A stretch of 61,990 nucleotides of DNA from a virus. Its lineage: Duplodnaviria; Caudoviricetes. This document shows positions 1-61,990 of this stretch, one piece after another (within the stretch, counting starts at the first letter, position 1; each line of letters opens with the position of its first letter). The DNA lies in IMG/VR virus record IMGVR_UViG_3300005537_000027, positions 1 through 61,990 of that record; one strand, 5' to 3'. A model generated the notes under the pieces. The model was given only the letters and a program-made list of their open reading frames with translations, was not told the DNA's origin and searched no databases. The translations under genes and the position numbers were made by a program.

Positions 1-135
1 CCCGGCGGACGCTGCTACATGGTCAACGTCGCCAGCAACCGGAACGGCGTTGGCTACGGTGAGTGGCTGCATATCGATGGCTTCAGCGAGAACATCATCC
101 GCTACATCTCGGAGTTCGAGAAGGCGCAGGGCTGA
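1..135 (+). CDS. C-terminal end of the TROVE/Ro60 protein (continuation of 60846..61990)
   Basis: Frame 1 reads PGGRCYMVNVASNRNGVGYGEWLHIDGFSENIIRYISEFEKAQG*, the kind of tail that follows the DRLIVITDEQ motif of TROVE-VWA proteins; that motif lies at the window's right end. Confidence 0.85.
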   Translation, partial: PGGRCYMVNVASNRNGVGYGEWLHIDGFSENIIRYISEFEKAQG

Positions 136-236
136 GCCGTGGCAGAGTTCCTTTCGTTTGCGTGGTGCCCACTCTTGCAGATTGGGCTCTTTATCTTCCT
201 AGTCTACTACCACGACGACCTCTAGGAGCCCTGCCA

Positions 237-488
237 GTGGCCAACTACGAAGCCCAGGAGATCCTCTACCAAGCCCTAGCCTCCCCTCTGGGGCTTGTTC
301 TCCAAGTATCCAACTTCACCACCGCGAACCAGGCTCTCTATCGTGCCCGTGCTGCCGTTGGCGATCCTGCACTCGCGGTGCTTCAGTTCCGCCGCAACCC
401 AGACAACCCGAATGAACTCTGGATCGTGAAGGGCGGCAAGGTTGAACTTCCAAAGGAGTCCGAAGACGATGCCTCGCTACGAGAGTGA
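237..488 (+). CDS. hypothetical phage protein
   Basis: GTG at 237 with AGGAG upstream; in frame with ORF 63..488; overlaps the next start. Confidence 0.6.
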   Translation: MANYEAQEILYQALASPLGLVLQVSNFTTANQALYRARAAVGDPALAVLQFRRNPDNPNELWIVKGGKVELPKESEDDASLRE

Positions 489-720
489 AGATCTGGTGCG
501 TCGCCACATTTGGCTGTACGCCCGAGACGTAGAGCGGATCGAATTGTTGTTCGGCCGGTCGCTGGGGTTCAGCAAAGCTGCCCGGCTTATGGTCCGGAAG
601 TTTTTGGACTCAGTTGAGGCCAAGGGGCTGCTTGAGGCCCACCACCCGGTGGTCCCCGAGTTAAGCACCACCATTCTCCAGGAACTCGAAGAGTACGATC
701 GGGACGGAAGGAGCAAATAA
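469..720 (+). CDS. hypothetical protein, possible ribbon-helix-helix DNA binder
   Basis: AGGAG upstream of ATG 469; RRHIWLYARDVERIELLF...ARLMVRKFL has a strand-helix-helix pattern; TAATG coupling to the next gene. Confidence 0.55.
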   Translation: MPRYESEDLVRRHIWLYARDVERIELLFGRSLGFSKAARLMVRKFLDSVEAKGLLEAHHPVVPELSTTILQELEEYDRDGRSK

Positions 721-926
721 TGGGCATGCTCGGTGAGGCCAATCCATCGTCCCTGGACGAGTTTTTCGCCAAGGACCCCCTCCAGCTAACCGATCAGGAC
801 TTGGAGGTGATCGTCGCGGAACTCCGCCGGATGCGTGAAAAATTTTTGTCTGCCGGCGGTCCAGCTGCAGAGAAAAGCTCCACGAAAAAGGTCACGCCCA
901 AGAGCCTTAGTGACATCGGACTCTAG
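720..926 (+). CDS. hypothetical protein ending in LSDIGL
   Basis: 68-aa ORF, translationally coupled, RBS AAGGAG. Confidence 0.75.
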   Translation: MGMLGEANPSSLDEFFAKDPLQLTDQDLEVIVAELRRMREKFLSAGGPAAEKSSTKKVTPKSLSDIGL

Positions 927-941
927 TAGGGAGTTGGGATT

Positions 942-1220
942 ATGTGGAGTCGCATCAAGCAGATCTTCTGGGGAACGCTAATCACGGCGGATGAGGAAGG
1001 GAATGTGCTGGCCGGTCCTGATGCCAACAATCCCGCCGCCGGCAACCCCCACTACACCATCAGCCAGCGCCTTGCCGAAGCCCGCGCCGCAGGGTCCCAC
1101 ACCGCGTGTGTGCTTTGCCGAGTCCTGACATGGTGTGCCCGGCGTCTCGGCAGCACCACAACCGACCATTGCGCAGATGCGATGAAAGGGATGCCCCAGA
1201 GCATTCCCACCAACGGGTAA
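942..1220 (+). CDS. hypothetical phage protein (Cys/His-containing)
   Basis: RBS GGGAG; ADEEGNVL..G.P..TISQR..CVLCR..DHC pattern, seen in small phage proteins. Confidence 0.65.
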   Translation: MWSRIKQIFWGTLITADEEGNVLAGPDANNPAAGNPHYTISQRLAEARAAGSHTACVLCRVLTWCARRLGSTTTDHCADAMKGMPQSIPTNG

Positions 1221-1227
1221 TCTCGCC

Positions 1228-2166
1228 ATGCCCAATTCCTCATTCTCCACTCAACTTCCTACACTCCAAGTCGCATGGGATAGCACCAGCTTAGGGGCAC
1301 TCAAAACATGCCCGAGGTACTATCAGTATTCGATCGTGGAGGGGTGGGCTCCGAAGCGCCTGAGTGTGCACCTCACCTTTGGCCTGATTTACCACTCGGC
1401 CCTGGAACGCTATGACCACGAGCGCTTCGCCGGCCGGAGCCATGATGAGGCCCAGCGCCTTGCGGTGCTCACCGCACTGGAGGAGAGCTGGAACCATGTG
1501 CTCCGTCGTCCCATCCCCTTCGACGACAAGTACAAGAACCGCTTCACCCTGGTTCGCTCCATCGTTTGGTATTTGGAGCAGTTCACCCACGACCCAATTC
1601 GCACGGTGGGGCTGGCCAACGGCAAACCGGCAGTGGAGCTTTCGTTCCGCTACGAGAATGGGTATGTGTCTGCCGTGACGGGAGAGTCGTATATGTCCTG
1701 TGGGCATATTGACAGGCTGGGGGAACTGAACGACCAGATTTATGTGGTGGACCGCAAGACTACCAAGTCCACAATCAACGCAGACTTCTTCACCAAGTTC
1801 TCCCCTGACAACCAGTTCTCGCAGTACGTCCTGGCGACCAAGATCGTCTATGCGCTGCCGGTGGTGGGGTTGATCGTCGACGCCGCCCAGGTCGCCATCA
1901 CGTTCAGTGCCTTCCAGCGGGGCTTCATCACCCGCAACCCCGACCAGATCGAGGAATGGCACCATGAACTCCAGTACTGGCTGAGGCAAGCCGAGAGTTA
2001 CGCCGTGGCGGGATACTGGCCGATGAACGACAAGTCCTGCGGAAACTATGGCGGATGCCAGTATCGGGAGATCTGCTCCAAGTCCCCCTCCACTCGCCAG
2101 ATGTGGTTGGAGGCCAATTACACCAAGCGGGTGTGGGACCCTCTCCAGGTGAGAGGAGATGTGTGA
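1228..2166 (+). CDS. PD-(D/E)XK nuclease, Cas4/RecB-like exonuclease
   Basis: N-terminal CPRYY, GHIDRL...VVDRKTT catalytic motifs, QFSQY, C-terminal C..C..C (SCGNYGGCQYREIC) typical of Fe-S binding. Confidence 0.9.
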   Translation: MPNSSFSTQLPTLQVAWDSTSLGALKTCPRYYQYSIVEGWAPKRLSVHLTFGLIYHSALERYDHERFAGRSHDEAQRLAVLTALEESWNHVLRRPIPFDDKYKNRFTLVRSIVWYLEQFTHDPIRTVGLANGKPAVELSFRYENGYVSAVTGESYMSCGHIDRLGELNDQIYVVDRKTTKSTINADFFTKFSPDNQFSQYVLATKIVYALPVVGLIVDAAQVAITFSAFQRGFITRNPDQIEEWHHELQYWLRQAESYAVAGYWPMNDKSCGNYGGCQYREICSKSPSTRQMWLEANYTKRVWDPLQVRGDV

Positions 2167-2573
2167 TGCTGATGGGTTCGGAGCTTTGGCACTGGTTGGT
2201 CTCTCGTGCGCAGTACAATCCTGCTACGCAGGAGATTGTTGTGCCCCCTGAGGACCGTGCATTGTGGATGACGCTCGTCGTTCCCCAAGTCAAGTCCGTC
2301 CGCGCAGGCCTCGGTGAGGGAGTTATGGCCAGTATCAATCGAAATGCAACGAGACTTCCGCCACGTGCTGCCCCTGTCATGGTCATGGACGAAAGCGGAG
2401 CTTCCGCCGGCTGTGGCACCAACGCTAACGCCGGAACCGACGACCCGCTCCTGGTCGAGTGCCCCCTGTGTCGAGACCTTGTTCCCAGCACCAAGCCCCC
2501 TTGCACCTCGATCGTCTACTGCAACGCCATGCCAATGAGGACTCGCGATGACCTGGGACAAACCCCCGCCTAA
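2166..2573 (+). CDS. hypothetical protein
   Basis: TGATG coupling with the nuclease stop; RBS AGGAG; CPLC motif. Confidence 0.5.
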   Translation: MLMGSELWHWLVSRAQYNPATQEIVVPPEDRALWMTLVVPQVKSVRAGLGEGVMASINRNATRLPPRAAPVMVMDESGASAGCGTNANAGTDDPLLVECPLCRDLVPSTKPPCTSIVYCNAMPMRTRDDLGQTPA

Positions 2574-3564
2574 GTCTCCACCAGTCCCTCTACCGAAAGG
2601 TGTGCGCTGGTGCTGTCCCCAGTGCTCCCACCAAAACTACGCACACTGGAGCAATTGTGCCCTGTGCGGTCAGGAGAAGCCCAAAGATGCCAGCCCTCAG
2701 CCAACACCAGTCCGCAACATCTACCAAGGTCTTGCTCATTGGGGACTCCGGAGCCGGCAAGACGGGAGCCCTGGCATCCCTTGCTTCGGCTGGGTTCAAC
2801 CTCCGGATTTTGGACTTGGACTCGGGGCTGGACATCCTGTTCAACCTGCTGAACGATCCGAAGTCGCCCTACACCAAGGACTCGATCTCCCGCGTGCAGT
2901 ACATGACGCTCACCGAGCCGATGAAGGTGGTGGGAGGGAAGCTGGTGCCGGTGAAGGTGGATGTGTGGCAGCGAGCGATGAACCTCTTGTACCACTGGAA
3001 AGAGCCCCCTGCGGTGGACCTCGGGCAGCTCACGAGTTGGACATCTTCGGACGTCCTGGTAATCGACTCCCTGTCCACCTTTTCCACAGCCGCGATGAAC
3101 TTCGTGCTCTCGATGAACGGACGTATCGGGCAGCGGCCGCATCAATCAGACTTCGGCCAAGCCCAGGACCTAGTCGAGGGAGCGTTGCAAATGCTGTTCA
3201 ACGACAATATCAAATGCAACGTGGTTGTGACTGCGCACATTGCCTACATCGGGGAGGAGAATGGACCGACCCGAGGCTATCCGAACGCGCTCGGGAAAGC
3301 GCTGCCTCCCAAAATCGGGCGGTACTTCAATACCATGCTTGGTGTGAAGAGCAGCGGGCAAGGGAGCGCCGTGAAGCGGAAGATCCTGACCAACACCTCG
3401 GGAGTGATCGACCTCAAGAACTCCGCGCCTCTGCGGGTGCCACCGGAGCTTCCGCTGGAAACGGGATTGGCCGAGTACTTCAAACTCGTGCGGGGGACAG
3501 CCCCATCGAGCCCGTCTTCCTCGACCTCGCCCAGCGGCTCCCAAACTACGGCTACGGTCGTTAA
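2548..3564 (+). CDS. RanBP2-type zinc-finger ORF; only the first ~47 aa look genuine, the rest overlaps the ATPase out of frame
   Basis: WCCPQCSHQNYAHWSNCALC matches W-x-C-x2-C-x3-N-x6-C-x2-C; GAGG upstream. Confidence 0.4.
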   Translation: MTWDKPPPKSPPVPLPKGVRWCCPQCSHQNYAHWSNCALCGQEKPKDASPQPTPVRNIYQGLAHWGLRSRQDGSPGIPCFGWVQPPDFGLGLGAGHPVQPAERSEVALHQGLDLPRAVHDAHRADEGGGREAGAGEGGCVAASDEPLVPLERAPCGGPRAAHELDIFGRPGNRLPVHLFHSRDELRALDERTYRAAAASIRLRPSPGPSRGSVANAVQRQYQMQRGCDCAHCLHRGGEWTDPRLSERARESAASQNRAVLQYHAWCEEQRARERREAEDPDQHLGSDRPQELRASAGATGASAGNGIGRVLQTRAGDSPIEPVFLDLAQRLPNYGYGR

Positions 3565-3634
3565 CCCTCAGGCCGGAATGCCCGTCACCCTTCTGGGAGG
3601 CACGAATGTCAAAGCGCCGACCCTGGCATCATAG
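2687..3634 (+). CDS. AAA_24 family P-loop NTPase (Sak4-like recombination protein)
   Basis: Walker A GDSGAGKT, LDLDSG, Walker B VLVIDSLS, VVVTAH; AGGAG before ATG 2687; flanked by exonuclease and SSB-like genes. Confidence 0.85.
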   Translation: MPALSQHQSATSTKVLLIGDSGAGKTGALASLASAGFNLRILDLDSGLDILFNLLNDPKSPYTKDSISRVQYMTLTEPMKVVGGKLVPVKVDVWQRAMNLLYHWKEPPAVDLGQLTSWTSSDVLVIDSLSTFSTAAMNFVLSMNGRIGQRPHQSDFGQAQDLVEGALQMLFNDNIKCNVVVTAHIAYIGEENGPTRGYPNALGKALPPKIGRYFNTMLGVKSSGQGSAVKRKILTNTSGVIDLKNSAPLRVPPELPLETGLAEYFKLVRGTAPSSPSSSTSPSGSQTTATVVNPQAGMPVTLLGGTNVKAPTLAS

Positions 3635-3774
3635 CCTTCCCACTCCCCTCACCCTGGGGCAAGCAGAGCAGCTGGAGTGGCCCAACACCCAGTTCCTAAC
3701 CCCAGCCATCTTTTTACTCCACGACCCAGAAAGGAGCATCACCAAACTCAAACTCTCACCCAAGGAACCAGATC

Positions 3775-4287
3775 ATGGCCAAGTCAAAGCAACAGACCCA
3801 GCCAGCTCAACCAACCCAACCCAACCCACCGAAAGCACAACCAACCATGAGTGACTCCTCCGCTACCGACTTCCGCGCCCTGCTCTCCAAGCCCACGGAG
3901 ACCATCGAGCGGCCGAAGGCCCTTCCGGTCGGCACGTACCTGGGGACTATCTCCAAGTACGAGTACGGCAAGTCGGCCCAGAAGAAGACCCCCTACGTCC
4001 GGTATTTTATCTCCCTCACGGGAGCGGGCGAGGACGTTGACCCTGACGCGATGGAGGGCGTGGACCTCTCCAAGAAGCAGATGCGCAAGGACTACTACCT
4101 GACCGACGACGCCCAGTACCGGGTGAAGGAACTCTGGGAGTCCTGCGGCATCGACGGCACGGGACGCTCGCTCGGCGAGATCCTGCCCGACCTCGTCGGG
4201 ATGCCCGTGATGCTGGAGGTGACCAAGCGCAACTCCGAAGACGGCAAGGATGAGTTCAACGACGTCGGCACTGTCCGGGGTCAGTGA
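3775..4287 (+). CDS. putative ssDNA-binding protein (DUF669-like)
   Basis: PKALPVGTYLGTI...KSAQKKTPYV pattern, beta-rich; follows the AAA_24 gene. Alternative start at 3847. Confidence 0.7.
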   Translation: MAKSKQQTQPAQPTQPNPPKAQPTMSDSSATDFRALLSKPTETIERPKALPVGTYLGTISKYEYGKSAQKKTPYVRYFISLTGAGEDVDPDAMEGVDLSKKQMRKDYYLTDDAQYRVKELWESCGIDGTGRSLGEILPDLVGMPVMLEVTKRNSEDGKDEFNDVGTVRGQ

Positions 4288-4292
4288 GAAGG

Positions 4293-4318
4293 AGAGGGGG
4301 TGAAAGCCCCCTCTTTTC
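4293..4318 (+). terminator. rho-independent terminator-like hairpin
   Basis: AGAGGGGG-tgaaag-CCCCCTCT-TTTC just after the SSB-like stop. Confidence 0.65.
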
Positions 4319-4321
4319 ACC

Positions 4322-4429
4322 ATGGCTTGGTTCTTGATGGCGATCCTGATTATGGCAGTTCTCTACATCTTCCTCTGCCTGGGGGATGATGATGACTTCG
4401 GAGATGATGAAGGAGATTGGCCCCAGTGA
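4322..4429 (+). CDS. small single-pass membrane protein with acidic tail
   Basis: Translated by hand: MAWFLMAILIMAVLYIFLCLGDDDDFGDDEGDWPQ*; GTGA overlap with the next ORF. Confidence 0.5.
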   Translation: MAWFLMAILIMAVLYIFLCLGDDDDFGDDEGDWPQ

Positions 4430-4791
4430 CTTCGGTGCATGAACTGCTGTTGGAACTCAATCGGACCTATACCGAAATTCACGAGTTGCGTAGTGCCTTG
4501 GCTGATGCTCTTGTGACTTTCGATATGGGAGCTGAGCACGCCACCAAGTATCACCTCCGCTACTCTGCTGTCATCCACCGCGCAAGGCTGGAGAACCCGA
4601 ATGCTGACAAACGACTTTCAGTTGGTGCCCCTGGCAGCCATTGTTGTGAACCGAGCGGAACGCCAGCGCCGGAAGGTGGACACGACGGGACTGAGGGACT
4701 CGATCCAGCGCAACGGCCTCATCAACCCGATAGTGGTGACGAGGGAGATGGTGCTGGTGGCGGGGGAGCGGAGACTGACGGCGTGCACTGA
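4426..4791 (+). CDS. hypothetical protein
   Basis: AAGGAG upstream of GTG; the 3' half overlaps the ParB-MTase gene. Confidence 0.35.
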   Translation: MTSVHELLLELNRTYTEIHELRSALADALVTFDMGAEHATKYHLRYSAVIHRARLENPNADKRLSVGAPGSHCCEPSGTPAPEGGHDGTEGLDPAQRPHQPDSGDEGDGAGGGGAETDGVH

Positions 4792-5998
4792 GCTTGGGCA
4801 TGTCACCATCGCGGTAAGGTTCGCGGAGGACCTCTCGCCGTTCGAGCTCTCGGTGATTGAGCTTGAGGAGAACCTCAAGCGCACGGATCTGAGTTGGCAG
4901 GACGAGGCCCAGGCCATCGCGAAGCTCCACGAGCTTTATTCCAGCGCCGAACCGGGGTGGAGCCAGGCCAAGACCGCACAGGCCCTGAGCATGGCCCCGG
5001 CGCAAGTGTCCACGATCCTGAGAGTGGTGAAGGAGTTCGCCGACCCCCGCATCGCCGGAGCCACCGGCCTCCAACCCGCTTACAACATCATCCAGCGCGC
5101 GGACGAGCGCCGCATTGGTGATGCTATGGGGGACATCGTCCAGGCCAACGCGGATATCTTCGCGGAGCGGCTGGTGGTGGAGACAGGTGGACTTGTGCCG
5201 ACTGATGCAACCGTAGCAATCGGTAAGCCTGTCAACAAGCCTATCTTGGCAGCTACTCCGGTGGCCCCTCCGGAGTCCATCCTCAACACCTCGTTCCTGG
5301 ACTGGGCACCGCAGTACACCGGGCCCAGGTTCTCGTTCATCCACTGCGATTTCCCCTACGGGATGAATGTGTTCGGAGGAGCCATGTCCGGTCGGGACAA
5401 GTGGAACACCTACTCCGACACCCCCGACACCTACTGGGATCTGATCCGCTGCCTCTGCCTGAACCTGGACCGAGTCATGTCCCCCAGCGCCCACCTCATG
5501 TTCTGGTTCTCGATGGAGCACTATGAGGCCACCCGCCGGATCTTCCGAGACCTCGCCCCGTCGCTGGTGTTTTCCCCGTTCCCGCTGCTGTGGCAGAAGT
5601 CCGACAACGTCGGCATCTTGCCGGACTCCAACCGAGGCCCGCGCCGGATCTACGAGACCGCGATGGTCGCCTCCCGCGAGGACCGTTTCATCGTCAAACC
5701 CGTCTCCAACGCCATCGCCGCCCCCACTGACAAGGCCCACCACCCAAGCGCCAAGCCCGTCCCCGTGCTCAAACACTTCTTCCAGATGTACGTGGACGAG
5801 AACACCACGCTGCTCGATCCGACTTGCGGAGGTGCCTCGGCTCTGATCGCCGCTGAGGCTCTGGGCGCCAAGCGTGTCGCTGGGTGTGAAATGGACAAGG
5901 AGCACTGCGCCAACGGCCGTTCCGCTCTCCGCCAGTTCCGCTCCCTCCGTGCCGCCGCGCAGGTGGTCTACGAGAAGGACCGGAAAGATGGTCGCTGA
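4601..5998 (+). CDS. ParB/Srx-like domain fused to N6/N4 DNA methyltransferase
   Basis: LRDSIQRNGLINPIVV...LVAGERRL...EENLKR (ParB-N plus HTH); FIHCDFPYG (DPPY-like), HPSAKP, LLDPTCGG (beta-class MTase order). Confidence 0.9.
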   Translation: MLTNDFQLVPLAAIVVNRAERQRRKVDTTGLRDSIQRNGLINPIVVTREMVLVAGERRLTACTELGHVTIAVRFAEDLSPFELSVIELEENLKRTDLSWQDEAQAIAKLHELYSSAEPGWSQAKTAQALSMAPAQVSTILRVVKEFADPRIAGATGLQPAYNIIQRADERRIGDAMGDIVQANADIFAERLVVETGGLVPTDATVAIGKPVNKPILAATPVAPPESILNTSFLDWAPQYTGPRFSFIHCDFPYGMNVFGGAMSGRDKWNTYSDTPDTYWDLIRCLCLNLDRVMSPSAHLMFWFSMEHYEATRRIFRDLAPSLVFSPFPLLWQKSDNVGILPDSNRGPRRIYETAMVASREDRFIVKPVSNAIAAPTDKAHHPSAKPVPVLKHFFQMYVDENTTLLDPTCGGASALIAAEALGAKRVAGCEMDKEHCANGRSALRQFRSLRAAAQVVYEKDRKDGR

Positions 5999-7049
5999 AC
6001 CCTTCGCCCACACCAGCGGACCGCGCGATGCCAAGGTTGTGGTCGTTGGCGAAGCGTGGGGCGAGCAAGAGGAACTCACCGGCCGTCCGTTCGTCGGCGC
6101 ATCCGGCCAGGAACTCACTCGTATGCTCACCGATGCGGGGATCTCCCGCAAGGATCTCCTCCTAACCACCACCCTCGCCATTCGCCCAACCGCGAACAAC
6201 ATGGACTCGCTCTGCGCGAGCAAGAAAGACGTGGGGTTTAATTATGCACTGGCGCCGCTCCGTCAAGGCAAATACCTCCTCCCCGAATACCTCCCGGAAC
6301 TCGCGAGACTGGAAGCGGAACTTACTGCATATCCTCGCAATCTCGTTATCGCACTCGGCGCTACTGCTTGCTGGGCTTTGCTTGGCCGTGGAGCTGTTGG
6401 TACTCTCCGCGGTGTTGTGGCGCATAGTGTGGGGTTAGCCCCAGGGCTCAAAGTCCTTCCCACCTACCACCCCAGCGCCGTGCTGCGCAATTGGGCTCTC
6501 CGTGTGATTGTCATCGCAGACCTAATCAAAGCGAAGCGTGAGAGCGAGTTCCCTGAGATCCGTCGGCCCCAACGCCAAGTCCTGGCCGACCCGAGTCTAG
6601 TCGATATTGAGGACTGGTTTAACCGGGAGGCCAAAGATGCTAGTATTCTTAGTTGTGACATCGAGACTGCTAACCGCGCAATTACTTGCATCGGGTTTGC
6701 CAGCTCCACTACATCCGCTATCTGCATTCCCTTTGCTGATAATCGATACCCTGGTGGAAGCTATTGGCCTGATCACGCTAGTGAGGTCACTGCTTGGCGT
6801 TGGGTGAAAGCGGCGCTGGAATTGCCGTGCCCCAAGCTATTCCAGAATGGTATGTATGATCTGAACTACCTGTATCGCATGGGCTTCCGAGTCCGCAATT
6901 GCCTCCACGACACGATGCTGCTCCATCACTCCATCTTCCCAGAAATGCAGAAGAGCTTGGGGTTCATGGGCAGCATCCACACCAACGAGGCCAGTTGGAA
7001 GCTCATGCGGCACAAGAAGAAGGAAGAGGAGTTGAAACGTGATGAGTGA
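5988..7049 (+). CDS. family-4 uracil-DNA glycosylase domain plus 3'-5' exonuclease ExoI/II (N-terminal part of split DNA polymerase)
   Basis: VVGEAWGEQE...PFVGASG and TYHPSAVLR (UDG-4); SCDIET, QNGMYD, HDTMLLHH (DnaQ-like exonuclease). Confidence 0.88.
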   Translation: MVAEPFAHTSGPRDAKVVVVGEAWGEQEELTGRPFVGASGQELTRMLTDAGISRKDLLLTTTLAIRPTANNMDSLCASKKDVGFNYALAPLRQGKYLLPEYLPELARLEAELTAYPRNLVIALGATACWALLGRGAVGTLRGVVAHSVGLAPGLKVLPTYHPSAVLRNWALRVIVIADLIKAKRESEFPEIRRPQRQVLADPSLVDIEDWFNREAKDASILSCDIETANRAITCIGFASSTTSAICIPFADNRYPGGSYWPDHASEVTAWRWVKAALELPCPKLFQNGMYDLNYLYRMGFRVRNCLHDTMLLHHSIFPEMQKSLGFMGSIHTNEASWKLMRHKKKEEELKRDE

Positions 7050-7503
7050 CACACCCAAAAATACTCGTGTCCGTTGGTACGATGTAGCCCATCTCAATAC
7101 CGGATGCCTCCGTGAGGCCAATGTAGCACGTCTTCCCAAGTTCAAAAATCGTAAAGGGGAGCCGGCACACTCTGAACCCGATGGTTCTGACTGGGCACTC
7201 AGCGCCTGGGCCAACGCGGTTTGTGGGGAACTCGGCGAAGCTGCCAACCTCATCAAGAAGATCGAGCGGGGCGATTTCACCCTCGACGAAAAGCGTGAGG
7301 AACTGGGCAAGGAACTCGCGGATGTGCTGACGTACTTGGACATCCTCGCTTTCAGAGCAGGGATCGATCTCGGCCGTGCAACCATCGACAAGTTCAACGA
7401 GGTGAGCAAGCGTGTTGGGGCAGCTGTTTATCTGGTAGGGCAGGAGGTCTATGTGGACCATCCCGCAGCCTACCACTACCTCGGGATCAAGAAAGATGAG
7501 TAA
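7042..7503 (+). CDS. MazG-like nucleotide pyrophosphohydrolase
   Basis: GELGEAANLIKK...ELADVLTYLDILA...IDKFNE. Confidence 0.88.
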   Translation: MSDTPKNTRVRWYDVAHLNTGCLREANVARLPKFKNRKGEPAHSEPDGSDWALSAWANAVCGELGEAANLIKKIERGDFTLDEKREELGKELADVLTYLDILAFRAGIDLGRATIDKFNEVSKRVGAAVYLVGQEVYVDHPAAYHYLGIKKDE

Positions 7504-7717
7504 CCCCACTCCCATCATGATGGATGAGCCTGCCGCTGGTAGCCGCTGGCGTCATCACTCCGGGCGCCTTTACACCGTGCTCTTCCTCACCAACGGTCTC
7601 GACCGCCCGGACTACCCCAGGACCGTGGTATACGTCGGGGCAGTCAACGGTCAGATCTGGTCTGGTCCTCTCCACGACTGGCACCGCAGAATGACGGAGA
7701 TCCCTCATGATGAATAA
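7496..7717 (+). CDS. hypothetical protein (DUF1653-like)
   Basis: GSRWRHHSGRLYTVL...TVVY...IWS.P pattern. Confidence 0.65.
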   Translation: MSNPTPIMMDEPAAGSRWRHHSGRLYTVLFLTNGLDRPDYPRTVVYVGAVNGQIWSGPLHDWHRRMTEIPHDE

Positions 7718-7898
7718 GTCCTGGCCCAAGTGGACTTGGTCTCCCTTCAGCGGCAGCGACGCCAGCCCCGAGCGCCGTGACAGCGATCTGGTTCAGATCC
7801 TGAGAGGGCTCGACACACGTTTAGAGGCGCTGGAACGCCGGGTGGGGGCTTTGGACGGCGGCACCGTTGCCAACGGGGGCGGATTGGCGGAACCCTAG
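7707..7898 (+). CDS. hypothetical protein
   Basis: RBS GGAG, overlaps the previous stop, short coiled coil. Confidence 0.45.
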   Translation: MMNKSWPKWTWSPFSGSDASPERRDSDLVQILRGLDTRLEALERRVGALDGGTVANGGGLAEP

Positions 7899-8039
7899 GA
7901 TTTCGCCGCGCCTTGCCCCGTGCCGTGGGGTGGTAGGTGTCACCCACCATGAAACGGGGTTGCCCATCCCTTGCCCCGCATTCCGCCGTTTCCGTCGATG
8001 CGTATCCTGATACCGTTCCCCACCCCGGAGGCTCCGCTC

Positions 8040-8360
8040 ATGCTCTGCGTCATCGTTGCCAGCCCTTTCGCCGGTCCCAACATCTCGATCCGCAGGCGGA
8101 ACGTCGAGTACGCAAAGAACGCGATGGAGGATAGCTTTGCCAGGGGTGAGGCCCCGCTGGTGTCGCACCTCTTGTACCCGCAGGTCCTCGATGACATGGA
8201 TGAGGTGGACCGGAACCTAGCGATCGCCGCGGCCTCGGCCTGGATGGTCAAGGCGGATTTGCTAGCAGTCTACGCCAACCTCGGGATCTCCCCGGGCATG
8301 AAGGCAGAGATTGAACTCGCCACCCTCCTCGGCGTGGTTATCGACCACAGGAGCATCTAA
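8040..8360 (+). CDS. nucleoside 2-deoxyribosyltransferase-like (DUF4406/DUF7768-type) protein
   Basis: VIVASPFAG...RNVEYA...GEAPLVSHLLYPQVLDD...GISPGMKAEI; RBS GGAGG. Confidence 0.75.
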   Translation: MLCVIVASPFAGPNISIRRRNVEYAKNAMEDSFARGEAPLVSHLLYPQVLDDMDEVDRNLAIAAASAWMVKADLLAVYANLGISPGMKAEIELATLLGVVIDHRSI

Positions 8361-8363
8361 CAG

Positions 8364-9839
8364 ATGCTCATTAAAACCCACGAGCTGAAGCCCGACGACC
8401 GCCTACCGCAGAACGACCAAGTCTACAACGGCCTGGACTGCATGGTAACTCTCGAGGTCTTCTATGCCCTGCAAACGCTCTTCAACCAAGAGCCCGAGGT
8501 CTATGGGTTCGAACGTGCACTCCAGGGACCTGCCCTGGAAATGTCCATGCGCGGCTTCCGCATTGACGAGACCGAGAGGCAAATCGGAGCCCAGGCCCTC
8601 CGCACCAAGCTCAAGCACCTTACGATGGTGCTCGATCGCTTGGCCTTTGCGGTCTGGGGGAAAGGACTGAACCCTCGCAGTCCCAAGCAGCTAATCGACT
8701 TCTTCTACGGGGAGATGAAGCTGCCGGAGCACTGGAGCAGCAAGAAGGGCATCCGCCGCCTCTCCACCGATCGGGAGACCTTGGAAAAGCTCTCCATCTA
8801 CTTCCACGCCCTCCCGATCATCAACACCATCCTCGCCATCCGGGACTACGCCAAGCAGCTGGAGGTGTTGGAAACCGAGATAGACGGGGACGGCCGCTTC
8901 CGAACCTCCTTCAACATCGCTGGAACTGAAACCTGGCGTTGGTCCTCCAGCGGGAGCAGCACCGGCACAGGCCGTAACATCCAGAACATTGCCCCCGAAC
9001 TCCGGAAAATGTTCGTAGCGGACCCGGGCTACGTCCTGGTCGGCATTGACCTGGAGCAGGCGGAAAGCCGCGAGGTTGGTTGGCTCTGCGGCACGATCTT
9101 TGGGGACTGGACATATCTGGACGCCTGCTATTCGGGGGACCTTCATGTCACGACCACCAAACTCATCTGGCCCGAACTCCCCTGGACCGGAGACCCCAAG
9201 CTCGATCGTGCGATTGCCGACGAGAAGTTCTACCGAGAGTTTTCTTACCGGGATCTGGCTAAGCGTGGTGGCCATGGTAGTAATTACATGGGCACTCCTT
9301 GGACCATGGCACGGCACCTCAAGGTCGTCCTCCGTATCATGGAGAACTTCCAGCGCGCGTACTTCGGCGCGTATCCTGCAATTCCCAAGTGGCACCAGTG
9401 GGTTGCAACCCAAATCCAAACCACCCACCAACTCACCACTCCCTGGGACGTCACCAGGACCTTCTTCGGTCGTCCCAATGACGACACGACCCTCCGCGAA
9501 GCTATTGCATTTTCCCCCCAGAGTTCAACCGCCATGCGAATGAACCTGGGGCTGTACAAGGTGTGGAAGCACTTCGGGAACGCGATCCAGCTCCTGGCCC
9601 AAGTCCATGATGCGATCTACTTCCAGGTCCCCGTCACCGCCGACCTCCCCGAGGTCTGCAAGACCACCCTGGGACTGATCGACATCCGGCACGAGTACCA
9701 GGGCCATCAGCTGATCGTCCCCGGCGAGTGCAAGACTGGGTACAACTGGGCCAGCTATGACCCAAAGACCAACCCAAATGGACTGAAAAAGGGTACTGCT
9801 CTGCGCCCCCGACTTGAGGGCCTTGATCGGGTGTTCTGA
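8364..9839 (+). CDS. DNA polymerase family A (ExoIII plus polymerase domain)
   Basis: YNGLD (ExoIII), LNPRSPKQL, GTETWRWSS, NIQNI, motif A DLEQAESR, motif B RDLAKRGGHGSNY, motif C QVHDAI. Confidence 0.95.
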   Translation: MLIKTHELKPDDRLPQNDQVYNGLDCMVTLEVFYALQTLFNQEPEVYGFERALQGPALEMSMRGFRIDETERQIGAQALRTKLKHLTMVLDRLAFAVWGKGLNPRSPKQLIDFFYGEMKLPEHWSSKKGIRRLSTDRETLEKLSIYFHALPIINTILAIRDYAKQLEVLETEIDGDGRFRTSFNIAGTETWRWSSSGSSTGTGRNIQNIAPELRKMFVADPGYVLVGIDLEQAESREVGWLCGTIFGDWTYLDACYSGDLHVTTTKLIWPELPWTGDPKLDRAIADEKFYREFSYRDLAKRGGHGSNYMGTPWTMARHLKVVLRIMENFQRAYFGAYPAIPKWHQWVATQIQTTHQLTTPWDVTRTFFGRPNDDTTLREAIAFSPQSSTAMRMNLGLYKVWKHFGNAIQLLAQVHDAIYFQVPVTADLPEVCKTTLGLIDIRHEYQGHQLIVPGECKTGYNWASYDPKTNPNGLKKGTALRPRLEGLDRVF

Positions 9840-9874
9840 CGCAACTGCGCTGCAACTGCGCTGGGAGGACCCGC

Positions 9875-11059
9875 ATGGGTGACTGGATTTCAGAGTGGAT
9901 GCACTCCACCGACAACCTACCAAGTCCCGAGGTCTTCCGCCTTTGGTGTGGGATCTCGGCCGTGGCGGGAGCGCTTGAGCATAGGGTACGAGCCCGTACT
10001 ACCCAAGGGGAGATCTTTCCGAACCTCTATTTGATGCTGGTGGCGCCTCCGGGCGTGGGGAAGTCCAAGGCGATGGAACCCCTGCGCCGCCTGTGGGTTG
10101 GCACAAAGCACGTCAAGGTCGCGCCCAACAGCGTCACCAAGGCCGCACTCCTCGACGTGCTGGAAGAGTCCCACTTCATCTCCCACATCAGCGAGACCGA
10201 GATTATCGAGTACAACGCGCTGAGTGTGGCGTCGAGCGAACTCGGGGTTCTCATCCCCTCGCATGATTTGGAGTTCCTGTCAGTCCTGACCGATATCTAT
10301 GACTGCCCAGATATCTTCGCGGAACGCCGGCGCACCAGCAAAAGCGTGGAGATCGTCCGGCCGCAACTCAACATCATCGCAGGCACTCAGCCCGGCTTCC
10401 TTTCCACCTGGATACCCGAAGAGGCCTGGACCCAGGGTTTCATGTCCAGGGTCATCATGGTGTACTCCGCAGTGAAGCCCCACATGGATCTCTTCGCCGA
10501 GGTCAAGGAGCGATCGCTCGACCATCTACTGGTCGGGCTCAAAGCCATGGTCGATGCTCATGGGATTGTGGAGTGGGAGCTGGAAACCCAGGACGAACTG
10601 GTGAGGTGGTACGAAGGGGGGCTGGAACCCATTCCTATCCACCCGAAGCTCACCAACTACTGCGTCCGGAGGCTCGTCAATCTCATCAAGCTCTGCATCA
10701 TCGCCTCGGTGAGTCGGGTCTCCGGAGTCGGCCCGTTCGTCATCACCCTGGAAGACCTCAACCGCGCCCGAACTTGGCTCCTCTCGGCCGAGATGACCAT
10801 GCCCATTATCTTCCAGGACATGAAGCGCAAGTCCGACGACGAACTCATCCGGGAACTCCACATCTACGCTATGGCAGAGTGGAACCGCACCAAGTCCCTG
10901 GTCCCCGGCTTCAAACTGGGGGCATTCCTCCAGGACAAAGCCCCGTCCATGGTCATCCCCCGCATCATCGAGCAAGCCACCCGCGCCCAATGGATCGTCC
11001 AGCAGCCCGGCACTGACCTTTACATGCCTCGGGCAATGGACCGGAGCTGGAGAGACTAA
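9875..11059 (+). CDS. DUF3987-like P-loop NTPase (putative replicative helicase-type protein)
   Basis: PNLYLMLVAPPGVGKS Walker A; SSELG; GFMSRVI; directly after the polymerase. Confidence 0.75.
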   Translation: MGDWISEWMHSTDNLPSPEVFRLWCGISAVAGALEHRVRARTTQGEIFPNLYLMLVAPPGVGKSKAMEPLRRLWVGTKHVKVAPNSVTKAALLDVLEESHFISHISETEIIEYNALSVASSELGVLIPSHDLEFLSVLTDIYDCPDIFAERRRTSKSVEIVRPQLNIIAGTQPGFLSTWIPEEAWTQGFMSRVIMVYSAVKPHMDLFAEVKERSLDHLLVGLKAMVDAHGIVEWELETQDELVRWYEGGLEPIPIHPKLTNYCVRRLVNLIKLCIIASVSRVSGVGPFVITLEDLNRARTWLLSAEMTMPIIFQDMKRKSDDELIRELHIYAMAEWNRTKSLVPGFKLGAFLQDKAPSMVIPRIIEQATRAQWIVQQPGTDLYMPRAMDRSWRD

Positions 11060-11091
11060 AAGGGGGCAGAGCGTTTGATGGCTCTGCCCCC
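11058..11091. terminator. hairpin terminator between the convergent replication and lysis blocks
   Basis: AAAA-GGGGGCAGAGC-gtttgatg-GCTCTGCCCCC, an 11-bp stem. Confidence 0.75.
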
Positions 11092-11132
11092 AGGTGTTTG
11101 TGGGCTTATGATTGTGGTAGGTGGCCCCAGTG

Positions 11133-11444
11133 TTACGCCGCAGGCGCAACCGGTGGAACCGGGGTGTTGGCCGTCACCGCTGCCTGCAGAGCCGCCGTCT
11201 GCTGAGTGATCGCATCGATCGCCGCCTGGAGTGCGGTCGGATCAGGAGCCGCCTCAGCCGCCTTCACCGCCGCCGTCAGCGTCCCCAACAGCGTAATTGC
11301 CTCCTGCTGCACCGTTGCCGCAGCCGCCACCGCATTCGCCACGTCCTGAACTGTCGCCATGATCTGCTTCTCCGTCGATAAAATCTCTTCCAGTAGCTCA
11401 ATCACCCGATCAAGCCGATGAGCTTCACCCAAGATCAGTTCCAC
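11133..11444 (-). CDS. hypothetical Ala-rich helical protein
   Basis: RBS AGGAGG; last gene of the lysis block. Confidence 0.65.
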   Translation of the reverse strand: MELILGEAHRLDRVIELLEEILSTEKQIMATVQDVANAVAAAATVQQEAITLLGTLTAAVKAAEAAPDPTALQAAIDAITQQTAALQAAVTANTPVPPVAPAA

Positions 11445-11455
11445 ATCCGCACCTC

Positions 11456-11800
11456 CTACATAGGCACATTGAACACCGGCAAGTGCAGCGCACCCATCAA
11501 CTTCAAGTGCACCCCATTCGCCAGCACCAGCACCAGCACCGACCCCACGCCGCCTGCCAGGACCCCGATAACGCTGCTCCAGATTTTCGCCTGGACTTCA
11601 ATCATCGAGATGCGGATCTTCATCTCGTTGATTGCCTCCCTAGTCTCCAGCGACATGCTGTTTGTCTTCTCCCTCGCGGCGTCGTTGTATTTGTCAATAC
11701 GCACGCTCAACTCCTTGATGCTCATATCCAAAGAGGCGAGTTGAGCACTGATGAGTCTTCGGCTTTCCAGCCAGCTTGTTACTTCTTCCATTTCAGCCAT
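11456..11800 (-). CDS. coiled-coil protein with C-terminal TM helix (lysis-associated)
   Basis: Heptad pattern followed by hydrophobic IWSSVIGVLAGGVGSVLVLVLA. Confidence 0.65.
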   Translation of the reverse strand: MAEMEEVTSWLESRRLISAQLASLDMSIKELSVRIDKYNDAAREKTNSMSLETREAINEMKIRISMIEVQAKIWSSVIGVLAGGVGSVLVLVLANGVHLKLMGALHLPVFNVPM

Positions 11801-11819
11801 TGCCCGCTCCCTCGGATAA

Positions 11820-12245
11820 TCAGTGTCCTTTCGTAGTCCCCTGAACCTTATCGTATGATCGCATTGCTCCTAGTCCCAGCAACCCAAGCAATACCGTGGT
11901 GAGTTGACTGGTATCCAGTGTCGGCAGCTGCGGCACCGTCCCCCCAAGGTTCACCACAACCAAGTTCGCAATCCACCCAAGGAAGGGCTGGAAAACAAAC
12001 TGGTATGCGAAAGCACCCCCACAGCACCACCCAACGAAGGGCCGCCACCCAGCCACAAACACGCTGTTGCTTGCAGCCTCCACCTTATTGATGTCGGTCT
12101 GCGCCGCCGCCGCTTGCACCATCGCATCGAGTTGCGCTTGGGCTGCCGCCGCCTGGGCCTTGGCCTTCTCCACTGGATCGGGGATGTAGTCCAGAACCTT
12201 TTCCACAACGGGAGCAATCATTGGGATCAACGCTAGAATGCCCAT
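11820..12245 (-). CDS. holin (3TM / GTA-holin type)
   Basis: IPDP.EKAKA, INKVEAASNSVFVAGWRPFVGW, LLGLLGLGAMRSYDK. Confidence 0.85.
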   Translation of the reverse strand: MGILALIPMIAPVVEKVLDYIPDPVEKAKAQAAAAQAQLDAMVQAAAAQTDINKVEAASNSVFVAGWRPFVGWCCGGAFAYQFVFQPFLGWIANLVVVNLGGTVPQLPTLDTSQLTTVLLGLLGLGAMRSYDKVQGTTKGH

Positions 12246-12246
12246 C

Positions 12247-12681
12247 TCACGCTCCATACGCCATGGCAATGGCTGAATTCACAAGTTCGTCCGAGTACCA
12301 CTCCGTCCGTCCGTACTTGGTCGGATCACCGTTCTCGAACCGGACGATAGCGTCCACAAACGGCTTGACCGTGGAGCTGTCCAGGGTGATCTCCACATCA
12401 GGCCCCACCCCAAGCGCCTTGCAGATAAACCCTACGTACTCGTCCGTTGGGTTGTCGTCACTGGGAGGTGCCCAGCGTCCAATGAGGGCGCTGACGGAGT
12501 GGAGGTGGTAGCGGGTGTAGTAGGTGTTGAGAATGCGGACAATCGCCCGCAGGCCGTACACCGGATCGCTGAACACCAGATATCCGTTCTGGCCTCCATC
12601 GTCGCCAGTGGCTCCCTGCCACGGTGCTCCCGGTCGGATATTCCCTGGGTTATCGTTTCGTATTCCACGAGGTAGATCCAT
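12247..12681 (-). CDS. putative endolysin (lysozyme-like, NNPGNIR family)
   Basis: RGIRNDNPGNIR...GLRA...IGRWAPPSDDN..Y...AIVRFENG; adjacent to the holin. Confidence 0.8.
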   Translation of the reverse strand: MDLPRGIRNDNPGNIRPGAPWQGATGDDGGQNGYLVFSDPVYGLRAIVRILNTYYTRYHLHSVSALIGRWAPPSDDNPTDEYVGFICKALGVGPDVEITLDSSTVKPFVDAIVRFENGDPTKYGRTEWYSDELVNSAIAMAYGA

Positions 12682-12714
12682 AGCAACTCTCCCAAACCGC
12701 CGTAAAATTACGGA

Positions 12715-12743
12715 TTGACATTTGAGTCCAATTGTGCGATCAT
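12715..12743 (+). promoter_or_regulatory. possible sigma70 promoter
   Basis: TTGACA-17 nt-GATCAT upstream of the lone + strand membrane ORF; the -10 box is weak. Confidence 0.4.
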
Positions 12744-12780
12744 CATTCCCCGAGTTCAACTCTTCCCAGGTCCCCCCACC

Positions 12781-13053
12781 ATGAGTCTCGCCCTGCCCAT
12801 CGTCCTTGTCGTTGTGTTTGGAGCATGGGGCTGCCATTGCCTCGGCACCCTCATCCGCTTCGTGGCCTTTATGGCTGCGCTGCTACTCGTAATCGCGGGG
12901 CTTTGGATAGCTCCGCTTTCCGATGATGCCAAAGACCTTTTGCTCCTCGGCACCATCGGCCTTTACCTTATGGTTGGAAAGTGCTACGAACTTTCGGCTC
13001 GTCGTAAAGTTCAGCAGCGGCTCCAGGAGCTACCGCACCGAGGGCATCGATAG
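12781..13053 (+). CDS. small multi-pass membrane protein, oriented against the late operon
   Basis: Three hydrophobic stretches; fills the gap between the endolysin and ejection genes. Confidence 0.55.
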   Translation: MSLALPIVLVVVFGAWGCHCLGTLIRFVAFMAALLLVIAGLWIAPLSDDAKDLLLLGTIGLYLMVGKCYELSARRKVQQRLQELPHRGHR

Positions 13054-14653
13054 CATTGCCCCGGCCCAAGGACTTTTGAATAAGCTGGTTCGCCACCCAG
13101 GGGCTGCTTTGCAGCTCCCGCCGGACCACGTTCCCCACGCTTTGTGCCGTCTGCACACCCAGCGACGTCAGTATCGCCTCATGGGGATCGCTGTGGGCCA
13201 GGAAGTCCAACCCACCAGCCACCAACGGCGGCCGTATGTGATCCATCAGGGAGGAGGACTTCATCCCCCCGCTGGCGTTGGGCGCAGGCAAATACCGCCC
13301 GATCTGCGCCAAATCGCTGAGATCCCCATAGTTCCTGCCGGGCTTGAGCGCCGCTTGCAACCCCTGTGGGTTGATGACTCCGGTCGGACCAGCCGCCACC
13401 GCAGGCTTCTGCAACGCAAGTCCCGCTTGGTACTGCTGCCGGAGTTGCGACCACTTCCCAGCGTCCGCACCCGCATTCGCTTCGAACTGCTCCCGCAACG
13501 CATCAAGGATCTGGGACGAGACATACGACGTGCCGGAGACCTTACTCCGTGCGTCCTTCGCCAGGGCCGATCGGGAGTCTGCCAGGGCCTGCAGCGTGGG
13601 ACCGTCGATCTCCCCAGTGGCGGGGTCGATTGCTCCGTTGATCCGCTGGAAGAGAGACTTGATGCGAGACCGCTCAGCGGTGTCCGTCGTCGAAACCACC
13701 TTCCCACCCGGCCCGAGCGTGACGCTGGGCTGGAAGTCATTCATCGCATCGGAGTAAATCCCTCCGAGTTTCTGCACAAACGGTGGATCGGCCACGAGGC
13801 TATGCTGCCCCATGAGCGTGTCCATGTCCTGCCCCACCCGATTGAGATGAGCGCTGACCGTATCAGGGGTAATAACGTTGTCCTTCATCCCCACCGCGTC
13901 AGTCACCTTCTTGGTGAAGTCCTTGATCTGTTCCACACTCCCGCCTGTCGCACCCTCGGTGGATAGTTGCGAGGGCAAGAGTTGGATGCCGAACTTGTTC
14001 TTGGCGTACTGGGCCATGTTCGCGACAGCCGGGTCAACCACAGGCAACAGGTAGTTGCTCAGTGCCCCTGCGCCAGCGCCCACCGCACCACCAAGCCCAG
14101 CCCCCATCGCGGCCTGCTTCCACACGGGCTCGTCCGAGGTGGAGGAGGTCAACGCCGCAGCGCCGGCACCCTGGATTGCACCCGTTACACCAGCTCCCAA
14201 CACGCCTGAACCGACCTTGGGAACTGCCCCAAGAAACGGCGCTGTTGCCAGTACCTGCCCGCCAAACCGACCCCACTGCCCGGAGTCACTCTTCCCCTCA
14301 GGCGAGACTTCGAACGCCGCGGTCGCAGCTTTGTCCCGAGCCACCTGGGGAGTGGGGTCCAGACCGTCGGCAACGTCCAGGGCCTTGAGCGCAGGCACCT
14401 TATTGTCCACCCAGTCGGAGAACTTCGTGAGCGTGTTGCCGACGTCCCTGATGCCCTGCTTGCCACCAGCCCACAGAGACCCCAGCATGGTTGGTGCCGC
14501 CGCTTGCGCAGGTGCCCCCATCGGAGCGGGGATCGAGGGAGCAAACACCTTGGACTCAAACGGATCAGGCACAGGTGCAGGCGTAGCGGCAGCGGAAGAG
14601 GTATCCCCTCCGTTCCCACTTCCAAACACCCTGTCCTCGAAAGCATCAGCCAT
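12968..14653 (-). CDS. internal virion / DNA ejection protein
   Basis: Gly/Ala-rich 561 aa; third gene of a P22 gp7-gp20-gp16-like trio by position. Confidence 0.65.
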   Translation of the reverse strand: MADAFEDRVFGSGNGGDTSSAAATPAPVPDPFESKVFAPSIPAPMGAPAQAAAPTMLGSLWAGGKQGIRDVGNTLTKFSDWVDNKVPALKALDVADGLDPTPQVARDKAATAAFEVSPEGKSDSGQWGRFGGQVLATAPFLGAVPKVGSGVLGAGVTGAIQGAGAAALTSSTSDEPVWKQAAMGAGLGGAVGAGAGALSNYLLPVVDPAVANMAQYAKNKFGIQLLPSQLSTEGATGGSVEQIKDFTKKVTDAVGMKDNVITPDTVSAHLNRVGQDMDTLMGQHSLVADPPFVQKLGGIYSDAMNDFQPSVTLGPGGKVVSTTDTAERSRIKSLFQRINGAIDPATGEIDGPTLQALADSRSALAKDARSKVSGTSYVSSQILDALREQFEANAGADAGKWSQLRQQYQAGLALQKPAVAAGPTGVINPQGLQAALKPGRNYGDLSDLAQIGRYLPAPNASGGMKSSSLMDHIRPPLVAGGLDFLAHSDPHEAILTSLGVQTAQSVGNVVRRELQSSPWVANQLIQKSLGRGNAIDALGAVAPGAAAELYDEPKVRSTFQP

Positions 14654-14658
14654 TGCCG

Positions 14659-16620
14659 TTACTCCCCAATCACGCCGGTAGTGACCCCCAGCTCATGACT
14701 GGCCTGGAACTGACTCTTCTGCGTCGGGGAGAGCCCCTTGTAGTACTCATGCGCGTTCTTGTTGTCCAAGTCAGTCGCGAACGCATGAGGATCGACCTTG
14801 GGAGCATGTTGCGCCATCCAAGCGTTGTACTGCGCCCCAGCCGTGTTCTGATCCGGGTTCTCCCGCATAAACTGCTGCGTGAGCGCCTGGTTCATTCTCG
14901 CCATCGCGATCTGCGCCCCGAGCACAGTCTTTGCCGCCGCCGGGCTGATATCCACAGTCGGATTGGCCGCTTCGCGAGTGTTCAACTCCTCCACGCTCTT
15001 GTTCTTGTTCTGGATGATGAGGCCCTGGAGGTACTTGTTCGCCTCTTCACGATTGGTGATCTGGGGCTCGGTCATGATAAAGGGGATCAGGTCCGCAATC
15101 ATCGGAGGCGTCAGGCTGCGGATAACTGCCGAAGCCCGATAGAGGGGCTCAGACCCACGGCCGGTACTGGGGGTGTCGCTGGAGAGGGCCTTGTAAGCCT
15201 GCTCCATCGGGAAGACATTCTGCTTGTAAGTGCGCGTGTCCTGGAGCGCACTGTTGTACGCAGTGGTGGACGCGTTGATGGCCTGCTCAGCGCCAGGAGG
15301 CAGACCAATGACCTGCGAGTTCCCACCGGGCCTGACCGCTGCAGCCGGGGCCGCTGGCGCCGCTTGTGCAACCGGAGCCCCACCTTGCGCCGCCGGAGGC
15401 GCTCCCGGCGAACCCTGCCATGCGCTGAAGTCCAGCGGCTTCCCCTGCCATCCCGGTGCCAAGCGGCCGTTCAAATTCGACTGGATCTTGGTCAACAACT
15501 GCGCCCCGGTCACGCCCTGGAGCCCGTTGGCCTTAACCGCCTCGCTGCTCAAGAACTCGCTCACCGGCAAGTTGGGGTTCCTAAGAATGCTCTCCGCCCC
15601 CGTCGGACCCGCGAGGTGGGCAAGCGAGACCACGTCTGCAGTGGGCCGAAATCCCGCCTGCGCCAGCGTCGCAGCGTTCTTCGAGGCGTAGTCCTGAGCC
15701 ACCTCGGAAGACCACTTCGGATCGTAGCGCAGACTGGCGATCTGCGTATCACTCATCCCCTGGACATTGGTGGGGTAGTCCTTTTTCATCCTATCGACAA
15801 AAGTCGACTCGTTGAACTGATGCACACCAGCGGCGGTGGAGTTGGGGTTCTTGGCGTGGGCCTGCATCCCACTCTCAATATCCCCCTGAGCGTTGGCCCA
15901 GTCCTTGCTGGAGACCGTGTTCGGAGTGGCCGTGGGTGCGGTGCCTGCCCCTCCGGGAGCTTCCGTGGTCATGCCCGGAGGCGGTGCGCCGTTGCCCGTG
16001 TAAACCATCCCAGGCGACCCAACCAGCGTCGAGGGCACACCGGGCTGTTGTGCCAACGGCAGAGTGGTAGGAGCACCCACCGAGTTCGGGGCACCAGGAC
16101 CACGCTGGAGTTGGGCCTCCGGCGAGGCCTGGTTGGGAACATAACTGGAGGGACCGGAAAGCAGCTGCCCACTCAGCGGATCGCGAGTCGCACCGTAAAG
16201 CTGATTTGCTCCGGTGTTGATATCAACGGCCTGAGGCGTCCCATACTTCGCCCGAGTGTTGGGGTCCATCATAGCCGCATTGGTCATGGCCTTGACGCCA
16301 TTCCAAGCCTTGGCATCCTTCGTGGCATCCCCGGTGGGCTGCGGCAGGTTTCCAGCCATGGCCAAGGCCATGCGGTTGGTGACAGGATCGCCCAGCAATC
16401 CCGCCGCCTGCGTCAAAGCCGCTCGCGCATCATCCGGCGTCGAGTCCGACTTCATAATCGTCGAAGCCAGCGCGTTCCGGAGGAAGTTCGCCTTGTCCTG
16501 CTGCATTTGCAGGTTGGTCGCAGCGATGGATGCCTGCCCCCGCTGGATCTCAGTCGCCTCAAGCGCCTGCTTCATCACATCGGGGATATACTGAGGAGCA
16601 AGAGGGAGACTCACCGACAT
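14659..16620 (-). CDS. internal virion protein with lytic transglycosylase-like domain
   Basis: IESG..AKNPNSTAAGVHQF.ESTF...LAHLAGPTGA (SLT/lysozyme-like motifs). Confidence 0.75.
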   Translation of the reverse strand: MSVSLPLAPQYIPDVMKQALEATEIQRGQASIAATNLQMQQDKANFLRNALASTIMKSDSTPDDARAALTQAAGLLGDPVTNRMALAMAGNLPQPTGDATKDAKAWNGVKAMTNAAMMDPNTRAKYGTPQAVDINTGANQLYGATRDPLSGQLLSGPSSYVPNQASPEAQLQRGPGAPNSVGAPTTLPLAQQPGVPSTLVGSPGMVYTGNGAPPPGMTTEAPGGAGTAPTATPNTVSSKDWANAQGDIESGMQAHAKNPNSTAAGVHQFNESTFVDRMKKDYPTNVQGMSDTQIASLRYDPKWSSEVAQDYASKNAATLAQAGFRPTADVVSLAHLAGPTGAESILRNPNLPVSEFLSSEAVKANGLQGVTGAQLLTKIQSNLNGRLAPGWQGKPLDFSAWQGSPGAPPAAQGGAPVAQAAPAAPAAAVRPGGNSQVIGLPPGAEQAINASTTAYNSALQDTRTYKQNVFPMEQAYKALSSDTPSTGRGSEPLYRASAVIRSLTPPMIADLIPFIMTEPQITNREEANKYLQGLIIQNKNKSVEELNTREAANPTVDISPAAAKTVLGAQIAMARMNQALTQQFMRENPDQNTAGAQYNAWMAQHAPKVDPHAFATDLDNKNAHEYYKGLSPTQKSQFQASHELGVTTGVIGE

Positions 16621-16632
16621 ATCAAATCTCCA

Positions 16633-17424
16633 TTAATACGGGTTAGCACCCATGCCAATTCCAGCCAAAGCGTCGATCGCGGAGCCACCACTGGAAGGCG
16701 CGGTGGCCGGACCGAAGAGTGCGTTGTAACCGGAGCTAATCGCGTTGCCGAGGAACCCGCCGCCGGAGAGCGAGCTACCCGCCCCATTCGGGCTCATAGC
16801 CGCGCCCATCAGCCCCGCCGCTCCCGTAACGCCACCTGCGAAGGAGTTTGCTCCCATCGCATTATACGCACCGCTCAGCCCCGCGCCCTGCATACCCCAG
16901 CCGCCCATCGTGGACCCTGCGCCGACTTCCTGGTTGCCCTGCTGCAGCGCGCCCTGGAGTCCCGTCGTGGCCATACCGGTGAGCATGTTGTAGCCCTGGA
17001 GGTTCTGGGCCATGTAGTTCTGGAGCTGCTGGTTGTAGGTCTGGTCAGCAAGCCCAGTGGCGTACTGGTCCCCGGCCTGGATCGCCGCACCGCTCACCCC
17101 CAGTCCCCTGGCCGTCTGGCTATTCTGCGTGGCCTTGAGACCCTGGTTGAGAGTGAACTGGTAGCCGGGTGTCTGGGTCAAGTCCCCCGGTGTGAAGGGC
17201 TTGATGTAACTCTGGAGGTTCTGGGCGAGCGGCGCCAGAGCCTTGTTGAAGGTGCCGATATACGGGTTGGTGTTCGAGTTCGCTAGGTCGAGTTGGCTCT
17301 GCAGCTCCTTCGTCCAAGTCCCGACCGCGTTGTTGGCGATGCCCTGCGAACCGCTAGAGCCTCCGCCCGCAAGCGCTCCGCCAACGATGCTGCCAACAGC
17401 GCCGATTGCTGCACCCCAGGGCAT
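16633..17424 (-). CDS. DNA transfer/pilot protein (P22 gp7-like)
   Basis: Gly/Ala N-terminus; TPGYQFTLNQGL.A.QNS..ARG..SGA motif. Confidence 0.8.
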   Translation of the reverse strand: MPWGAAIGAVGSIVGGALAGGGSSGSQGIANNAVGTWTKELQSQLDLANSNTNPYIGTFNKALAPLAQNLQSYIKPFTPGDLTQTPGYQFTLNQGLKATQNSQTARGLGVSGAAIQAGDQYATGLADQTYNQQLQNYMAQNLQGYNMLTGMATTGLQGALQQGNQEVGAGSTMGGWGMQGAGLSGAYNAMGANSFAGGVTGAAGLMGAAMSPNGAGSSLSGGGFLGNAISSGYNALFGPATAPSSGGSAIDALAGIGMGANPY

Positions 17425-17777
17425 CACACGTCTCCTATGATCTGGTGTTCTTCCAGGACCTCAACGACAGGCCCGTGAGTCAGGTTATGGATGCAATAAA
17501 GCACAGTGTTGTCTTCGAGGGTCTTGAACAGGTGCTTGGTGCCTTTGGCGATGAGCACCGGGTGCGGGGCTGCGAACGTTCCGATGGACTCTCCATCCAC
17601 CCAGATCTCGACACTCCCAGCCGCTACCAGCGTGGTGTGGTCGTACTTATGGGAGTGCTGCGGTAGCAACGTCCCAGCGTACTTGACCGACATCTGCTTG
17701 ATGAAGACCTCATCAGCAGTCCGGAAGTCCACCTCAACCGTGGCGTCAGAGGGAAGTTTCACGTACTCTATCATCAT
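17424..17777 (-). CDS. cupin-domain protein
   Basis: PQHSHKYDHTTLVAAGSV...I.KGTKHLF...YCIH. Confidence 0.8.
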   Translation of the reverse strand: MMIEYVKLPSDATVEVDFRTADEVFIKQMSVKYAGTLLPQHSHKYDHTTLVAAGSVEIWVDGESIGTFAAPHPVLIAKGTKHLFKTLEDNTVLYCIHNLTHGPVVEVLEEHQIIGDV

Positions 17778-18310
17778 TCCACTCGCATACAAACGATCAG
17801 GGTGATCCGGTCGACAGCCCCAGCGTTGTGCACTGAGTGAACCTTAAGGTTGTCAAAGTACCAAGCCTCACCAGCCCGCATGTTCACCTGCTCGTCTTCG
17901 CAGCAGTTCACACAATGCTCATTGCTCTGGATCGGCACATAGACCTTGACGTTGAGGTTCTCGGCGTGCCAAGTCCCCTTATCGTCATGGGGGAGAATTT
18001 CACCCCCTGGCGGTATCCGAGTGATGAGCACCCCACCCAGGAACGTCGCTCCCACATGCTGCATCAACCCAAACACCAGCGGGCGCAACGCCGGCAGAAT
18101 ATGCCACGCTTCCAGCCACCCGGGGAAAAATGGCTGCGCTCCACGCTCACCCTCTTTCCACCTCACCCAGATATCATCCATGGCGCTGTGGGGAGAGCCC
18201 TCCGCATCCTTACGCGCACGGTGGGCGTTCCAGAGTTGTGGGTTCAACATCAGCTGGAACCGCAGGGGCTCCACGTTAATGCCTGAAAGCAACTGATGGA
18301 AGTTACGCAT
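17774..18310 (-). CDS. aspartyl/asparaginyl beta-hydroxylase-like 2OG-Fe(II) oxygenase
   Basis: ITRIPPGGEILPHDD (HxD), GEAWYFDNLKVHSVHN...RITLI. Confidence 0.85.
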   Translation of the reverse strand: MRNFHQLLSGINVEPLRFQLMLNPQLWNAHRARKDAEGSPHSAMDDIWVRWKEGERGAQPFFPGWLEAWHILPALRPLVFGLMQHVGATFLGGVLITRIPPGGEILPHDDKGTWHAENLNVKVYVPIQSNEHCVNCCEDEQVNMRAGEAWYFDNLKVHSVHNAGAVDRITLIVCMRVE

Positions 18311-18404
18311 TACCGAGTTCTCCTCAGCGGAAGGGTAACACCGTCCCGCCAGCAATCAACCCACCACGACACACGCCCCACCCAAGCTGTGGTCCCAGAT
18401 CCCC

Positions 18405-19007
18405 TTAAGCGCCAATCAGCCCGTGAGTGGTGAGGTCAACCTCCAACGCCGCCAAGCGCGTGCTCAGCACTTGGATCTGGGTGACAAGGGCCTGGACTTC
18501 AGCCTGGGTAGGAGGGTTGGAGATGGACTGAGTCCACGAGGCGTTGAAGGTGCCACGAGAAGGGCTGCCGGTGGGAGCGGTCCAACCGGTCTGCCGTGCT
18601 CCCACCACCTTGTTCGCACCCACATCTACCTCGGTTACGAGGATGGCAGTGCTGGGCTGGAGGAAATCCCCCGTGTTGTTGAGGGCTGCGCTGCCCAGAC
18701 CCAGGTTCGCCCGAGCCGTGCTGGGGCTCGGGATGTCGTCCAGGTTCTTCGCCCGCAGCAACGCGAGGGAACTTGCCGCGAGGGCCGCATCCGCACTGGC
18801 CTGGGCTGCCGCTGCCGCAGCCTTTGCCGCTGCCGCCGAGTCAACCGCGCTTTGCGTAACCACCCCCAGCGACTGCCCAGTGCGTATCCACAGCGCCCGC
18901 ATGAGAGCATACCACCCGCTGGTGATTTTACCGTCGCTGAGAGCAACAAGCGGCGAGTCCGCACTGGGAAGCCCCTGGAGGGCAGCACTGGAAACTGGAT
19001 TGGCCAT
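18405..19007 (-). CDS. tail needle/fibre-like protein
   Basis: Coiled coil, NL.D....ARANLGLG fibre repeat, KVVGARQTGWTA C-terminal motif; follows the gp10-like gene. Confidence 0.65.
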   Translation of the reverse strand: MANPVSSAALQGLPSADSPLVALSDGKITSGWYALMRALWIRTGQSLGVVTQSAVDSAAAAKAAAAAAQASADAALAASSLALLRAKNLDDIPSPSTARANLGLGSAALNNTGDFLQPSTAILVTEVDVGANKVVGARQTGWTAPTGSPSRGTFNASWTQSISNPPTQAEVQALVTQIQVLSTRLAALEVDLTTHGLIGA

Positions 19008-19016
19008 GGGGGACTC

Positions 19017-20306
19017 CTAGGTCTTCGAGGGTGTGATATCGATCCAGGCCCCCTGGAGAGCGGTAGGACCTGCATTCCAACTCAGCTCATACACCCGATC
19101 CCTGGCCATACCCAGGCGACGCCACTGGATCGATGTGTAGTAGTTGCCGTTGTCCCCCATCGTCTGTGGAACGTACGGACCCCAGGTAGCACCTCTGGTG
19201 TCACTCCAGCGCAATTGCACATTCTGACCGCTTGGAGCATCGCCAACCTGCAAGTCCGCCACAAAGCGGTTGTGGACAAGGCGGTGGGCCTCGTCGAGCA
19301 GATGAGGAAACGAGCGGAGGAACTTCATCGGCCCGCCGAAGTCCGTCTGCACCGTAGGGTCAAGCGCGTAGAGGTTCGCGTTCTCCCAGTCCCCCACCAC
19401 GACCTTGCCGTAAGCGAACGCGCAGCAGTTCATCCGATGCCGATGCTCCACCCCGTTGCCATCCAACCAGCATCGCTCGTGCCAAAACCCAGTGGTCGCG
19501 TCGTAAACCCAGGTCTTGTCCGCAGTCGGGAAGGTCAACACATAGAACCCATGGCCTTCCTGCTGGTAAAACATCCCAATCGCATCGGAGATGGTGGAGT
19601 ACCCGCTGATAGCGGTTTCGATGGCGTGGGTGCTGATGCGGGAGGCAGTGAAGTTCGCTCCGGTGCCTTCCAGCACCATAGCAGTGCCATTGAGGTTCTG
19701 GCTGAGCCAGAAAACCGACTCACCACCCTTGGCCACCGAGTATTTCGCTGCACACCCATGGTTCAGGAAGTTCCCTTGCACCCGCTCGAACGGGAACGTG
19801 CCACCCGACTGCCCACCCGAGTTAAAGAAGAACTCCGTGGTGTATCTGCCGAAGAGCCAGATGAACGAATGGATGACCGAGAGCGTTACAATGCTGTCCG
19901 CGTAGGTCTCCTTGCCGGCGAAGTCCAACGCCCCGAATGTGGTGGCCTCGCTCCCAGAGCAGTAAAACAATGGGGTATTGGGCTTGTTCAGGATGAGAAA
20001 GGTATCCATGAAATCAGCCTTGTCCGCCCCGTAAAACCCAGTTTCATCCGGGTTTGCACTGGTGGGATCGATCTGAGTCATGGTGTTGGTGTTGAGGTCC
20101 ACCAACCACCCGTTGGCACTCCCATCCACCAGAATGAGCGTCACCCCGTTGTCGGCCATGCTTACCGGGGTGGTGCCTCCAGGAATGCTCCCCAGCGCGG
20201 TGAACGTCCAAGTCGCATCCACCCAATAGAGGGTGTTGGTGTCCACAGCATAGAGCACGCCCGTAGAGGCTGTGTAGAGTCCGCGCATGGGGCCATTTCT
20301 GGGCAT
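19017..20306 (-). CDS. P22 gp10-like tail hub / DNA stabilisation protein lacking its usual N-terminal ~50 aa
   Basis: GPMRGL, SMADNG, GCAAKYSVA, RISTHAIE, YQQEGH.FYVL.FPTADKTWVYD, LRWSD.RG.TW, WRRLGMARDRVYEL. Confidence 0.88.
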   Translation of the reverse strand: MPRNGPMRGLYTASTGVLYAVDTNTLYWVDATWTFTALGSIPGGTTPVSMADNGVTLILVDGSANGWLVDLNTNTMTQIDPTSANPDETGFYGADKADFMDTFLILNKPNTPLFYCSGSEATTFGALDFAGKETYADSIVTLSVIHSFIWLFGRYTTEFFFNSGGQSGGTFPFERVQGNFLNHGCAAKYSVAKGGESVFWLSQNLNGTAMVLEGTGANFTASRISTHAIETAISGYSTISDAIGMFYQQEGHGFYVLTFPTADKTWVYDATTGFWHERCWLDGNGVEHRHRMNCCAFAYGKVVVGDWENANLYALDPTVQTDFGGPMKFLRSFPHLLDEAHRLVHNRFVADLQVGDAPSGQNVQLRWSDTRGATWGPYVPQTMGDNGNYYTSIQWRRLGMARDRVYELSWNAGPTALQGAWIDITPSKT

Positions 20307-20313
20307 TTCATCC

Positions 20314-21984
20314 TCACGGGAGAGTAATGGTGCTGTAGGTGCTCATGTAGACATAGGTGTACGTTCCACCCACAGCTACACCATACATATTCAAGTACCC
20401 CGTCACAGGGTCAATCCAGAAAATCTGCTCGTTGTCATCGTAGAAGTGTAGAGCGGTGGGATCGAGGTCCTTGTATTGGTAGACCCAGCAACCCCCAGCC
20501 ACACCCTGGACGAACTTCTCAAGTCCCGGATAATACACAAACGGACGAAGAGCCTGATACTTCGCGGTTGTCAGGGAAAGCCCGGTGATGGACTCCATCC
20601 CATTCATAGTCATTCCCACTACCCAAGTCCCATCCCCGACATTCTTGAGCAGCCCAGGCTTGGGCATATATGCGTCGTAAGTGGCGCCTGCAGTGTGGGT
20701 GCGGATGTTGCTGTACTCATCGGTAAAAGGAAGCACCGAGGCACCAGTACCATCCACCCAGTTCGCATTATCCACAGTATACATCGGGGTTGCAGTCGCC
20801 CCAGCGATGTTGGTCCACTGCACCAAGCCCAGTTGGATTTTCAGCATCGCCCCCAGCGGGTAAGTGGGCTGGAGGATCGCTGCCTCTGGGTTGCTATTGC
20901 TAAGCCCCTGCTGTGCCCAATCCATCTCCAGCCGATTGAGATAGATATAGAGATTGGTGTGGTTGTTCGGCCCTGGCAGGCAAAAGCCCCCCTGCGTGTT
21001 GGGGTTGCCTTCGGACTGCCCACCAGTCTGCAAGAAGAAGTTGGTGGAGAGATTGAGCGTACCAATCGGATAGTATGTCTGGTTGTTGATGAGTCCAGGA
21101 GTAGTAATCGGCTGGATTGCCCCGAATGAGTCCAGGTTATAGGTCTTGCCGATGATCTGGTCCACCGATGGGAGGACCGTGATCTCGGAATGAGTCCCAG
21201 CAACAGCAAACGCCCCGATGTAGAGTATCGGATCGCTAGTGGACTGCCCACCGGCCACCGTGACCTTGTTCAAGCGCCCGAGATACGGGCTGTTGAGCAG
21301 TCCGCTGAAATACACTCCCGCAACAAATGTCGGGCGTCCAGTGGGATTGGGTCGCAGCAAGCACCACCAGTAGTTGAAGGAGGAAGAACTCCCCTCTGGC
21401 TGGAAATGTGCCAACAAGTACTGTCCGCCGCAGATCGGCGCGACGTAGAGCACGTTCCCATAGTTAGCGGCGTAAATGGGCGGAGCACTCCATTCCGAAG
21501 CCAACCACGAGTTAATCATCGTGACCAGATCCGAGATCTGGATATTCCACAGCAGCGCCCCATCACTCGGCCTGAACCCATATGCCTGATAGCCTGGGAA
21601 TGAGTTCAGCACCAAGTTTCCATACATATCAGGCTCAGACGCATGGGCATCTGGGTAGTTCCCAGTCAGATAGGTGTTCTTCCACTTGAACTGGCTGATG
21701 CACGCACCAAGCGAAACCCCACGCGAAAGCTCCACATCCGAGGTCGGGAAGAACTTCGCATGGAGGGGCTTGATCGTACCGCCAAGGTTAACCAACCCCG
21801 GAGTCGGATAATACGTATAGCTCTCCTTGGGCAAGAACCCAGTGATGACATTCGCACTCTGCTGGTCCTGCTGCTCCCCCTGCATCCGTGGCATCGCCTC
21901 AGCGTAGAGGTTGAGACACCTCTGCACCCCAGCAATAAGGCTCTGGGCCTGATAACTCCCACCTCGGAGATAAACCTTACTCAC
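20314..21984 (-). CDS. virion protein: gp10-like N-terminal segment plus unknown beta-rich domain
   Basis: Begins GGSYQAQSLIAGVQRCLNLY...YYPTPGL; the remainder is Tyr/Gly/Asn-rich. Confidence 0.7.
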   Translation of the reverse strand: MSKVYLRGGSYQAQSLIAGVQRCLNLYAEAMPRMQGEQQDQQSANVITGFLPKESYTYYPTPGLVNLGGTIKPLHAKFFPTSDVELSRGVSLGACISQFKWKNTYLTGNYPDAHASEPDMYGNLVLNSFPGYQAYGFRPSDGALLWNIQISDLVTMINSWLASEWSAPPIYAANYGNVLYVAPICGGQYLLAHFQPEGSSSSFNYWWCLLRPNPTGRPTFVAGVYFSGLLNSPYLGRLNKVTVAGGQSTSDPILYIGAFAVAGTHSEITVLPSVDQIIGKTYNLDSFGAIQPITTPGLINNQTYYPIGTLNLSTNFFLQTGGQSEGNPNTQGGFCLPGPNNHTNLYIYLNRLEMDWAQQGLSNSNPEAAILQPTYPLGAMLKIQLGLVQWTNIAGATATPMYTVDNANWVDGTGASVLPFTDEYSNIRTHTAGATYDAYMPKPGLLKNVGDGTWVVGMTMNGMESITGLSLTTAKYQALRPFVYYPGLEKFVQGVAGGCWVYQYKDLDPTALHFYDDNEQIFWIDPVTGYLNMYGVAVGGTYTYVYMSTYSTITLP

Positions 21985-24014
21985 GGCAGCAAGCCTCCCA
22001 GTGGGTTATTGGTGGGGAAGTTAGCGCGCACAGTCGCATCATCGATGTTGTAGCTGCGCTGCCCAGTCCTCGGATCGTAAGTAGCGTTGCCGGTCCAAGT
22101 GATGCTCGTGCACCTCGCGTGGAGTACCGCCGTGTTGTACTGGAGCCAGTTCGTGGTGCCGCTGGTGCTGGTGGACTTATTGTTGGTGAAGGTGCAGTTG
22201 TTGCTGTCCACACAGCAGATGTCCCCACGCTCCGTTCCGGTGAGGTTCTGGTCCTGCATGTTGTTGTATGCAGTGTTATTGGTGACAGTGCAGTTCCGAG
22301 ATTGAAAAATATGCACTCCTCGGCCGCCGTTGGTGTAGCAGGTATTGTTGTGGATGAGGCCCTGGTAAGGGTACGCAACTCCCTTCTGATAGGGGTTGTT
22401 GCCCTGCGACCCCAGCCAGTCATCCATAATGATGCCGTTGCCATCAGTATGCCCCGAGCCCGGAACTCCATACTCCCCGTTGTTGTAGCAGATATTGTTC
22501 TGGACGATGATGTGGTAGGTGGCAGCGAGGTCCGCCGCGGATGGAGTATACGCAGTCGCACCAGGCTCGTAGATGCTGATACCCGAGGTCTGGAAGGTGT
22601 TGTAAACTGCGTTGTTGTAGCAGATATTCCCATCCAGCGTGTACCAGTCCTTGAAGAGCGCGCCGATCCCATTGCCGCCGCAGTCATGGCACTTGTTATT
22701 GAGGGCGTTGTTGTGGTGGCCCTGGAAATAGATCCCGTTCTCAGTGGTAAGGGGAGAAGTCCGACCGGCGTTACCTCCGTCGACCTCAAACCCATCCAGC
22801 ATAATGTAATTGCCAGTGACCACAATGATGGACTGCGCGCCGGTGTTCACCCGGATGACAGCACCGAAGGGCGTCGTGCTCCGGTAGACCACATACCCCG
22901 TGAGGCTGTTGGTGTTGCCGCCCGCTGTGAGCCCGTAGCCGGTGGTAAAGTACACCCCTGGCGCCACGTTGACCACGTCGCCGGCCTGGAGCTTTCCACT
23001 ATTATTGGCGCCCTGGATCGTAGCCCACGGCAGAGTCTGGGTCCCAGTCCCGCTTGTATCGCTGCCGTTGGTGGCAACGTACCAGTTCCGCACAGCGGTA
23101 TAATACCCAGTCCCGGCCCCATTGGGGGTAAGCGTAGCGCCAAGCTTCGAGGTCGGCGAGATCGTCGCTGCCATCCTTCCCAGCGAGTGCAGCGTACCGG
23201 CTTGGGCGCTCTTCGGAACCACAGCGGCACTGAGCTGCCGTTTCCTCCCCACAGCCACCGCCTGAGCACTCCTCGGCACAAGCGCAGCACTGGCCGGACG
23301 CTTCCGCCCGAGAGTACCCGCAACCGCACTCGTCGGGACAATGGCCCCACCATTCAGGTGCGAGTTAAGGGCTGTTGCCGCCAGGGCACTCGTCGATGCC
23401 ACCGCTTCCGCCAGCGGCCGTGCCCGGTGGGAGGTGGCCGCTTGTGCACTGGTCGGAGCAATCGCCCACGTGAGGGCTCCCTTCTTGTGCATAATAGCAA
23501 CTAGGTGAGACATTGGAAGGAGTCCTTCTGCAATGTGCCCAGCTGCCAGGATGTCACCAATCGCCCCAACTTGGAACGAACTCGGGCTGATGTCCTCGCT
23601 CAGTGGGCGGGAGCGCGCAAGAGTGCCACTGAGCGCACTCACCGGGTTGATGTTCTCCAGTAGGTTTTTTCCGAGCGCAGGGCTCCAAACACTCGTCATG
23701 TTGTAGTTGATGACAAGTGGACGCAAGCGCCGTAGCGTCGCGACCAGAGTACTTTTGGGTGCCCACGAGATGGAAAGGGCCGCAGGCCTCCAGCGCACCA
23801 ACGCCGCGTTCACCTGCGACGTAGGCTTGAACCCCATCGACATGGCCTGAAACGGGGTGCTCAGCGGCACCAGTCCCGGTGCAGGCAAATGTATCGCCGG
23901 ACTCGGTTCCCCTTGCTCCAGTGGCGTCCGCTGGAGAAACAGGTTCAAGCACCGCTGAGCGCTCGCAATGACGCTCCGTGCTTGATACGTGCCTCCTAGC
24001 AGATTGATCTTCAT
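21981..24014 (-). CDS. tail fibre/spike: gp10-like N-terminal segment, ~20-aa repeat stalk, right-handed beta-helix
   Basis: GGTYQARSVIASAQRCLNLF...PAPGL; PxS repeats; YVATNGSD..GT...PWATIQ and NN.CY.N parallel beta-helix repeats. Confidence 0.8.
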   Translation of the reverse strand: MKINLLGGTYQARSVIASAQRCLNLFLQRTPLEQGEPSPAIHLPAPGLVPLSTPFQAMSMGFKPTSQVNAALVRWRPAALSISWAPKSTLVATLRRLRPLVINYNMTSVWSPALGKNLLENINPVSALSGTLARSRPLSEDISPSSFQVGAIGDILAAGHIAEGLLPMSHLVAIMHKKGALTWAIAPTSAQAATSHRARPLAEAVASTSALAATALNSHLNGGAIVPTSAVAGTLGRKRPASAALVPRSAQAVAVGRKRQLSAAVVPKSAQAGTLHSLGRMAATISPTSKLGATLTPNGAGTGYYTAVRNWYVATNGSDTSGTGTQTLPWATIQGANNSGKLQAGDVVNVAPGVYFTTGYGLTAGGNTNSLTGYVVYRSTTPFGAVIRVNTGAQSIIVVTGNYIMLDGFEVDGGNAGRTSPLTTENGIYFQGHHNNALNNKCHDCGGNGIGALFKDWYTLDGNICYNNAVYNTFQTSGISIYEPGATAYTPSAADLAATYHIIVQNNICYNNGEYGVPGSGHTDGNGIIMDDWLGSQGNNPYQKGVAYPYQGLIHNNTCYTNGGRGVHIFQSRNCTVTNNTAYNNMQDQNLTGTERGDICCVDSNNCTFTNNKSTSTSGTTNWLQYNTAVLHARCTSITWTGNATYDPRTGQRSYNIDDATVRANFPTNNPLGGLLP

Positions 24015-24827
24015 TCAGTCCACCATTGTAAGCGAAGGGCGCCTGCGAGAACCCATGACAACTGGCGAGCCCACTGTCGAGGTGGGGGTGATGTTCGCGC
24101 TAAGGCCCTTGAGTCGAACTTGAGCCACAGCCAAAACCGAACGCGGAGCGATCGCACACACCAAGGTCCGATTGCGCAGCTGCGCGGAAAGTATACTGGT
24201 ATTCGGTCCAATGTTGATGTAGAGGCCTTTGTGTTGGCCTGCCCCCAGGAGCGAGGTTGGGGTCATCGCCACACTAAGGGCTCGGTATCTCTGCACCGTC
24301 ACCGCCAGGACGCTGGTGGGAGTGGGAGTCCAGATAATCGTCCGGCCCTTGGTAATCCCATCCACAAGCGCAATGTGCGAGGCCAATGCAGCGGTCAGTG
24401 GAATGTTCCTGGAGAGACCCCCTACCAGCAAACTCGTTGGGTTAAACGCCGGTGCAAGTGCTCGGGACCTTGTTAGTGCAGCGGCTAGTACGCTCGTCGG
24501 CGCAATTGCCTCAGCAAGAACATGCGTGCCTTTGAGCGTAGCGGCCAGTGCACTCGACGGGACAATGGACTCTTGAAGCGCCCGTCCCCGAGCGATACTC
24601 GCCGCAACCACACTGGTCGGCGCAATCGCCCCGCTGACCGCTCTTGCCCCATGCAGCGCAAGCGCCAGCACACTGCTCGGTGCCAGCGTCGCCGTGAGTG
24701 CCCTCGCTACCCCGCCAGTGTCCGCCAAATACGCAGCGTTTGGCAGCAAATACTGCTGGTCTTCGTTGTTCTCAGTAACGTACGCCACACCACCTGGAGT
24801 GGGAATGGCATATTGCTTATTCCCCAT
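24015..24827 (-). CDS. fibre-like protein with ~20-aa tandem repeats
   Basis: About 11 repeats of R-A-L-x3-[IL]-x-P-[TS]-S-[VA]-L-A. Confidence 0.7.
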   Translation of the reverse strand: MGNKQYAIPTPGGVAYVTENNEDQQYLLPNAAYLADTGGVARALTATLAPSSVLALALHGARAVSGAIAPTSVVAASIARGRALQESIVPSSALAATLKGTHVLAEAIAPTSVLAAALTRSRALAPAFNPTSLLVGGLSRNIPLTAALASHIALVDGITKGRTIIWTPTPTSVLAVTVQRYRALSVAMTPTSLLGAGQHKGLYINIGPNTSILSAQLRNRTLVCAIAPRSVLAVAQVRLKGLSANITPTSTVGSPVVMGSRRRPSLTMVD

Positions 24828-24836
24828 GTCCCCCTC

Positions 24837-26375
24837 CTAGGTCAGCGTGATGAGGGGATCCACGTAAACTGTGGTCGAGGCCTTGGCTACTTTCACCTGC
24901 GCCCGCACCAACCCAGCAAGCTGTGCGGTGAAACTCACCGTCAGTTTCTGTGTGACCGGCGTCGCGGGCGAACTATCCCAACCAGCCGCCGAGCTTGTCT
25001 GGGCTGCGTGCGTGGTCAAACGAGTGGTGATAGTGTTGTTCACAAACGAAGCGATGGGAGTACTCGAACTCCCCAGATAGTCCACTTCCACCCAGATATC
25101 ATCATTATTCAGCGTGCCGCTGCTAATAAACTCAATCGTGAGGGTCTTGGAACTCCCAGTGGTGGGGTTCCAGATAAACAGTGGGAAGCACTCAAACGGG
25201 TTGTTGATACTGGCGTTAGCGGTCGTCACGACCTTGTGCGAGACCTTTTGCACGCCGTCGCTGGCGCCACCAGTCCTGGTGATGGTGGTCTCAGTCGTCA
25301 GGTCGCCCTGGTAGCGATGGCGCTCATTCCGATAGCCCGTGGCTGCGCTATCACAGTTAACCACATCCAGCTTAAAGTCATCTGGAGCCGTGGGCGAACC
25401 CCCGATGATGCTCAGGGTCGCCGACAGCTTACAATTCGAGAGCGTGGCCATAAAGATGCTCGAAATACCCGCACCCAGTATCGTCTTACCCGAGGTCAGA
25501 GAACTGAAGTCAAACCCTCTAGCATCAAGCGCCCCCAGCATATTAGTGCTGGTAATCAGCGTTGTTGGGATCGTTGCACCGCTAACCGAGCCCCCAACCA
25601 GAGTTACATACGCATCCAGGATCTGGATAAAGTGACCAACTGCAGCGAACTGAAACGTCGGATTGTCCAGGACAATTTTCGAGACATTCGTCTGGCCAAA
25701 GACAATACTCATAGCTCCAGTCCCACCCAGGACGAAGGAGCAGTTTTTCATGTAGTACGAGTTGGCAGAGCCAGACCCAACGTTCAAGTTCCCATTTGCG
25801 TCCGATCCGGTTCCTCTCGTAAACGTAAACCCTTGCCAAAACCCTCCACCAGCAACCCCAAGCGCCACGATGCCGCTGCTCGTAACATTCGCAGCCGCAC
25901 CATTGGTGATGTCTCCCGCAGCAGGCGGGATGCTCCCGGTGGTTCGGTTGACCGAGAAGAAGCTGGAAAGCACCCCAGGGCTCGTGAGCGTGAGGCTACC
26001 AGTGGTGGTCTGCGTGTGGTCGCTGGAGACAAAGCCTCGGTCTCCGTTCGCCATCCACGAGCACATGTTTTGGATGAGCGCGTGAGGAGCGGTCCAAGTG
26101 TTGGTCACGCCCCCATTCTGCTGCTGCCCGGAGTTACCCGTGCACTCAGTCCAGGTCACGCCCGAGTCCGTGGTCGTCCCAGCTTTGGTCAGCGTCCAGG
26201 TCGGCTCGGTGCCCCCACTAACTCCAGTCGTAATCGCGCTTACACGAAAGCACCGCTCGTTCCCAACAGTGGGCGTAGCCAGCTGGCGCACGATCGCACC
26301 AACCGCATAGGTATGGCTCGCCGCCCATTGCGCAACCGCCGTATACGCAACACTTGAGCAGTACCAGTCCGCCAT
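24837..26375 (-). CDS. tail/fibre-associated structural protein
   Basis: WAASHTYAVG...G.SG.TEPTW...TTDSGVTW motif; Thr/Ser/Gly-rich. Confidence 0.7.
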   Translation of the reverse strand: MADWYCSSVAYTAVAQWAASHTYAVGAIVRQLATPTVGNERCFRVSAITTGVSGGTEPTWTLTKAGTTTDSGVTWTECTGNSGQQQNGGVTNTWTAPHALIQNMCSWMANGDRGFVSSDHTQTTTGSLTLTSPGVLSSFFSVNRTTGSIPPAAGDITNGAAANVTSSGIVALGVAGGGFWQGFTFTRGTGSDANGNLNVGSGSANSYYMKNCSFVLGGTGAMSIVFGQTNVSKIVLDNPTFQFAAVGHFIQILDAYVTLVGGSVSGATIPTTLITSTNMLGALDARGFDFSSLTSGKTILGAGISSIFMATLSNCKLSATLSIIGGSPTAPDDFKLDVVNCDSAATGYRNERHRYQGDLTTETTITRTGGASDGVQKVSHKVVTTANASINNPFECFPLFIWNPTTGSSKTLTIEFISSGTLNNDDIWVEVDYLGSSSTPIASFVNNTITTRLTTHAAQTSSAAGWDSSPATPVTQKLTVSFTAQLAGLVRAQVKVAKASTTVYVDPLITLT

Positions 26376-26858
26376 TTACTGGCCTCGCTGAGTTAGGCCG
26401 CTGAGAAGGAGTGTGGATTGAGCGTTGAGGGTGTTGCGGAGGGCAGTCAGCTCGCTCGAAGGCGAGGCATAGCCGAACGCCAGGGCCAAGTCCGCATCCG
26501 CAAGTGCCGACAGATACTCGCCCAGCAAGACCGCCGTCAGTGCCGTCGCCCCAGCATACGTTGTGCGAACCTCCGCGTTCACCGCCGCCTGGGTCGTGTA
26601 CTGCAGCGTCACCACTGGAGGATAAACCGTGGAGATCTGCCCGATGTTTGCCTGGAGTTCCGCAGCCGGAAGGCTCTGCTCCAGCGCTGCAGCATTTGCT
26701 GCCAATATCGCGTTGTAGTCCGCCCCGCTGTCAGCCAAATACGTGACCGAATGCACCACCCCAACCAAGTCAGTGTGATGTTCAGTCACGTATTTCCGGC
26801 CGTCAACCTGCGTGCCGCCCACATCAGCGATGGTGGAGGAGACTATGATCCCAGTCAT
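26376..26858 (-). CDS. hypothetical virion-associated protein
   Basis: RBS GGAG; abuts the next gene. Confidence 0.6.
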   Translation of the reverse strand: MTGIIVSSTIADVGGTQVDGRKYVTEHHTDLVGVVHSVTYLADSGADYNAILAANAAALEQSLPAAELQANIGQISTVYPPVVTLQYTTQAAVNAEVRTTYAGATALTAVLLGEYLSALADADLALAFGYASPSSELTALRNTLNAQSTLLLSGLTQRGQ

Positions 26859-26883
26859 GGCCAGTCTCCCTCCCCACCACCTA

Positions 26884-27273
26884 TTAGGTCAGCGTGATGG
26901 TGAGAGCGCCGATGGCGATCGTGGCAGTGTCACCGACCGAATACGCCACGCTGCTGGCAACCGTGCCCTGAGCCAGACACGTGCCGGTGGTGAGGCTGTC
27001 CCAGATCGTGATGTCCGTGACCGTGCCCCAGTTGCTGGTGGTATCCGGACCGAACGACAGCGCACCGGAGTTGCTCGCCACATTACCGCTGACGGTGAAC
27101 GTGACCGCCTGCCGAGCATACCCGTTGCCGCTGATCTCATTCGAGGCACCCGCACCACCGTTCGCGCCGGTGTGCAGAGCCACATACCAAGTGGTCGGGC
27201 GCGTCGGGCTGGAAGTGGTGAAAATCCAGTTCAGCACCCGGTTTTCCGCAGTCGCAGTGAAAGTCCCAGCCAT
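26884..27273 (-). CDS. minor structural protein
   Basis: ENRVLN...WYVALHT...EISGNGYARQAV...WGTVT..IWDS.T.G motif, common in phage tail modules. Confidence 0.75.
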   Translation of the reverse strand: MAGTFTATAENRVLNWIFTTSSPTRPTTWYVALHTGANGGAGASNEISGNGYARQAVTFTVSGNVASNSGALSFGPDTTSNWGTVTDITIWDSLTTGTCLAQGTVASSVAYSVGDTATIAIGALTITLT

Positions 27274-27284
27274 AGTTAACTCCC

Positions 27285-28361
27285 TTAGGAAGTACGCAAC
27301 CCGAGCAAGGTCACGTAAGCGTTAGTCGGAGCGCCGACCACGGTGTCGATTACCAGGGTGATAACCGCCCCAGTGCTAACGTTCGTGAAGGGTCCAGCAC
27401 TGGGATAGAGCTGGGCTGCAGCGTTGCCGGTGATCGGGACCGAGGACAGCCCACCCACCAACTGCCCGTTGATGAGGATGCTGGCGTTGAAGCTACCGCC
27501 CGCGTCACCCCCATAGATCTCAGCACCCGTGACGGTGAACTGGTATGGGGCACTGCCCAGCAGCGTGTAGGTCCCCGACGTAACCAGCGCACCACCGGCC
27601 CAGTTCTCCGTAATGGCCACTCCCGCAGGGCTCGTGCCACCTCCGAAGAGGCCCTGACCGAAAGAGCCCTTGCCCACACCCGGCAGACCGGGGGGCATCT
27701 GGAGGCGTGCCAACTGCAGGTCCGCGCCTCGGATCACGTTCAGGGCGTCCGTACAGAGCGCGTTCAGTTCCGGGTCTGGGGGAAGCTGATAGCTGACTCG
27801 CAACCTCCGTGCGAGGTTGAAGTAGAGCGCAGCGTAGTATTCCTCCGGCAGCGAAATCACATCGTTGGCCGTGGCGAACTGCTGCAGCGCATCCTTCACC
27901 GCAAGGTGGATCTCGAACTGCCCAGACCCCGGCGTAGGGGTGAACCACAAGGTCCCCAGGGGGTAGCCCGGATCGTAAAACACCGTCTGTGGGAAGGAGT
28001 TATACTGCTTGAGCACGATGTTATTATAGGTCTCGCGAGCATCAATAATCTCCAGCCCATAGTCCGCCCGGAGTTGAATGCTCGTAACCAGCTGTCGCAC
28101 AAAGGCACTTTCCAGCCGGTCAGGACGAAAGGGGATGTTGAAATCCCCTCCCGGCCCGATCGTGTACGAGGTATTGCCATTTGCCGTAAGCGCAAGGTCC
28201 ACCAGATGATACACCAACCACCGCTTACGCCGCCACTGGGAGAGCATCCAGTTCAGCTGCGTCAGCGCATCGTTGGTGTCATCCGGGAGTGCCGTTTGGC
28301 CGACGCCCAGCACACCAGCCGTCTTGAGCGCCATTGTGATGATATCGCCGGCCACTGGCAT
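27285..28361 (-). CDS. head-tail adaptor (P22 gp4-like) with C-terminal beta-sandwich extension
   Basis: DII..ALK.AGVLGVGQT...DAL..LN.ML.QW; LPEEY.AAL.FNLA.RL; an extra ~110 aa after a Gly-rich linker. Confidence 0.8.
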   Translation of the reverse strand: MPVAGDIITMALKTAGVLGVGQTALPDDTNDALTQLNWMLSQWRRKRWLVYHLVDLALTANGNTSYTIGPGGDFNIPFRPDRLESAFVRQLVTSIQLRADYGLEIIDARETYNNIVLKQYNSFPQTVFYDPGYPLGTLWFTPTPGSGQFEIHLAVKDALQQFATANDVISLPEEYYAALYFNLARRLRVSYQLPPDPELNALCTDALNVIRGADLQLARLQMPPGLPGVGKGSFGQGLFGGGTSPAGVAITENWAGGALVTSGTYTLLGSAPYQFTVTGAEIYGGDAGGSFNASILINGQLVGGLSSVPITGNAAAQLYPSAGPFTNVSTGAVITLVIDTVVGAPTNAYVTLLGLRTS

Positions 28362-28367
28362 TTGTCA

Positions 28368-28637
28368 TTACCCCTTGCGAGCAACTGCGACCGCAGGCGG
28401 AACCCCACCCCCAGCCGAGACCTTGCCGAGTTCTGCAGCCACCGTAGCCACTGCCGCCGCTGCCGGCTCTTCCAGCACGGTATGGGCTGCCAGCCACGCG
28501 GTCTCCTCGTCCAGGTTTTGCACGATGGCAGACTCTCCACCCGCAGTCACCATCTTCGGATATTCCCGATACTCGTAGTCCGGGAACTCCATGTGCGAGT
28601 AAATGTTGTTGGACTTGACTCTGGACTCGGAAGCCAT
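28368..28637 (-). CDS. hypothetical protein
   Basis: YREYPKM...IV...EE motif, common downstream of coat genes. Confidence 0.6.
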   Translation of the reverse strand: MASESRVKSNNIYSHMEFPDYEYREYPKMVTAGGESAIVQNLDEETAWLAAHTVLEEPAAAAVATVAAELGKVSAGGGVPPAVAVARKG

Positions 28638-28651
28638 CTTTCACTCCGGGG

Positions 28652-29014
28652 TTAGTGAGTGTACCAATTGCCAGGGCCGGTACACACGAAAGCCACCATC
28701 GTTCCAGCTGCCACAGCAAAGGCAGCATTCGCGCTGAGGGCGTTGATCTTGTCGCCAGTGGCAGGGAAAACGTTCATGGAGGCAGCGGAAGCATTCGCCA
28801 CCCTCAATGTGCTCCCAATGAAACTCCCAGCGGACGCCGGGAGCACCGCACTATCCGCAGCCGTACCAACCGTGGTAAACCTGCTGATGTCCTTGGTGAT
28901 GGGAGTGGCGCCAGCTTGGCCACCACCCGCAAGCGCCGTCATACCGTCCTGCACAACCGGCGCAAGATCGGACGCCTGCATCAAGCGATATCCGGGGATC
29001 GAGGGACCGGGCAT
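28652..29014 (-). CDS. putative capsid decoration protein
   Basis: TALAGGGQAGAT...TTV.TAADS.VLP...VFPATGD.IN; directly after the coat gene. Confidence 0.65.
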   Translation of the reverse strand: MPGPSIPGYRLMQASDLAPVVQDGMTALAGGGQAGATPITKDISRFTTVGTAADSAVLPASAGSFIGSTLRVANASAASMNVFPATGDKINALSANAAFAVAAGTMVAFVCTGPGNWYTH

Positions 29015-29044
29015 TTTGAAATCTCCTCTGATTGGCGCAACGCA

Positions 29045-29072
29045 AAAGCGCCAGGGGGCATTTGCCCCCTGG
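29045..29072 (-). terminator. hairpin after the major capsid gene
   Basis: CCAGGGGGC/GCCCCCTGG 9-bp stem followed on the - strand by CGCTTTT. Confidence 0.55.
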
Positions 29073-29080
29073 TCTCAGCC

Positions 29081-30286
29081 TTACGGAACCGTGTCGGGAA
29101 CCACCACCGCCCACTCCGGACGGACATAGAGGTAGCCGTAGAGGATATCCATACGAGTGATGAACTCGTCCGTCAGCACCGCGTACGCAGTGACCATACG
29201 CATCGACAGCCCGTCGAACGCCTCACGCGCGGCCTCATGCACCCCACGAGGCAGCTCCAGGTCCGCCGTCGCCATCGTGATGGCCTCGGGGACAAACGCG
29301 AAGTTCTTACGGTAGGTGCCGGTCGCCACCAGGGAGATAGCCGCGCTGTTCGCAGGCAGGGCCGCCACCGTCTGGTACTGCACCGGATTGCCGGCGCTCG
29401 GCCCGATGATCGCGGGGTAGAGCGAGACGCTCGTCGCCGCATTCGCCGCAGCCGCCGTGACCACGAACTGGGCCAGGGCGCCAGTGTCGGTCTTGGTGAT
29501 GCGGTTCACCGCGTTGACACCAGCAATCGTGATGATGTCACCCACGACCAGCGTGCCAGTGATGGCGTTCGTGGTCAGCGTCAGGCCAGTCTGGTTCGCA
29601 CCATTGACCGTGCCGGCCGAGAACGTGCCGCTGACATGCACCAGCGCCGTCTGATCCGTCATCCACTCCAACCCAAGCGCGGTCTTCATGATGCCGGTTT
29701 CGTACTGCTTGCTGATCGCAGGCGCCGGATTGAACAAGCCCGACAGGCTCGCGATCACCTTCGCCTCGGTGAACGGCGAGTTGACGACCTTGCGCTCGGT
29801 CATCGGAGCCGACATGTTGGTCAGCACCGCACCAGCCGTCAGGTAGGTGGTCGCGTTGGGCACGCCCACCGTCTGCGAGGTGATGTTGCCCGCCATGTTG
29901 CTGACGCCGCCCTCACAGCCGCTCATGATGTCGGCCGCGACGTTGCCCGCGAGGTTGTTGACCGCCGGCCGCAGGATGCGCTTCGAGTAGTCGTCGAGTT
30001 GCATCGCTCGCTCAAGCGAGCTGAACTGCACGTCCACGCCCTTCTGGGTAGCCAGGGTCAGCGTGGTGTTCTTTTCCGTGGTGTCCTGCGGCGAGGCGGT
30101 CGCACCCGTACGGACCGTGAAGTCGTTCGGCAGGCGGATGCGCAGTGCCGTGCCGATCTTCGCGCCGCTCCGAGCAAACGAGTCGTCATACTGACGGTCG
30201 ATGCTCATCATGAAGGCGTTGGAGTTCTTCCAGAGGCGGATCGCCTCTCGAGTAATCATGTTGATAGTGAGTATGGTGTTGGCCAT
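29081..30286 (-). CDS. major capsid protein (P22 coat gp5 family)
   Basis: MANTILTINMITREA...RQYDDSFA..GAKIG..LRIRLP...RMDILYG...RPEWA. Confidence 0.95.
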   Translation of the reverse strand: MANTILTINMITREAIRLWKNSNAFMMSIDRQYDDSFARSGAKIGTALRIRLPNDFTVRTGATASPQDTTEKNTTLTLATQKGVDVQFSSLERAMQLDDYSKRILRPAVNNLAGNVAADIMSGCEGGVSNMAGNITSQTVGVPNATTYLTAGAVLTNMSAPMTERKVVNSPFTEAKVIASLSGLFNPAPAISKQYETGIMKTALGLEWMTDQTALVHVSGTFSAGTVNGANQTGLTLTTNAITGTLVVGDIITIAGVNAVNRITKTDTGALAQFVVTAAAANAATSVSLYPAIIGPSAGNPVQYQTVAALPANSAAISLVATGTYRKNFAFVPEAITMATADLELPRGVHEAAREAFDGLSMRMVTAYAVLTDEFITRMDILYGYLYVRPEWAVVVPDTVP

Positions 30287-30437
30287 AGTCCGACTCCCAA
30301 TAGGCGCTCAGTGGCGCTCGGTGGTTTGAGTCGGACGGGACTCGGTACTCTTGGCGTCCTAGGCACTGGGTTTAGGCCACCCGGCAGGCCAACACGAGCT
30401 TAAGGGGCTCGGACCCTGTAGGCACGCGGAGCGGGCG

Positions 30438-31241
30438 CTAGGCCCGCTGCCTCTTCTCAAGTTCCTGTTCCCGCCAAGCCATCCACTCCTTCACAGTCAT
30501 CTGTTCCGGAGTCTTCTCCACCACACTCCCGCTGGAGGTGAGGGGCTTGATCGGCGCAGGCGCGGCAGAGGTCTTCGGGGTGGCGGTGAGCTTCGCGCTC
30601 AGCTTCGCCAGGGCCACTGCCTGCCGGGTAGGGGAAAGGCCCAAGATCCGGCTCGCCTCGTCCATGTCCTGGGTCAGTTCGTAGAGGATCTGGTGGGGGT
30701 TGCCGGCCTCAATCGCGGCCTCGATGAACTGGGGCGTCAGTCCGCCCAGGTTCTGGTAGGAGCGCAGCGCGACATCGAAGTCCGCATACTGCGCTTTGCC
30801 CTTGTCGTAGATGTCGTTGCAGTTCTTGTCGAATTCCCGCTGGGAGGCCAGCGCAGCAGCGCGCTGCTCAACCGTCAGGTCCTCAACCGGCTTCGCCGTG
30901 CCCGGGGCCTTCGGAGCCTCACCCTTGGCGATCGCCTCAAGCGCCTCCTTGTGCTCCTTCACCTGCTGCTCAAGCGCCGCCGCTGCGCGGCGTGCCTCAT
31001 GCTTTTCGCGAGTGAGTTCGTCGATCCGCTTCTGAAACCAAGGCACCTGTGCAGGCTTCTTGGGCTCGGGCTCCACCGCCTTAGTCTCAACCGCAGGGGT
31101 CTCGACTTGTGCCTCAACCGCGGGGGTCTCGACACTCGGCTCTTCTGGGGTTGGTGTTCCACCATCCTCGGTCTGGCTCTGGGGCGTGGGGGTGCCCTCG
31201 GCTTCCGGTGCAAGGCTGGTTGAAAGACTGGTGTCTGCCAC
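30438..31241 (-). CDS. scaffolding protein
   Basis: Acidic Pro-rich N-terminus, FQKRIDELTREK coiled coil, APAPIKP...M...EW...R tail; GTG start with GGAG. Confidence 0.8.
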   Translation of the reverse strand: MADTSLSTSLAPEAEGTPTPQSQTEDGGTPTPEEPSVETPAVEAQVETPAVETKAVEPEPKKPAQVPWFQKRIDELTREKHEARRAAAALEQQVKEHKEALEAIAKGEAPKAPGTAKPVEDLTVEQRAAALASQREFDKNCNDIYDKGKAQYADFDVALRSYQNLGGLTPQFIEAAIEAGNPHQILYELTQDMDEASRILGLSPTRQAVALAKLSAKLTATPKTSAAPAPIKPLTSSGSVVEKTPEQMTVKEWMAWREQELEKRQRA

Positions 31242-31334
31242 GTTGGATCTCCACGAGGGCGCTTGAGGGGAAGGGTACAACCGACGGCGAGGTGGGTCCA
31301 GCCCACTTGCGCCCGACTCGGGTGGTTTGTGGGT

Positions 31335-31640
31335 CTAGTTCACGGTCTGAGGTACGTTTAGTTTAATGCGCTTGCGGTTGTATCGTAGCTCGTTGTCCTT
31401 GATGAGGGCCTCGGCCACCTTTTGCTTTTCACCCTCCGGGAGGAGCGAGCCTTCGCCCAGCGACTTGGCCAGGGCCATCCGGGCCTCCTCGATCAGCCTA
31501 GGCCAAGTGTTGGCCACAAACCTGCCAACGTTCCGGTTGGCCCTATACCAGTGGTCGTCCATGGCCAGATTATCATAGATCTCATGGGCCATCGCGATAG
31601 CGACCTCCTTGAGCATGGGATGGCAGACTGTTCCCATCAT
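31335..31640 (-). CDS. hypothetical protein
   Basis: RBS AGGAGG; ATGA overlap. Confidence 0.65.
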   Translation of the reverse strand: MMGTVCHPMLKEVAIAMAHEIYDNLAMDDHWYRANRNVGRFVANTWPRLIEEARMALAKSLGEGSLLPEGEKQKVAEALIKDNELRYNRKRIKLNVPQTVN

Positions 31641-32893
31641 TGGCCTCCTATGGGTTTACGAGGGGGATAGTGGAAAATCTGGTTGCCGCTCTGGCCTTCG
31701 GTCGGCAGGGAGGAGGTGTCGCCGGTGCGGAGGCGAGCCTGGACGTTCCGGGACTCCACCTCGCCGCTCAGCTGCCGGTAGTTCCGGCTAGCGCCACCTG
31801 CAAGCTCATTCAGCCGTTGAGTCTCGGCCTGGAGGGTCTGGAAATCCTGCAGCAGTCCAGGGGTTTTAGCAGCTTGCTTATAGGCCATCTCCTCATGTGG
31901 GTATAGCTGCACCCCCATGGCCTGCTTGTCTAGAGCATTTTGCAGTGTGAAAGGGTTGACCGGGCCGAGTTTGTCCGTGACCGTCTTCCAGGCCTGCCGA
32001 GCGGCAGTTTGCTGCTGCTGGAAGTCCGTGGGGAGGAACATCGAGGGGTTTCCACCCGCTGCAAAGCCCTCAGCGCCCTGGATTTTGTGCTGGATTTCGT
32101 GCATCAGCGTCGACATGACCTCATCCGGAGGTCCAGAAGTCAGCCCGATGCTGCCGTCAGTGTAAACCGCCCCGTTTAGCCCGTCGAAACGAGAAAATGG
32201 CCCAGTATTTCGTACTACCGTGTCCTTGAGCCCCGGGTACGCCTTGAAAAGCTCCGGATGGTCCAGAATATCACCCAGAGTCCGGGTTTGTGTGAACGGG
32301 ATGTGGAACTCCTGCGAGGTCGTACTAGCCCCCTCAGGGGCCTCTCTGGCCTCCGCAACGCTCATGACCTTGGTTTTCATCGGCGCAGCATCGGTCCACT
32401 TCGCCCCAGTGTCTGGGATCTCGTTTTTCCACATATTATCAGTGCCGCGATACCACCCAGTTTGCTGCCAGATCTCCTCTGGCGACGCGCCAGCCCCTGC
32501 CTCCATCTTTTGCGCGGTTTTGAGCGCAGCGCGATCGGCAGTCCCGGAGCCCCAGCCACCAAAAACCCGTGCGGTAGCGGCATCTGCCGGCCCTGCAGCA
32601 CCACCCGCTCCCAGTGCAATCAGCGCATTGGTGGCGTCGGGAGTGACCTGTCCGGTTCTCGGACCGTCCAACAGGTCCACTACCCCACTCCCAATCGAGC
32701 GTGCCCAGTCCGGTATCCCAGGCCCGACGTTGGTCATGGTGCCATTGGGGCCAGCTTGACCCCGAATAGGCAAAACCGAGCCATAGGTGTACCCTGGGGT
32801 GGGTGCCAACACCCCTCTCAGCGAGTTGATAAAGTCATCCTGCGGGGCTTGTGGTGTGGCTGCAGCCAGCAACTCGTTGTCATCCGCCATCAC
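31637..32893 (-). CDS. LPD23-like / zincin HExxH domain protein
   Basis: IWQQTGWYRG.D..WK.EI.D, HPELFKAYP.L, LMHEIQH.IQ..EGFA.GG, Y..L.GEVESRNVQ.R. Confidence 0.75.
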   Translation of the reverse strand: MMADDNELLAAATPQAPQDDFINSLRGVLAPTPGYTYGSVLPIRGQAGPNGTMTNVGPGIPDWARSIGSGVVDLLDGPRTGQVTPDATNALIALGAGGAAGPADAATARVFGGWGSGTADRAALKTAQKMEAGAGASPEEIWQQTGWYRGTDNMWKNEIPDTGAKWTDAAPMKTKVMSVAEAREAPEGASTTSQEFHIPFTQTRTLGDILDHPELFKAYPGLKDTVVRNTGPFSRFDGLNGAVYTDGSIGLTSGPPDEVMSTLMHEIQHKIQGAEGFAAGGNPSMFLPTDFQQQQTAARQAWKTVTDKLGPVNPFTLQNALDKQAMGVQLYPHEEMAYKQAAKTPGLLQDFQTLQAETQRLNELAGGASRNYRQLSGEVESRNVQARLRTGDTSSLPTEGQSGNQIFHYPPRKPIGGQ

Positions 32894-35085
32894 ATACCCC
32901 CAAGTTTACCATCCGGCCCGATCCCCGGAGGCGGGGCAACACCCAAGTGCTGCTGAGTGGTGGCACCTGGAGGAGCCGTGGGGGTGAGTGTCAAGCCAGG
33001 CGGGGCCGAAGGCGCCCCGCCTGAGGAGTTCTGAGCTTCGTCTGGAGCATTTTCTCGCTGAATACTCGCCAAGTGGGTCTGGAGGGAGTCGCCCACGAGC
33101 TGGTGGATAATGGTGGCAAGGCCCTGCTGGTCCATCGGCAGGGTTTTGGCCAGGGCTGCCATGCGCTTGGTCTCGGCCTCGTAGGCGTCAATGTCCCGCA
33201 TTTGGTCCTTGGAGACGAGCTTCTCCTTGAGCATCTTGATCTCGGCGCCGCTGACCATGAGCTGCTGAGCGAGTTGGTGGATCTGGGCCTGCGCTTGTTG
33301 CATCGGGAGATCGGGGGCCTCGCCGAGGGCCTGCGGAGGCACCATACGCTTGAGCCTGATCGCCGCTTCGTCGGCACCCGGGAAATCCCCTGCGCGGAAC
33401 AAGATATCGCCGATGAGCGAGGCCATTTCCGGAGCCTGGGTGAGGATCAGAGTGAAGGCGTTGAAGGCCTCCTCCCGGCGAGTGGCGTACGCAGGGCCGA
33501 CATCAGCCTGGACCTCGTACTTGCCGATATTCGGGTTCAGGACCCTGGCCGCGGTCTTCCCCAGGTGGTTGAGCTTCTGCTGGAATGCGACCTGGGCCTG
33601 GGGGTTGACCTCGACTTCCTGGGTCGTACCGTCTTCCGCCATGATCAGCAGCACTCGCCGAGTGTCATAGATCTTGGGGATGAGGTCGAGGATGATCTTC
33701 CCAGTGTGGCGGATGGCCAGAGCCAGGTTGTCGATGTAGTGGTAGGTGCTGTTGTCGCCCTTGCGCTGCCTCGCGAGGATGGCCTGCCCGGTGCGCTCCG
33801 AGCCCTGCTGCCCCATCTGGGGTTCGTACTGGCCGGAGACCATCTGCATTTCCATGCCAGCGGTCTGCATGCCCTGCAAGTACGCCTGGGCCATCACCGG
33901 AGGTTCCTGGCGGGTAGGCGGGGGCAGGGGCTGACCATCGTCCGAGAAGGCATTATAGGGCAGTACCGCGTGGTTCTCCCGATTAGCGGTCTCCCAGTAA
34001 GTCTCCTGCCCTTCGATGCTCTCCGCTGCAGCCATATAGGGCATCTTCGCCTGGAGGGCGACCTGCTCCACCGCGCTTGAGGTCCAGTAGTTGTACATGC
34101 GCTGGGCGTCCTTGAGTGCGCGAGTGTGGCCCTTCCGATCCAGCCGACCTTCGATCAGGGTCTCCTCGCCGATGACGCGGACCAGCGGGATGTACTTCCC
34201 AGGCCAGATCTTCTTCTCCTTGATCTTGTCCCCCACGACCTTGTACCACTCGATCGTGCAGGTGGTGGTGTCGCGGAGTTGGGTATCCGGGTCGTCGAGG
34301 ATCCCCTCCAGAAGTTCCGATGGCACCGCGCTCTTGAGTACGCCCACCCGCTGCTTGGTGAGAGGGTGGGTGAAGCTCACGAGGATATCGGGAGTCTCGA
34401 CCTTGCGGAAGTACTCGGCGATGCGGACTCGATCCCCCCTGATCCAAGCGTCGTCGTTACCAAACGGAGCCGTGGGGATGTCGTCCTTGAGTTCCGGGTA
34501 CTCCTTCTCGAACTCGTCCTTGTCCATGTCAGTGAACACGAAGGCGAACTTGGCATCGCTGCCATCGCGCTTGCGGATGTCTGGGTCCAGATACACCGAG
34601 AGGGGGTTCGGGACCTCCAGGATGAAGATGTCCTGGTCCATGGACTTCTCGTCCACGTAGTCCGTGGCAACGCGCCAGTAACCCCAGCCAGCTTTGACCT
34701 GGAACTCGGTCGCCATGTCGTAGGCGACGGAGGCCCCAGATTGGTACTCAATATACCGCATGATCCCTTCCAGGACCTGAGCCGACTCGTAGCTGGCCCC
34801 GCCACCCACCGGCCGGATGCTGATCCCAGCCTTGTTCTGCTTCGAGTCGTTGATGATCTGGAGGCAGTGCTGGCGGGTCTTGTTGATGGTCAAGCAGGGG
34901 CGCTGATTGCCCACCCGGCCCTGCCAGAGTTCGTCCGGCCACTGCCAGTTGTTCTCCGAGTCCCCGTTGGCGAACTTCAGGTCCTCCAGAAACAGTATCC
35001 GTGCCATGCCCTCGAAGTCCTGGCACTTCTTAAACCGCTCTTTCGCCTCTTTGACGATGGTCTCGTCGCTTTGCTTCTTAGTCAT
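32890..35085 (-). CDS. portal protein (P22-like)
   Basis: DLKFA...QWP...RPCLTINK, GWGYWRV, WPGKYIP, KDAQRMYNYW, LIPKIYDT.R. Confidence 0.93.
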   Translation of the reverse strand: MTKKQSDETIVKEAKERFKKCQDFEGMARILFLEDLKFANGDSENNWQWPDELWQGRVGNQRPCLTINKTRQHCLQIINDSKQNKAGISIRPVGGGASYESAQVLEGIMRYIEYQSGASVAYDMATEFQVKAGWGYWRVATDYVDEKSMDQDIFILEVPNPLSVYLDPDIRKRDGSDAKFAFVFTDMDKDEFEKEYPELKDDIPTAPFGNDDAWIRGDRVRIAEYFRKVETPDILVSFTHPLTKQRVGVLKSAVPSELLEGILDDPDTQLRDTTTCTIEWYKVVGDKIKEKKIWPGKYIPLVRVIGEETLIEGRLDRKGHTRALKDAQRMYNYWTSSAVEQVALQAKMPYMAAAESIEGQETYWETANRENHAVLPYNAFSDDGQPLPPPTRQEPPVMAQAYLQGMQTAGMEMQMVSGQYEPQMGQQGSERTGQAILARQRKGDNSTYHYIDNLALAIRHTGKIILDLIPKIYDTRRVLLIMAEDGTTQEVEVNPQAQVAFQQKLNHLGKTAARVLNPNIGKYEVQADVGPAYATRREEAFNAFTLILTQAPEMASLIGDILFRAGDFPGADEAAIRLKRMVPPQALGEAPDLPMQQAQAQIHQLAQQLMVSGAEIKMLKEKLVSKDQMRDIDAYEAETKRMAALAKTLPMDQQGLATIIHQLVGDSLQTHLASIQRENAPDEAQNSSGGAPSAPPGLTLTPTAPPGATTQQHLGVAPPPGIGPDGKLGGM

Positions 35086-35290
35086 TTTGCTCACCTTCGA
35101 TCTGGAGGCGATCACGGAATTGAGCCCAGGCCTCAAGGGACTTGGTCACAGCAAGATCCCAGCGCAGATACGCAGCACACCGCTCCTTGGAACCCTTCGG
35201 ATAGGAGGTGATGACCTCTTTCCGAGCCTCCACGAGTTGTGCATGGCGCACGAGGAGGGCTTGGATCTTCTGCACAGTGCCAGACATCAT
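35078..35290 (-). CDS. hypothetical protein
   Basis: Overlaps the terminase stop and the portal start. Confidence 0.5.
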   Translation of the reverse strand: MMSGTVQKIQALLVRHAQLVEARKEVITSYPKGSKERCAAYLRWDLAVTKSLEAWAQFRDRLQIEGEQND

Positions 35291-36651
35291 TGCTTCATCC
35301 AGCCTAGAGGGTTGGGTGGGGTGTTGTCACGACGGAGGCGGAGAGTGGACTTGATGTTATCCAGCACGGTGGCGCCGCCCCGACCAGGGCGCTCCTTAAG
35401 GCCGACTGCCAAGTAGCGGAAGCCGTCCGCGCCGTGGGATGCCCAGTCATGGACTGGTTGACGGGAGAGGGTGCCCTCGGCCCGACCAGCAGTGGGCTCG
35501 CTCACGACTTCGTAGCGGTAATGGCGAAGGGCGTTGAGCCCTTGCTCGCACTTGATCTTGTCAAACCAGATGCTGGGGAACATCGTGCGGACTGCGTTGA
35601 TGCCGTCCTCTAGGCGCAGGCGGGGCACGATCCGGACTTTCTTGCCCGAAGCTCGGATGATCTCCTCCACGGACTTGCCAGTGCCTAGGCTCTTGGCCTT
35701 GGCGTCAGGCGGCAGCCAGAACGTGTCGTAGATGTAGGGGCGGTTCTGGCACTCCATCAAGTACCAACCGATGGGCTTCTGGGAGTTCTCCAAGTAGTCA
35801 ATCACTCGGATCTCGAACCCCACCTGCTGGGCGAACCAAACGCAGGTGCTGTCAGCCCAGCCCAAGTCCCAGAACGTATGCACAGGCTTCAGCGGCTCAT
35901 ACGGCACACTCCCAATATGGCCGTTGACAGTCGCCACCCGGAGTTCCTTGGCGTAGACCGCCCCCTCCAGCATGAGCTTGCAGTGGCCTTCCCAGACATT
36001 CAAGTACCCGTCGGGGTCCGTGGCCTGCATGTGGTCCTTGGCAGCCCGCATGGGCTCCGTGAACCAGGGATTGTCGCGCCAGGAGATCTCCACCACAACC
36101 GCGCCCGGAGGTGGGTGGAGGACCCACCGCTGGTAGGTGTCATCCGTTTCGAGTTCCGGGTTGAAGGAGATCCAGATCTCGGAGCCAGGTTTGCGGATCG
36201 TCGGTATCAATATGTCCCAAGAGGACTTGGTGACGGCCTGGGCCTCTTCCACCCAGCACACGTCCACACCCTCGTAGGACTTGATCTTCCGGGTGTTCTG
36301 GCGGATGCCCTCGAACGAGAACTCCGTCCCGACTTTGGAGCGGATGTTGGACTGGAGGATCTCGTATTCGCCCTGGAGGCCCAGGAGTTCGATCTGGTCC
36401 GACAGGAGCTTGTGCACCGAGTCCTTGATCGAAACCTGGAGTTCGCGGGCACAGAGAATGCGAATGGGGCGCTTGGCGCCTTCGATGAGCAGCGCCCGGG
36501 CGATCCCCCAGGATTTCATCCCGCCCCGGCCACCGTAGAGCACCTTGTACTGGTGGGGCTCGAAGAGCACACGGAGCTTGGAGGGGAACTGGACCGCAGA
36601 GACGGCAGGGGCCACAGTACTCGGGATGCTCATGCTCGCCTCCGCAGCCAC
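35287..36651 (-). CDS. terL: terminase large subunit (PBSX-like)
   Basis: YGGRGGMKS, CARELQ.SI.DSV, WVEEAQ, SFNP, WDLG..D, HDWASHGADGFRY. Confidence 0.95.
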   Translation of the reverse strand: MAAEASMSIPSTVAPAVSAVQFPSKLRVLFEPHQYKVLYGGRGGMKSWGIARALLIEGAKRPIRILCARELQVSIKDSVHKLLSDQIELLGLQGEYEILQSNIRSKVGTEFSFEGIRQNTRKIKSYEGVDVCWVEEAQAVTKSSWDILIPTIRKPGSEIWISFNPELETDDTYQRWVLHPPPGAVVVEISWRDNPWFTEPMRAAKDHMQATDPDGYLNVWEGHCKLMLEGAVYAKELRVATVNGHIGSVPYEPLKPVHTFWDLGWADSTCVWFAQQVGFEIRVIDYLENSQKPIGWYLMECQNRPYIYDTFWLPPDAKAKSLGTGKSVEEIIRASGKKVRIVPRLRLEDGINAVRTMFPSIWFDKIKCEQGLNALRHYRYEVVSEPTAGRAEGTLSRQPVHDWASHGADGFRYLAVGLKERPGRGGATVLDNIKSTLRLRRDNTPPNPLGWMKQ

Positions 36652-37145
36652 GAGGTTACGGTCCCAGCACTTGTGGGCTTATCTTCGTGATTGGTGTGTC
36701 CAGCCCCCGGCCACGGCAGATGCCAGACCGCCGCTCCGGGTGCCCGCAGCGCCTCTTCCAGCGAGTGCACCACTCCGCTCGACTGGGGAGTCAGGGCCTG
36801 TGCAGCCACAACGCCCCGCATTGGCTTGCCATAGACCATTTCCAGCACGGGTTTGTAGAGCAAGTAGAGCTGCCGCCGTGCCTCCGGAGTGTCGGTGAGC
36901 TTACACTCCAGCACCACCACTTCGCTTGGGCGGACCTGGAACAAATCCGGCTGACAGTAGCCCAGACCATGGAAGTCCTCGAATTGGAACCACTGCCCGT
37001 GGACCCAGCCGGAACCCAGGGCCTTGGCTACCGCCCGCTCATACCGAAGGCCTTTGAGCCTCGCCCCACTTGAGCGCGAAGCGGCGTGAGGGCACTCTGC
37101 CTCCATCGCCCACTTCAGCCCTACGATAGTACGAGACCTGGCCAC
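36630..37145 (-). CDS. PD-(D/E)XK nuclease-like protein
   Basis: G.RYE...YCQPD...VVLECKL...QL..LY; start uncertain. Confidence 0.7.
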   Translation of the reverse strand: MARSRTIVGLKWAMEAECPHAASRSSGARLKGLRYERAVAKALGSGWVHGQWFQFEDFHGLGYCQPDLFQVRPSEVVVLECKLTDTPEARRQLYLLYKPVLEMVYGKPMRGVVAAQALTPQSSGVVHSLEEALRAPGAAVWHLPWPGAGHTNHEDKPTSAGTVTSWLRRRA

Positions 37146-37149
37146 AGCG

Positions 37150-37374
37150 CTACTCCACCTGGGTAAAGTCGACGTAGTAGGACTTGCCGATCACCAGCTG
37201 CGCCGCGGCCGCGGGGTTGTCGATCTGGAACTCCGCAAACCCGTTCGGAGTGGCCTTTTGGAACGAGAGGTCCTCAGCGATGCGCTGGTCGTACTCACAG
37301 CGGAAAATCGCCTTGGCGCCGCCCCAACTCTGGGCGAACACCCCATCCAGTCTCATCTTGCAGCGGATACCCAT
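37150..37374 (-). CDS. hypothetical protein
   Basis: F.KATP.G...QIDNP.A...GKSYYVDFT; RBS GAGGAG. Confidence 0.7.
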   Translation of the reverse strand: MGIRCKMRLDGVFAQSWGGAKAIFRCEYDQRIAEDLSFQKATPNGFAEFQIDNPAAAAQLVIGKSYYVDFTQVE

Positions 37375-37385
37375 GGTCCTGCTCC

Positions 37386-37589
37386 TCACTTCTTCCCAAG
37401 CACACGGTTGGCCTTGGAGTCGATCTTGCACTCCTCGGTCTTGCTCATGCGGCCTTTGTGCTCCGCTTCGCTAGCGCGGGCCTTGGCATTCTTGGCGTGG
37501 GCCTTGTCCTCCACCGGGTAAGAGCGCCCCGGTCCTGCGAACTGCGAGTCCATGAGCTTGTTGCGGCCTTTGGCCGTGAGTTTCGCCAT
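37386..37589 (-). CDS. small basic protein
   Basis: MAKLTAK.R..L..S.FA.P.RSYPV.DK.HA.NAKARA; RBS GGAGG. Confidence 0.75.
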   Translation of the reverse strand: MAKLTAKGRNKLMDSQFAGPGRSYPVEDKAHAKNAKARASEAEHKGRMSKTEECKIDSKANRVLGKK

Positions 37590-37687
37590 CTTCGCCTCCC
37601 GAGCAAGTTCACCAATAAATCTGTTGCGCTGCCGATGCCCCAGCATCGCTTGGCGATCAGCTTCTTCCAGCGGAACGTAGCGGAGAG

Positions 37688-38326
37688 TCACTCCTCCACC
37701 TCCAGGTCGATCACTTGTGGCCCCTGGGGTTGACGCTCGATCGTAACTCCCGTCGGCTGGGGCGCATCCACGAACTGCACCGTCACGCTCACGCCCCCTG
37801 CCGGACCACCGCCCTGGCCCTGGCCACCGGAGCCCTTCGGCCCCATGCCCGTGCGATCCAGCGCCAGTTCCGCGATCTCCTTCACCTCTCGGTTGGAGAG
37901 TTTCTCCGGGGCCTCCTCCAGGCGCTGCTGGAGTTCCTCCACCGCGGTCAGGCCCAGGGTGGAGAGGCGCTGGTGGACGTCGTGGTAGATCGCCTCCTTT
38001 TGGGTCTTGTAGTACTCGATGAGTTCCTGGAAAGCGGGGTCGCCCTTGAGGATGCTGATGCGGCTCTGCGAGTAGCCCGTGAGCGCGCTCACCTCCACCT
38101 GCTTGATGCCATCCGCCAGCAGCTTCGCGATGAGGTGATGGGCGCTTCGCAGCGTGGTGATCGAGGGCGTGGTGCTCCCCACCGGAGGGCGCTCCACCAG
38201 CACCTTGAGGTCTCCCTCCCCCAGTTCCCGAGTCACCACCATGCTCAGCGGCGTGCCACGCTTCCCGCCTCTGGCTCCGCCGATGTCCAGCACCTGGACC
38301 GTTCCGCCGCTCTCCTGGTCGTCCAC
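37688..38326 (-). CDS. putative terminase small subunit (HTH)
   Basis: HH.IAKLLA.G....EVS.LTGYS.SRISIL..DPAFQEL HTH; first gene of the packaging block; GTG with GGAG. Confidence 0.6.
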   Translation of the reverse strand: MDDQESGGTVQVLDIGGARGGKRGTPLSMVVTRELGEGDLKVLVERPPVGSTTPSITTLRSAHHLIAKLLADGIKQVEVSALTGYSQSRISILKGDPAFQELIEYYKTQKEAIYHDVHQRLSTLGLTAVEELQQRLEEAPEKLSNREVKEIAELALDRTGMGPKGSGGQGQGGGPAGGVSVTVQFVDAPQPTGVTIERQPQGPQVIDLEVEE

Positions 38327-39007
38327 CGCCTTTACTCCGCTGCGCCCCAGCACCCAAGTGCACCTGAGGCCTGCCCCCATCCTAGGCGCGCGTGGGGAGA
38401 GGCTCAAGCACCTGCGCGGGAGCACTGGTGGGTTTGTGGGTCGAGTCGCCCCGGCTGGGGGTCGAGGTCCTATAGATGGGTCTTTGTGGGTCGGTATAAA
38501 ACTGGTCAGGCACAAAGGTCGATGTGGCTAGGCATCTCGGCACGAAGTCCCTTCGGGCAGGCCCCCCGTCAGTTCCCATCCCAGCCCAGGCTGCTCGGGC
38601 CAGGGTCCTGGGGGATGCGCCCAGCGCTCGCCCAGCGGTTGCTTGCAGCTGCAACCACCAGCTCCAGGTGAGTGGGGCTCAGGAGCGGTTGCTAACAACT
38701 GGTGGCACCAGCTTTGCACCCTGCATCTTTGGCACCAGCGGTAGGCTCCAGCTGCACACACCAGCTATGCGTAAGCCCTTCGAGTTGACGCTTGCCATGA
38801 ACAACTGGTGCACAAAGCGGGAACGTTTGCGAACTCCCTTGCGGCCCTTAGTATGGTGCCAGCCCCACCCGGTAGGCCACTCCACGGGCCGGAAAACGCC
38901 CTTTCCGGGCATGTTGGCACCAGCGGTAAACCCCACCTAAACCACACCCTAGGCCACATGGATAGCGGTTAGCAGCAGGAAACCCAATGACTCCAACCAC
39001 TTAGCAT

Positions 39008-39250
39008 TTGTGCCCACCTTATGCCCGGTTTGTGACAAGTGGCTCCCCAGCGTGTTATGTGGGGCTCGGACGGTAGGCTCGGACGTGGCCATATTTAGTT
39101 GCAAAATCATATTTTTTTTTTACTATTTCAAACCTATCGATACCCACCTCCCATTATCATTTGCACCAGCAAATGTCCGTGACGTCCGAGCCGTTCACAC
39201 ATACACGCTAGGTGCCCGACCGTCACAACGGGGGCATAAGGTGCCCACAA
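39008..39250. repeat. long imperfect inverted repeat around an AT-rich spacer
   Basis: 39008-39086 is complementary to 39182-39250 in blocks (TTGTG, CACCTTATGCCC, TTGTGAC, AGCGTGT, GGCTCGGACG); a poly-T run lies in the spacer. Confidence 0.8.
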
Positions 39251-39268
39251 CGGCCCACAAGGGCCTGA

Positions 39269-39302
39269 CCAACTGGGACCACAGGCACGCCAACTGGGAC
39301 CA
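39269..39302 (+). repeat. 13-bp direct repeat CCAACTGGGACCA x2
   Basis: Copies start at 39269 and 39290 (21-bp spacing). Confidence 0.75.
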
Positions 39303-39502
39303 AACTATTTTCGCCGAGCCCCAACTTTTTTGCATTGTGGGCCTTGAACCTATGGAAACCCACCCCACATGGTATTGTGTAGAACATTGGTGGGTCCGGG
39401 GCGTATCGCGCCCAGTGTGTTCCGTGCCCCCACCGCACACGCTCTTTGACATTGTTGGTCCGACGAGTCGCACAAGGCGCGCCTTCCCGAAGGGAGCGTG
39501 CC

Positions 39503-39787
39503 ATGAGTCTCAACCGAGACATGACTGAGCTTTATCGCCAATTGGGGCTTGACCCTAAGCGGCACCTACCGGATGCGGGCTTACCACCCCGCTTCATTGC
39601 CGGAACGTTGGTTTGGGTTGCGCCGGTGACTACCAAGCGCAACCGTTTCACCCACAGGGTGATATGCCAATGCCCCGTATGCGGCACCACACTTTCCGCC
39701 GGGCGGTTGTTCCAGCACCGCGACACCGAGCGGTGTGCCGATAACCTGTTCTATGCCGGCAATCGCACTCCAAAGGTGCGGTCATGA
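39503..39787 (+). CDS. zinc-finger-like early protein
   Basis: CPVC...SAGRL.QH....C; RBS GGGAG. Confidence 0.65.
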   Translation: MSLNRDMTELYRQLGLDPKRHLPDAGLPPRFIAGTLVWVAPVTTKRNRFTHRVICQCPVCGTTLSAGRLFQHRDTERCADNLFYAGNRTPKVRS

Positions 39788-40026
39788 TCGGCCCCGTTGC
39801 GGGGTATGTCATGGATTGCATCGAGCAGGGCATCAACCCCGACCAGTACTTTCAAGCGTATTTCATGGCCAAAAGCCGGGGGTTGCCCTGGCGCGAATGC
39901 CAGGACATCGCAAACATGGCAGATCTGGCCATGCGTTGCGACCAGAGCCATATGGTTCCCAGTTTCCGCATCACCAAGCCCCTTTCCGCTAACGCATGGC
40001 TTGCCTCGTATTGGGCAGGCCACTAG
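39784..40026 (+). CDS. hypothetical protein
   Basis: ATGA coupling. Confidence 0.55.
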   Translation: MIGPVAGYVMDCIEQGINPDQYFQAYFMAKSRGLPWRECQDIANMADLAMRCDQSHMVPSFRITKPLSANAWLASYWAGH

Positions 40027-40159
40027 CCCACCTCACCCCGCGCGCCTTATGTGACTCGTCGGCCAGCCCAGGCCATTCGCTTTGCGAGTGTCCGTTATTT
40101 CTCATCGTCAAACCCCGTCACCATGCCGCACAAGGAGCGCAAGCTCGGAGTGCACCGCA

Positions 40160-40435
40160 ATGCCGAACTATTTCTCTTTCACCCGGAAGGGTGAAACCAA
40201 GCCCACCACATTCGACAAGATTGACGAAGAGCTTTGCGCCCTTATGGGGCAGCCAGTTCATCCGACCAAGTTTCTATATGGCTGGTATGACTTTTTCGGA
40301 GAGGCTGTGGCCGTTGGTATGAAGCTGGATGATCCCCGCTTCGACAAGTGGCTCGAAGGCAACCCGGAAAGGTTGAAAATCCGAGACTATCTTCGCGACA
40401 ACTTCACAACCAACGCTTGGTATCAACCCCACTAA
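40160..40435 (+). CDS. hypothetical protein
   Basis: RBS GGAG; MPNYFSFTRK...IDEELC. Confidence 0.65.
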   Translation: MPNYFSFTRKGETKPTTFDKIDEELCALMGQPVHPTKFLYGWYDFFGEAVAVGMKLDDPRFDKWLEGNPERLKIRDYLRDNFTTNAWYQPH

Positions 40436-40488
40436 CCCGCCAACCTGCGCTCCTTCTGTGGCATGGTGATACTTCCCAGGAGAGCACC

Positions 40489-41229
40489 ATGGACACGAAC
40501 AATACTCTTGCTTCGCAGGCTCCCGCCGCAACGGCCAAAACCCCGTTCCGGTTCGAGCCCGAGCGCTTCCGGCACTCCACCATTTACAAGGAGGATCTGC
40601 CGGTTGCCGCCATCGACTACCTGCTGGGCTATGGCTACTCCAAGTCCATGCAGGACAAAATCGCCGGTCAGGTGAAGCTGCGGAAGAGCATCGACTCGGA
40701 CAAGGCCCTCACGGAGCGCGCGGTCAAATACATCAAGGATAACATGCAGAAGGGCATGACCAAGGCCCAAATCGACGCGGTCCGCGCCAAGGCCGCCGGG
40801 CTCTATGGCTTCGAATACGCCACGGAGTACGAGATCGACAAGGGCACGGGCAAGCCGAACATGGCGAAGCCCACCCGGTTCGACGAGGCTCGCATCACGG
40901 CCGAGTGCAACGATATGTTGGACTCGCGTCACGCGGACATCCTCGCGGGCACGGTCAACACCCGCGCGGCAGCGGCCGCTCCCAAAGTCGATCCCATCAC
41001 CAAGCATATGATGGAGTCGGCACTGGCCACGGTCACGGCGGCGATTACGGCCAAGGGCATGACCCTGCCGGCCGAGGATCTGGAGGGCTATGCCCAGGTC
41101 TACTTCGAAAGCCACTACGCGCAGTTGCGCGCGGCGGCCGAGTTGGCGTTGACGCCGGCAAAGGTCGAGTCCCGCAAGGTCTTTTCCCTCGCGGACATCG
41201 GCCTGGAGGAGGAAGAAGACGCGGCCTAA
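40489..41229 (+). CDS. hypothetical protein with FSLADIGL and acidic tail
   Basis: RBS AGGAG, strong GC3 codon bias, followed by a terminator. Confidence 0.8.
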   Translation: MDTNNTLASQAPAATAKTPFRFEPERFRHSTIYKEDLPVAAIDYLLGYGYSKSMQDKIAGQVKLRKSIDSDKALTERAVKYIKDNMQKGMTKAQIDAVRAKAAGLYGFEYATEYEIDKGTGKPNMAKPTRFDEARITAECNDMLDSRHADILAGTVNTRAAAAAPKVDPITKHMMESALATVTAAITAKGMTLPAEDLEGYAQVYFESHYAQLRAAAELALTPAKVESRKVFSLADIGLEEEEDAA

Positions 41230-41240
41230 CGGCCGAGCGG

Positions 41241-41267
41241 AGGGGGTGGCGCAAGTCACCCCCTTTC
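41241..41267 (+). terminator. terminator-like hairpin
   Basis: AGGGGGTGGC-GCAA-GTCACCCCCT-TTC. Confidence 0.6.
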
Positions 41268-41320
41268 CTACTCCAGCGCCATCGCCAGCCATGGGCACAC
41301 GCCCATGAAAGGAGCTTCCC

Positions 41321-41617
41321 ATGACTCGCCTTCAAATCGCCAAAGGGCTGCTGCTTGTGTTGGCCGCAGCCCAATTCGCGGACGTGCTATCCACCAAAGC
41401 TGCGCTCATGCACGTTGGCACGAGCGAAGCCAACCCCCTGATACGTCAGTTGATGCAATGGCTCGGCCAGTATTGGTGGCTGCCGAAAATCGGCCTTGCA
41501 GCGTTTTTCGCCGCATATGCCCTGCGCATTGCCCGCGTCACCCGCACCAGACTGGTGATGCTTGGCACACTGACCAAGGTCTATGCCCTGGTCATTCTTT
41601 CCAACCTGACGCTCTGA
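41321..41617 (+). CDS. membrane protein (DUF5658-like)
   Basis: AD..ST...L..G..EANP...LM motif; three hydrophobic segments; RBS AGGAG. Confidence 0.75.
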   Translation: MTRLQIAKGLLLVLAAAQFADVLSTKAALMHVGTSEANPLIRQLMQWLGQYWWLPKIGLAAFFAAYALRIARVTRTRLVMLGTLTKVYALVILSNLTL

Positions 41618-41999
41618 CGCGGCGTTCGCCATGATCGTCTACAGTGTGGCGATGTTTGTAATGTTCGCCCTTGTCGTCAGGCTATCCATTCGGATAGTTA
41701 ACACGATCCACCAACTGGCAGAAGCTCGTCGCCAGCGCCGCAACCCTTACAAACCCTGGAAATGATGCGAAGCCCCAGCACCCAATTGTGCTGGGGTTTT
41801 GTGCTCTGGGGTGCCGGGGCAGGAGTTACCTTGGACACTCACCCCGAAGGGCGCAGGGACACGCGAAGCGTGCTCGTCACACCTATCACAACCATAAGCA
41901 CACCAACGCAACCCACCGTTTGCTTTGCCGTCCGCCACATGCCACAATCCACCCATCCCGAGCGTATCCCGCTCCCACTTCCACCCCGCGAGCTTCATC

Positions 42000-42203
42000 A
42001 TGCCATTTGCCTGGGTACTCATCATCATCGCCGCCACAGGTGCGCCAGAGCGGCCAGATCTTCCACACCCTGCAGCCTCGGTTCAATTCGCTACTCGCGA
42101 GACTTGTGAGATGGCTGGGGATTGGGTCACGCGCCAGGGACTCCGCTCCCAGTGTTTCTCCACCGGCGTAGCGATCTTTTCCAGGCTGAGCGAAAGCCGC
42201 TGA
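42000..42203 (+). CDS. hypothetical protein
   Basis: WVLIII...F.TRE.CE.A...C pattern of small phage proteins. Confidence 0.45.
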   Translation: MPFAWVLIIIAATGAPERPDLPHPAASVQFATRETCEMAGDWVTRQGLRSQCFSTGVAIFSRLSESR

Positions 42204-42247
42204 GCCCCCGGTCCGGGGGAGCGTTTACCACCAACTCGGAGTTCCAA

Positions 42248-42721
42248 ATGCCAATCAGCAAAGAGCGGATGCAGTCCCTTATCTCCGCTGCGCAGGAATA
42301 CGTGGAGAGTTCCCGCGCGCTTCGTCGCGAGGTGATTTTCATCGTCAATCGAGTGAGGCTCGGAGCCATGACCCAGGAAGACGCCCTGGCTGCGCTTCTC
42401 GAGTCCGCCCACGTCAACACCCCTAGCGAAGAGGCAGTTGCCACAATCGCAAACGAGGATCAATGGCAGCGCCGAACCGCCTCCACAAACGAGATGAAGC
42501 GGAGGTGGATGGCCCAGCAACGAGCCATCGCCAAAGGCGAACCCCTCCCCGACGATCTCCTCCCCTACAAATCTCGCTCCATAAGCGCCACCAGACTGGC
42601 GATGGAGGAAGAGGCTCGACAGGCCATGGCACAAGCCGGCCGTCAGCCCAGTGCAGAGGAGATCCTCGCCCAGGCGATGGCCGAGGCTACCATCGCCCCC
42701 AAGCTCACGGGTGAGCGATGA
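42248..42721 (+). CDS. hypothetical protein
   Basis: RBS GGAG; ATGA coupling to the next gene. Confidence 0.65.
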   Translation: MPISKERMQSLISAAQEYVESSRALRREVIFIVNRVRLGAMTQEDALAALLESAHVNTPSEEAVATIANEDQWQRRTASTNEMKRRWMAQQRAIAKGEPLPDDLLPYKSRSISATRLAMEEEARQAMAQAGRQPSAEEILAQAMAEATIAPKLTGER

Positions 42722-43311
42722 GCCAAGTCGAGGCCCCAGGTGGGTCCAAGCCCCAGTCTCGCAAAGTGGGGCTCTTCGACCCAGACCACATGCCTCCGCT
42801 CGCACGGGGTGAACCTCTCAACGGCCGCACTGTCATCTACTCCTCCATCATCGCCAAGCGGGGGTTCTTGCTCCGCGAGGAGAAGGAGGGGCTACTGGAA
42901 GGGACAATGGTACTCGTGGACGCAAGCTTCGATTTCACCATCAACGCCACTATCACCGAGCGTACTGAGGCCCGTGCGCTGATCAAACGATCGCTCAACG
43001 CATTTCGGCGAGGCAAGGCCAGAGCGGCCCAACTCCAACTCCAGGTCCAAATCACAGTCCAAGTCGAGCCCACCCCCGGCCCGGCATTGCTCCAACTACC
43101 AGCTGCACCCGAGCCCGCCAAAGCTCCTCCCCCAGCACCCTCGCGAGTCGGTCCGCAACCCTCTCGTGCCGCCTACACCGCTGCGCTTCGTGCGGCCCGC
43201 TCACCGGAACAAATCGCAGCGGATCGGGAACGGGATGCAGAGCGAAAGCGGGCGGCGAGGGCGAAGGCGGCGCAGGCTCGGGAGGGCGAGGCTGGAGGGG
43301 ATGGCGCGTAG
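42718..43311 (+). CDS. hypothetical protein
   Basis: Coupled ORF; Pro/Ala-rich basic C-terminus. Confidence 0.55.
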   Translation: MSQVEAPGGSKPQSRKVGLFDPDHMPPLARGEPLNGRTVIYSSIIAKRGFLLREEKEGLLEGTMVLVDASFDFTINATITERTEARALIKRSLNAFRRGKARAAQLQLQVQITVQVEPTPGPALLQLPAAPEPAKAPPPAPSRVGPQPSRAAYTAALRAARSPEQIAADRERDAERKRAARAKAAQAREGEAGGDGA

Positions 43312-43528
43312 GGCCGGATTGCGGACCGCCACGGCCCCGGGTGGATTTTAGGGTGTCACCCACGCGGGAAAGGGGGATGGCACATGGGCGCGCGGCAATC
43401 CGCCAATTCCGGGCAATCCACCACCCGGATACCCCTTGCCGACCCGCCCACCGTGGCCACACCCTATCCGCGCGTCGGCATCAAAAGGAACGCGCCCGCG
43501 TGGCACAAATTTTCTTGAAAGTCAACCC

Positions 43529-43557
43529 TTGTTTTCACACGCCAAAGGTGGGACAAT
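43529..43557 (+). promoter_or_regulatory. possible sigma70 promoter
   Basis: TTGTTT-17 nt-GACAAT with extended -10 TG, AT-rich upstream, intergenic. Confidence 0.45.
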
Positions 43558-43716
43558 AAGCCCATACAACCTCGCCCAGCATCGGCCCCAGGCTCGCCCG
43601 GTGGCCCAGTACCGAAAGAGGCAACGAGATGATGAGATTTTGGCAGGAATGGGGACCCCGCATACTCGCGTATCTGGGCACGGTTGTCGTGCTGGTGCTA
43701 ACGTCGGGAGCTTGAA

Positions 43717-44196
43717 ATGCCCACCCCAACTTCCCTTTCGCTAACGCTGGAGTTCAACCTCGGACCGCGCCATTTCCGCGTCTGGTCCGATCCGCTCCAG
43801 CCCCACCAGTTGACCATCCAGGAGACCACGGCCCGGAACCTCTCCACGTTCCAAATGGGGTTCCCCCGCGCGTGGCCCGCGTATGAGATGGAGCACCTCA
43901 TCAAGCAGGCGGTGGTTGTGATAACCAACCGGGACCACTCGCAGGCCCTTCTCGCCAACGCGAACGACCGGCCCGTGCACCTCATCGCACCCAGGCGTCC
44001 AAGCGCCGCCAACCGATGCCCGACGTGCAAAGGCTGGGCCAAAGCCTACCGACTGGAGCACGGCCACTCGTGCCCGACGTGCCTTGGCACCGGGGCCAAA
44101 CCTGCGGTCGAAGCCAAACCCACCCCCGTGCCGGCCGGCAAGCGTAAGCTCGCCAAGACCCAACGGGAGTTCAAGCTAAGCGATATCGGACTTTAG
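43717..44196 (+). CDS. zinc-finger (DnaJ-like CxxCxGxG) protein ending in FKLSDIGL
   Basis: CPTCKG...CPTCLGTG; RBS GGGAG. Confidence 0.7.
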   Translation: MPTPTSLSLTLEFNLGPRHFRVWSDPLQPHQLTIQETTARNLSTFQMGFPRAWPAYEMEHLIKQAVVVITNRDHSQALLANANDRPVHLIAPRRPSAANRCPTCKGWAKAYRLEHGHSCPTCLGTGAKPAVEAKPTPVPAGKRKLAKTQREFKLSDIGL

Positions 44197-44200
44197 TACC

Positions 44201-44377
44201 ATGGGCTTTATCGCAGACGAGATCACCATCCCATCAGCCAAGCCAGAACCCGATACCCAGGACACCTGTTCTGTGTGCGAGGGTGGCGGATGGATTGCAT
44301 TTGGACTCGGGCACGGCGACCCTCACTTCCGGGTGTGCGATCAGTGTTTCAACCCGGAGGGGCACCCCTGCCCGTAA
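44201..44377 (+). CDS. small Cys-rich protein
   Basis: Translated by hand: ...CSVCEGGGWI...RVCDQCFNPEGHPCP*. Confidence 0.55.
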   Translation: MGFIADEITIPSAKPEPDTQDTCSVCEGGGWIAFGLGHGDPHFRVCDQCFNPEGHPCP

Positions 44378-44433
44378 GAACCTTCCCCAACCTGTGCCTA
44401 GCGCCCAGGCCATCCCACAAGGAGCATTCCACC

Positions 44434-44619
44434 ATGTTTCGCATCGATGAAACTGCCCTCCCCCACGACGGCCAGTACGGCGTCTGGGTCCACGACACCA
44501 AGGGCAAGAAAGTGCTCGCGGTGCTCGCCGACACCCCCGAAAAGGCCAAGGAGCGCGCTCGATCCATCGTCGGTCTCCTCAGGGAGACCCTCGCCCCCAA
44601 TCCGCACCTGGAGTTCTAG
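44434..44619 (+). CDS. hypothetical protein
   Basis: RBS AAGGAG. Confidence 0.6.
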   Translation: MFRIDETALPHDGQYGVWVHDTKGKKVLAVLADTPEKAKERARSIVGLLRETLAPNPHLEF

Positions 44620-44692
44620 CCCAGGCGCCCAGGTCGATCGAGGTGTCACTATCGCGGTGACACCTCACCCTCAAGTGGAGCTTCCCCCCATT

Positions 44693-44905
44693 ATGCCCAG
44701 ACTGAAAATCCACCCCTCCATCAACCTCGACCGCATCACCGAGGCCTGCGAGAGCAGCATGACCTCCCTCGACAACCCGGGGTTTTGTGTAGCCTGTGGC
44801 GAAGACGCCGAGGGCGTTGAACCCGACGCCGAGCGCTATGAGTGCGAGGTCTGCGGGGCCAAGGCAGTTTACGGCGCCGAGCAACTGCTGCTGATGCTGG
44901 CATAG
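44693..44905 (+). CDS. zinc-ribbon protein
   Basis: GFCVACG...VEPDA..YECEVCG...VYGAE.LL. Confidence 0.75.
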   Translation: MPRLKIHPSINLDRITEACESSMTSLDNPGFCVACGEDAEGVEPDAERYECEVCGAKAVYGAEQLLLMLA

Positions 44906-44909
44906 CGCC

Positions 44910-45227
44910 ATGGCCACCAACACTGGTATATGCAGGCACGGGTGGCCCTATGGCTCGGGCTGCTCCGAATGCCTATCCGAAGCTGCGGCTCGGCTCCAAC
45001 CCATGCCCATCTTCATCAAGGAGCCCTCCCCCGTGGCCACTCTTCTCCTCCCCACTTGGTCCGAGTGCGCAGCGGCTGTCCGTGCGGGCAACGCTACCGC
45101 CCTCCAGTTCTTCATCTACTCCGAGGAGCCCACTTCCCCCGAGGACATTGAGTTTCGCAACTCCCTCCTCGGCCTCCTTCACGAACTCACCACCTCCAAT
45201 TGGATCGATCCCAGCCAACCTTCTTAG
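44910..45227 (+). CDS. hypothetical protein
   Basis: CRHG...CSEC N-terminus; follows the previous stop closely. Confidence 0.5.
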   Translation: MATNTGICRHGWPYGSGCSECLSEAAARLQPMPIFIKEPSPVATLLLPTWSECAAAVRAGNATALQFFIYSEEPTSPEDIEFRNSLLGLLHELTTSNWIDPSQPS

Positions 45228-45238
45228 TGGAGCACATC

Positions 45239-45433
45239 ATGGCCCAGGCCCTGACCGACCCTGTTCGCTGCACGTTCAGCAACCCGGAAACCGGCAACGC
45301 CGTTGCTATCGAGATCCATGTCTTTGACGACGAGATGCTTTCCCTTCTCACTGCCCTCCACCTCCCGCTCGACCATCCCGTGCTTGCCCTGGCCATCGCG
45401 GAAAGCCGAGGCGGGGTGGTCGGTCGGGCCTGA
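45239..45433 (+). CDS. hypothetical protein
   Basis: RBS GGAG. Confidence 0.45.
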   Translation: MAQALTDPVRCTFSNPETGNAVAIEIHVFDDEMLSLLTALHLPLDHPVLALAIAESRGGVVGRA

Positions 45434-45529
45434 GCCCCCAGAGGCCGAGGTTCTAGCCTAGGGCCACCAGCCCCCATTCGCTGGTGGTCCGTGGGTGGAA
45501 CTTCCCCCACCACAACAAGGAAACTCCAA

Positions 45530-47167
45530 ATGGCAACTAACGGCAAAGCTTCCCCTCAGGCCACCACCCAGGCGCTTTCGGCCCAAGACGCCCTGATGTC
45601 GCTCATCACCTCCGCCCTCCAGGGCAAGGGGACGGACTGGGCGCACCAAGACACCGAGATCCTTCGCGAGGGGACCAAGATCGTTCTCCCCTCCACTCCC
45701 GGTCCGATGCCCATCCCGGCGGCGATCGCAGCCCTTCAGCGCAAGCAGAAGGACGAAGAAACCGAGATGGCCGTGCACGAAGTCATCGACACTTACCCGA
45801 TGGACGGTGCAGTGGCGTTCGTCAAGGCGCTTCGCGAGATCTACGGCTGGGCCAGCCCGACGCCGATCATGAGCTGGTTCGGTCCGCAGCCTCCGGAACT
45901 CCTGACGGTCCAGACCGGCCCGGATACCAAGGTCCAGGTCCCCTGGGGCGAGTTCACTGTCCCCGGCATCGAGAACACCATCGGGGTCTCCACCCAGCAT
46001 ACCGACACCGGCCCTCACTTCGTCATCTACGGCAGGGTCAAGAAGCGCGAGCAGTTCGTGTTGCTGGAACTCGCCCAGCGCACCCGCGAGATCCTCGCCC
46101 GCGAGAGCATCTACAAGGGCCAGGCCATTCGCCTGCGCACGGACTCGGACGGGGACATCGACCACAACAAGCCGCCGGAGTTCCTCCCCACCTCCTACAT
46201 CCGGCCGTCGGAGCTGATCCTCAACGCGGATGAACTCGACCAAGTCGACACCGCGCTCTGGACCCCCATCCGACACACCGCCGAGTGCGTCAAGCACGGC
46301 ATCCCGCTCAAGCGCGGGGTCCTGCTGGAAGGCACCTACGGCACGGGTAAGACCATGACCGCCAACGTTACCTCCAAGGTCTGCGTCCAGCACGGGTGGA
46401 CATTCATTCTCCTCGACGATGTCCGGGCACTCGAAGATGCCCTGCTCTTCGCCAAGCGCTACTCCCCCGCAGTCGTCTTCGCCGAAGACATCGACCGGCT
46501 GCTGGAAGACCGGGACCAGGAGGCCAACGACCTCCTCAACACCATCGACGGCGTGCTGACCAAGAACTCCCAGGTCATCACCGTGCTCACCACGAACTTT
46601 GTCGAGAAGATCGACAAGGCGATGCTGCGGCCGGGTCGCCTGGACGCGGTGATCTCCATCCGCACCCCCGACGCCCACAGCGTCGCACGGCTGATCCACC
46701 TCTACGCTCGGGGCCTGATGGCCGAAGGCGAGGATCTCGCGGACGTCGGCACGGTACTGGCGGGCAACATCCCCGCTACCATCCGCGAGGTGGTCGAACG
46801 TAGCAAACTGGCCATGATCGCCGGTGGCAGGACCCAGATCACTGCCAACGACCTCATGATCAGCGCGAAGGGGATGAAAGACCACCTCACCCTGCTGGCC
46901 GAAGGCCCCAAGGTGCAGTCGCCGGCCGAACGCCTGGGCTCGGTGCTTATCAACGCGCTCGGCTCGCCCGACGCCCTTGCCGCCGATCTGCTCCGGCAGG
47001 AGGCCCAGGCCCTCAAGCTCCAGGTCTACGAACTCCGCAAGAACGTGGTTCAGACCGGCGCCCAGTCCGACCATGTGGCACGGACGTCCACCGCTGTCCT
47101 CGCCGAGGGCCACAAGCAGATCAACAAGAAACTCGACACGGTTGTCGAAGCAGTCGTCGGCAACTAA
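45530..47167 (+). CDS. AAA+ ATPase (classical clade, FtsH/Cdc48-type module)
   Basis: RGVLLEGTYGTGKT, VVFAEDID, LTTN, IDKAMLRPGRLD (second region of homology). Confidence 0.92.
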   Translation: MATNGKASPQATTQALSAQDALMSLITSALQGKGTDWAHQDTEILREGTKIVLPSTPGPMPIPAAIAALQRKQKDEETEMAVHEVIDTYPMDGAVAFVKALREIYGWASPTPIMSWFGPQPPELLTVQTGPDTKVQVPWGEFTVPGIENTIGVSTQHTDTGPHFVIYGRVKKREQFVLLELAQRTREILARESIYKGQAIRLRTDSDGDIDHNKPPEFLPTSYIRPSELILNADELDQVDTALWTPIRHTAECVKHGIPLKRGVLLEGTYGTGKTMTANVTSKVCVQHGWTFILLDDVRALEDALLFAKRYSPAVVFAEDIDRLLEDRDQEANDLLNTIDGVLTKNSQVITVLTTNFVEKIDKAMLRPGRLDAVISIRTPDAHSVARLIHLYARGLMAEGEDLADVGTVLAGNIPATIREVVERSKLAMIAGGRTQITANDLMISAKGMKDHLTLLAEGPKVQSPAERLGSVLINALGSPDALAADLLRQEAQALKLQVYELRKNVVQTGAQSDHVARTSTAVLAEGHKQINKKLDTVVEAVVGN

Positions 47168-47263
47168 CACCGCACTTGTGCGCTCGCGCGCAGAGCACCC
47201 CTTCTTGGGGTGCTCAACGGACGAGCCCACGCCCACGTCCGACCCTAAACGTAGGAGGCTAAG

Positions 47264-47785
47264 GTGACATTCATCGCAGATGGTATCTCGCTCCCCCAGG
47301 CCAAGGCGGCACTGGCGCCGGGTCAACTCCCCGACAAGCCCTCGGAACTCATTCTGGTGGCCCTGGCGGACTTGGAAAAGGTCGAGGCCAGCGCCTGCTA
47401 TAGGGTGGACATGGGTGTTTATCACGAACCTGCCCAGAGGTATGAGGGCAGGTCTCTGCGTATCTCGGCCGAAGATATCAACGATGAACGCTGTCTCGTG
47501 TGCTTCGCCGGCAGCGTCATGGCCATGACCCTCGACGCTCCTTCCGACCAAAAGCTCTGGCCGGTGGACTTTGGTGATAACTCCGATAAGCTCGAAGCTC
47601 TGGACTCCTTCCGTTGTGGGGACCTGGAGAACGGGTTCATCGAACTCGGGATCGTCACGGAGGACAAGGGGATGCCCAACGACCTCCCCACCTGTCTGGA
47701 GATCTGCCCCTACGCCATCGAACCTGCGACGTTCAAAGCCGATATGCGGGATATGGCCCAGATGCTCGCCGAGGCGGGCTACTAA
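47264..47785 (+). CDS. hypothetical protein
   Basis: RBS AGGAGG; VDMG..H...CLVCFAG.VMA. Confidence 0.7.
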   Translation: MTFIADGISLPQAKAALAPGQLPDKPSELILVALADLEKVEASACYRVDMGVYHEPAQRYEGRSLRISAEDINDERCLVCFAGSVMAMTLDAPSDQKLWPVDFGDNSDKLEALDSFRCGDLENGFIELGIVTEDKGMPNDLPTCLEICPYAIEPATFKADMRDMAQMLAEAGY

Positions 47786-48021
47786 CCAGCGGGGGTTCAC
47801 CATGCTCAACCTCACGAACTTTGCAAGCGCGATCATCGCTTGGGAGCTGCTGGTGCTCCTGGTCGTGGGGGCCTGTCAGTTTTAGTCACACTTGCAGCCG
47901 TACCTTGGGGGATCTCGTGGACCTTACCATGAACTTTGCAGTTAAAGCGGCCATCGCCCGCCTATACCAAATCCAACTCTACCGAGCCACCCGGACTCGG
48001 CGTCAACAGGAGGTTAGTTTG

Positions 48022-48429
48022 ATGATTGCTGACAACATCACCCCGCTCGTGCCGAAGCCCCTGCTGCCCTACCAGGAGCTGCTCCTCCAGGCGGCGGACC
48101 TGATCGCCCTCAAGGGGTTGGCCAAGTGCACCCAGCAGGATGACGAAGGTCGGGTGTGCCTCCACGGCGCGCTCTCGATCGCCGACAGCGGCCAGCCCTA
48201 CACCGCCTCTCCCACCTACGGCAAGGCCTGCTACGCGGTGGCCAAGACACTGGTGGCGAAGGGCGTGGACAAGAACACGATCGGCTGTGGCCACGTCGAG
48301 GCCTACCCCGGCATGGCCTACTGGAACAACGCCTCCGAGCGGACCCAGGAGGAGGTGATCGAGACCCTCCGCGAAGCCGCCAGGGCGGATTACCCCGTGG
48401 AAGAACTGGAGTTCCCCCATGCCTTTTGA
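48022..48429 (+). CDS. DUF6197-like protein
   Basis: AADLI...G......G.VCLHGAL...WNN...RT.EEVI..LR.AA; RBS AGGAGG. Confidence 0.7.
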   Translation: MIADNITPLVPKPLLPYQELLLQAADLIALKGLAKCTQQDDEGRVCLHGALSIADSGQPYTASPTYGKACYAVAKTLVAKGVDKNTIGCGHVEAYPGMAYWNNASERTQEEVIETLREAARADYPVEELEFPHAF

Positions 48430-48808
48430 CTCAACCCCAGCCGCTCCGCTGGTCTGCCCTGCGTGGTTGACTGAGAGGGAGTTCCAGGCCCTGGTCAAGA
48501 CCCGCGATGCCCTCCGGACTGAGGACGCGATCGCGACTCTCTTCGACATGCGGGCGTTCGAGAGAGCTACTATCTGCGGCACAGCACAGTGCATTGGGGG
48601 CTGGATGACCAGCTTCATGGGCATCCTTGGTCCGGAGCGCGTGGAGGTCTGGGAAGACCCCAGGTTCAGCGTTCTGTTCAACTACGAACCTCGTGTCGGC
48701 TCCATCATCATCCCTGTGATGTATGCCACTGCAGCCCAAGCTGCGCAGGCCATCGACAATTACCTCTCTCACGGAGACCCGAGATGGAAGGAGGTGATGC
48801 ACGGGTAG
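48419..48808 (+). CDS. hypothetical protein (paralog of 55060..55434)
   Basis: FDM...CIGGWM...AT.AQAAQAIDNYL..GDP.W. Confidence 0.75.
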   Translation: MPFDSTPAAPLVCPAWLTEREFQALVKTRDALRTEDAIATLFDMRAFERATICGTAQCIGGWMTSFMGILGPERVEVWEDPRFSVLFNYEPRVGSIIIPVMYATAAQAAQAIDNYLSHGDPRWKEVMHG

Positions 48809-48907
48809 GGCTCGACCCACCCACCACAATTGAAAGCCCACAAGTACTCCTCACTACCTGCACCTTAGCCAGCCCAATTCCCGCTGGCGCCACTGAGGAG
48901 ACCAAAC

Positions 48908-49222
48908 ATGCGAGCCATCGTGATTAACTCCACCACTCGCCTCGTAATCGAGGTTAACATCCTGGGCGATCGTCAGTCCATTGCCAATGCAGTTGGCGGT
49001 AAGCCAAAGCTGGTTTGGAAACTCGCCAACGGAGATGTGGTGTTTGTTAGCGAAGAGGCGAACAAGAACCATGGCAAGCACTACTTCATTCTCCAGGATG
49101 TAGGATCTCCCTACGAGGGGAATGGTGTGGTGGTCGGAACGGACGAGCACGGGGACTTGGTAGACGCAGCCACCCCGCTACCGCGAGCCAAAGCCACCAC
49201 CACCTTTGTCACCAACTTATAG
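48908..49222 (+). CDS. hypothetical protein (DUF3846-like)
   Basis: I...VGG...GD..FV.EE...GNGVVVG.D..GD; RBS GAGGAG. Confidence 0.65.
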   Translation: MRAIVINSTTRLVIEVNILGDRQSIANAVGGKPKLVWKLANGDVVFVSEEANKNHGKHYFILQDVGSPYEGNGVVVGTDEHGDLVDAATPLPRAKATTTFVTNL

Positions 49223-49275
49223 GACGAAACGGGGCTATGCCCCGTCGCACCCTGCATGGGGTGCCTGATGAGTCC
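49222..49275 (+). ncRNA. hammerhead ribozyme, type II
   Basis: GGAC-GAAAC-GGGGC(tat)GCCCC-GTC^-GCACCC(tgcatg)GGGTGC-CTGATGA-GTCC: complete conserved core, three perfect stems, intergenic. Confidence 0.9.
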
Positions 49276-49292
49276 CAGGGAGGTCCCAGTCC

Positions 49293-49541
49293 ATGACATC
49301 GCCCCAGAATTTTGATGCTGCCACGGCGTCGGCCGAGGAGAAACAGCAGAAAGCCTGTGAGGAGATCATCGATCTCGGCATGAGGCTTAACAAGGAAGCC
49401 CAGATCGGAGCCCCTGCGTTTCTGCTCGGAGCGCTGCGCTTCCTGTGCCTCACCATCGACGTGCTTGAAGAGGACCACGCCGAGGTCGCCAACATCATCC
49501 GCCTCACCGCGGTACTCTCACTCGGAAAGGGAACGAAATGA
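49293..49541 (+). CDS. hypothetical helical protein
   Basis: RBS GGAGG; ATGA-coupled series. Confidence 0.65.
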   Translation: MTSPQNFDAATASAEEKQQKACEEIIDLGMRLNKEAQIGAPAFLLGALRFLCLTIDVLEEDHAEVANIIRLTAVLSLGKGTK

Positions 49542-49768
49542 CTCCAGCGCAAATAACCGCTGTCAACGACGCCTTTGACTTGCTCAAGGGCGCCACTAAC
49601 GGCAAGTCCACCGAGCTGCTCAAGCTCACCACCGCCATGGCTGTGGCAGCAATCCGCTGCTGCGCCGTCGAGGGCAGGGAGACCGAACTCGCCATCACGT
49701 TCGGCCTTAAGCTCTTCCAGTGCTTCGGCGTCCAAGACGAAGCCGAGAGCAAGGGGTCTGTCCAATGA
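49538..49768 (+). CDS. hypothetical helical protein
   Basis: ATGA overlaps at both ends. Confidence 0.65.
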   Translation: MTPAQITAVNDAFDLLKGATNGKSTELLKLTTAMAVAAIRCCAVEGRETELAITFGLKLFQCFGVQDEAESKGSVQ

Positions 49769-49989
49769 TCTCCCCGGAGCAGGGCAACGCCCTCATGAGC
49801 CAGATCGCCGAGATGTGCGATCATGATCCCAACACCATCCTCACGGTGTGCCTGGATCTCACCACCAGTTTCATCGACGTGTTTATGGTCGACGCTCCGG
49901 CCGAGGCCAAGCGCGAGATCGCGGAGGGGTTGGGCGCGAGCCTTCTCGCCTCCATCACCAGGGAGGATGCAGATGTCCGTAAGCAATGA
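49765..49989 (+). CDS. hypothetical helical protein
   Basis: ATGA overlap; resembles the next ORF. Confidence 0.65.
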   Translation: MISPEQGNALMSQIAEMCDHDPNTILTVCLDLTTSFIDVFMVDAPAEAKREIAEGLGASLLASITREDADVRKQ

Positions 49990-50224
49990 AGACGCCCAGG
50001 CGCTGTGTGAGCAGATCGCAAAGCTCTGCAACAACGACGGCGGCGAGGTCTTTGACCTTTTCTCGGACCTGATGGCGACGTTCATTGCTCAGCGCGTCTC
50101 CGGCGGTAAGGTCGAGCAGCAACTCGCAGTCCAGATCTTCCTCACCCAGCTTCGCCAGAAGCTCGGCCACGAGCCACCGGACCCGATGGTGATCCACCCC
50201 GCCCAGCCCCAGACCCAGCAATAG
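49973..50224 (+). CDS. hypothetical helical protein
   Basis: RBS GGAGG. Confidence 0.65.
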   Translation: MSVSNEDAQALCEQIAKLCNNDGGEVFDLFSDLMATFIAQRVSGGKVEQQLAVQIFLTQLRQKLGHEPPDPMVIHPAQPQTQQ

Positions 50225-50300
50225 CCCCAGCAGCACCTTCCCACGCACCTTAACCACAACTAACTTCCATGCACCTGCGGGTGCGGAGCCCAGACCACAA

Positions 50301-50717
50301 ATGGCACGGTTGACTTGTACTCTCGTTGGAATGCACTTCCGGCCTCCGGCCAAAGCCATCCTGGCGAATTTGCCAGCCGGTGCTCAGCTCGACCTAGTCC
50401 CTGAGCCCGACAATATGTACGACGAGCACGCTGTCAAGGTGGTGGTGGACCCTGGCGAGGTCCCCTCTACCCAATACGAAGAACTCGACAACGCCATGGC
50501 TGGACAAGGCCACGACTCTGCCGAGTTCCTCAAAGGTCCCCCGTTCCATCTGGGGTATATTGGTTCCAAGCCCGGTAGGAAAGGTCCCATGCCAGGGATC
50601 ACATACGCGCCGGATCTCGCCCCCGTCCTGGCCCAGGCGGATGACTACAAAGCCGAACTCGGGTTTGACCTGAGCGGCGACCCGATCGTCTACGTCACAA
50701 TCATGGCTCACGAGTAG
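50301..50717 (+). CDS. HIRAN domain protein
   Basis: LVGMHFR...L.LVPEPDN.YD.HAVKV...HLGYI. Confidence 0.85.
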   Translation: MARLTCTLVGMHFRPPAKAILANLPAGAQLDLVPEPDNMYDEHAVKVVVDPGEVPSTQYEELDNAMAGQGHDSAEFLKGPPFHLGYIGSKPGRKGPMPGITYAPDLAPVLAQADDYKAELGFDLSGDPIVYVTIMAHE

Positions 50718-50739
50718 CCAAACCAGGGAGCACATCGAA

Positions 50740-51600
50740 ATGGCTGAAAGTACCCGCCCGGACCTTGATCCGGTAGCACGCCTCACCCGCGACTTGCGCA
50801 ACGCTGCCAGAACCCTTTCGAGCGACGAGGCCAGATTTCTGGTCGACGCATACTACGCGATGCAACGAGACCGCATTCGCGCCGCCCACCAGGAACGGAC
50901 CCTCGCCGAGGGCTCCGAACCGCACGACACCATGCAGTGGTTGTTGGTGCAACGCGAGACCCTGGAAAAGCAGGTCGCTCGCGCGCTCGACGTCTACAGC
51001 AACGCGCATCCCGCTGGGGAATGGGCGCGGTCTATCTGCGGCATCGGCCCGATCATCGCGGCCGGGCTGCTGGCCCATATCGACATCACCAAAGCCCCCA
51101 GCGTCGGGCACATTTGGCGTTTCGCCGGCCTCGATCCCACGGTCAAGTGGGAGAAGGGTCAGAAGCGGCCCTGGAACGGTGCGCTCAAGCGTCTCTGCTG
51201 GCTCATCGGGGAGAGCTTCACCAAGGTCTCCTCGAACGAGAACGACACCTACGGGAAGATCTACAAGGCCCGGAAGGAACTCGAAACCCAGCGTAACGAG
51301 GCGGGGCATTACGCGGACCAAGCCAAGGCTGCCCTGGCCGCGAAGAAGTTCGGAGCGGACACGCAGGCCCGGAAACACTACGAGGCCGGCCGTCTCCCGC
51401 CGGCACGTATTCATCTCCGTGCGCAGCGGTATGCGGTGAAGCTCTTCCTCGCGCACTTCCACCATGTGTACTACGAGATCCACTTCGGCAAGGCTCCGCC
51501 GATGCCCTATATTTTCACCGCCGAGGCCGCGATCACCCACGGCCAGCACGTTCACTATATCGCGCCCCCGAACTGGCCGATCGCCCAAGCGGCGGAGTAG
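50740..51600 (+). CDS. tasA: TasA-like TIGR-associated protein (Nop/IS110 C-terminal fold, no nuclease domain)
   Basis: Coiled coil, then SI.GIGPIIAAGLL...IWRFAGLDP...WN..LK, A.RYAVKLFL; no N-terminal DEDD RuvC or HNH; a dual-repeat array starts ~10 nt after the stop. Confidence 0.85.
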   Translation: MAESTRPDLDPVARLTRDLRNAARTLSSDEARFLVDAYYAMQRDRIRAAHQERTLAEGSEPHDTMQWLLVQRETLEKQVARALDVYSNAHPAGEWARSICGIGPIIAAGLLAHIDITKAPSVGHIWRFAGLDPTVKWEKGQKRPWNGALKRLCWLIGESFTKVSSNENDTYGKIYKARKELETQRNEAGHYADQAKAALAAKKFGADTQARKHYEAGRLPPARIHLRAQRYAVKLFLAHFHHVYYEIHFGKAPPMPYIFTAEAAITHGQHVHYIAPPNWPIAQAAE

Positions 51601-51610
51601 CCCAGGCGCC

Positions 51611-53290
51611 CAGCCGGAAGGATGGAGTGTACCTACGAAGCTGAGCGAACCGCGATTCTGGAGTGTACCATAGCTGCCGAGTGAGCCTGCATATCTGAGT
51701 GTTCCGAGCTTCGCAAGTGAGCCAGCTAGGGGTTGATTGTACCGTGAAGTGGGAGCGAGCCGTTGAACTTGAGTGTACCACAGCTTGAGAGCGAGCCAAT
51801 GGAGTTGAGTGCACCAAAACATTGGAGCGAGTCGCCGTATTAGAGCGCACCGTGTACGAAGAGCGAGCCAGAACTTAAGAGTGTTCCGAAGTATGTGAGC
51901 GAGCCCGAACCCGTGAGTGTATCGAAATTGCCGAGCGAGCCTTAGGCATTGAGAGCGCCGTGCAAGTGGAGCGAGCCGTCGAGCAAGAGTGTACCATTGC
52001 AAAGGAGCGAACCGGGTGATTTGAGTGTACCCGCGTTGCGGAGTGAACCTTGAGACGGAGTGTGCCGTAGAGCTGAGTGAGCCGCAAGTTGTGAGAGTTC
52101 CGTTGGTAGCGAGCGAACCGAGCGTATGTGAGCACCGATATTGTAGAGTGAGCCATGTAGGTGTAGTGTACCACGCCACATGAGCGAGCCATTAATCTTG
52201 AGCGTTCCATTGTCAGGGAGCGAGCCGCTCGTAAGGAGTGTTCCGTATCGCGTGAGCGAGCCACTGGTTACGAGTGTACCGCGTTATGAGAGCGAGTCAT
52301 TTGTGATGAGTGTACCAAAACCTATGAACGAGCCATATGCTCAGAGCGCACCGTATCTAGAGAGCGAGCCATATGCTCAGAGTGTTCCGTTCCTCTTGAG
52401 CGAGCCATTGATCTGTAGTGTACCGTGGTATGAGAGCGAGCCTTTTGCCCAGAGCGCACCGTCATTTGCGAGCGAACCAAGCAGCATGAGCGCCCCGAAC
52501 GTGCTGAGTGAGACGAATAACTCGAGAGTACCGTAAAAAGGGATCGAGCCATGATCGTTGAGAGTACCATTGTGAATGAGCGAGCCAGCTTGTTAGAGAG
52601 TCCCGTATCCTGAGAGCGAGCCAACTTGCTAGAGTGTCCCATCACTGGCGAGCGAGCCTTAATTGCAGAGCGTACCGTAAAGTGTGATCGAGCCGTAGCT
52701 GTAGACGAGCGAACCACAAGCGCCGAGAGTACCATCATTGACGAGTGAGCCACCAGCGCTGAGTGTACCGTGACCCCGAAGCGAGCCCTATCAGCCACGA
52801 GTGTACCGTTGTCCGGGAGCGAACCATAACATATGAGCGTCCCGAAGCCTATGAGTGAGCCAACGGCAATGAGTGTGCCGTACCCTGTGAGCGAGCCGAA
52901 CACCGAGAGAGTACCAGCCCGCATGAGCGAGCCACTGTCCTTGGAGTGTACCATACCACGGGAGCGAGACAAACTGGTCGAGAGTACCGTGTCAAAGGAT
53001 CGAACCGAGAGTTTTGCGTGTACCGCTGTGCCTGAGTGAGCCGACAGCTTTGAGCATACCGAAACGCTTGAGCAAGCCGTTATGGCCGATTGTACCACTT
53101 CACCTGAGCGAGCCATGCTGTTCGAGTGTACCATTCCACGGGAGCGAGCCAGAACGTCCGAGCGTACCGTTCCATTTGAGCGAGCCATGATGTCCGAGAG
53201 CACCATTCCATCTGAGCGAGCCGTTATGTCCTAGCGTACCGTTCCGCCTGAGCGAACCTTCTTCGCCGAGAGCGCCATCTTCGCCGAGTC
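51611..53290 (+). repeat. TIGR-type guide RNA array, about 46 units of 36 nt
   Basis: Alternating 9-nt repeats GAGCGAGCC and GAGTGTACC separated by variable spacers, mostly 9 nt; I counted 46 GAGTGTACC-type repeats from 51625 to 53268. Confidence 0.93.
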
Positions 53291-53309
53291 ACCCCTACCG
53301 GAGCTAAGA

Positions 53310-54830
53310 ATGGATTTCACCCCAACCGACGAGCAAGCCGCAATAGTCCAGGCCGCGCTCACCACCACTGACTCGTTGATGGTTGTCTCTTACGCTGGGT
53401 GCACCAAGACCACAGCACTTAAGCTCGTGGCCAACGCCCTTCCACCGGGACCGGCTCTGGCCTTGGCCTTCAGCGTTCCTACCAAGAAGGAACTTGAGCG
53501 CCACTTCCCTGCCCATATCACGATCATGACCCTCAATGGGCTCGGCCATCGTGCCTGGGCTAAGGCCGTCAACAAGCCCCTTGTCGTGGACGACCGTAAG
53601 GTTGGGCGCCTTATCACTCGTGTCGCCCGAGAGGAGAGCTTCGATCTCTCCTCTGAGCAATGGACCGCAGTCCGTGCCCTGGTCAACAGCGCCCAGGTCA
53701 ACGGTCTTGTCCCTTCCTCCTACCCCCACAAGGGTCTCGTGGCAGACCGCCCAGAGATCTGGATGGACATGGCCGATATGCTGATGCTACCGGACGCCGA
53801 GCCCCTACTCCCGCTGGCCCGAGCCACCCTGGTCGCTGCCATCCAGGAGGCATTCCAGGGCACCATCTCCTACGCCGACCAGATCTACATGAGCGCGCTG
53901 TTCAACGGCGCCTTCCCCCGCTACCCGCTCGTCATGGTCGACGAAGCCCAAGACCTCTCCCCTCTCAACCACGTCCAGATCAAGCGCGCAGCGCTCGGCA
54001 GGCTCATCGTAGTGGGAGACCCCAAGCAGGCCATTTATGGCTGGCGCGGGGCAGACCACACCTCGATGGACACCCTGCGGACGCTCCGCAAGGACTGGAC
54101 TGACCTAGCGCTCACCCAGACCTTCCGATGCCCCTCGGAGGTGGTGGCCCGGCAGCAGGTTCACGCCCCTGGTTTCACCGCTGCCCCAAAGAACCCGGCC
54201 GGGCTTGTGCTGGAGTGGCACCATCAACACACCCCCTGGACCTGGGCCTTGGTGGACCAGCCCCGGAAGACCATCGGCGTGCTTTGCCGCAACAACGCCC
54301 CACTGCTCGGACTGGCCATGAAGCTCATCCGCCAGGGGGTAGGGTGCGTTATGGCAGGGCGGGACATCGGCAAGGGCCTTGTGGCTCTTGCCCGTAAAAT
54401 CGTTCCTGTGGACTCCATCCCCGCCGAGGAGTGCAAAGCCCTCATCAACCAATGGGCGGATGATGAGATCATCCTGGCCAAGGCCAACGACAAACTCGAA
54501 AAGGTCGCCGGGATCGAGGACCGCCGAGATTGCCTTCTGGTTGTGCTGGAAACTGGAGTGGCCGACGCGGGGACTCTCCGCAACATTCTCACGGACTTGT
54601 TCTCCCGTGAGGCCGGCCGAGTCACCCTTTCCAGCATCCACCGAGCCAAGGGCTTGGAATGGGACATCGTGGTTCACCTGGACCCGTGGCGTATCCCCTC
54701 CAAGCAGGCTCGCAAAGCCGCCCAGCTCGGCGACCAGCGCCCCCTCCAGCAGGAGTTGAACCTGCGCTACGTGTGCGAAACCCGAACCAAGCACACCCTT
54801 ATCCTGGCCAACCTGGAGGACTTCACATGA
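53310..54830 (+). CDS. UvrD/Rep-like superfamily 1 helicase
   Basis: PTDEQ, YAGCTKTT (variant Walker A), VDEAQD, VGDPKQAIYGWRGA, LTQTFRCP, LCRNNAPL, SIHRAKGLEW, YV..TR. Confidence 0.92.
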   Translation: MDFTPTDEQAAIVQAALTTTDSLMVVSYAGCTKTTALKLVANALPPGPALALAFSVPTKKELERHFPAHITIMTLNGLGHRAWAKAVNKPLVVDDRKVGRLITRVAREESFDLSSEQWTAVRALVNSAQVNGLVPSSYPHKGLVADRPEIWMDMADMLMLPDAEPLLPLARATLVAAIQEAFQGTISYADQIYMSALFNGAFPRYPLVMVDEAQDLSPLNHVQIKRAALGRLIVVGDPKQAIYGWRGADHTSMDTLRTLRKDWTDLALTQTFRCPSEVVARQQVHAPGFTAAPKNPAGLVLEWHHQHTPWTWALVDQPRKTIGVLCRNNAPLLGLAMKLIRQGVGCVMAGRDIGKGLVALARKIVPVDSIPAEECKALINQWADDEIILAKANDKLEKVAGIEDRRDCLLVVLETGVADAGTLRNILTDLFSREAGRVTLSSIHRAKGLEWDIVVHLDPWRIPSKQARKAAQLGDQRPLQQELNLRYVCETRTKHTLILANLEDFT

Positions 54831-55030
54831 GCGAGGAGATCAAGTACTTCGTCATCCAAGGCAATGATTTCCCGAGCAAGATTGTGCGGGGCACCGAGGC
54901 TCAGGTCAAGGCGCTCGTCGACAAGCTCGATGGGGATGAGATCGAGCGTGTGAAGGCGATAGGGGGGATGTATAACCGCTGTCGCATCTACTGGCGCTAC
55001 TATGAGTTTCTCGTGGAAGACTTGGCATAA
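54827..55030 (+). CDS. hypothetical protein
   Basis: ATGA coupling; RBS GGAGG. Confidence 0.6.
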   Translation: MSEEIKYFVIQGNDFPSKIVRGTEAQVKALVDKLDGDEIERVKAIGGMYNRCRIYWRYYEFLVEDLA

Positions 55031-55059
55031 GCCACCCTCCCTTTTAGCAAGGAGCAGCA

Positions 55060-55434
55060 ATGCAACACAATGCCATCCCGCGTACCTGGGCGCAGGAGCA
55101 CCTCGCCTCAGAGTACCTGGAGGTTCTTCTCCGCGTTCGGGACGATCTTGCCTCTGGCAAGATCCCAGCCTATCGGTTTGATATGGCTGTCTACGAGCGT
55201 ACCGTGTGGAAGTGGGGCCTTTTCCCAGTCAAAGCCCGTTGCATCGCTGGGTGGATGTCCCACTACGCTCGTGATCGCATCGGCGTCTGCACCTACGCCG
55301 CGCAACTCTACAAGAAGGAGGATCGGATCAGTTCCCTGTTCTACGGAACAAAAGTGGCCACAGTGGCCCAGGCAGTCCAAGCGATCGACAATTTCATCCA
55401 GTACGGCGATGCGTATTGGGATGCAGTAAATTAA
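55060..55434 (+). CDS. hypothetical protein (paralog of 48419..48808)
   Basis: FDM...CIAGWM...ATVAQAVQAIDNFI..GD..W; RBS AAGGAG. Confidence 0.75.
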   Translation: MQHNAIPRTWAQEHLASEYLEVLLRVRDDLASGKIPAYRFDMAVYERTVWKWGLFPVKARCIAGWMSHYARDRIGVCTYAAQLYKKEDRISSLFYGTKVATVAQAVQAIDNFIQYGDAYWDAVN

Positions 55435-55450
55435 CTCGGAGTACTCTACC

Positions 55451-55735
55451 ATGGCTCGCAAGTCCCCCACAATCGGTTCAGGCCGGTCCACCAAGCCCAA
55501 GTCCGACTATCGGTTTATCGACAAGGACCCGATCGTCGACATCCTCCGCACCATGATCGGAGGCAAACAGCCCAGAGGCACGATCGAGCGTCTTGCGGCC
55601 GAGGCCAGACTATCTCCATCGACAATCACCAAGCTCTTCTACGGGGACACCAAGCGTCCCCAGAACATGACGGTGGATGCCCTGCTGCGAGCCATGGGGT
55701 ATGAACGCCAAATCGTCAGGAAGGAGTCCGAGTGA
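55451..55735 (+). CDS. XRE-type HTH protein
   Basis: IERLAAEARLSPSTITKLFYGDTKRPQ..TV..LL.AMG. Confidence 0.8.
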   Translation: MARKSPTIGSGRSTKPKSDYRFIDKDPIVDILRTMIGGKQPRGTIERLAAEARLSPSTITKLFYGDTKRPQNMTVDALLRAMGYERQIVRKESE

Positions 55736-56019
55736 TGGCAGACATGAACTTCGACACCCTCCCAGCCCCGCACATGCGCCGAGCGGTGGAGGACTACATC
55801 TTCCGGGGTGCCCCTCCGGGAAGCTTCCTAACCGCCTTTCTCTGCAACGACTTGAGATGGGCCTGTGCCGAGGCCGACCACATCAACCAGCGGCTGATTT
55901 GGGAATGGTGTCACTGGTTCTGGAATAACGCCCCCCAAGGCTGTTGGGGGAGTCGCGAAAGCTTTTCCGCCTGGACAGCCGTGGGCGGTCTCACGGGGAA
56001 GGACCCACAAGATGACTGA
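55735..56019 (+). CDS. hypothetical phage protein
   Basis: Y...G..PGSFL.A.L.NDL..A...AD..N...AP..CWGS. Confidence 0.75.
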   Translation: MADMNFDTLPAPHMRRAVEDYIFRGAPPGSFLTAFLCNDLRWACAEADHINQRLIWEWCHWFWNNAPQGCWGSRESFSAWTAVGGLTGKDPQDD

Positions 56020-56461
56020 CTTGGACAAGGCAATGCAGGCAGCATTGTCGGTTGCTCGGGAGTACTACGAGACCAACGAGTACCTCATGCCGATTTGCTT
56101 GTTCGAAACCGAGGACAAGGTCGTTCATGTCACCATCGACGTGGAGGACGCGGACCAGAAAGAACTCTCGCTCCGCATCATCCGGGAGTTGCTCGTCACG
56201 ACTTCGGCCGAGTACTACATCATCATGTCCGAGGCCTGGGGTGCTCCGCCCTCCGAAGACCCGCCGAGCGAAAACCCCTTGCGGCGGGAGATGCTCATCA
56301 TCAACGGGGTGGAGCGGAAGGGCGGCAAGCGTTGCATGGTCTTCCGTATCTTCCGGGACGAGATGGGAGCGGTGAAGGAACTCAAGGACGAGGGGATCAA
56401 AATCTTCTCCGGCAGGTTTTTCGAACTCTTTGAGCCCGAAGGCATGGCAGGTCGAGCATGA
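56012..56461 (+). CDS. hypothetical protein
   Basis: Overlapping series; SEAW...PS..P.RRE motif. Confidence 0.7.
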   Translation: MTDLDKAMQAALSVAREYYETNEYLMPICLFETEDKVVHVTIDVEDADQKELSLRIIRELLVTTSAEYYIIMSEAWGAPPSEDPPSENPLRREMLIINGVERKGGKRCMVFRIFRDEMGAVKELKDEGIKIFSGRFFELFEPEGMAGRA

Positions 56462-56655
56462 CGAAGGAGGAAATGCGCGAGTTGTACTCGCGATTGGGAG
56501 CCGCTGCCGAAGACACCACCGAGCGCGTGATGGGCAACGGCTTCACCGGACTTTCCAGGGATACTGTTTATGATCTCGGGCAGGTGGTAGGGACCATTCT
56601 TCGGGCTCGCGCCAACCTCGCCAAAGACATCGAGAAGGAGGAGCCAAAGCCATGA
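56458..56655 (+). CDS. hypothetical protein
   Basis: ATGA coupling. Confidence 0.6.
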   Translation: MTKEEMRELYSRLGAAAEDTTERVMGNGFTGLSRDTVYDLGQVVGTILRARANLAKDIEKEEPKP

Positions 56656-56984
56656 GCCGTCTGAGTTCCAACGCCGTCGCGCAGTTCCTGCGGCAGCTCA
56701 TCACCGAGACCAGATCCGCCACCGAGGACGAGTCGGTTGGGGTGGTGATTTACCTCGGCCGCAAGTACAACAGTGCTCCCGCGGAGTTCAAGATCACGAT
56801 CGTCGGAGGCAACTACGGCGAGGAGACCGATGTCAAGGGGGTGGACTTCGAGGAGATGCTCTCCGAGTACCGCCGCCGCAAGGGCTTCGACCAGCGCCAG
56901 AAGCACGCCCTCCTATCCGGCCCCGCTGTGGTTGAAGCCGAGTGTGAGGTCGTGCCCGAGGCGCCCGACGAGATGCAGTTCTGA
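56652..56984 (+). CDS. hypothetical protein
   Basis: ATGA coupling; RBS AGGAG. Confidence 0.65.
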   Translation: MSRLSSNAVAQFLRQLITETRSATEDESVGVVIYLGRKYNSAPAEFKITIVGGNYGEETDVKGVDFEEMLSEYRRRKGFDQRQKHALLSGPAVVEAECEVVPEAPDEMQF

Positions 56985-56996
56985 CGGAGGCCTGCT

Positions 56997-57224
56997 GTGC
57001 GACACACTATCACCGCCCGTTACGTCTGCGCTGACGAGACCGAACTCCCGGTCGAGATCACATTCCAGTACTACCCGGTCTCGAACTCGGTCCGCTTTAT
57101 CTGGGCTCACCCCCAGTCCCACACTCCTGTTAGCGCGGGCACCAGAGTCGAAATCGAGAAGTGGGCCATTCACTGGTTGGCGGAACACGCCAGCGAAGCC
57201 GTGCATTTGGCCGAGGAAACCTAG
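56997..57224 (+). CDS. hypothetical protein
   Basis: RBS GGAGG, GTG start. Confidence 0.55.
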   Translation: MRHTITARYVCADETELPVEITFQYYPVSNSVRFIWAHPQSHTPVSAGTRVEIEKWAIHWLAEHASEAVHLAEET

Positions 57225-57227
57225 TCC

Positions 57228-57575
57228 ATGCGCCAGTCGCAAATTGAGAAACTCCTCTCCGAGATCACCTTCCAGGATTGGAGGTTTGAACTCGTCAGTA
57301 GTCTCGACAAGCTCTACCTCCAGGTCGTGGCTCAAGGCGAGGACAGCCGCAATCCCGGCACTTTCTACCGCTGGAAAGGCCGTAAGTGGTTGCTCTCTCC
57401 GCACATGACTGAGAGCGAGATCGTCCAGACCGCTCTCAAAGCCGTCCTTACCTGCGTGGAACACGAGGCGCGGGAGCAGTTCCAGTGGAAGGGCCGAGCC
57501 ATTTACAGCCCCCACATCAGCATCCGTGCTCTCTTCCAGATCTGCGAAACCCTAGACACAAGGAAGGAGAAGTGA
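57228..57575 (+). CDS. hypothetical phage protein
   Basis: GRKWLLSPHMT.SE.VQTA.KA....EHEARE.F...G..IY.PH. Confidence 0.75.
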   Translation: MRQSQIEKLLSEITFQDWRFELVSSLDKLYLQVVAQGEDSRNPGTFYRWKGRKWLLSPHMTESEIVQTALKAVLTCVEHEAREQFQWKGRAIYSPHISIRALFQICETLDTRKEK

Positions 57576-57784
57576 CTGAGGAGCAGCAAGAGCAAATCAG
57601 ACCCTTTGCTATCGCAAAGGCCAGGGCAATATTCAACCTCAAGCGCCTTAGCGCAATGCCTGAAGCATCCGCGCTCAGTTACCAGATCGAAAACGGTTCG
57701 TTCCTTGCGGACGCTGTGATCGAGTACCGCACAGCCTGTGAGAACTACGACCGAGCACTTGCTCTTATCCTCAGCCCACAGTAA
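57572..57784 (+). CDS. hypothetical protein
   Basis: GTGA coupling; RBS AAGGAG. Confidence 0.55.
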   Translation: MTEEQQEQIRPFAIAKARAIFNLKRLSAMPEASALSYQIENGSFLADAVIEYRTACENYDRALALILSPQ

Positions 57785-57786
57785 CC

Positions 57787-58026
57787 ATGACCACCTCCCC
57801 CAGTCCAACGCTCCGTCCTCCTGTGGGAGGTGGAATTTACATCACCCGTAAGTGTGCTAGGTGCAAACTCACGGGCAAGTTCCATGTGCACCGTCTTGTG
57901 CAGTACTACGGGCGGCTTGCAGTGGGTGTCTGTCCCAAGTGCAACCACAAAGCCCGTTTACGCCTCACCTATGTTGAACGTGTAAAACTGCTAGTACAAG
58001 GGAGCTACACCGATGCACTACACTGA
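57787..58026 (+). CDS. small zinc-ribbon protein
   Basis: CARC...CPKC. Confidence 0.5.
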   Translation: MTTSPSPTLRPPVGGGIYITRKCARCKLTGKFHVHRLVQYYGRLAVGVCPKCNHKARLRLTYVERVKLLVQGSYTDALH

Positions 58027-58363
58027 CCCCAGTCGACCGCAAGTCGCCTACCGCGCCGCATACGTCGGCCCGGATGGCAAGGCCATCGCGCCCCTCCCGC
58101 AGCCGTGTGTCCGCCCGCTTGAGGACGGTCATTTCATGGTGTCCGCGTGGCTCATCATGACCCACGACTACCAGTGCCGCGAGTACTTCCACTGGTGCGA
58201 GGATGCGAAGGCGTTGGCCGCGCTCATGGTCGCGTTCGCCGAGGACCCGGAGGAGACCTTGCGGAAGGAGTTCGCCTATCAGGGACTTCAGGCCAAGCCC
58301 CCGATGGTGGCTCACGAGCCGGGACCGAAGAAAGAGTTCAAGCTCTCGGATATCGGGCTATGA
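58013..58363 (+). CDS. hypothetical protein ending in FKLSDIGL
   Basis: RBS GGGAG; ATGA coupling to the next gene. Confidence 0.7.
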   Translation: MHYTDPSRPQVAYRAAYVGPDGKAIAPLPQPCVRPLEDGHFMVSAWLIMTHDYQCREYFHWCEDAKALAALMVAFAEDPEETLRKEFAYQGLQAKPPMVAHEPGPKKEFKLSDIGL

Positions 58364-58776
58364 GCGCCCCCACCGTCAAGCGCACCTATCAGGCGTGGCT
58401 GGATATGAAAGCCGAGGACGTCCCCGTGTATCCTCGGTGGGAAATCTTCGCTAACTTCCACGCGGATATGGGAGACGCGCCGGAAGGCCATCGAGTGGTG
58501 ATGGTCGAGTCCGACAAGGGCTTTGTCCCCACCAATTGCATCTGGTCCCAGGGGGACCTCGGCCCCACGCTCATGCTCGTGGAGAACGGCGTGAGCATGA
58601 ATTTGGCCCAGGCCTGTCGGCTGCACGAGGTCTCGCCCTCCGCGGTCTGGTATCGGATGCGGACCAAGCGCTGCAGCTTTGGCGAAGCGGTGAGCTATTG
58701 CCAAGCCCAGCTCCGCGGCCGAGAGGACGCCATGGCTGCGCTGGACGCTGCCGCCTTAGACCTTTTCAAGCGCTAG
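58360..58776 (+). CDS. degenerate HNH-endonuclease-like protein with HTH
   Basis: TY.AW..MK...V..RW..F.NF.ADMG..PEG...G..P.NC.W scaffold, without the usual DRIDNN segment. Confidence 0.65.
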   Translation: MSAPTVKRTYQAWLDMKAEDVPVYPRWEIFANFHADMGDAPEGHRVVMVESDKGFVPTNCIWSQGDLGPTLMLVENGVSMNLAQACRLHEVSPSAVWYRMRTKRCSFGEAVSYCQAQLRGREDAMAALDAAALDLFKR

Positions 58777-58785
58777 GAGGAGAAA

Positions 58786-59073
58786 ATGTGGGAGCCCAAG
58801 GTTGGAGAGTTGTGCGTTTGTGTGTACCTCGGTAATTTCCACTACGGCGGTGTCGGCGCCAAGAAGTACCTCCGCGAGAAGGAGATCTACCGGGTGTCTG
58901 GGGTCAAGCCCGGCACCAGCTGCCTGACCGGGGAAACCAGGCTGTTCATCAGCGTGGAAGAGTCCCCCGGCAACTTCTTCGACTCTCAGCGCTTCCGCCC
59001 TGTCTCCCATGTTCGGACGGAGGAGTTCCGCAAGCTCGTTTCCCCCATCCCCAGCAAGAAGGAGACTGCCTGA
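58786..59073 (+). CDS. hypothetical protein
   Basis: RBS AGGAGG; KVG..CVCV...F...RFRP. Confidence 0.7.
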   Translation: MWEPKVGELCVCVYLGNFHYGGVGAKKYLREKEIYRVSGVKPGTSCLTGETRLFISVEESPGNFFDSQRFRPVSHVRTEEFRKLVSPIPSKKETA

Positions 59074-59162
59074 CCAGCCTCGTCACCCCTACTGGGGGTA
59101 ACAACGTTTGTGTGCTTCTATTCGTGATAGGTGTGACGGGGCCTATAAGCAAAAGTTTTCTG

Positions 59163-59191
59163 TTGCGTTTATGTGCCTACCGTCATACAAT
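59163..59191 (+). promoter_or_regulatory. sigma70-type promoter
   Basis: TTGCGT-17 nt-TACAAT in an AT-rich intergenic stretch. Confidence 0.7.
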
Positions 59192-59254
59192 CCAATTGTT
59201 AACAACCCGTGGGTCAGCCACGGTCATCCCACCCCAGCCACCCATGGAGTTTTC

Positions 59255-59851
59255 ATGTCCAAGTCCGAAACCAAGTCGACCAACGGCGACGCCAGCGCTC
59301 ACGTCGACACTCAGACCATCGTCGTTCAGGGCGTTGCTTTCACGGCTCCCGCGCCGTTCCATGAAGGCCATGTGATGAGCGCCGCCGAGGCGAACGTGCT
59401 CAACCAGACCTACGGCGAGAACCTCCGCAACAACTTCGCCAGTCAGGTGAAGGAGGCCCGCAAGGCCCTGGGGCTCGAGGACAAGGCGGAACTGACCGAC
59501 GGCGAGACCCTGGCCAAGCTCGCGACCGCTTTCGCCGAGTACGCCGCGAACTATACCTTCAGCGGCAAGCGTCAGGCCAAGGTCGTTGCCGACCCGGTCG
59601 AGCGCGAGGCCGTCCGCATCGCTCGGTCGATCATCGTCGAGCACCTCGCCGCGCACAAGATCACGGCCAAGCAGCTCCCCGAGGGCCGCATGGACTCCCT
59701 GGTCGCGGAACTCCTGGGCAAGCGCCCGGACATCAAGCACGAGGCTGCCCGTCGCATCAATGCGACCAAGGAAGCCGGCGCACTGGTCCTCGACGACCTG
59801 ATCGCCAAGGCCACTGCCGGCGCCGCCGAGACCCAGGCCGCAGCGGAGTAA
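59255..59851 (+). CDS. hypothetical protein, probably highly expressed
   Basis: RBS GGAG, strong codon bias; EANVLNQT..ENLRNNFA..VK, DPVEREA. Confidence 0.8.
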   Translation: MSKSETKSTNGDASAHVDTQTIVVQGVAFTAPAPFHEGHVMSAAEANVLNQTYGENLRNNFASQVKEARKALGLEDKAELTDGETLAKLATAFAEYAANYTFSGKRQAKVVADPVEREAVRIARSIIVEHLAAHKITAKQLPEGRMDSLVAELLGKRPDIKHEAARRINATKEAGALVLDDLIAKATAGAAETQAAAE

Positions 59852-60002
59852 CGAGGTTGGGGTGGGTGGTTGGGAAGCTCCCCACCCCAGCGCGGGCCTC
59901 GGCGCGCAAGCGCTGCGCGCATAGCTGAGCCGGTGTTGTGGCGATGGCGCTGGCTTGGGAGAAGGCAGGGATACTCAAGCGTCTCTGCGGCCCACCCTTT
60001 AA

Positions 60003-60066
60003 GCGAGTGGTGTAGTTGACGGTTACTTCTTTGTGAGAGCGTACCGTCGACGCCTTGTTCCCTCGC
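60003..60066 (+). ncRNA. short Y-RNA-like hairpin (no tRNA module)
   Basis: GCGAG/CTCGC closing stem; GTTGACGGT/ACCGTCGAC stem; shares GGTTACTTC and TGTTCC motifs with the three RNAs downstream. Confidence 0.65.
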
Positions 60067-60076
60067 ACCCTTTCAA

Positions 60077-60202
60077 GTGGATGGCGTAGTTAGCGGTTAC
60101 TTCTCAAGCGGTCGGTGGTTCGAGTCCACCCGAGATCCCCCGGTCTCGTAGCTCAGTTGGTAGAGCACCTGACCAAAAGCCCGCTCACGATTGTTCCTCT
60201 AC
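60077..60202 (+). ncRNA. YrlA-like RNA with permuted tRNA module
   Basis: T arm GGTGGTTCGAGTCCACC precedes hairpin CGAGATC/GGTCTCG and D arm GTAGCTCAGTTGGTAGAGCA; ends pair (GTGGA/TCTAC). Confidence 0.8.
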
Positions 60203-60218
60203 CTCATTAGGTGCCATC

Positions 60219-60557
60219 ATGGACGAACTCGCCAAACGCGTAGCAGAACTCGCAGACAAGTTCGGTCCCAAAGTCGCTGAGGCGATGATGGCTGCGGTCC
60301 GAGTCGAGGCGTGGAACTCCCTCCTGGAGAATGGACTCGGCGTGCTCTTTTGCCTCGTAGGTCTCTACGGGTGCTGGCGGTGGGGCACCCACCTGTTCCG
60401 TGGCCCTGACGAAGAGCTTTGCATCATCCCAGGCATCCTGGCCCTGTGCATCCTGGTGCCACTGTTTGCCTTTGGGTCTGAGCTAATCAGCCCCTGGCTC
60501 TGGACAGCGTTCTTTAATCCTGAGGTGTGGATTGCTGCCAGGGTCCTCAAGATCTGA
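60219..60557 (+). CDS. membrane protein
   Basis: Two hydrophobic segments; NPEVWIAA.VL C-terminus. Confidence 0.7.
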   Translation: MDELAKRVAELADKFGPKVAEAMMAAVRVEAWNSLLENGLGVLFCLVGLYGCWRWGTHLFRGPDEELCIIPGILALCILVPLFAFGSELISPWLWTAFFNPEVWIAARVLKI

Positions 60558-60563
60558 GATCAT

Positions 60564-60696
60564 CGGAGTGGTGATAGAAACGGTTACTTCTCTTGGGGAG
60601 ACGAGGTCGGTGGTTCGAGTCCACCCCTCCGGGACCATGCCCCGGAGGTAGCTTAGCGGTTAGAGCGCGTTGTGCCCGTTTCGCCTGTTCCCTCCG
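60564..60696 (+). ncRNA. YrlA-like RNA with permuted tRNA module
   Basis: CGGAG/CTCCG ends; T arm GGTGGTTCGAGTCCACC, hairpin CCTCCGGG/CCCGGAGG, D arm GTAGCTTAGCGGTTAGAGCG. Confidence 0.8.
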
Positions 60697-60714
60697 GGAT
60701 TTGCCCATTGTGGC

Positions 60715-60829
60715 GTAAGTGGTGATAGAGCCGGATACTTCGGATAGAGCACCCCGAGAGGGGAGGTCATGGGTTCAAGTCCCATCGCGAAGGCGTAGCT
60801 CAGTTCTTCCGGTTCGCCCGTTCCCTTAC
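60715..60829 (+). ncRNA. YrlA-like RNA, variant permutation
   Basis: GTAAG/CTTAC ends; GGATAGAGCA, T arm ATGGGTTCAAGTCCCAT, then GTAGCTCAG; directly upstream of the Ro60 gene. Confidence 0.7.
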
Positions 60830-60845
60830 TTTTGGAGTTTCCCAA

Positions 60846-61990
60846 ATGGCAACCATCAACCGTGAGCTTCCCACCACCCACGAAGGCGCGCAAGCGGTGG
60901 AGATCTCGCCCTACGCGGCTCTGCGCCGTACGGTGCTTTCGTGCATGCTGTGGGAGCGTGGGTTCTACGAGTCTGGCCAGGAAGTGGCCGAGCGGATCGA
61001 GACCCTCGCCGCCCAGTGCAGCAACGTCGCGATTGCGGAGCTGGCCTATGAGGCCCGGCATGAGATGCACCTCCGCCACGTCCCCCTGTTGCTGCTGTGC
61101 TGCCTCTGCAAGCAGGCCCGAGGCAAGTCCCTCGTCAGCGACACGATCGAGGTGGTAGTCACCCGCGCGGACGAGATCACGGAGTTGCTGGCGCTTTACT
61201 GGCGGAAGGGCAAGTGCCCCCTTTCCGCGCAGCTCAAGAAGGGTCTCGCCCGAGCCCTGGCGAAGTTCGACGCCCATCAGTTGGCCAAGTACAACCGCCA
61301 GACCCCGGTCAGGCTCCGCGATGTGCTCTTCCTGACCCATGCCAAGCCCTCGGCCGACCGGCAGGAACTCTACTCGGATCTGGCCAACAAGACCCTGGCC
61401 TCCCCTGACACCTGGGAGGTAGCGCTGAGCGCCGGGGCGGACAAGTGCGAGACCTTCACCCGCCTGCTTCGCGAGGGGAAGCTCGGGTATCTGGCTCTGC
61501 TTCGCAACCTCCGCAACATGGACGAGGCCGGGGTGGACCACACCCTTGTTTGCCACAGCATCCTCCAGAACACCAACGGCCGCAAGCATGTCCTCCCCTT
61601 CCGCTTCATCGCGGCGGTACGGGCTGCCCCCAAGTTTGCCTTGGCCCTCAACACAGCCCTTCTTTCCGCGATCGCAGACCTCCCGGTCCTCGAAGGCCGT
61701 ACCGTCGTGCTCGTGGATGTGAGCGGCTCGATGGACGGCAAGCTCAGCGCCCGTTCCGACCTGACCCGGCTGGACGCCGGTGCCGCCCTGGCCGCACTCA
61801 TCAACTCCCAGAGTCTCCAGGTCTTCACCTTCAGCAACGCCCTGGTGGAAGTCCCCGCATGGAGGGGAATGCCGGGAGTGGAGGCAGTGGCTCGTTCCCA
61901 GCCCCACCAAGGCACTCTCCTGGGCCAAGCCCTCCGTGAGCTGGGTAAGGTGGCTCAGTGGGACCGCCTGATCGTCATCACTGACGAGCA
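60846..61990 (+). CDS. TROVE domain / Ro60-like RNA-binding protein (truncated by the window end)
   Basis: Translated by hand: THEGA...LRRTVLSCMLWE..FYESG, LRHVP, RADE, QLAKY, PDTWEVALS, ALLRNLRNM, LPFRF, VWA MIDAS DVSGSM, LIVITDE; open to the end. Confidence 0.93.
   Translation, partial: MATINRELPTTHEGAQAVEISPYAALRRTVLSCMLWERGFYESGQEVAERIETLAAQCSNVAIAELAYEARHEMHLRHVPLLLLCCLCKQARGKSLVSDTIEVVVTRADEITELLALYWRKGKCPLSAQLKKGLARALAKFDAHQLAKYNRQTPVRLRDVLFLTHAKPSADRQELYSDLANKTLASPDTWEVALSAGADKCETFTRLLREGKLGYLALLRNLRNMDEAGVDHTLVCHSILQNTNGRKHVLPFRFIAAVRAAPKFALALNTALLSAIADLPVLEGRTVVLVDVSGSMDGKLSARSDLTRLDAGAALAALINSQSLQVFTFSNALVEVPAWRGMPGVEAVARSQPHQGTLLGQALRELGKVAQWDRLIVITDE

Follow-up and report, generated by a model that had tools for sequence, protein, structure and literature searches.

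The tail module and the hub gene

The window, as the whole stretch of DNA analysed is called here (61,990 nucleotides), belongs to an uncultured soil phage. A tail hub, or nozzle body, of 429 aa is encoded at 19017..20306 on the minus strand; it starts with MPRNGPMRGLYTAS and comprises a beta-propeller and a C-terminal extension, without the N-terminal ~55 residues of its family. The gene is located within a tail module, with a head-to-tail adaptor gene upstream (358 aa; 27285..28361, minus strand; PF24175 SU10_adaptor, E 3.5e-7; phrog_637 Ad3, E 5.2e-11) and a tail-needle-like gene directly downstream (200 aa; 18405..19007, minus strand; phrog_1219 tail needle, E 2.1e-20). The apical domain of the hub is expected to dock on this adaptor.

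The hub was assigned to the P22 gp10/Sf6 gp8 family by sequence profiles as well as by its beta-propeller fold. Hub residues 5-426 were matched to positions 58-471 of 486 in phrog_578 (head closure Hc3; E 9.8e-93), and residues 15-344 to positions 57-389 of 469 in PF11134, with a score of 23.4 bits that is slightly below the cut-off of 25 bits. Profile A2 of the hub matched P22 gp10 (8tvr_S, E 2e-8) and Sf6 (7sg7_T, E 1.7e-7). By using Foldseek, the AF2 model of the hub (pLDDT 88.7) was matched to P22 gp10 (8eap_D; E 1.9e-24, TM 0.73 (TMq)) and Sf6 (7sg7_S; E 1.4e-22), and further to Pan3 (9vyg_M) and Pam1 (7eeq_1). The canonical trait absent from the hub is an N-terminal extension in the same chain: the sequence-only reading had described the hub as leaderless, and the profile matches indeed begin only at position 58 of phrog_578 and position 57 of PF11134. 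No in-frame start codon was found further upstream of the hub, and a search of the window's genome and of the genome of the relative L011 for a full-length hub gene elsewhere found none. The dN/dS ratio of the hub was 0.05-0.13.

Leader segments of the upstream genes

The ~55-residue N-terminal piece that is missing from the hub heads two proteins encoded upstream. The 677-aa protein (21981-24014, minus strand; start MKINLLGGTYQARSVIASAQRCLNLFLQ...HLPAPGL) carries a rope-type leader in residues 1-55 (23850..24014, minus strand), which is homologous to the canonical hub N-terminus (alignment A3). The 556-aa protein (20314-21984, minus strand; GTG start; MSKVYLRGGSYQAQSLIAGVQRCLNLYAE...YYPTPGL) carries an insert-type leader in residues 1-68 (nt 21781-21984, minus strand), followed by a body of unknown fold. 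The earlier proposal that the leader begins both ORFs was borne out by their column-for-column alignment with the N-termini of full-length hubs (470-490 aa), in which the leader directly precedes '..VRGLY..'.

Against phrog_578, the first 70 aa of the 677-aa protein matched positions 5-54 (E 0.011), whereas those of the 556-aa protein gave no match at E <= 10; the two leaders aligned to each other with 32/83 identities (E 1e-11). A search of 5.8 billion proteins with the leader of the 677-aa protein returned 25 matches, which were 23 PF11134 hubs, a near-identical copy and one orthologue; identity to the N-termini of PF11134 hubs reached 71 %.

The leaders fall into two distinct classes, each of them conserved, and the insert type is marked by an extra loop of 12-15 aa and the signature GGSY.sQSLIA. 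The invariant leader residues are those of functional hubs (L5, G8, Y10, A12, S14, Q20, R21, N24, L25, P44 and G47). Synonymous sites are saturated, yet 36/55 residues of the rope type (window versus L011) and 45/65 residues of the insert type (L011 versus the relative L014) are identical. From one phage to another, the insert-type leader is 72 % identical but is followed by unrelated bodies, as would be expected if receptor-binding modules were exchanged on a conserved anchor. Among 106 leader-profile matches, 12 were leader-only proteins (at least 300 aa, no hub body), ten of which were not from this phage; nothing useful was found in viral contigs on the genomic context of three of them (P0245, P0247 and P0200).

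Three homologues of the 556-aa protein were identified (48, 48 and 39 % identity), all of which keep the leader. Its body gave no match to Pfam or PHROG, in agreement with the unknown domain noted earlier, and an Atlas search returned nothing above 0.81; an AF2 model of the body from four sequences (pLDDT 34) was discarded as unusable. The 556-aa protein is probably a receptor-binding module with a variable body.

Rope-like repeats, beta-helix and fibre gene

Behind its leader, the 677-aa protein has a rope-like region of about 12 units of ~20 aa (xPxSxLxAxLxRxRxL...; 23115..23834, minus strand), recognised by P-x-S anchors and their spacing, and a C-terminal right-handed beta-helix domain (21981..23102, minus strand; PF13229, E 2.5e-7, 30.9 bits, cut-off 25.9 bits). 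Self-identity of the repeat region was 26.8 % at lag 20, and that of the beta-helix part was at most 11.7 % at any lag. Judged from its sequence, the beta-helix is predicted to be a glycan-depolymerase-like tip. A GP4 gp80-like fibre monomer of 129 aa is encoded at 26884..27273 (minus strand; PF23140, E 2.8e-32; PDB 8jou_a, E 7.5e-5), in one copy in the window's genome and in one copy in that of L011; it is presumed to be the cargo of the ropes. The repeats and the beta-helix had both been recognised in the sequence-only reading and were retained, whereas its label "stalk" was not: the 20-aa repeats lie near a gp80-like fibre gene, and the region is better read as a rope that would carry gp80-like fibre dimers, as in phages GP4 and A1002. 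Rope repeats showed no detectable similarity to solved chains (PDB) or PHROGs.

A protein of 270 aa, encoded at 24015..24827 (minus strand), has about 11 exact 20-aa repeats without a leader (P-x-S anchors at residues 50, 70, 90, 110, 130, 170, 190, 228 and 248; self-identity 26 % at lag 20) and a 252-aa homologue in L011; it is a candidate for a separate rope protein as in GP4. In Octadecabacter virus DB2, an independent gp80-like phage, a 22-aa-repeat protein is encoded three genes downstream of the gp80-like gene. A 160-aa protein (26376-26858) was considered as a second gp80-like fibre but gained no support (no BLASTP similarity, no Pfam or PHROG match, one PF23140 gene per genome); the idea is kept alive by the two fibre proteins of A1002, which share only 16 % identity according to the accessible part of that report (PMC13730344).

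Junctions and sequence integrity

All junctions are tight, with a Shine-Dalgarno motif at each. The stop codon of the 677-aa ORF and the GTG start codon of the 556-aa gene share nucleotides (GTGA). At the junction of the 556-aa gene and the hub (20311..20316, minus strand), the stop TGA (20314-20316) overlaps GAGGA (20311-20315), which precedes the hub ATG (20306) by 4 nt, and the hub frame is offset by +1 relative to the 556-aa ORF, as calculated from coordinates. Coverage across the junctions, a check proposed with the sequence-only reading, was provided by independent Logan contigs from one run (depth about 7.8), which span all three junctions with 0 differences; this run, the only DNA run in which the stretch was found, is possibly the window's own source sample. 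A near-identical second record was also identified (P0125, which differs by one residue, G to V; P0121, on a 33,178-nt contig).

Survey of hubs and relatives

The best 80 genome loci were surveyed and their flanks of up to 8 kb were checked for separate leader ORFs, of which none was found. The N-terminus was on the contig for 77 hubs, every one of which has the leader region in cis, and a leader-only HMM also matched 70 of these; the leader is thus not dispensable, and the concern that homologous hubs might naturally lack it was not substantiated. A first hub search of viral contigs had returned distant loci only.

The split arrangement is conserved in L011, a 100 % complete record (58,393 nt, direct terminal repeats) that encodes an 854-aa leader, rope and beta-helix protein, a 426-aa protein with leader and another body, and a short hub of 430 aa; its genome has exactly two leader copies. 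The proteins P0126 (763 aa), P0122 (552 aa) and P0002 (a short hub of 428 aa) are all listed with 9,628 nt as the length of their longest contig, and by this shared figure only the split would be present on a third contig. P0067 (421 aa, start MSTWRGLY) may be another split. Seven further short hubs (P0055, P0068, P0078, P0089, P0097, P0096 and P0116) start inside the propeller or without Met and were rejected as truncated calls.

In L014, a single frame of 933 aa comprises a 556-type leader, an insert of ~440 aa and the hub body, a fusion that serves as Rosetta-stone evidence of contact between the 556-type protein and the hub. Within the fused frame, AGGAG-N6-ATG is retained before the hub body and could still allow free hub bodies to be translated. 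L014 further encodes a rope protein, the N-terminus of which is cut off by the contig end. Fused and split forms occur as a polymorphism among relatives with hubs 91 % identical.

Docking model and proposed mechanism

Models of the complex of hub and 677-aa leader, computed from our own input alignments, gave ipSAE values of 0.88, 0.90 and 0.90 (best of three controls, 0.00), although these scores may partly reflect memory of, or likeness to, solved full-length hubs. The ipSAE mark applied was reached by 58/80 solved complexes and by 2/110 mismatched pairs. The runs agreed in at least 82 % of contacts, with a partner pLDDT of at least 65, and placed the leader on hub residues 267-336 and 405-425. 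Co-folding had been suggested for each leader; the models covered that of the 677-aa protein.

The leader had been proposed to work in trans by completing the hub fold, and this is supported computationally by homology, conservation, the L014 fusion and the docking of the 677-aa leader. We consider it likely that the hub is built from separately encoded pieces, with its leader supplied in trans on two appendage proteins. The 429-aa gene would supply the beta-propeller body and the C-terminal half of an apical "platform" domain, the N-terminal half of which (~55 residues) would be contributed by the two proteins translated just upstream. One would be a "nozzle-rope"-like protein of 677 aa, with the leader, ~12 repeats that each probably hold a gp80-like dimer, and a beta-helix enzyme tip; the other would be the 556-aa protein, with the leader and its variable, probably receptor-binding body. 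Each leader would bind a single hub subunit, packing on its blades 5-6 and its C-terminal extension, and would so complete the domain wedged between adaptor subunits; hub assembly and appendage attachment would then be one step. For Sf6, the accessible part of the structure paper describes an apical domain that is formed jointly by the N- and C-terminal extensions of the hub and inserted between two adaptor subunits, six hubs facing twelve adaptors (one hub per two adaptors). With presumably six hub subunits and two kinds of leader, a virion with a mixture of the two appendages is the most likely outcome. That the hub is complemented in trans in virions, how the ropes function and in what stoichiometry the appendages occur are what we infer. 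There is one leader slot per hub subunit, yet there are two leader proteins, and the L014 hub may already carry a leader in cis beside a rope protein; a second docking site or competition is possible.

More tentatively, the ~55-residue N-terminus of gp10-type hubs might be a portable plug with which this lineage, and possibly many more, wire diverse receptor-binding modules into the hub fold. Without a plug, the hub of this clade would be unable to complete its adaptor-binding domain. Two paralogous plugs would share the six slots, alternating 3+3 or at random, in mosaic tails set by translation ratios, and the fused, split and re-initiated (L014) forms would be evolutionary states of one adjustable system.

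Alternative explanations

Only the insert-type leader of the 556-aa protein, as the hub's ancestral N-terminus, might complete the hub, the rope-type copy binding elsewhere (at six free adaptor-adaptor interfaces or on a neighbouring subunit) or competing. Such an arrangement would suit the fusion of the L014 hub body to an insert-type and not to a rope-type leader, the separate conservation of the two classes with the loop and signature of the insert type, and the ratio of six hubs to twelve adaptors in the accessible part of the Sf6 structure paper. However, the rope-type leader is the one nearest to canonical hub leaders and the one that docks on the hub body (ipSAE 0.90 versus 0.00), and the internal AGGAG-N6-ATG of L014 could still yield free hub bodies; we regard this explanation as unlikely. 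It is highly improbable that the hub is not truly split, with the 556-aa ORF and the hub joined in translation by programmed frameshifting or stop bypass. The stop-to-ATG gap is only 7 nt, the open hub frame reaches 12 codons further upstream and the ORF is fused in L014, all of which would be compatible with joining; but the frame offset varies between the window (+1) and L011 (+2, from coordinates), every hub has its own Shine-Dalgarno motif and ATG with a conserved MPR.GP start, CTC CCG TGA shows no slippery motif, and the presence of another leader on the 677-aa protein would be left unexplained.

The leaders could further be inert scars of cassette exchange: by recombining at their conserved 5' end, hub genes would have left copies ahead of imported fibre genes, with the short hub working leaderless. 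Frequent recombination at this boundary would fit the 12/106 leader-only matches with unrelated bodies, but inert sequence would not be expected to keep both classes at the protein level despite saturated synonymous sites, with the invariant residues of functional hubs, always at the extreme N-terminus and behind a good ribosome-binding site; nor does it agree with the retention of the leader in 77/77 intact hubs, and we judge it very unlikely. Misassembly, which was raised with the sequence-only reading as a possible source of the arrangement, or a recent pseudogene is suggested by the metagenomic origin of the contig and by the sole bridging run being possibly its source sample. It was not borne out: the Logan contigs bridge every junction without differences, a near-identical second record exists, and the same architecture is present in relatives with hubs 70-74 % identical, which leaves this explanation scarcely credible.

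Significance

If hub completion in trans is correct, fibre attachment in these podophages is a completion of the hub's own fold and not surface binding, and hub assembly is coupled to host-range modules. The ~55-residue leader would then offer laboratory phage engineering a defined handle onto which receptor-binding domains could be grafted, and would help to annotate "hypothetical" receptor-binding proteins in metagenomes, as the leader-only proteins found largely outside this phage illustrate.

Comparison with known systems

The hub resembles those of P22 (gp10), Sf6 (gp8), Pam1 (gp8) and Pan3 in sequence family, fold and position ahead of the needle gene in the tail module, and differs from them in that its N-terminal extension lies outside the hub polypeptide. 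The tailspikes of P22 and Sf6 attach by their own unrelated head-binding domain and not by a piece of the hub. Fibres of the T7 gp17 type have a conserved N-terminal anchor on a swappable receptor-binding protein. The tailspikes of Przondovirus are described likewise, with a conserved N-terminal anchor domain on swappable receptor-binding proteins, in the accessible part of PMC12692247. Both share with the present leaders a short conserved N-terminal module before unrelated C-terminal bodies; unlike these anchors, the leader is a piece of the hub fold itself and not a separate adaptor-binding domain.

Ralstonia phage GP4 (J Mol Biol 2023), as summarised in the accessible part of PMC13730344, has a chain-like fibre with gp80 dimers on a separately encoded rope. 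A gp80-like monomer is likewise present in the window, and the separate 270-aa repeat protein could be a GP4-type rope; unlike in GP4 as summarised there, a second rope is fused to the hub leader and an enzyme domain.

The closest precedent is the Pseudomonas podophage A1002 (PLoS Biol 2026), and a literature search on split nozzles, nozzle-ropes and chain-like podophage fibres returned nothing closer. The accessible part of the report (PMC13730344) describes a solved split nozzle of nozzle-rope gp39 and nozzle-base gp42, completed by beta-strand augmentation and attributed by its authors to modular evolution. Residues 469-620, at the C-terminal end of the rope protein, form the complementing piece, while the base keeps the N-terminal platform strands; a fibre-dock domain of the rope, about 270 residues long, bears 11 gp80-like fibre dimers. 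By this described architecture, as no A1002 chain or record was present in the PDB copies and phage-collection matches searched, both systems have a truncated nozzle, the missing strands on a separate rope-bearing protein and adjacent genes, and the roughly 20-25 aa per fibre site in A1002 are comparable to the 20-aa repeats here. In contrast to the C-terminal piece of A1002, it is the N-terminal ~55 residues that have moved in the window, and the hub keeps its C-terminal extension; two partner proteins with paralogous leaders take the place of one, and the rope ends in a beta-helix instead of an Ig-like domain (A1002 features from the accessible part of PMC13730344). Splitting a nozzle is therefore already known, and the present case is a mirror-image variant. 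If hub completion in trans is correct, it would be the second natural split nozzle, topologically opposite to that of A1002, and would extend it by a pair of partners, competing or co-operating, and by a natural polymorphism of fused and split forms.

Tail module and hub

The window, a 61,990-nt IMG/VR virus record, was rated complete by CheckV; the single matching sequencing run was a soil metagenome by its label and is possibly the sample from which the window itself came. Judged from their sequences, the minus-strand genes constitute a predicted podophage tail module: an adaptor of 358 aa (27285-28361; SU10_adaptor / Ad3), a GP4 gp80-like fibre monomer (26884-27273; PF23140, E 2.8e-32), a 160-aa ORF between the gp80-like gene and the 270-aa gene, a 512-aa ORF (24837-26375), a 270-aa repeat protein (24015-24827), a 677-aa protein (21981-24014), a 556-aa protein (20314-21984), the hub (19017-20306) and a needle-like protein (18405-19007; phrog_1219). 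These genes are tightly coupled, with junctions of the types TGAATG, GTGA, and TGA followed by GAGGA-N4-ATG.

The hub is a member of the P22 gp10 / Sf6 gp8 family. It matched phrog_578 at E 9.8e-93, and a profile built from 32 full-length homologues matched Pan3 (9vyg_M), Pam1 (7eeq_1), P22 gp10 (8tvr_S) and Sf6 gp8 (7sg7_T); its AF2 model (pLDDT 88.7) matched 8eap_D at E 1.9e-24 with a TM of 0.73. The family match begins only at position 58 of 486 in phrog_578 and at position 57 of 469 in PF11134, as expected from the sequence-only reading, in which the hub was without its leader. Alignment to the gp10-family profiles, proposed in the same reading, gave the hub as body only and residues 2-53 of the 677-aa protein as the absent N-terminal part (phrog_578 positions 5-54, E 0.011).

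Three further features of the module were recorded. Family matches of the adaptor stop near residue 230, leaving a C-terminal extension of ∼130 aa beside the hub platform. Residues 15-76 of the 512-aa protein (24837-26375, minus strand) resemble head-decoration phrog_20658 (E 2.8e-6), and a homologue lies at 3141-4670 of L011, a relative of the window; the paper on the Pseudomonas podophage A1002 (PMC13730344) states that GP4 chain-like fibres dock on the capsid. Genes for an aspartyl/asparaginyl beta-hydroxylase-like protein (17774-18355, minus strand; PF05118, E 1.9e-11) and a small cupin (17424-17792, minus strand) separate the needle gene from those of the presumed ejection proteins, with homologues in equivalent position in L011 (11323-11859) and in the contig L014 (5411-5944); the hydroxylase might modify a virion protein.

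Leaders on the upstream proteins

The N-termini of the 677-aa and 556-aa proteins are mutually homologous (E 1e-11), and the claim that the leader heads both upstream ORFs was borne out by alignment, in which both fitted the N-termini of full-length hubs column for column. The residues L5, G8, Y10, A12, S14, Q20, R21, N24, L25, P44 and G47 (677-aa numbering) were invariant. Similarity to hubs ends directly after 'PGLxxL', and the short hub begins exactly at that break with 'MPRNGPMRGLY' in place of the canonical '..GPVRGLY'. A search with the 677-aa leader returned 25 proteins, namely a near-identical own copy (P0125), an orthologue (P0126) and 23 PF11134 hubs with up to 71% identity.

Two leader classes were distinguished. 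The rope-type leader, which resembles canonical hub leaders, was found in the 677-aa protein, the 854-aa protein of L011, P0126 and P0177; the insert-type leader, with its own signature GGSY.sQSLIA..QR.LN.YAE and an extra loop of 12-15 aa, was found in the 556-aa protein, P0122-P0124, the 426-aa protein of L011, P0150, P0151 and the 933-aa protein of L014. Each phage seen whole had one leader of each type. Synonymous sites in the leaders were saturated, yet 36/55 and 45/65 residues were identical. The insert-type leaders of L014 and L011 are 72% identical and the bodies behind them share nothing; a conserved leader before unrelated bodies is the signature of a conserved anchor carrying exchangeable distal modules, as which the insert-type leader would act.

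Split and fused relatives

The L011 record (58,393 nt, direct terminal repeats, 100% complete) is syntenic with the window and encodes a 509-aa protein, a 252-aa repeat protein, an 854-aa protein with leader, rope and beta-helix, a 426-aa protein, a 430-aa short hub and the needle. The 426-aa protein pairs the leader with a different body, and the genome holds exactly two leader copies. A third split instance is suggested by P0126 (763 aa; leader, rope and beta-helix), P0122 (552 aa, 556-type) and the short hub P0002, for each of which 9,628 nt is reported as the longest contig, this equal figure being the sole basis for their co-location.

L014, a JGI metagenome contig, is an informative exception to the split arrangement. 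A rope/beta-helix gene whose 5′ end lies off the contig is followed by one 933-aa ORF, comprising an insert-type leader, an unrelated insert of ∼440 aa and '...VVMPRSGPVRGLY...', then the hub body. Since the hub bodies of L014 and L011 are identical at 392/429 residues (dS 1.26), close relatives include both split and fused forms. An AGGAG-N6-ATG is retained within the fused frame (L014 3363-3378), exactly where the hubs of split relatives start, so the hub body may be produced on its own as well; such internal initiation could yield both fused and free hub bodies.

Rarity of the split

Species-representative genomes of bacteria and archaea yielded 117 hub loci, of which the best 80 were surveyed, with the window, L011 and L014 as positive controls, which behaved as such in the survey script. 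Three of the 80 hubs were cut N-terminally by contig ends. The sequence-only reading had considered that homologous hubs might naturally lack the leader; all 77 remaining hubs carry the leader region in cis, the body ORF also spanning it (profile start at or before position 12 of 474), and a leader-only HMM matched 70 of them. A separate leader ORF was not found in flanks of up to 8 kb at the surveyed loci. Leader and body lie within one gene in the deposited phages phiAX1 and PAE2, and the rope-type leader occurred in three places only among 50,697 phage records, all of them hub N-termini. The nearest full-length hubs come from genomes of Burkholderia, Ralstonia, Paraburkholderia and Acetobacteraceae, a hint at where prophages or hosts of this clade may be found. 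Among the 120 closest hub proteins, P0002 (428 aa, 73% identity) and P0003 (430 aa, 70%) were the only two to share the start point of the window's hub; other short hubs in this set were rejected as further splits, being truncated calls. The split-hub observation is real and rare.

At four surveyed loci (L019, L033, L064 and L075) the hub ORF, called by the first-start rule, reaches 136-204 residues upstream of the leader, and these extensions could reflect starts called too far upstream or genuine N-terminal fusions. Many family hubs (P0132, P0136, P0142, P0144, P0158, P0192, P0199 and P0201) have 700-1,550 aa with large insertions, placed after the leader, within the propeller or ahead of the final strands; the hub of this family often serves as a display scaffold.

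A profile of three insert-type leaders gave 106 matches among 1.84 billion representative proteins (E <= 0.001). Twelve were proteins of at least 300 aa that fitted the leader only, as assessed with a local HMM of the whole hub: P0121 and P0125, which are the window's own or near-identical copies, the insert-type P0122, P0124, P0150 and P0151, the rope-type P0177, and P0200, P0206, P0225, P0245 and P0247, which bear canonical-looking leaders joined to unrelated bodies and lack a hub body. Among these unrelated bodies are a Gly-rich region, a Rax2-like beta-propeller and weak matches of NHL and Ig-like type. In all leader-only proteins similarity stops just after 'PGL'; they are leads rather than proof. 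Six further leader-only matches below 300 aa may be fragments.

Predicted docking of the leader on the hub

Co-folding of the hub with each leader, as earlier proposed, was run for the 677-aa leader. When the hub body (37-row alignment) was modelled with residues 1-58 of the 677-aa protein (18 rows), ipSAE reached 0.88, 0.90 and 0.90, and the best of three controls scored 0.00; the docking tool's mark is reached by 58/80 solved complexes and 2/110 mismatched pairs. At least 82% of contacts agreed between runs, with 199-214 contacts and partner pLDDT of at least 65. In the model, two segments of the leader (residues 18-29 and 39-55) make contact with residues 267-336 of the hub and with its C-terminal residues 405-425. 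This predicted interface fits the description of Sf6, in which the first and sixth blades contribute N- and C-terminal extensions to a joint apical domain that inserts between two adaptor subunits. The docking pass may reflect likeness, because full-length hubs are solved; the model thus supports docking of the 677-aa leader without showing it. The link of the 556-aa leader to the hub would follow from the L014 fusion. Action of the leader in trans, as a docking piece that completes the hub, was the mechanism originally put forward; it is the best supported one, and we consider it likely.

Repeat stalk and gp80-like fibre

One leader had been described as fused to a repeat stalk and beta-helix, and the 677-aa protein agrees with this: residues 64-300 hold ∼12 units of the 20-aa motif xPxSxLxAxLxRxRxL..., of which ∼11 units recur in residues 50-270 of the 270-aa protein. 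Self-identity at lag 20 was 26-27% in both stretches, compared with maxima at any lag of 11.7% for the beta-helix part and 8.5% for the 556-aa protein. The module encodes one gp80-like protein. According to the literature available, gp80-type dimers of GP4 and A1002 are strung on a rope by beta-augmentation, and a fibre-dock domain of ∼270 residues in A1002 holds 11 dimers (PMC13730344). In Octadecabacter virus DB2, an unrelated phage with a gp80-like gene, a 22-aa-repeat protein is encoded three genes downstream. From the repeats, the gp80-like gene, the GP4 and A1002 ropes and the DB2 case together, we infer by analogy that the stalk would be a rope that carries gp80-like dimers and ends in an enzyme tip. 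Searches of solved chains and PHROGs with the rope gave no detectable similarity.

The DB2 protein (L098 7065-8591; gp11 of Octadecabacter Antarctic DB virus 2, whose gp80-like gene is gp8) is annotated 'ribonuclease E' and consists largely of ∼9 repeats of 22 aa (self-identity 25% at lag 22); it is probably a fibre rope, not an RNase. The 270-aa protein (24015-24827, minus strand), with repeat units of exactly 20 aa, is without the hub leader and shares a conserved 49-aa N-terminus with the 252-aa protein of L011; it is possibly a second, separately anchored GP4-type rope.

Comparison with known systems

Among the papers searched for split nozzles, nozzle-rope proteins and podophage chain-like fibres, nothing closer than A1002 came up. 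Its split nozzle (PMC13730344, November 2026) is the closest known system, compared here by its published description. In A1002, the truncated nozzle-base gp42 is completed by beta-strands that the nozzle-rope gp39 adds, and gp39 also carries the fibre dimers. The principle is common and the anatomy different. The C-terminus of the A1002 rope protein (residues 469-620) supplies the complementing platform and propeller strands, and the N-terminal platform strands remain on the base; in the window, the segment found on other chains is the N-terminal ∼55 residues, and the C-terminal extension stays on the hub. One partner protein is described for A1002 and two are present in the window. The fused/split polymorphism is seen among the window's relatives and is not described for A1002 in the available text of PMC13730344. 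The present case is a variant of the split-nozzle type, which was first reported in 2026.

Follow-up and report, generated by a model that had tools for sequence, protein, structure and literature searches.

A nuclease-less Tas protein and its adjacent 46-unit dual-repeat array in a complete phage genome

An open reading frame of 286 codons, followed almost immediately by a long run of 36-nt tandem units, raises the question of whether a phage carries a large set of RNA guides for a protein that has no means of cutting DNA, and what such guides would do. The window analyzed here is the whole stretch of 61,990 nt, and CheckV rated the phage genome as complete (100%). The gene, tasA, lies at 50740..51600 on the + strand; the array, at 51612..53294 of that strand, comprises 46 units, each 36 nt long, in two sub-arrays (30 + 16). 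The locus is very probably a dual-repeat TIGR-TasA system on a roughly 62-kb tailed soil phage. The initial annotation had proposed a nuclease-less TIGR-Tas system of the TasA class with about 46 dual-spacer guides, and homology, fold, the 36-nt array, shared box motifs, and covariation all support it. The locus was already known, since the identical 286-aa protein appears in rows 444 and 445 on the ProteinInfo sheet of Table S1 in Faure et al. 2025; row 444 gives the coordinates 50739_51600 on the + strand, and row 445 is a second contig with the same protein. It adds no new kind of system; what is new in this analysis is the unit-by-unit covariation described below.

At its N terminus TasA has a short helix, which is followed by a coiled coil over residues ~28-89 and then by a Nop domain (~91-286). 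A single-sequence search of the PDB identified TasR (9mty_A, E 3e-14) and TasH (E 2.3e-8), and a 36-sequence profile gave E values of 4.4e-24 for TasR 9mty and 3.9e-13 for TasH, compared with 1.2e-3 and 7.6e-3 for the IS110-family recombinases IS621 and ISCro4. The AF2 model (pLDDT 86.5, pTM 0.84) led to the same ranking. Each of the best ten Foldseek matches was a chain of either TasR or TasH (E 4e-7 to 2.5e-6, TM 0.53-0.69), with IS621 next at 1.7e-3. A VIA-align structural search over 48,161 chains gave TasH 21kl_A (Z 19.6, 224 aligned residues, rmsd 3.6, model 26-281 against chain 66-309) and TasR 9mty_B (Z 19.1, with 193 residues aligned at rmsd 2.6, model 29-280 matching chain 112-322), then ISCro4 (Z 13.2); the next chain, which is unrelated, scored 9.4. 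Structure prediction and profile search, the checks put forward in the initial annotation, both place TasR and TasH first and IS621 and ISCro4 far behind. The absence of an N-terminal nuclease domain, also noted there, is borne out by three observations: the alignments begin past the TasH HNH and TasR RuvC domains (at TasH residue 66 and TasR residue 112), the model has only ~27 residues ahead of the coiled coil, and the sole Pfam match is to Transposase_20 (residues 97-136, E 4.5e-5), with no nuclease family. We conclude that the protein is a nuclease-less Tas protein of the TasA class. No Nop5 chain was present among the 50 matches listed in the wide structural search, an absence that excludes nothing. 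In the phage GenBank collection there was one distant protein match, from Microcystis phage Mvi-JY20 (25.9% identity), and no nucleotide match.

Among solved structures, the best structural match is SpTIGR-TasH of Salicola phage CGphi29 (PDB 9w03, 9w04, 21kl; PMC13421893), and the best sequence match is TaTIGR-TasR (PDB 9mty; Faure et al. 2025). TasH carries an N-terminal HNH nuclease and cuts DNA, whereas the protein here starts where the TasH coiled coil starts; the two are ~22% identical over the structural alignment. The N-terminal RuvC domain of TasR (residues 1 to ~111) is likewise absent, although the C-terminal motif GGHV.YI.PP.W is common to both proteins. The IS110-family recombinases, which use a bridge RNA (IS621, PDB 8wt6; ISCro4, PDB 9t56), have a Nop-like RNA-binding domain and the GIGP/FAGL motifs in common with TasA, but align over the Nop-like part only and with much weaker similarity, and the locus has no DEDD domain, single bridge RNA, or transposon ends. 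IS110-family transposase identity was rejected on the absence of the N-terminal DEDD (RuvC-like) domain from both the Pfam results and the AF2 model. In a phmmer alignment the 'ESGS' segment of IS621, which we take to be the site of the catalytic serine, lies opposite 'EKGQ' of TasA.

The array begins 11 nt past the tasA stop codon with an edge repeat truncated on its 5' side, AGCC (51612..51615), whose G and C form pairs with positions 4 and 3 of the edge that follows. Tandem Repeats Finder reported periods of 36 and 72 nt from 51752 to 53278, and a register walk over 51625..53294 resolved 93 half-units, each of 18 nt, in which an edge repeat, GAGCGAGCC, alternates with a loop repeat, GAGTGTACC. 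Each of the 46 units thus runs from the 3' half of one edge through spacer A, loop, and spacer B to the 5' half of the next, so that the unit AGCC-spacer A-GAGTGTACC-spacer B-GAGCG had been read correctly from the outset. Sub-array 1 (units 1-30, 51612..52694, + strand) and sub-array 2 (units 31-46, 52707..53294, + strand) are separated by the single interruption of the array, at 52686..52715, where two consecutive edge repeats flank a 12-nt junction, GTAGCTGTAGAC (52695..52706), that breaks the phase and resembles what a unit would leave behind after being lost or truncated. The last edge, at the 3' end of the array, is degenerate, GAGTCACCC, so that edges are truncated or degenerate at both ends of the array. 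Spacers are 9+9 nt in 41 of the 46 units; 86 of the 92 are 9 nt long and the other six, in units 4, 13, 15, 33, and 37, are 8, 10, or 11 nt. Nearly all are unique, as first described, with one exact duplicate (spacer A of units 21 and 22). Both repeats start with GAG and end with CC, and so share the box D and box C motifs that a symmetric dimer requires; the base after CC is a purine in 72 of the 80 nine-nt spacers of this array, and in relatives the same holds for 1000 of 1054 spacers. SpTIGR also has a purine after box C, and the layout therefore amounts to a repeat of 10 nt followed by 8 nt of free spacer.

Evidence that the units act as RNAs comes from covariation between their two ends. 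In 46/46 units there is a pair between position 4 of the edge on the downstream side and position 7 of the one upstream (36 C-G, 9 U-A, and 1 U-G), and positions 3 and 8 pair in 45/46, the sole mismatch (T.C) being in unit 30, just 5' of the junction. The observed pairing was reached in 0 of 100,000 shuffles for positions 4-7 and in 23 of 100,000 for positions 3-8. Control pairings were less complete: within the same edge copy only 38/46 and 40/46 units pair, and with the partner shifted by 1-3 units 37-39 of 43-45 do so. Related loci behave in the same way, with pairing in 547 of 550 distinct units and, among the 125 informative units, in 122 compared with 74 in the same-copy control. The G-U pairs, read as RNA, fit the + strand only, and so assign the transcript to that strand. 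The covariation supports, on sequence grounds, + strand RNAs that would be cut inside the edge repeat; examined unit by unit, it fixes the strand, the unit boundaries, and the edge-versus-loop assignment from the sequence alone. A 2-bp helix formed by edge-repeat halves has been described for TasR, and the covariation supports the same arrangement here.

Comparison with published arrays places the locus among dual-repeat TIGR-TasA systems such as FpTIGR/FpTasA of Flavonifractor plautii (Faure et al. 2025, Science, PMC12045711), a likeness of architecture and array. Like the present locus, that system is phage-borne, has a lone protein that combines a coiled coil with a Nop domain and lacks a nuclease, and has alternating 9-10-nt repeats, 8-9-nt spacers, and a 36-nt period. 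Its loop core, AGTGTACC, is identical to the one found here. The edge core GCGAGCC is common to SpTIGR and the present array, and the box motifs differ between TaTIGR (UG...CCA) and this locus (GAG...CC(R)). The suggestion that the GAG...CC repeats define a distinct subfamily does not hold, because the repeat cores match those of published reference arrays (FpTIGR loop AGTGTACC, SpTIGR edge AAGCGAGCCA, Ta/ParTIGR edge TGCGAGCCA). At 46 units the array is long, compared with 'most often 5 to 15' in Faure et al. 2025 and with a mean of ~16 per dual-repeat array, computed from the 65,635 tigRNAs in 4,126 arrays given by Xu et al. 2026. A typical array, as described by Faure et al. 2025, has a 5'-truncated edge first, a 3'-truncated edge last, and then a rho-independent terminator, whereas a simple consensus scan found no terminator-like site 3' of the array here.

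Nuclease-free CRISPR interference (types IV and V-M) is named as an analogue by Faure et al. 2025, and the locus would work like it, with a guide array on a mobile element directing a DNA binder that does not cut. The differences are considerable: the locus has no cas genes, its repeats are 9 nt and not 25-36 nt, the protein fold is unrelated, and the guide is split and would read both strands without need of a PAM. CRISPR-Cas identity was rejected on the two alternating 9-nt repeats, the 9-nt spacers, and a PHROG scan of the 72 ORFs in the window that found no Cas family. The same scan found no fibrillarin-like family among these ORFs, although absence from the list excludes nothing. Rfam gave no match at E <= 1 across 50000..54000.

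We examined the C-terminal part of TasA for residues that could process the guides. The catalytic residues of SpTasH are Y289 and H296 (PMC13421893), and MAFFT aligned this dyad with Y257 (codon 51508-51510) and H270 (51547-51549) of TasA, which bound a putative guide-processing loop encoded by 51508..51549 (+ strand). H270 is invariant in 36/36 aligned homologues. The position of Y257 varies among Y, W, and F, with W in TaTasR, and there are six additional residues between Y257 and H270 relative to most homologues. Self-processing is therefore less certain than the rest of the scheme. Residues 259-271 have pLDDT values below 50 in the AF2 model, which is consistent with a flexible loop.

Given these features, the locus could work as follows. 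Since tasA and the array belong to a single run of genes with the same orientation, they are probably cotranscribed. The + strand transcript would be cut within each edge repeat, somewhere in GAGC^G^A^GCC, and to judge from the aligned residues the likely cutter is TasA itself, acting through the Y257/H270 loop. The product would be up to 46 RNAs of 36 nt, each consisting of 5'-AGCC, spacer A, GAGUGUACC, spacer B, and GAGCG-3', with ends that could form a 2-bp helix (edge positions 3-8 and 4-7). By analogy with solved Tas complexes, one such RNA may be held by a TasA dimer; homodimer prediction gave a median of 0.41 against a mark of 0.42. One DNA strand would be read by spacer A, and the opposite strand, in the half-site next to it, by spacer B; the composite target would thus measure 16-18 bp. 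Since TasA has no nuclease domain, the complex would be expected to bind and bend DNA without cutting it, and would most likely keep non-self DNA, whether of the host or of rival mobile elements, from being transcribed or replicated. We infer processing, dimer binding, DNA binding, and repression by analogy with published relatives: TasA is reported to copurify with 36-nt RNAs (PMC12045711), to repress transcription in a guide-dependent manner, and to bind its DNA target in EMSA (Xu et al. 2026, preprint 10.64898/2026.09.09.750476). The repression experiments used MbTasA, a different TasA. They nevertheless lend published support to the original proposal that the protein may repress or block, by presenting TasA as an RNA-guided transcriptional repressor.

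If the array does supply guides, the next question is what they recognize; according to Faure et al. 2025, the natural targets and role of nuclease-free TIGR-TasA are still open. Searches with the composite sequence A+rc(B), proposed in the initial annotation for this purpose, found no target either in the phage itself or in related DNA totaling 1.18 Mb. In the phage genome with the array masked there was no match at <= 2 mismatches, and one at 3 mismatches compared with 2.0 for permuted pairings; the array itself, searched as a target, gave no match at <= 2 mismatches. The window together with 49 relatives supplied 567 distinct guides, which had no match at <= 1 mismatch in 421 kb of related viral loci and 9 at 2 mismatches, compared with 12 for edge-centered controls. 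The 41 regular guides of the window gave a similar result against 1.18 Mb of related loci (none at <= 1 mismatch; 2 at 2 mismatches versus 1-7 in controls). None of the window guides is found among 804 guides of relatives, with best distances of 5-8 of 18, as for controls. The spacers are AT-rich, as had been noticed (G+C of 0.454, compared with 0.606 for the window), but the hint of foreign targets drawn from this does not stand: in all 38 of the 38 related loci with at least 8 guides the spacers are more AT-rich than the flanking DNA, which makes the property a trait of the clade.

The array also bears on how guides arise. Its 3' end, units 41-46, is a diverged 72-nt higher-order repeat (period 72, 2.6 copies, 74% matches). 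Neighboring units are more alike than expected (spacer A at lag 1, 3.69 versus 2.57 matches, a value reached in 47/5000 permutations), and the excess is gone when only units 1-39 are counted (2371/5000). It is no trait of the family: among 32 non-redundant loci, 2.0% of lag-1 pairs and 1.7% of distant pairs have at least 11/18 matches. Taken further, the data allow a reading that we offer only tentatively and would sooner doubt than accept. All 46 guides, with compensated terminal pairs in every unit, might be kept functional by selection, none of them directed against the phage or its sampled relatives, so that the array would serve as a multiplex, CRISPRi-like means of silencing many genes of the host or of rival elements during infection; on this reading the diverged 72-nt duplications at the 3' end would mean that new guides come from unit duplication and mutation, and not from capture of target DNA.

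Several other explanations of the locus were considered. The Transposase_20 match, a match to PHROG 4285 'transposase' (E 1.5e-50), and the name given to some JGI homologues could be taken to mean that the protein is the remnant of an IS110-family transposase and the repeats unrelated satellite DNA. We find this scarcely credible: IS621 and ISCro4 score far below the Tas proteins in both profile and structure (E 1.2e-3 and 7.6e-3 versus 4.4e-24; Z 13.2 versus 19-20), Pfam and the AF2 model lack a DEDD/RuvC-like N-terminal domain, the 'transposase' labels are, judging from library dates, older than the description of Tas, and 43 of 50 related viral loci have a GAG....CC dual-repeat array beside the gene and on its strand. 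It is also highly improbable that the repeat region is translated as a hexapeptide-repeat protein, either SEPxxxSVPxxx on the + strand or a 294-aa antisense ORF (52322..53206). The 18-nt period is a multiple of 3, and one antisense frame of the array has 4 stops, compared with 10.3 +/- 2.7 in column shuffles (12/1000 had as few or fewer), and an open run of 302 codons (17/1000 shuffles). The three + strand frames, however, contain 23-35 stops, changes in spacer length shift the frame, and the relatives lack any open register, with 62-365 stops in every register of 533 units on both strands and antisense stops depleted by only ~20%. What is conserved is nucleotide pairing across 33 nt, G-U pairs included, and not codons, and the lack of any spacer in common with the guides of relatives speaks against a coding sequence as well.

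The remaining alternatives accept the TIGR-TasA identity, which we prefer, and differ over what the system does now. The array might be a decaying relic that the phage once used and no longer does, as many repeats have 1-4 mismatches to the consensus, spacer lengths are odd in 6/92 cases, the phase is broken at 52686..52715, and the target searches in the phage and in the 421 kb and 1.18 Mb of related loci found nothing. This is very unlikely, given that tasA is an unbroken ORF in which every residue invariant in the family is present, and that the terminal pairs survive in 46/46 and 45/46 units despite base changes, 9 of them compensated as U-A and 3 in other ways, which requires ongoing selection on each unit. 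Somewhat different is the proposal that TasA only marks its target and that a separate phage enzyme, a UvrD-like helicase or an HNH protein (gene at 58147..58773), unwinds or destroys the bound DNA, in the way that Cascade recruits Cas3. The helicase gene (53310..54830, + strand) starts 16 nt past the last repeat and has the same orientation, and the simple consensus scan placed no terminator between the two; its product matches UvrD-helicase (5.7e-14) and UvrD_C (3.6e-9) in Pfam and PHROG 1967 'DNA helicase' (8.7e-75), and a HIRAN-like match lies just upstream, albeit a weak one (E 4.4e-4, below the Pfam cut-off). The neighborhood is not conserved with tasA, however, since nine flanking genes, including those for the helicase and the HIRAN-like protein, have no tblastn match (E <= 1e-5) in 88 related loci and no conserved partner gene emerged from that comparison. 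Faure et al. 2025 likewise give TasA no clear protein association besides occasional ParB-like genes. We consider recruitment of such an enzyme unlikely, and favor binding without cutting.

With its complete genome, one of the longer arrays, and covariation, the locus lends itself well to the search for targets and to the study of array growth. Promoter-like sites were uninformative, with 3 found and 1.8 expected. Of the sequencing runs listed as containing the locus, one is a DNA run from a soil metagenome, possibly the source, and none is an RNA run. A close relative, P0002, is 82% identical and lies on a 63-kb contig; neither it nor the row 445 contig was among the matches from our viral and metagenome scans. 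The closest genome-borne relatives, at 62% identity and below, are in Acidobacteriota assemblies, which is only a hint as to the host of the phage.

The 286-aa product of tasA (50740..51600, + strand) gave only one Pfam match, to the IS110 C-terminal family Transposase_20 (residues 97-136, E 4.5e-5), and a full-length PHROG match to phrog_4285, labelled "transposase" (E 1.5e-50). The best match by sequence to a solved structure was TasR (9mty_A, from the entry 'Structure of TIGR-TasR in complex with tigRNA and target DNA'), with an E value of 3e-14 for the single sequence and 4.4e-24 for a 36-sequence profile. TasH ranked second (2.3e-8 and 3.9e-13, respectively), and the IS110-type recombinases IS621 and ISCro4 reached only 1.2e-3 and 7.6e-3. 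An AlphaFold2 model built from A1, the protein alignment of homologues (pLDDT 86.5, pTM 0.84), is all-helical, with a long helical hairpin at residues 28-89 leading into a globular helical domain, and its best ten Foldseek matches were all TasR or TasH chains. A second, Foldseek-independent structure search covered 48,161 chains and returned TasH (Z 19.6, model residues 26-281 against chain residues 66-309) and TasR (Z 19.1, 29-280 against 112-322), then ISCro4 (Z 13.2) and unrelated coiled coils at 9.4 or less. The structural alignments start at the ends of the TasH and TasR nuclease domains, and only ~27 residues precede the coiled coil in the window protein, which places it in the nuclease-free TasA class. 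The core of the initial annotation, a nuclease-free TIGR-Tas interpretation, stands; two side inferences, that AT-rich spacers hint at foreign targets and that the repeats form a distinct subfamily, do not. Both phrog_4285 and the JGI names of four homologous proteins (P0031, P0071, P0087, and P0089) still read "transposase (IS116/IS110/IS902)", a label that is misleading for nuclease-less, array-associated proteins.

The first repeat, a 5'-truncated edge AGCC (51612-51615, + strand), begins 11 bases past the tasA stop codon. Tandem Repeats Finder detected periods of 36 and 72 nt, and a register walk from 51625 to 53294 traced 93 half-units (18 nt each), which resolve to 46 units, each made up of an edge repeat GAGCGAGCC, spacer A, a loop repeat GAGTGTACC, and spacer B; a degenerate edge, GAGTCACCC, closes the array (53286-53294, + strand). 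The locus had been described correctly in every detail checked (ORF, 36-nt units, and spacers). Spacers are 9 nt long in 86 of 92 cases, and only one is exactly repeated, the spacer A common to units 21 and 22. The sole interruption, two consecutive edge repeats with 12 nt between them (52686..52715, + strand), splits the array into 30 and 16 units and resembles the scar left by a partly deleted unit. Units 41-46 (53069..53294) form a diverged 72-nt (two-unit) tandem duplication (period 72, 2.6 copies, 74% matches); neighbouring units show no general likeness in 32 non-redundant related arrays, and this duplication is therefore local. The A spacers of units 41 and 45 agree at 8 of 9 bases, and spacers A and B of unit 46 are likewise nearly identical (8/9), a likeness that would specify a near-palindromic target. 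Array length has been given as "most often 5 to 15" units (Faure et al. 2025, PMC12045711), and the 65,635 tigRNAs reported in 4,126 dual-repeat arrays (Xu et al. 2026, 10.64898/2026.09.09.750476) correspond to a mean of ~16 per array. The 46-unit array is long, yet its length is not unique among the sampled relatives, whose longest arrays reach 92 half-units (locus L028).

A 294-aa antisense ORF runs across the array (52322..53206, - strand), and one antisense frame is unusually open, with 4 stops versus 10.3 +/- 2.7 in column shuffles (4 or fewer in 12 of 1,000). We rejected a coding repeat, since the three + frames are full of stops (23-35 across the array), no register is open in the arrays of relatives (62-365 stops per register, both strands, 533 units), and changes in spacer length shift the frame. 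Antisense stops in those 533 units are only ~20% below expectation, and the antisense ORF is probably a composition effect.

Edge and loop repeats alike start with GAG and end with CC. Of the 80 nine-nt spacers of the window, 72 have a purine directly past CC, at what is formally spacer position 1, as do 1,000 of 1,054 spacers of relatives; in effect, the layout is therefore a repeat of 10 nt with 8 free positions, as in SpTIGR. In processed tigRNAs, the two ends are reported to join through two base pairs, in which the 3' half of an edge meets the 5' half of the edge before it (Faure et al. 2025, PMC12045711). This terminal pairing was tested unit by unit across all 46 units, using the same edge copy, shifted partners, and shuffles as controls. 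All 46 units have a pair between downstream-edge position 4 and upstream-edge position 7 (36 C-G, 9 U-A, and 1 U-G), and positions 3 and 8 pair in 45/46, including 2 U-A, 1 A-U, and 1 G-U. Within one edge copy, pairing fell to 38/46 and 40/46, and partners shifted by 1-3 units paired in 37-39 of 43-45; the observed pairing was reached by 0 (4-7) and 23 (3-8) of 100,000 shuffles. The lone mismatch, the only unpaired 3-8 terminal pair, lies in unit 30, directly upstream of the phase break at 52686..52715. Among relatives, 547 of 550 distinct units pair, and where the flanking edges differ (n = 125), 122 pair versus 74 in the same-copy control. Read at the sequence level, this covariation shows that the functional unit extends from mid-edge to mid-edge, with GAGCGAGCC as the edge and GAGTGTACC as the loop, and that selection acts on every unit. 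It also shows the + strand to be the RNA strand, because on the opposite strand the G-U pairs would turn into A.C. The predicted cut must fall between edge positions 4 and 7, an interval that the originally proposed AGCC...GAGCG unit fits.

SpTasH processes its own precursor via Y289 and H296 in a flexible C-terminal loop (PMC13421893), and the Y/H dyad is reported to be conserved in dual-repeat systems (Xu et al. 2026, 10.64898/2026.09.09.750476). A MAFFT alignment sets these residues opposite Y257 and H270 of the window protein, which has six extra residues between the two dyad positions compared with most homologues. H270 is invariant in 36/36 homologues, the Y257 position is occupied by Y, W, or F, and residues 259-271 of this putative guide-processing loop are the one low-confidence internal stretch of the AlphaFold2 model.

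TasA binds 36-nt RNAs (Faure et al. 2025, PMC12045711), and guide-dependent transcription repression and target DNA binding have been reported for a TasA (Xu et al. 2026, 10.64898/2026.09.09.750476). In published work, the half-sites are adjacent, the spacers pair with opposite strands, and TasR cleavage leaves 3' overhangs; geometric reasoning then gives a composite target in which spacer A precedes the reverse complement of spacer B. With the array masked, the phage contained no composite target at up to 2 mismatches and one at 3 mismatches, versus 2.0 for permuted pairings; inside the array there was none at up to 2 mismatches. A search of 421 kb with 567 distinct guides (window and 49 relatives) gave no match at up to 1 mismatch and 9 at 2 mismatches, versus 12 for edge-centred controls, and the window's 41 regular guides had no match at up to 1 mismatch in 1.18 Mb of related loci. 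These results make self-regulation through near-perfect matches unlikely. No window guide is in common with the 804 guides of relatives. The G+C content of the spacers is 0.454 versus 0.606 for the window, and in all 38 related loci that have 8 or more guides, the spacers are AT-richer than the flanking DNA, by 0.105 on average. AT-richness thus belongs to the system and is no evidence that this phage targets foreign DNA. The bias that had been taken as a hint of foreign targets is real but clade-wide, and might arise because short targets melt more easily or because AT-rich sites are preferred.

The virus record (61,990 bp, CheckV completeness 100%, G+C ~0.60) is that of a tailed phage, with PHROG matches to P22-like head, portal, terminase, tail-needle, and ejection genes and to a replication module of its own (DNA polymerase, primase, exonuclease, Sak4-like protein, and helicases). 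The tasA gene and array sit within a co-directional + strand string of early or replication genes, flanked by a gene for a small protein with a sub-threshold HIRAN-domain match (50301..50717, + strand, E 4.4e-4) and a UvrD-like helicase gene (53310..54830, + strand) that starts 16 nt past the array end. None of the 9 genes flanking the locus, these two included, recurs in 88 related loci; tasA and its array therefore behave as a cassette complete in itself, with no conserved partner. The same early region encodes a 558-aa AAA ATPase (45491..47164, + strand; Pfam AAA 4.4e-15, weak nSTAND3; phrog_10440, function unknown, 2.1e-122). Some tasA genes are operonic with ParB-like genes (Faure et al. 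2025, PMC12045711). The phage encodes a ParB_N domain fused to an N6/N4 DNA methyltransferase (4601..5995, + strand; Pfam 2.7e-6 and 3.7e-9; several ParB-like PHROGs), but at ~45 kb from tasA it shows no link to that gene.

The protein belongs to a large family. Among 8,000 candidates scored, 5,301 proteins matched at E <= 1e-3; 50%-identity representatives numbered 2,841 at this threshold and 1,370 at E <= 1e-30. No homologue bears a Tas name among the 120 matches listed. A same-strand GAG....CC dual-repeat array adjoins the gene in 43 of 50 related viral loci, the remaining seven comprising one doubtful array detection and six loci without an array, some of them cut by contig ends. Genome-borne relatives occur across many phyla, the closest (62% and below) in Acidobacteriota assemblies. 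In Faure et al. 2025 (PMC12045711), Table S1, headed as coordinates and sequences "of all TIGR systems", lists the identical 286-aa protein at least twice, once at 50739_51600 on the + strand. The locus is therefore already known and catalogued, as part of a family described in publications of 2025-2026. Reference arrays in the same table have cores in common with the window repeats, namely, the loop core AGTGTACC of FpTIGR, the edge core AAGCGAGCCA of SpTIGR, and the edge core TGCGAGCCA of Ta/ParTIGR, so the GAG...CC repeats do not define the distinct subfamily that had been suggested. The present analysis adds the unit-by-unit covariation of the terminal pairs, the CC-purine box, the controlled negative target searches, and the finding that AT-rich spacers are clade-wide. 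Many 50%-identity representatives match over two separate stretches and have lengths of 400-995 aa, which indicates that insertions or fusions are common in the clade. In some TasA homologues (P0112, L018, and L045), a ~35-residue insertion with CxxC...H motifs directly follows the GIGP..AGL..HI helix (A1 columns ~165-205) and may be a zinc-binding module.
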